From contig NW_021825176.1 of assembly GCF_006345805.1 (NCBI RefSeq), forward strand, positions 1-16,390: a stretch of DNA of 16,390 nt, in the 5' to 3' direction. The notes under the pieces were generated by a model. That model did not search any database. It was not told the origin of the DNA and saw nothing but the letters and a program-made list of their open reading frames with translations. The position numbers and the translations under genes are program-made. This document shows, piece after piece, positions 1 through 16,390 of this stretch. Position 1 is the stretch's first letter, and every line of letters starts with the position of its first letter. Source of the DNA: Octopus sinensis. Lineage: Eukaryota.

Positions 1-80
1 ATCTGACATCGTCGATTCTTGAACGATTTCTTCCTGAAGATTCGCTAATGAAACAGTTCTAGTCATGTAGAAGCCTCCTT

Positions 81-81
81 C

Positions 82-112
<31 letters not shown>

Positions 113-340
113 GTACATACATAGACGAGTTTTTTGCGTAATGAGATAAAAAAAACCAAGGCTGCATAGATATTAGATATAGATGGATGTATATACGAAT
201 TTTTTGCGTAATTTTTATACATGCATATATATATATATATATATACATACATATATATATATATTTATACATACATACATACATACGTACATATATATAC
301 ATACATATATACATTCATACATAAATATGTATATTTATAA

Positions 341-382
<42 letters not shown>

Positions 383-385
383 GCA

Positions 386-418
<33 letters not shown>

Positions 419-442
419 GCATACATACATATACACATACAT
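81..442. repeat. (TA)n and (TACA)n microsatellite block
   Basis: Long runs of tata... and tacatacatac...; the overlapping ORFs (Y/I/H/T or C/M/V/Y strings) are repeat translations. Confidence 0.95.
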
Positions 443-699
443 AAGAGTTTAGATATTTCGAGAGGACGCGAAATAATTCTCTCTTCTTTTTTTTTCAATG
501 TAGAAGCTATAATAAATAGTGGGAGGATGCTCATAAGATACAAATCTAAATCTTGTGTAAAAGTGAAAGCCTTCCAGTCGTATCCCAAAAAGTCTTTTAA
601 ACCAATATATATACATGCTATTATCTATAACTTTATCTACGTCAAGTTCTATAGCTGCAATATTAACATACATACATATATACATACATATCTACATGC

Positions 700-820
700 A
701 TATACTTTTCAAAACCTAGTACTAATAACACTGACCTGTTTTGTCGAATCGCGAAGTTACACAACACCGGTTGTCAAGCTGTGATGGGGTGGGTAACACA
801 GACGGAAAGACACACATAAT
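700..820 (-). mobile_element. Decayed fragment of the tRNA-derived CORE-like SINE (3' body)
   Basis: cctagtactaataacactgacctgttttgtcgaatcgcgaagttac...ggttgtcaagc...acacagac aligns by eye to the better preserved copy at 7976-8077. Confidence 0.6.
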
Positions 821-1115
821 ATATACATACATACATATATGTATGCATGTATGTATACATATATATATATATATATATAATATATATAATATAATTAATC
901 AATATAGGGTGGCAAAAAAATTTTGTAGAATCTTTTTGCCACCAGCGGCCTAGTGGGAAAAAATTAAATAGTCATAGACCATTTTTAAGTTCAACATCAA
1001 CAATCAAGGAACGGCCATAAAGGCCATTCACCCACTAGAAATAACAGCCAAGCTTCACCCGCAAATAAAGATTAATTCGTAAACAGGAGAAATTTAAAAA
1101 AACATTTACCCTGTA

Positions 1116-1220
1116 ATTTCTTGTACGATGCACCGTTTCATCTGCTGTTTAATGGTAACTAACCTGATTAAATTAATCAAGCCAATCTTCCATAGGCCCT
1201 CAGATTCTTCAGCAAGAAAT
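1116..1220 (-). ncRNA. Type I hammerhead ribozyme, array unit 1
   Basis: Minus strand: AUUUCUUG-CUGAAGA-AUCUG...CAGAU-GAAA-CGG UGCA UCG-UA^CAAGAAAU. Perfect 8 bp stem I, 5 bp proximal stem II with further pairing beyond it, stem III ACGG/UCGU, GUA cleavage triplet; predicted cut between 1124 and 1123. Confidence 0.9.
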
Positions 1221-1602
1221 AGCCAAGTCGGAACAGATATTTTCACGAGGCATTTCCGACCCTGCCAAGGTAATATCTGACCTAAATTTTTCAAATCGTC
1301 GCACTCGCGCCAAATTTATCGGCAGCAAATAATATAAGACCGTCGATTCCATTACGGAATTAACCAGAAAATTCATAATTAATCAATATAGGGTGGCAAA
1401 AAAATTGTGTAGATTTCTTTTTGCCACCAGCGGCCTAGTGGGAAAAAATTAAATAGTCATAGACCATTTTTAAGTTCAACATCAACAATCAAGGAACGGC
1501 CATAATAGGCCATTCACCCACTAGAAATAACAGCCAAGCTTCAACCGCAAATAAAGATTAATTCCGTAAACATGAGAAAATTTTAAAAACATTTACCCTG
1601 TA

Positions 1603-1707
1603 ATTTCTTGTACGATGCACCGTTTCATCTGCTGTTTAATGGTAAACTAACCTGATAAATTAAATCAAGCCAATCTTCATAGGCCCTCAGATTCTTCAGC
1701 AAGAAAT
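1603..1707 (-). ncRNA. Type I hammerhead ribozyme, array unit 2
   Basis: Same core and stems as unit 1 (atttcttg 1603-1610, gtttc 1622-1626, tcttcag 1693-1699, caagaaat 1700-1707 on +); predicted cut between 1611 and 1610. Confidence 0.9.
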
Positions 1708-2111
1708 AGCCAAGTCGGAACAGATATTTTCACGAGGCATTTCCGACCACTGCCAGGTATATCTGACCTAAATTTTTCAAATCGTCGCACTCCGCGCCAA
1801 ATTTATCGGCAGCAAATAAATGAAAGCCGTCGATTCCATTACGGAATTAACCAGAAAATTCATAATTAATCAATAAGGGTGGCAAAAAAATTTTGTAGAA
1901 TTCTTTTTGCCACCAGCGTCCTAGTGGGAAAAAATTAAATAGTCATAGACCATTTTTAAGTTTCAACCATCAACAATCAGGAACGGCCATGATAGGCCTT
2001 CACCCACTAGAACTAAACAGCCAAAGCTTCAACCGCAAATAAAGATTAATTCCGTAAACAGGAGGACATTAAATTTGTAAACAAGAAAATTTTAAAAACA
2101 TTTACCCTGTA

Positions 2112-2217
2112 ATTTCTTGTACGATGCCCCGTTTCATCTGCTGTTTAATGGTAACTAACCTGATTAAATTAAATCAAGCCAATCTTCCATAGGCCCTCAG
2201 ATTCTTCAGCAAGAAAT
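2112..2217 (-). ncRNA. Type I hammerhead ribozyme, array unit 3
   Basis: Same core and stems; the only change near the core is in the stem III loop (GGCA instead of UGCA). Predicted cut between 2120 and 2119. Confidence 0.9.
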
Positions 2218-2562
2218 AGCCAAGTCGGAACAGATATTTTCACGAGGCATTTCCGACCCTGCCAAGGTAATATCGTGACCTAAAATTTTCAAATCGTCGC
2301 ACTCGCCGCCAATTTATCGGCAGCAAATAAATATAAGCCGTCGATTCCATTACGGAATTAACCACAAAATTCATAATTAATCAATATAGGGTGGCAAAAA
2401 AATTTTTTGTAGAATTCTTTTTGCCACCAGCGTCCTAGTGGGAAAAAATTAATTCATAGAATAGAGACCAATTTTTAAGTTCAACATCAACAATCAAGGA
2501 ACGGCCATATAGGCCATTCACCCACTAGAAATAACAGCCAAAGCTTCAACCGCAAATAAAGA

Positions 2563-2609
2563 TTAATTCCGTAATGGAATCGACGGCTTATATTTATTTG
2601 CTGCCGATA
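2563..2609. repeat. 47 bp fold-back: perfect inverted copy of 2315-2361 capping the array
   Basis: ttaattccgtaatggaatcgacggcttatatttatttgctgccgata is the exact reverse complement of 2315-2361; the junction uses the 12 nt internal inverted motif ttaattccgtaa (2563-2574). Confidence 0.95.
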
Positions 2610-2617
2610 TATTTATA

Positions 2618-3042
2618 CTAGCAGTATCGACCGGCGTTGCTCGGGTTTGTAAGCGAAATAAATATATAAGCATTTTTAGAGATGTAAAGTATAATAGCCA
2701 TCTCAATATGGCTAACCACAAAGTGGGGGGGGGTTACTGTAGCTTTTTACGTTCTGAGATTTAATAATACATTTTTAGAGAGTTAATTTTTCCCATTTTT
2801 AATGCATTTTTGGCATATTTATATATGCCAAAAATGCATTAAAAATGGGAAAAATTTATGGTAATTTTTTTTTTAAATCGTAGACTCATGGTAGCCGCGC
2901 ACTAATACCCAGAAGGGCTCGATATGAATCACGACTATAAGATACCCGGTTTTGGTTAAACTGCACCGCAAAATGCGGGAGTAGTTAGGAATCTAAATCA
3001 TAGGAGACAGACAGCACACAACCTCACTTTTATATATAAAGA
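2618..3042 (-). mobile_element. Short non-autonomous Helitron (425 bp)
   Basis: On the minus strand it starts TCTTTATATATAAAAGTGAGGTTGTGTGCTGTCTGTC and ends with an imperfect GC-rich hairpin (ccgagcaacgccgg, 2631-2644) ~10 nt before CTAG. It is inserted between A (3043) and T (2617) with no TSD, the canonical Helitron termini. Confidence 0.85.
2785..2856. repeat. Perfect 34 bp inverted repeat with 4 nt loop inside the Helitron
   Basis: aatttttcccatttttaatgcatttttggcatat (2785-2818) / ttat / atatgccaaaaatgcattaaaaatgggaaaaatt (2823-2856). Confidence 0.95.
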
Positions 3043-3070
3043 TATATATATATATAATATATATATATAT

Positions 3071-3375
3071 AATCAGAATGAGCAACAAGAATGACTCCGG
3101 TAATTTGGTACGGACATATGAGGTAGTGGAGTCCCTCAACAGTTGAGGAACTCCACTACCTCATATGTTCTTAAAATTTAAATCCACATATTTGTCTGTA
3201 TATCTACCTTCTCTATAATGTTGCCACTTGATTAGAATATTTTTGTATTAATGGAAAACCTCTATAATTGGCTGATGAGTACTTAGCATTTTAAATCAGT
3301 TGTAATACTTACAACATTTAATAAAATGATGTAGTACGAAACGATCGTACCAAATTACCGGAGTCATTCTTGTTG

Positions 3376-3377
<2 letters not shown>
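3071..3377 (+). mobile_element. Short hammerhead-containing element with 31 bp inverted ends, embedded in (TA)n; Penelope-like/retrozyme-like
   Basis: 3082-3112 is the exact reverse complement of 3346-3376; nested hairpin 3114-3168 (19 bp outer arms plus cctcaa/ttgagg); hammerhead at 3265-3357; (TA)n on both sides. Family assignment is inference. Confidence 0.65.
3265..3357 (+). ncRNA. Type I hammerhead ribozyme (unrelated in sequence to the array ribozyme)
   Basis: UAAUUGG-CUGAUGA(3272-3278)-GUACU...AGUAC-GAAA(3338-3341)-CG AU CG-UA^CCAA(A)UUA. Stem II is extended by catttta/taaaatg and gttgtaa/ttacaac; stem III is the palindrome ACGAUCGU. Predicted cut between 3349 and 3350. Confidence 0.88.
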
Positions 3378-3408
<31 letters not shown>

Positions 3409-3614
3409 CTTGGAAGAGGATGTGTGGCGTTCAGTCTTTCTTTTGTACACGTTTCATGACGTCCTATTCTCACATATGCTTTTATACATATATATATGTA
3501 TATATGTAAGTACGTTCATATATGTATGTATATATGCAGATATATTTTTTATACAGTATATATGTGTGTGTGTTTGTGTGTGTATATGTGTGTGTGAGAG
3601 AGAGAGTATGTGTG

Positions 3615-3957
3615 TATAAAAGACGGCCTTCTTTCAATTTCCCTCTATCATATCCACTCCCAAAGATTTGCTTGGCCCAAACGCCATGATAGATCGTTAG
3701 CTCCTTCACGCATGTTTTTCTCTCCTTGTTTCTCTCCTTGTTTTTTTCTGTGTATCTTTCTGTCGAAGAGCGTAGGCTCGAAATGTAAAAGACTTTTTCT
3801 ATTCCTGAGCGCTATACTCCACCTGCATTCGTCTTTTGTTTATTTTCGTAAACTTTCCCTTTATGCTAAAAGATACTTGGTTAAGGTGTCATGTAGTGGT
3901 ACTGAAACCTATGGTTGAGAAGCACACTTCTTACCACACAGCTACGGCTGTGCCCAT
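3615..3957 (-). mobile_element. 5' half of CORE-like tRNA SINE, split by a ~170 bp insertion
   Basis: 3615-3693 and 3864-3957 align in register with the copy at 10439-10603; a decayed ~7-9 nt overlap (tgataga / tgctaaa, versus tagtaga in the intact copy) flanks the insert. Confidence 0.75.
3694..3863 (+). mobile_element. Short Penelope-related insert with decayed minimal hammerhead motif
   Basis: tcttt-CTGTCGA-A-GAGC gtag GCTC-GAAATGTA-aaaga (3755-3792): stems I and II intact, core A6 and stem III mutated; shares the downstream cctgagcg motif with the 8600-8810 element. Confidence 0.6.
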
Positions 3958-4454
3958 ATATATATAAACATATAAATACAGTGTACATTGAAACACATAA
4001 TAGGAATCCATCATAGGACTACCTGTACGCTAGAGAGGACAGTTAAATGGACGGACGCCTCTTATGTGTTTAAATGTACACTGCATTTATATGAATAATA
4101 TATAGTCTATTGACTACAGTTTTACACGCTAAGCCACTGGTAATGAAAATGTCCAATATTTCGGATTAACCTTTGATATTATCAATTATATATAAACATA
4201 TATATGTATGTATAAATATAAATATACACACACTCACATCCCACCCACACACACACACATAACACACACACACCACACACACACACACACACCACACATA
4301 TATATAATATATATATATATATATAATATTATTTAAGGGAATAAATCCAAACTTACAAGGAAAAAGAATTCAATTTAGAAATACTAAATCAAATTCCACA
4401 CAATATATATTATATATCTATATATATATATATATATATATACATTACATTATT

Positions 4455-4583
4455 CTTGTAATTTATTTTTCTTCTTTACTTTTAATGTTATTTTAATTTT
4501 AACTTTCTTTTATATGTAATTTTCTAGATGGGTGTAATTTAGTTATTCATTTTTGATTGATAAAAGGTGTTTTTTTTCTAATA
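4455..4583 (-). repeat. Unclassified ~130 bp AT-rich interspersed repeat (partner at 12012-12136)
   Basis: Reverse complement (attagaaaaaaaacaccttttatcaatc...catctagaaaattacatataaaag...aaaattaaaataaca) matches 12012-12136 closely; both copies abut (TA)n. Confidence 0.8.
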
Positions 4584-5404
4584 TTTTATATATATATATG
4601 CATATGTAAGAACGTGCACGCTCTCATGAACATACACACGCACAAGCACACACATATGCATATGTATGTGTATATATATATATGAGAACACCATACACAT
4701 ATATGTCTGACGAGCGTTCAGAAGAATTTGAATTCTCTGAATACAAGACAATAGAGTCTAAATATTATTCCTGCAGTTTTACAAATTAAGATCTATATAC
4801 GGCAAAAAATTACAGGACGCTCTCATATGTCCTTGATCTTCCCTACCTCGAAAGTTTAATTAATAATCAGGCAACGCCAGGAAACGCATGGCGTGGACAT
4901 CTTCAGTGCAAAACAGTACAAGTTATTATATATTTGCACCAGGTAATATATAGTGATAATGTAATTGTTCTTTCCTTGAAGCTAAGATTAAACTCATATG
5001 AATATAGTAAGTTTATTTTTAACCGTGTATATAGCTAAATTTATGGTATATAACTAGTAGTATGTGTTCGTATATGTGTATGCAGATACACACACACACA
5101 CACACACATACACACATACACTCATGCACACCTACACAGATACACACACATATATACATATATATAGAGATAGAGAGATACATACATAGACAGATAGAGA
5201 GATATAATGATAGGGTACACAGCGCGTGTGTGTGTATGCGTGTGTGTGCGTGTGTGTGTATGTATGTGTGTGTGTGATTGTCTCTATTTAAGGTTATCCC
5301 TACAGATTTTCTTTGGAAGATAGTAGCCAGAACTGATTTGCAATGACGTTTCGTAAACGAATACGCATTAAACAATGCGATTAAAGGTGGGAAAACGGCT
5401 AATA

Positions 5405-5452
5405 GGTGTATATACATGTTTCAGGAGTCATTACTCTTTCTTCAGCGCCACA
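5405..5452 (-). other. Hammerhead relic with intact core but broken stem I
   Basis: Minus strand: CTGAAGA-AA GAGT aatg ACTC CT-GAAAC AT GTA-tatacacc; palindromic stem III ACATGT; the stem I arms barely pair. Confidence 0.5.
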
Positions 5453-5660
5453 TGCAACCCATTCCTCATCAATGAAGACATTGCTTAAATAGCCACCAAA
5501 TATAGTGGATGCGATAACTCTAAATGTGATTACATAGCACTGCTAACACTGGCGAGACTCAGCATTGATTATGAATCATTAAAACTCTTTATATATCATG
5601 TGTGCATAAGTGAATACGGTGTCCCTACAAGTAATATGTATATATCGTACATACACTTTA

Positions 5661-6012
5661 TCTTTTAATTTTTTAGTTCTTACATTCATTTGACTGCGGC
5701 AACGCTGAAGCAGCCTCTTGAATTCTTCGAACCCTGTATTTCTCTTTCATAAGCGTTGTACTTATTTTATCAGTCTGTTTTGCAGACTGATAAACACTCA
5801 AACACCTGTGGCCGAGCAGTGTTGGTGGATAAACACAGGTACAGAATACACAGAGAATGATAATCGACGGGCTCCTTTCAGTGTCCGCCTACCAAATCCT
5901 CTGATCGGCCAAATCTGTAGTTAAAGATACTTGCCCAAGGTGTCACGTCGGGGGACTGAACGCGGAACCACGTGTTTGGGAAACAAACTTTTTACCACAG
6001 AACCAAGCTACA
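5661..6012 (-). mobile_element. Near full-length, diverged CORE-like tRNA SINE
   Basis: Contains reverse complements of the head (tgtggtaaaaagtttgtttcccaaacac...gttcagtcc), the accttgggcaagt core and the gccgcagtcaaatga tail seen in other copies. Confidence 0.8.
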
Positions 6013-6192
6013 TAAAAGTATAAATCTATACACAACACACATGCAAATCTATCCTTCTATTGAACTTGTATGTATATATGTGTATATAACATTACGTATA
6101 TATATACACACACACACACACACACATCATATATATATATATATTATTACATATATAGATAGATATATATAAATATATATACACACAGATAT

Positions 6193-6224
<32 letters not shown>

Positions 6225-6737
6225 GTACATATTATCGATCTACGAACACATTCTTCAGACATTGAAAGTCATACCCACATAAAATATGCTTATACACACA
6301 CGCGCCTGTATAATATATATATATATATATTATATATATATTATATATATACCTATGTAATACATATATATATATATGATACATACATATATAATACATA
6401 GGTATACATATAATATATACATATATGTATATATACTATATATATATGTGTGTTATACATACTTATATATATATATATATATATATACATGCAGGTATAT
6501 GTGTACACATGTGTATGCATATATATTTGTGACCGTGTATGTGAGTATGTGATCTAGAAGCTACAATATACACCAATGATCTTGGTTTCTATAGCTAATT
6601 TGTCACATGATTGCCCTTACGTATCTGCCAGTTACATACATGGCTGACAGCAGTGTTAAACCTGACTGGGTTTTGAACGTCTCCATCCAATTTCACATCC
6701 AATGGTCTAATCTAACTACCTAGCTACCTCTGTATTT

Positions 6738-6786
<49 letters not shown>

Positions 6787-6848
6787 ATCTATCTATCATT
6801 TATCTATCTCTCAGTTTGTCTGTGTATAGCTATATGTGTACGTAAATT

Positions 6849-6924
<76 letters not shown>

Positions 6925-6925
6925 A

Positions 6926-6958
<33 letters not shown>

Positions 6959-6989
6959 TGTGTGTGTGTGAATACATACATATATATTT

Positions 6990-7113
6990 GATGACTCCAC
7001 TAGAAGGGATGAAAGCACTAATATATGATATATGATGTATAAAAACATGTAACATACTAATAAATATCTGTAAATATAAAACCATCCAGATTTCTGAGTA
7101 CCTCATTTCTTCT
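6990..7113 (-). repeat. Unclassified ~120 bp interspersed repeat (partner at 12248-12355)
   Basis: Reverse complement agaagaaatgaggtactcagaaatctggat...tatttacaga...acatgttt...ctagtggagtc matches 12248-12355. Confidence 0.8.
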
Positions 7114-7309
7114 GTGTGTATGTACGTGTGGGTGTGTATACAAGTGCACACTCACGTATGCATCCACATATTATACAGAAATAAGCACACATACACGCAT
7201 ATAAGCACACATGCACATACATCAATACATACGTTCTTACATGCACACATACAGAGACAGAGGAGGGAAGAAAACCGAGGTATTTTGCTTTACGTCGAAC
7301 AGATATGAG

Positions 7310-7850
7310 TGGAGTGCTCAATTCGAGATGTAGAGAACTTGGTTCGTGAAGAATCCATTGACCGATCTTCTGACTTTTCCGATGTCACGCCGGTTTCGGT
7401 GAATGGTTGAATGACCAAATCCAAGCTTCTCTGCTAGGTACGATGAGATTTTGTTCCACCCGGTTTGCAGGACGACCTCGTCGAGCTCAACAGATCTTCC
7501 AGGACGAGGCTCGTCTTCTAGGCTGTAGTTTCTGGCTCGGAATGTCTGGAACCTCTTATTGTCTGATTGCCATATACTACAATAATACGCCTTGCACTTC
7601 CCTTTGTGCTGTTGCCTTTATTGAACTCCTAAACCAAAATATGCTGAATATTCTCCTTTGTCACTTCGATTATAGCTTTGAAAAAATAACTGTTAAAATC
7701 GAAATGCATTCTTCAAAACTTACACTAAGAATAAGGAAGAGGTAAAATTACTACCTGCTTTGAAAGCAGGTTGATGCAGATATTTTATCCCGTCCCCCAC
7801 CGACTATTAGTTCATGCAATTGAAAAAATACGCATTATTTATGGGATGAC

Positions 7851-7854
<4 letters not shown>
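7310..7854 (-). mobile_element. Decayed mariner-family transposon, 5' half (TIR plus N-terminal transposase)
   Basis: Minus-strand translation from 7670: IEVTKENIQHILV*EFNKGNS...VYGNQTI / FQTFRARNYSLEDEPRPGRSVELDE...LAEKLGFGHSTIHR...IGKV / IGQWILHE, matching the mariner HTH region and WVPHEL motif. TIR-like TTAGGTCATCCCATAAATAATGCG at 7831-7854 adjoins TA. Confidence 0.85.
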
Positions 7855-7885
<31 letters not shown>

Positions 7886-7887
<2 letters not shown>

Positions 7888-8077
7888 TTTTACTTGTTTC
7901 AGTCATTTGATTGCGGCCATACTGGAGCACCGCCTTTAGTCGAATAAATGGATCCTAGGGCTTATTCTTTGTAAGCCTAGTATTTTTTCTGTCAGTGTCT
8001 TTTGCTGAACCGCTAAGTTACGGGGGCATAAACACACCAGCATCGGTTGTCAAGCGATGGTGGGGAACAAACACAGA
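7886..8077 (-). mobile_element. 3' half of CORE-like tRNA SINE
   Basis: Reverse complement contains cttgacaaccgatgctggtgtgttta...ttagcggttcagcaaaaga...ggcggtgctccagtatggccgcaatcaaatgactgaaacaagtaaaag. Confidence 0.9.
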
Positions 8078-8599
8078 AATGGTATACTCGAGCAATCTCG
8101 AGTATAACCAACCGAAATTGCAAAGATAATCTGGAACTTGACTGACGAAAGAAAATTTCGAATGATCCGTCCGTGTTTTTTCTTGTCCCTTTTTTTTTGT
8201 ATCATCTGTCTGGATGTTTTGTTGTCCCGTTTTGTATCATCCAGCTGTCTGGATATTTTGCGTTCTTGTTCCCTTTTTTATTTCCCTTTTATATACTATA
8301 TACGCTGCATATATAATATCATAAATTGATAGGGCCCTGATATTAAACAAAGCGTTAAACAGTTATGGTATGTTCACTGGAACTCCAGTTCTCTTTAGCT
8401 ACTGGATTTGTTGAGTATATTAAAGAAGTTGGATGCTTGCTTCCCTGAGATTGGTCAAAGATGACATAGACACCTGATAGTCCAATAAGATCCCAAAACT
8501 GATCCAAGCGGTTTATAATTTCTTTGCAATCTACGGAAAAATACTTAAATTTGTTATGTTCGTTCTCCTCAAAGCAGCTTTACACACACACACACACAC

Positions 8600-8810
8600 A
8601 CGCCCCAATATGTGACCGCGTACGCATCGTTGGCGATTTTTTTCTTTCTCCGTCTTCCCTTCTTTGAACTTTTTCTATATTTCTGACGAAGAGCTCCGCT
8701 CGAAACGTGAAGTCCTCTTTCTTTTCTTTCCTTTCCTGAGCGTCCAATAACACTACTTATTCCACGTCCTCGCGTTGTTGTTATTTCTTGCTTGTTCACG
8801 TTTGCATTGA
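8600..8810 (+). mobile_element. Short Penelope-related element with minimal hammerhead motif (non-cleavable GUG triplet)
   Basis: ttt-CTGACGA(8683-8689)-A-GAGC tcc GCTC-GAAACGT-G(8709)-aag; same motif layout as 3755-3792 and 16102-16138. Boundaries approximate. Confidence 0.6.
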
Positions 8811-8878
8811 CTATATATATATATAAATATAGCAATATATATATATATCACATTCTCTCTATATATATGTATGTACAT

Positions 8879-8910
<32 letters not shown>

Positions 8911-8952
8911 GTGAGAGAGAGAGAGAGAGAGAGAGAAAGAGTTTAAGAAGCG

Positions 8953-9048
8953 GGGTGCAAGCATGGATATCTGGTTAAGAAGCCCGCTTTACAACCATGT
9001 GGTCTTGTGTTCGCTCCCACTGCTCGGCACTTTGGGCATGTCTTATCT
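8953..9048 (+). mobile_element. tRNA-derived head of CORE-like SINE, 3'-truncated
   Basis: ggtgcaagcatggatatctggttaagaagc...gtgttcgctcccactgctcggcactttgggcatgt resembles the head and core of the 13924 copy. Confidence 0.7.
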
Positions 9049-9084
9049 ACTTTTGTGTGATAATAGAAGCTTGTTACCATTTCA

Positions 9085-10030
9085 AATATGTCAGGTGAAT
9101 TCGTTTGTGTTTTTACCCGATGATATTTGAATTAACATGAAAACCTTTCCATTGAACTGTTTTGAGTTTATTTTCTGTTTTGTAGCTGTTCTTCCTTTTC
9201 AGCTTTTGTTTGGTGTTTGTTTTTAATTTGAATAAATTTTATCTCTTTTTCCGACATATGACGATAGAGTGCCAAATAGAAAAAAAGGGATCATTTTTGA
9301 CACCTGATCCTCATCGCTTTCGGTCAGTATTTCAAAGATATCAAAGACACTCGAGACATTTGCGTGGTCTACAGTAATGGCACTATTTCTGAGAAAAAAA
9401 CTGGCAGAAATTGGTCTTCAAGCTTCAAGGAAAATACGACCCCACAGACTCTCCACGTTTCGGAAGAGCTCTTCAGCTCAATGAGAATCAGTTAAGTCAA
9501 TTTATCCAGAAAGACCTCACTAATCCACAAAGAACGAGCGCCACATTTGCTGAGCAAATCTACAAAGGAATTGGCGCAGCAGATGGGGGGCACTCGTGAT
9601 ACCATTGCTCGTCACCATCACTCGACGGCAACCCATCCAGCAACATGGTATGATTCTTGAACACAGCAACGCTCTTCCGCAAGCCGCTAATTTGATCGCA
9701 AATGCTTTTCAAGCTCTAGATTGCGAAGTTCTACTTCACCTGCTGTGTACTCTTGATATAACGCCTTCTGAATATAGCTTCTTTCGGTCGCTGTCCAACA
9801 GTCTGCCAGGCGTTTTTATCAACCATGACTCGAGGCTGAAAAAGTGGCATGTGGAATACTCCGAGTATTTTTTGTTTTTCCGTCAAACTATTGACAAACT
9901 AGTGGAAGGTTGACAAGAAGTCGTGAACAATGAACGGGAAAAGATATTATTGATTGGATTGTTGGAATTGTTGATGAAAACTAAGGATTAAAATAAATGG
10001 AATGAAACAAAAGAATTTATCTAATAACTA
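9085..10030 (+). mobile_element. Internally deleted, decayed mariner-family transposon
   Basis: From 9264: IECQIEKK/DHF*HLILIAF...RDICVVY (N-terminus), then YDPTDSPRFGRALQLNENQL...TIARH, jumping directly to the catalytic C-terminus ILEHSNALPQAAN...LDCEVLLHLLCTLDITPSEYSFFRSL (decayed HDNARPH and YSPDLAP motifs). Weak TIR similarity between 9089-9109 and 10007-10026. Confidence 0.85.
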
Positions 10031-10166
10031 TATATATACACACATACATACAAATATACATACATGCATACATATATGTGTGCGTGTGCATACATACATA
10101 TATATATATATATACACATATATCTATATATATACATATATATATATATATCTACATATATATATA

Positions 10167-10303
10167 CACCGATGCTGGTGTGTTTATGTCCCCGTCATCT
10201 AGCGGTTCGGCAAAAGAGACTGGGGTCGATTTGATCGACTAATAGCGGTGCTTCAGCATGGCCACAGTCAAATAACTGAAACAAGTAAATGAGTAAAAGA
10301 GTA
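10167..10303 (+). mobile_element. 3' part of CORE-like SINE with internal deletion
   Basis: ccgatgctggtgtgttta...gcggttcggcaaaagagac-tggggtcgat...gcggtgcttcagcatggccacagtcaaataactgaaacaagtaaatgagtaaaagag. Confidence 0.9.
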
Positions 10304-10316
10304 CATATATATATAT

Positions 10317-10603
10317 GTCTCTTTTGCCGAACCGCTAGGTGACGGGGACGTAAACACACCAGCATCGGTGGTCAAGCGATGTTGGGGGGGGGGGCAAACA
10401 CAGACACACAAGTATATACACACACATACATACATATATGCGATGGGCTTCTTTCATTTTCCGTCTACCAAATCCACTCACAAGGCCTTGGTCGGCCCGA
10501 GGCTATAGTAGAAAACACTTGCCCAAGGTGCCACGCAGTGGGACTGAACCCGGAACCATATGGATCGTAAGCAAGCTACTTACCACAAGCCACTCCTACG
10601 CTA
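10317..10603 (-). mobile_element. CORE-like tRNA SINE, head plus body, 3'-truncated
   Basis: Well preserved: reverse complement reads gtggcttgtggtaagtagcttgc...gggttcagtcccactgcgtggcaccttgggcaagtgttttctactatagcctcgggccgacc... Confidence 0.92.
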
Positions 10604-10679
<76 letters not shown>

Positions 10680-10774
10680 GTGTGTGTGTGTATGTACATA
10701 TACATTTCTATATATACGTATACTGACGCACCTATATGTAAATATAAGCGTATGTATATTGTATATATACATGT

Positions 10775-10853
<79 letters not shown>

Positions 10854-11394
10854 GTGTTTGCTTTTGAATGTTAATATATAAGTGTATGCGTATGTGTATG
10901 TTGCTTTCGTAAACAACACACACAAGGCACATACACACACATTCACCCACTCTTGACACTCACACACACACACACACGCACACATCCACACACATAAACA
11001 TGTAACCCTATGTGTGTATATGTGAGGATCGGTGCGTGTGTGCTAATGTGCACGCATGAGTATAGCTGCACGTGTGTATAAACGTATGGCTATGAGAAGC
11101 GATGCACGTGCGCGCTTTTTTACGTCCGTATGTTTATGTGCGCGCGTGTTCATGTGTAAGCAATACTGGTGCATATGTGTATACATGTATGCGTACATAT
11201 GCGTCTTGCTGTGTGTATGTTAGTCTGTGATTGTGTGTGTGTGTGTGTGCGTGCGTGTGTGGGAGCGGGTGTGTTGAGACAGATGTGTGTCCGATAAAGC
11301 ATGAAATGAGGGATGTGACATTTGAACTTGCTACAGTCATTTTCACGCATTCGTTGCACACAGCCAGCGTGACCTAACCTGATACTCCACTAAC

Positions 11395-11433
11395 CACCAC
11401 TACCACCACGACCGCAACTACTACTACTGCTCG

Positions 11434-11484
<51 letters not shown>

Positions 11485-11553
11485 CACTACTACTACTGCT
11501 GCTGCTGCTACTACTACTACTGCTGCTGCTACTACTATTACTACTACTACTAC
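11395..11553. repeat. (TAC)n/(TGC)n trinucleotide microsatellite
   Basis: Direct reading; source of the poly-Val ORF. Confidence 0.95.
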
Positions 11554-11739
11554 GAAAACAGGAGCACTAGATAGGAAAAGCACAACAACGGACTCCAATC
11601 ACCGCCTTAAAAATATAAAAGTATGACTAACATTGCACACACACACACACACAAACATGCACACATGCACACATGCACATACAGGAAAAATAATACATAT
11701 GTATGTATATACACATACATTCACACACACACATATATA

Positions 11740-12005
<266 letters not shown>

Positions 12006-12011
12006 AATCAA

Positions 12012-12136
12012 ATTAGAAAAAAACACCATTTATCAATTCAAAATGAACATTAAATTACATCATCTAGAAAATTACATATAATAGAAATATTAAAATTAAA
12101 ATAACAATAAAACGTCAATGATTAAGTAAATTGCAA
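12012..12136 (+). repeat. Unclassified AT-rich interspersed repeat (partner at 4455-4583)
   Basis: See 4455-4583. Confidence 0.8.
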
Positions 12137-12170
12137 AAAAAATTAAAAACGTATATAATTTGCAGAATAA

Positions 12171-12218
<48 letters not shown>

Positions 12219-12247
12219 GAAGGTTTGGCGGTGATGTATTATATATT

Positions 12248-12355
12248 AGAAGAAATAAGGTACTCAGAAATCTGGATATATTTACAGAGTTTTATTTATA
12301 TGTCACATGTTTATATAATATACATGTTAGCGCTTGCATTAACTCTAGTGGATTC
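12248..12355 (+). repeat. Unclassified interspersed repeat (partner at 6990-7113)
   Basis: See 6990-7113. Confidence 0.8.
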
Positions 12356-12559
12356 TTATATACACATGCATAAATGTTTGTGTGTATATATATATATGTA
12401 TATATATATATGTATATATGTGATTCTGTGTGATTGTATGTGTGTGTGTGTGCTTTAGTTTGATTAATTTATAATTGCACTTTCTGTCGTTTGAATTTGT
12501 GCTCATTATAAAATGAATTTTTCTAAAACCATCTTTTATATATTTAACAGGCGTTGTCA

Positions 12560-13307
12560 TGATGACAGACAGAAAAAAAGATGGCTTTGGATGACTAAAA
12601 GTGATTTAAAACCGGAAACGGAGGCTCTAATTTGTGCTGCCGGAGAGCAAGCACTAAGAACGAATTACATCAAGCGCAGAATAGACAACACATCCGAAAG
12701 TCGTAATTGCAGAATTTGCGGAAAAAATGGTGAAACCGTATGACATATTACCAGTCAATGTACGTCATTAGCCCAGAAAGAATATAAGAGACGTCATGGC
12801 AATATGGCAAAGATTTCCATTGGACTCTTTGCAACAAGTAATGACTTAACAGAGCAAAAAAGTGGTACGATCATAAACACGAAGGCATCATCGAAAATGA
12901 TATTGCAAGATCCTGTGGGATTTTATGATTCAGTGCGAGAGAGAATAGAAAGATAAACAGAGTTTATTGATGAAAGAACGCAAACGATGCTGGATCATAA
13001 ATATAGCATGCCCAGCTGACAACAAAGTTGGCGATAAGGAAGAAAGAAAAGTTGATAGACATGACATGTTAGCGTGGGAGGTTAGAGTTGTGGTCTATGA
13101 AAAAGGTTGTAAAAGTACCAATAATTTTCAGAGCCCTGAGAACAGTGAGTAAAAATATTGAGAAGTACATGGAACAAATAGGGGCTGCAATAAGGGTGGA
13201 GCACTTCGAGAAAATAGCACTGCATGGAATATTCCGGATGGTGCTCAAAAAATAAGGAGTGTTACCTTAGTTCACTGGTAGTGAACACCTGGCACCATAG
13301 AACATCT
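12560..13307 (+). mobile_element. 5'-truncated, decayed R4/Dong-like non-LTR retrotransposon (zinc knuckle, restriction-like endonuclease, 3' UTR)
   Basis: Translation LKPETEALICAAGEQALRTNY...CRICGKNGETV*HITSQC (CCHC, 12708-12761)...AQKEYKRRH / KILWDFMIQ / CWIINIACPADNKVGDKEERKV / IALHGIFRMVLKK* (stop 13253-13255), with frameshifts and stops; 3' hairpin gttcact ggt agtgaac. Clade call rests on remembered motif similarity. Confidence 0.8.
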
Positions 13308-13629
13308 AATTTGTTTTGCGTGAAGGACTGATTAACGAAGTCGCGTCTTGTCCTTACCGTAGAAAACGCGAACTAAATAAAACAGGGGACAACTGATGAA
13401 GGGAATATTCTTTATGTCGCATGTCTGGTTTCTCTGTTTGTTTTTTTCGTTCTTCGCAAAATGTTCGTTTTCTGTTTTTGTTTTCAATGTTCTCGTTTCT
13501 CATTTTGCCTACGTTTTTTTTTGATGTCCTGTGCCTACATGTGCATGTATATATACATATATATGTAGGTATGTAGATATATGTATGTATATATGCATAT
13601 ATATATATTATTTATATCTATGCATCTGA

Positions 13630-13674
<45 letters not shown>

Positions 13675-13702
13675 CTCTATCTCTCTCTCTCTCTCTCTAT
13701 AT

Positions 13703-13788
<86 letters not shown>

Positions 13789-13857
13789 GCATATATGTAT
13801 GTATGTATTTGTGCATGTGCGTATGAACATATTTATACACACACACACACACACCCT

Positions 13858-13895
<38 letters not shown>

Positions 13896-13923
13896 CACAT
13901 ATACACACAAATATATGTGTATA

Positions 13924-14300
13924 GGCGCAGCGTGTCTGTGTGGTAAGAAGCTTAGATCCCGACCACATGTTTCCGGTTTCAGTCCCACTACATGGCACCT
14001 GGGCCAGTGTCTTCTACTATAGCCTCAGGCTGACCAAACCCTTCTGAGTAGATTTGGTAAACGGAAACTGAAAGAAGCCCACCGTATACACATGTGTGTG
14101 TGTGGGTATTTGTGAGAGTACCTGTATTTATCACCCTACCATCACTTGACAACCTATGTTGATGTGTTTACGTCCCTGCAACCTAGAAGTTCTGCAAAAA
14201 AAAACCGATAAAATAAGTAATATGCTTGCAAAGAATAAGTCCTGGACTCGATTTGTTCGATTAAATGCGGTGCTCCGGCATGACTGAAAGAAGTAAAAGA
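13924..14300 (+). mobile_element. Full-length diverged CORE-like tRNA SINE
   Basis: tRNA-like head (ggcgcag...tgtggtaagaagc...ggtttcagtccc), core gcacctgggccagtgtcttctactatagcctc, internal (TG)n and gactgaaagaagtaaaaga tail. Confidence 0.88.
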
Positions 14301-14361
14301 ACATATACATATATATTTCACACACATATATATATATTAGACACATATGTATATATAAATG

Positions 14362-14395
<34 letters not shown>

Positions 14396-14889
14396 TATGA
14401 GTGCATCGTTATATTTCAAAGCACATGTATATACATATATTTAAACCTAAACCAACTCACACACACGAATTCAATTTACCCTCACCCGCACCCACACATA
14501 CACACACACGCGGTGCACAGACACAGACACATAGTAGACACCCACATAGCCCCTCCTCATCTTCATCCTCCCCCTCCCACTGTAATTTGCTCCATCGACT
14601 TCGCTATTGAAGTTATATTTAGTCTGCCAGGATCTAATTAAAATGCTGCCTCATATTTTAAGCAGTTCTGATTGCTAATGGAATTCACCAAGCAGCTCAT
14701 TCTTGTTCTGCAGAATACGTTGCTTTGTAGGTACGGTACTGCTGTCGTATACATACATACATACACACGTACGTACATACATACATACATGCATACATAC
14801 ATACACACACTTGCATACATACATACACACATACATAGATGCACACACATGCGTACATACATATACACACACGTTGATAGTGATAGTGG

Positions 14890-14978
14890 AGGCATGATGG
14901 TATTGTTGCTGGTGGTGGTGGTGCTGGTGGTGGCGGTGGTGGCGACGGCAGTTGTAGCGGTAGTGATGATGTTCAGTA

Positions 14979-15012
<34 letters not shown>

Positions 15013-15510
15013 GGTGTTGGTGGTGATGATGATGATGATGATGATGGTGGTGATGATGATGATGATGTTGGGGGTGATGGTGATGATGATGATGATGATG
15101 GTAATGGTGATGATGGTGGTGGTGATGATGATGATGGTGATGATGATGATGGTGATGGTGATGATGATGATGATGATGGTGATGGTGATGATGTTCATGA
15201 CGGCCTTGGGTAAAGATAAGGATTGTGATGAAAATAGGGATTGGGATTATCGTGATGATGATGATGATGGATGTGGTGGTGTGGTTGTGGTGGTGGTGAT
15301 GGTAGTGGTCGTCGTCGTCGTGGTAGTCGAGTTGGTGGTGAAGGTTGTGACATCAATGGTGGTTGTGATACTAATGATAATGATCATGATAGTAGTGATG
15401 ATGGTGATGGTGGTTGCGTTGGTTTTGTTGTGAATAGTAGGTATTGGTTGTAGTGACAACGATGAGGACGACGACGACGATGGTAATGCTGCTGCTGATA
15501 ATGATGACAC
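14890..15510. repeat. Compound (GAT)n/(GGT)n/(CGT)n trinucleotide microsatellite
   Basis: Direct reading; source of the poly-Met/Val and poly-Ile/Thr ORFs. Confidence 0.95.
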
Positions 15511-15577
15511 AGATTGCACTATTGTTAGTGTTGTGCATTATCAATGTATGGCCACTTCTGCATGAAGACGCACTTAC

Positions 15578-15684
15578 CATCTTACTGGAAACTCGTACAA
15601 CAGTGCATATACGTAGTGCCATAGTCGTTCACATGATACCCTTGTGGATGGTTAAGGATCAGACGGCACCTTTCGCTTTGTTCG
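15578..15684 (-). other. Candidate 107 nt exon, possibly carrying a start codon (MALRICTVVRVSSKM, 15622-15578)
   Basis: Acceptor ttatttcgttttctggccatag|C, consensus donor ATG|gtaagt, ATG in ACTATGG Kozak context, non-repetitive sequence. No homology recognised. Confidence 0.35.
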
Positions 15685-15771
15685 CTATGGCCAGAAAACG
15701 AAATAATCTGGCATATTTAATCTCTCTCTCTCTTCTTTCTTCTATCTGTGCATCTCTGTGTATGTATGTGC

Positions 15772-15811
<40 letters not shown>

Positions 15812-16101
15812 AGTGTATATACACACATACACATGCATACATATACATTATATATGTATATATATGCATATGTATAAATATATATAATCATGATGAAGAA
15901 ATGGCGCACTCCGAAGGAATAACGTAATGTAATTCGATGGTACAAAGAGTTCGCGATAGTAGAAAGCATTTCTTGTGAGCGTGTGGAAAATAGTAATTAA
16001 AAAAAAAAGCGGATAAAAAGACAAGAAGAAACGCAACTACGCGTGTACTTAGTATATGCAAATTATTTATACGACGATCAGAGAAAGGAAGAATGAATGG
16101 T

Positions 16102-16138
16102 TGTTTTACGTTTCGAGCAAAGCTCTTCTTCAGAAACA
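16102..16138 (-). ncRNA. Minimal Penelope-type type I hammerhead, core intact
   Basis: UGUUU-CUGAAGA-A-GAGC UUU GCUC-GAAA-CG-UA^AAACA: 5 bp stem I, 4 bp stem II, loop-less palindromic stem III (ACGU); predicted cut between 16107 and 16106. Confidence 0.75.
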
Positions 16139-16155
16139 GGATACCAAGGCGATAA

Positions 16156-16384
16156 GGCGGCGAGCTGGCAGAAACGTTAGCACGCCGGGCGAAATGCTTA
16201 GCGGTATTTTGTCTGCCGTTACGTTTTGAGTTCAAATTCCGCCGAGGTCGACTTTGCCTTTCATAACTTCGGGGTCGATAAATTAAGAACCAGTTACGCA
16301 CTAGGGTCAATGTAATCGACTTAATTCCTTTGTCTGTTCTTGTTTGTCCCCTGTAATTGCCCTTGTGGGCAATAAAAAAATAAG
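16156..16384 (+). mobile_element. Second tRNA-derived SINE family, near full length
   Basis: ggcggcgagctggcagaaacgttag (A box), gagttcaaattcc (B box), core gtcgactttgcctttcataacttcggggtcgataaattaag (resembles Meta/Sauria-type central domains, from memory), A-rich tail. Confidence 0.88.
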
Positions 16385-16390
16385 AAGACG

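What the first reader, a model, noticed from the sequence alone, without database searches (positions are those of the whole stretch)
891..2574. Tandem array with an intact hammerhead ribozyme in every full unit: candidate retrozyme producing ~490-510 nt (circular) RNAs
Seen: each of the three full units encodes, on the minus strand, the complete hammerhead core (CUGAAGA, GAAA, GUA) with a perfect 8 bp stem I and a 5 bp stem II extended by further pairing (AUGG/CCAU, GAUUGGCU/GGUUAGUU, UGAUU/AAUCA). Core and proximal stems are invariant although the units differ by many indels elsewhere. Predicted cuts at 2120/2119, 1611/1610 and 1124/1123 release monomers of 509 and 487 nt. Established: tandem repeats with one type I hammerhead per unit (newt satellite 2, Schistosoma Sm-alpha, cricket pDo500, non-LTR retrozymes of coral, mussel and axolotl) are transcribed, self-processed to monomers and can accumulate as circRNAs. 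Inference: this is such a non-autonomous retrozyme, with a relatively long monomer; I do not know of a described octopus family with this sequence. Caveat: homopolymer indels between units suggest long-read errors, so copy number and divergence may be partly artefactual.
Basis: partly seen in the sequence, partly recalled or inferred. Interest (0 to 1): 0.92.

Follow-up and report, generated by a model that had tools for sequence, protein, structure and literature searches.

The report
Hammerhead ribozyme tandem repeat (retrozyme-like)
A 3.4-copy tandem repeat of about 490 bp carries a well-formed self-cleaving hammerhead ribozyme motif in every full unit, which makes it an ordinary new family of the "retrozyme"/hammerhead-satellite kind already known from many animals, not a new type of element.

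Summary
Window 891-2574 is a 3.4-unit tandem array with a 487 nt period. Each of three units carries a complete type I hammerhead on the minus strand, and cuts after GUA at 2120, 1611 and 1124 would release 509 and 487 nt monomers. No motif this strict appeared in 1000 shuffles, and the core and proximal stems do not vary between units.

New support:
- The predicted three-way junction is the minimum-energy fold, or within 0.4 kcal/mol of it.
- Helix III is weak alone but near-palindromic, so two neighbouring units are predicted to form a classical double hammerhead.
- Folding is strand-specific.
- A second, unrelated hammerhead element lies 1.2 kb away (3072-3377, plus strand).
- Both elements abut (TA)n tracts, a reported insertion target of some Penelope-like elements.

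Weaknesses:
- Rfam Hammerhead_1 scores only 16 bits against a cut-off of 34.
- Pair 10.1-11.1 is A-U, not the conserved G-C.
- No other copies were found in any reachable collection, so covariation, copy number, expression, circularity and the host (octopus unconfirmed) are untested.

Verdict: a new member of a known kind, a non-LTR retrozyme or hammerhead satellite. Its monomer length lies within the published range. Interest is modest.

The parts
891..2574 (-). Tandem array of 3.4 units of 487-509 bp. In the ribozyme sense it runs: 5' partial unit 2574-2120, monomer 2119-1611 (509 nt), monomer 1610-1124 (487 nt), 3' partial unit 1123-891.
   Evidence: TRF, the repeat finder, unit alignment
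2112..2217 (-). Hammerhead 1, type I. Predicted cut between 2120 and 2119. Loop 3 carries G where units 2 and 3 carry U.
   Evidence: Scan. The MFE is the exact three-way junction, -29.5 kcal/mol, z -3.3. Rfam RF00163 16.0 bits on 2114-2215.
1603..1707 (-). Hammerhead 2, type I. Predicted cut between 1611 and 1610.
   Evidence: Scan. The hammerhead-constrained fold is within 0.4 kcal/mol of the MFE.
1116..1220 (-). Hammerhead 3, type I. Predicted cut between 1124 and 1123.
   Evidence: Scan. The hammerhead-constrained fold is within 0.4 kcal/mol of the MFE; the double hammerhead with unit 2 has ddG -16.3 kcal/mol.
2563..2614 (+). Inverted 52 nt copy of an internal unit segment at the sense 5' end of the array. 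It joins the array head-to-head through a 12 nt overlap, 2563-2574 (TTAATTCCGTAA), whose reverse complement TTACGGAATTAA also occurs in the unit.
   Evidence: the repeat finder I1-I3: 98% to the adjacent unit, 94% and 87% to the others; BLAST
819..893 (.). (TA)n-rich microsatellite abutting the sense 3' end of the array
   Evidence: TRF, sequence
3072..3377 (+). Second, unrelated hammerhead-bearing element of about 306 nt, flanked by (TA)n at 3031-3071 and 3378-3406. It has 31 nt perfect inverted repeats (3082-3112 / 3346-3376) and a long hairpin at 3115-3167.
3267..3355 (+). Hammerhead of the second element: CUGAUGA, G10.1-C11.1, 59 nt helix II, palindromic helix III ACGAUCGU. Predicted cut after 3349.
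   Evidence: Scan; Rfam RF00163 19.2 bits, E 0.016, model positions 1-45 of 45; helix III as a dimer -12.0 versus 0 kcal/mol as a monomer

Best explanation
The array is a genomic copy of a non-autonomous, non-coding hammerhead repeat of the non-LTR retrozyme / hammerhead-satellite kind.

Shown in the sequence:
- Each full unit encodes a type I hammerhead on the minus strand.
- Helix III is weak as a monomer but near-palindromic.

Inferred mechanism:
1. The minus strand is transcribed as a multimer.
2. Neighbouring ribozymes, 487-509 nt apart on one transcript, pair through helix III and exchange helix I strands to form a double hammerhead.
3. Each cuts after GUA (2120, 1611, 1124), releasing 509 and 487 nt linear monomers with 5'-OH and 2',3'-cyclic phosphate ends.
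4. A host tRNA ligase may circularise the monomers.
5. New copies are made by the reverse transcriptase of an autonomous element, most likely a Penelope-like element, inserting at (TA)n. The inverted 52 nt fragment would be a snap-back of the cDNA at the unit's own 12 nt inverted repeat.
For: - All 13 core nucleotides, A15.1-U16.1 and H17 = A are present, with three helices, in three of three full units.
- No equivalent motif occurred in 1000 shuffles.
- The hammerhead fold is the MFE (unit 1) or within 0.4 kcal/mol of it (units 2 and 3).
- Hammerhead_1 is the top Rfam family over the full model.
- Cofolding two hammerhead domains yields the double hammerhead as the MFE, with a 12 bp intermolecular helix III: ddG -16.3 kcal/mol for units 2+3 and -11.2 for units 1+2. 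Helix III alone scores -19.5 as a dimer against -1.2 as a monomer.
- The fold is strand-specific. The hammerhead domain scores -25 to -29.5 in sense against -15.6 to -17.8 in antisense, owing to 6 G-U pairs. The circular monomer has z -5.6 in sense against -2.3 in antisense, and helices I and II are kept in the whole-monomer fold.
- Core and proximal stems are invariant, 0 of 37 columns against 12% overall.
- The unit is non-coding. The longest ORF is 62 aa, with no relatives among 5.8 billion and 1.84 billion proteins.
- GC is 37%.
- An independent, more canonical hammerhead element lies 1.2 kb away and is also in (TA)n.
- Literature match: metazoan type I hammerheads sit in tandem repeats, have a short helix III with a palindromic loop and act as dimers (PMC4209133). 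Such repeats give linear and circular RNAs in coral, mussel and axolotl (PMC7229834). Retrozymes are related to the pLTRs of Penelope-like elements, and 75% of families reach at most 7 units (10.64898/2026.07.22.740005). Penelope-like element insertions show a (TA)n bias (reported for the Naiad clade) and adjacent inverted truncated copies (PMC8557442).
Against: - Rfam scores of 16.0 bits (array) and 19.2 bits (second element) are far below the gathering score of 34, and nothing was reported in the standard whole-window search.
- Pair 10.1-11.1 is A-U, whereas G10.1-C11.1 is described as highly conserved (PMC4209133). Activity may therefore be low.
- No internal loop in helix I is evident that could contact helix II.
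- With only three near-identical copies there is no covariation.
- No other copy was found in viral, metagenome or prokaryotic genome collections, or through translated searches. The reachable collections hold little animal genome DNA and no copy of this repeat, so this says little either way.
- No Penelope-like reverse transcriptase or endonuclease was seen among the window's ORFs. The only reverse-transcriptase-like piece is a LINE 3' end.
- No target-site duplication can be read in the microsatellite.
- Expression, cleavage and circularity are untested.
Confidence: 0.65

Rival explanations
1. Decayed relic. The repeat descends from a hammerhead-bearing retrozyme or satellite, but this copy is silent or catalytically dead, and the array is now just a short tandem repeat maintained by unequal exchange.
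For: - The A10.1-U11.1 pair replaces the conserved G-C (PMC4209133).
- The Rfam score is sub-threshold.
- There are only 3.4 units, diverged by 4-9% with indels and a 21-22 nt insertion.
- Unit 1 has a loop-3 change that weakens the dimer helix III (-10.1 versus -19.5 kcal/mol).
- The array sits among degenerate mariner and LINE debris.
Against: - Core and proximal stems are untouched in all three copies although 12% of columns vary.
- G-U-rich, strand-specific helices are preserved.
- Compensatory changes at 10.1-11.1 occur in natural cricket hammerheads (PMC2837043).
Confidence: 0.2
2. Tandem pseudo-LTR or 3'-end fragments of an autonomous Penelope-like element, that is, a truncated composite insertion and not a dedicated non-autonomous retrozyme family.
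For: - Penelope-like elements insert as partial tandems, often with an adjacent inverted truncated copy and optional terminal extensions; a (TA)n bias is reported for the Naiad clade (PMC8557442, PMC11167929).
- Those features are seen here at 2563-2614 and 819-893.
- Retrozymes and pLTRs are sequence relatives (10.64898/2026.07.22.740005).
Against: - There is no reverse transcriptase or GIY-YIG coding remnant in or next to the array.
- Three complete 487-509 bp units, each with its own ribozyme, match the retrozyme layout.
- The hammerhead has a full helix III and no bulged base between positions 9 and 10.1, unlike the minimal hammerheads of metazoan Penelope-like elements (PMC4209133).
Confidence: 0.08
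3. A chance hammerhead-like motif in an ordinary satellite, triplicated simply because the unit is repeated.
For: The three copies are one evolutionary event. My analytic estimate of about 2e-5 per 16 kb window still predicts a few chance motifs of this stringency in a gigabase-scale genome (calibrated). Rfam is sub-threshold.
Against: Several independent features would have to coincide:
- a near-palindromic helix III giving a 12 bp dimer helix;
- 17 further base pairs extending helix II;
- strand-specific G-U pairing;
- location in a tandem repeat;
- a second independent hammerhead 1.2 kb away, when the loose motif occurs 0.014 times per window.
Confidence: 0.03
4. The tandem copy number is an assembly artefact of error-prone long reads, with one or two real units over-expanded.
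For: Many inter-unit differences are 1 nt indels in short runs.
Against: - Ninety bp of inverted-repeat arms within 1 kb, including T5 runs, show 1 mismatch and no indel. If unit differences were all errors, 4-8 differences would be expected (P 0.002-0.11).
- Units also differ by 33 substitution columns and by a 21-22 nt insertion.
Confidence: 0.04

Closest known systems
Non-LTR retrozymes of invertebrates, e.g. Mytilus galloprovincialis 350-390 bp repeats and Acropora 220-245 bp repeats (Cervera & de la Pena 2020, PMC7229834)
   Same: One type I hammerhead per unit; non-coding tandem units of a few hundred bp; GC below 50%; strongly self-paired monomer; size variants caused by roughly 20 nt indels.
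   Different: The unit is longer (487-509 bp) than the 170-400 nt reported there. Helix II is about 66 nt instead of about 4 bp plus a loop. Pair 10.1-11.1 is A-U. No sequence similarity was tested, because no retrozyme library was at hand. Expression and circularity are unknown here.
Dolichopoda cave-cricket pDo500 satellite (PMC2837043)
   Same: A hammerhead embedded in each unit of a satellite repeat. The name pDo500 suggests a unit of about 500 bp; I did not check the unit length. Double-hammerhead model; hammerhead region more conserved than the rest; natural variation at 10.1-11.1 is tolerated.
   Different: Different phylum and sequence. pDo500 conservation is documented across 12 species and 198 sequences, whereas only three copies are available here.
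Newt satellite 2 and axolotl retrozymes (PMC6155905, PMC7229834)
   Same: Tandem type I hammerheads whose weak helix III makes them work mainly as dimers on multimeric transcripts.
   Different: Vertebrate elements of about 330 bp with short helix II and defined helix I internal loops. Here helix I is a plain 8 bp duplex.
Hammerheads in the pseudo-LTRs of Penelope-like elements (PMC4209133, PMC8557442, PMC11167929)
   Same: Palindromic positions 15.2-16.2 and loop 3; a longer than usual helix II; pairs of hammerheads on opposite strands a few hundred bp apart; partial tandems, adjacent inverted fragments and (TA)n targets (the (TA)n bias is reported for the Naiad clade).
   Different: No reverse transcriptase / GIY-YIG ORF. 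A full helix III instead of the minimal form. [quoted passage not shown] G10.1-C11.1 is absent in the array, though present in the second element.

Membership tests
Hammerhead ribozyme, type I (Rfam RF00163) | Conserved core C3 U4 G5 A6 N7 G8 A9 / G12 A13 A14, A15.1-U16.1, H17 not G | tested here: met
   CUGAAGA ... GAAA ... GUA is present in all three units. The same holds for the second element (CUGAUGA ... GAAA ... GUA).
Hammerhead ribozyme, type I (Rfam RF00163) | Three helices around the core, with helix I open (5' and 3' ends in helix I) | tested here: met
   Helix I 8 bp, helix II 5 bp plus extension, helix III 4 bp. The three-way junction is the MFE or within 0.4 kcal/mol of it.
Hammerhead ribozyme, type I (Rfam RF00163) | Conserved G10.1-C11.1 pair | tested here: not met
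   The array has A10.1-U11.1 in all three units. The second element at 3267-3355 has G-C.
Hammerhead ribozyme, type I (Rfam RF00163) | Score at or above Rfam's gathering threshold (34 bits) | tested here: not met
   No hit at gathering score. The array scores 16.0 bits (E 0.21) and the second element 19.2 bits (E 0.016). Both are the top family over model positions 1-45 of 45, and both carry inserts of 57 and 51 nt in helix II.
Hammerhead ribozyme, type I (Rfam RF00163) | Tertiary contact between a helix I loop or bulge and loop 2 | tested here: inconclusive
   Helix I is an uninterrupted 8 bp duplex. Helix II has an internal loop after 5 bp that could serve as the contact. No 3D test was possible.
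Hammerhead ribozyme, type I (Rfam RF00163) | Site-specific self-cleavage | not testable with these tools
   Needs in vitro transcription of one-unit and two-unit constructs.
Non-LTR retrozyme (Cervera & de la Pena 2020) | Type I hammerhead in each unit of a short tandem repeat | tested here: met
   Three hammerheads in 3.4 units. The 487-509 bp unit is above the 150-450 bp range given in PMC7229834 but inside the 51-972 bp range of 10.64898/2026.07.22.740005.
Non-LTR retrozyme (Cervera & de la Pena 2020) | Non-coding, no LTRs, GC below 50% | tested here: met
   The longest unit ORF is 62 aa and has no relatives. The array is plain head-to-tail units. GC is 0.37. A primer-binding site and polypurine tract were not searched for specifically.
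Non-LTR retrozyme (Cervera & de la Pena 2020) | Monomer predicted to fold into a stable, highly self-paired structure | tested here: met
   The 487 nt monomer has circular MFE -136.6, z -5.6, 62% paired. The 509 nt monomer has z -2.9. The antisense strand has z -2.3. The fold is branched, not a clean rod.
Non-LTR retrozyme (Cervera & de la Pena 2020) | Dispersed multicopy family in the host genome, with target-site duplications | not testable with these tools
   No host genome was available. There were 0 hits in viral, metagenome and prokaryotic genome contigs and no other copy in the window. The ends lie in a (TA)n tract and at an inverted fragment, so no target-site duplication can be read.
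Non-LTR retrozyme (Cervera & de la Pena 2020) | Accumulation as linear and circular RNA of monomer length | not testable with these tools
   No transcriptome access.
Penelope-like element (autonomous) | Reverse transcriptase plus GIY-YIG endonuclease ORF between pseudo-LTRs | tested here: not met
   No such ORF in or near the array. The only reverse-transcriptase-like piece in the window is a LINE 3' end at 12495-13290.

The most novel reading that the evidence does not exclude
Both hammerheads in this window share an unusual architecture although their sequences are unrelated: a 5 bp proximal helix II, then an internal loop, then a long AU-rich distal hairpin (59-67 nt in total), with a palindromic helix III. 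Both also escape Rfam's threshold. They could represent a lineage-specific class of retrozymes (possibly cephalopod; host unverified) that process only as double hammerheads, are invisible to standard annotation, and yield abundant 0.3-0.5 kb circular RNAs. The array's ribozyme would then be a naturally active A10.1-U11.1 variant.
Probability: 0.2. Interest if true: 0.55.

Novelty: new member of a known kind. Interest (0 to 1): 0.3.

Why it matters
If confirmed, this adds one retrozyme family, and probably a second one nearby, to a class already known from cnidarians, molluscs, insects, flatworms and most non-avian, non-mammalian vertebrates. No paper in the searchable library describes such elements in cephalopods. 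If the host is an octopus, these would be first examples there, and a handle on ribozyme-made circular RNAs in that group.

There is also a practical point. Hammerheads with long helix II inserts and a non-G-C 10.1-11.1 pair score at half of Rfam's cut-off, so routine annotation will under-count them.

None of this changes how such elements are thought to work.

Tried and rejected
- Rfam at gathering score on the whole window and at E<=10 on 800-2750 gave only microsatellite-driven miRNA noise. Only very short slices recovered Hammerhead_1.
- My first motif pattern used a helix II gap that was too short and found nothing.
- Exact-pattern scans for both halves of the array hammerhead found 0 hits in viral contigs, metagenome contigs and prokaryotic genomes. 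The second element also had 0 hits in viral contigs.
- Translated searches with the unit's ORF found no candidate. The full HMMER scan gave one marginal hit (E 7e-4), a cysteine-rich repeat protein and clearly spurious.
- Exact-protein look-ups of two window ORFs were not on record.
- Host identification failed. The LINE fragment's best relatives are unnamed ENA contigs at 69-76% amino-acid and about 72% nucleotide identity. The named hits are coral and sponge proteins. So octopus is neither confirmed nor refuted.
Selected ORFs gave only weak zf-RVT and HTH_48 hits.
- No tRNA-like part was found.
- A relaxed scan allowing one core mismatch found no further hammerhead relics.
- The two hammerhead elements share no sequence similarity.
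- A MITE reading of the second element was considered and judged weaker, because the left inverted repeat is set back 10 nt from the (TA)n tract.
Full report

Yes. Tandem Repeats Finder reports one long-period array in the window, 891-2574, with period 487, 3.4 copies, 92% matches and 5% indels. Gapless repeat families give unit spacings of 484-518.

I wrote a structure-aware hammerhead scan. It requires CUGANGA, a closed helix II, GAAA, a helix III beginning A15.1-U16.1, H17 not G, and a helix I formed by the flanks. It finds three motifs in the array, all on the minus strand, with H17 at 2120, 1611 and 1124. Each has:
- an 8 bp perfect helix I (AUUUCUUG/CAAGAAAU);
- core CUGAAGA;
- a 5 bp closing helix II (AUCUG/CAGAU) around a 66-67 nt insert;
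- GAAA;
- a 4 bp helix III (ACGG/UCGU);
- GUA.

The cut-to-cut monomers are 509 nt (2119-1611) and 487 nt (1610-1124).

In 1000 dinucleotide-preserving shuffles of the window, a loose version of the motif occurs 0.014 times per window. A motif as strict as the observed one never occurs. An analytic estimate that reproduces the loose figure (0.017) gives about 2e-5 per window for the strict motif. That is my own calculation. It would still allow a handful of chance motifs in a gigabase-scale genome, so the extra features below matter.

**2. What Rfam says**

At gathering scores the window has no Rfam match. A 2 kb search at E<=10 shows only microsatellite noise.

On short slices, where the filters are laxer, Hammerhead_1 (RF00163) is the best family for the array ribozyme. 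It matches 2114-2215 on the minus strand at 16.0 bits, E 0.21, covering model positions 1-45 of 45. The alignment places every core position correctly and pays for a 57 nt insertion in helix II. The gathering score is 34, so membership by Rfam's own criterion is not met.

**3. Structure**

- Monomer fold. The unit 1 ribozyme folds as the exact three-way junction at the minimum free energy (-29.5 kcal/mol, z -3.3). For units 2 and 3 the hammerhead-constrained fold is within 0.4 kcal/mol of the optimum.
- Helix III. It is weak alone (-1.2 to -2.0 kcal/mol). Its sequence ACGGUGCAUCGU is near-palindromic, and as a homodimer it forms 12 base pairs including two G-U pairs (-19.5 kcal/mol).
- Double hammerhead. 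Cofolding two neighbouring ribozyme domains gives, as the optimum, the classical double hammerhead. It has an intermolecular helix III and swapped helix I strands. It is 16.3 kcal/mol (units 2+3) or 11.2 kcal/mol (units 1+2) better than two monomers. This is the architecture described for most metazoan type I hammerheads: a short helix III, a palindromic loop, and action as dimers in tandem repeats (PMC4209133, PMC6155905).
- Strand specificity. The ribozyme domain scores -25 to -29.5 kcal/mol in sense against -15.6 to -17.8 in antisense, because six pairs are G-U. The whole 487 nt monomer folded as a circle has z -5.6 in sense against -2.3 in antisense, and it keeps helices I and II.

**4. 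Variation between units**

In a three-copy alignment, 55 of 461 columns vary (33 substitution columns, 22 indel columns). The ribozyme domain has 5 of 99 variable columns against 50 of 362 elsewhere. None of the 37 core and proximal-stem columns varies (P about 0.009). The eight helix I 3' positions are also identical in all three units.

The only substitution in the ribozyme is in loop 3 (G in unit 1, U in units 2 and 3), and it weakens the dimer helix of unit 1. With three copies there can be no covariation test.

Three inverted repeats within 1 kb of the array total 90 bp of arms, including T5 runs. They differ at one position with no indel, where 4-8 differences would be expected if the unit divergence were all error (P 0.002-0.11). 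Unit 1 also carries a real 21-22 nt insertion.

**5. Ends and surroundings**

In the ribozyme sense, the 3' end of the array runs into a (TA)n-rich microsatellite at 819-893.

The 5' end is capped by a 52 nt inverted copy of an internal unit segment (2563-2614). It joins head-to-head through a 12 nt overlap at 2563-2574 (TTAATTCCGTAA), whose reverse complement also occurs in the unit. It is 98% identical to the adjacent unit and 94% and 87% to the others. This junction is what a snap-back of nascent cDNA at the unit's own 12 nt inverted repeat would produce. That reading is an inference; template switching during DNA replication would give the same result.

Partial tandems, adjacent inverted truncated copies and a (TA)n target bias are described for Penelope-like element insertions; the (TA)n bias is reported for the Naiad clade (PMC8557442).

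The unit has no coding capacity. Its longest ORF is 62 aa, with no relatives in a 5.8 billion protein word search. A full HMMER scan of 1.84 billion representatives gave only one spurious marginal hit.

The rest of the window is repeat debris. It holds a LINE 3' end at 12495-13290 (weak zf-RVT), degenerate mariner pieces (weak HTH_48), dispersed repeats and many microsatellites. No Penelope-like ORF is present.

**6. A second hammerhead element**

The same scan found a fourth motif on the plus strand at 3268-3353.
- It is more canonical than the array ribozyme: CUGAUGA, G10.1-C11.1 and a perfectly palindromic helix III ACGAUCGU (-12.0 kcal/mol as a dimer against 0 as a monomer).
- Rfam Hammerhead_1 is again the top hit, at 19.2 bits, E 0.016, over the full model.
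- Like the array ribozyme, it has a long helix II (59 nt).
- It lies in a 306 nt element (3072-3377) bounded on both sides by (TA)n. The element has 31 nt perfect inverted repeats and a 25 bp hairpin. Folded as a circle it has z -14.5.
- It shares no sequence with the array.

It is most simply a solo monomer of another retrozyme family. Solo monomers are common in the vertebrate survey (10.64898/2026.07.22.740005), and hammerheads on opposite strands a few hundred bp apart were noted in Schistosoma (PMC4209133). A second independent hammerhead 1.2 kb away makes a chance origin for the first very unlikely.

**7. How it most likely works**

Shown: the motif, its fold, the dimer potential, the strand bias and the array anatomy.

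Inferred from the named families:
1. The minus strand is transcribed as a multimer.
2. Neighbouring units form a double hammerhead.
3. Cleavage after GUA releases 509 and 487 nt RNAs with 5'-OH and 2',3'-cyclic phosphate ends.
4. A tRNA ligase circularises them. This was the conclusion of in vitro ligation assays for the coral, mussel and axolotl elements (PMC7229834).
5. The reverse transcriptase of a Penelope-like element copies them back into (TA)n sites.

The main doubt about activity is the A10.1-U11.1 pair. G10.1-C11.1 is called highly conserved (PMC4209133), although compensatory changes at these positions occur in the cricket satellite (PMC2837043). From memory, and not verified here, replacing this pair lowers but does not abolish activity in minimal ribozymes.

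**8. Comparison with what is known, and novelty**

The element works like, and by every sequence-level criterion resembles, a non-LTR retrozyme or hammerhead satellite. Unit length is not exceptional: published retrozyme consensus lengths span 51-972 bp, and the name of the cricket pDo500 satellite suggests a unit near 500 bp, which I did not check.

Membership remains provisional. Self-cleavage, RNA products and genomic dispersal could not be tested, and two hammerhead criteria are not met for the array (Rfam threshold, G10.1-C11.1).

No related sequence was found in the reachable collections. These hold little animal genome DNA and no copy of this repeat.

The host could not be identified. 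The LINE fragment's best relatives are unnamed ENA contigs at 69-76% identity, and the named hits are coral and sponge proteins. No paper in the library links retrozymes or hammerhead ribozymes to cephalopods beyond a passing mention.

**Verdict**

This is a new member of a known kind, and interest is modest at 0.3.

Noticed in passing
window 3072-3377 (+); hammerhead 3267-3355, cut after 3349: A second, sequence-unrelated element carrying a hammerhead (G10.1-C11.1, palindromic helix III ACGAUCGU, 59 nt helix II; Rfam RF00163 19.2 bits). It is flanked by (TA)n on both sides, has 31 nt perfect inverted repeats (3082-3112 / 3346-3376) and a long hairpin at 3115-3167. It is probably a solo monomer of another retrozyme family; a MITE-like reading is not excluded.
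   Followed up: partly
window 2563-2614 (+): A 52 nt inverted copy of an internal unit segment caps the array. It is joined through a 12 nt overlap (TTAATTCCGTAA) whose reverse complement also occurs in the unit, and it is closest (98%) to the adjacent unit. It looks like a snap-back or template-switch junction.
   Followed up: partly
window 2785-2856: A perfect 34 nt-arm palindrome with a 4 nt spacer, in the 457 bp spacer between the two hammerhead elements. Its origin is unknown.
   Followed up: no
window about 2068-2094 (-): Unit 1 carries a 21-22 nt insertion relative to the other units, a local duplication around UGUUUAC. This accounts for the 509 versus 487 nt monomers. It resembles the roughly 20 nt size variants reported for coral retrozymes.
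   Followed up: partly
window 12495-13290 (+): A degenerate 3' end of a LINE (weak zf-RVT, several stops). It is about 72% identical at the DNA level to LINE copies on unnamed ENA contigs (ERZ25066843, ERZ25042219). It gave no usable clue to the host.
   Followed up: partly
window 9301-9910 (+) and 7321-7617 (-): Degenerate mariner-type transposase fragments. There is a weak HTH_48 hit at 9301-9492. The minus-strand piece looks like a mariner N-terminus by eye only.
   Followed up: partly
window 10322-10851 vs 13669-14199; 7851-8065 vs 14134-14340; 5865-5999 vs 10441-10587: Dispersed repeats at 71-78% identity, some inverted. These suggest several copies of an unidentified short interspersed element in the window.
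   Followed up: no
window 11417-11553, 14910-15193: Long trinucleotide microsatellites, (ACT)n and (ATG/TGG)n, alongside very frequent (TA)n, (AC)n and (ATAC)n tracts. The window is 16 kb of repeat-rich, apparently gene-free DNA.
   Followed up: no
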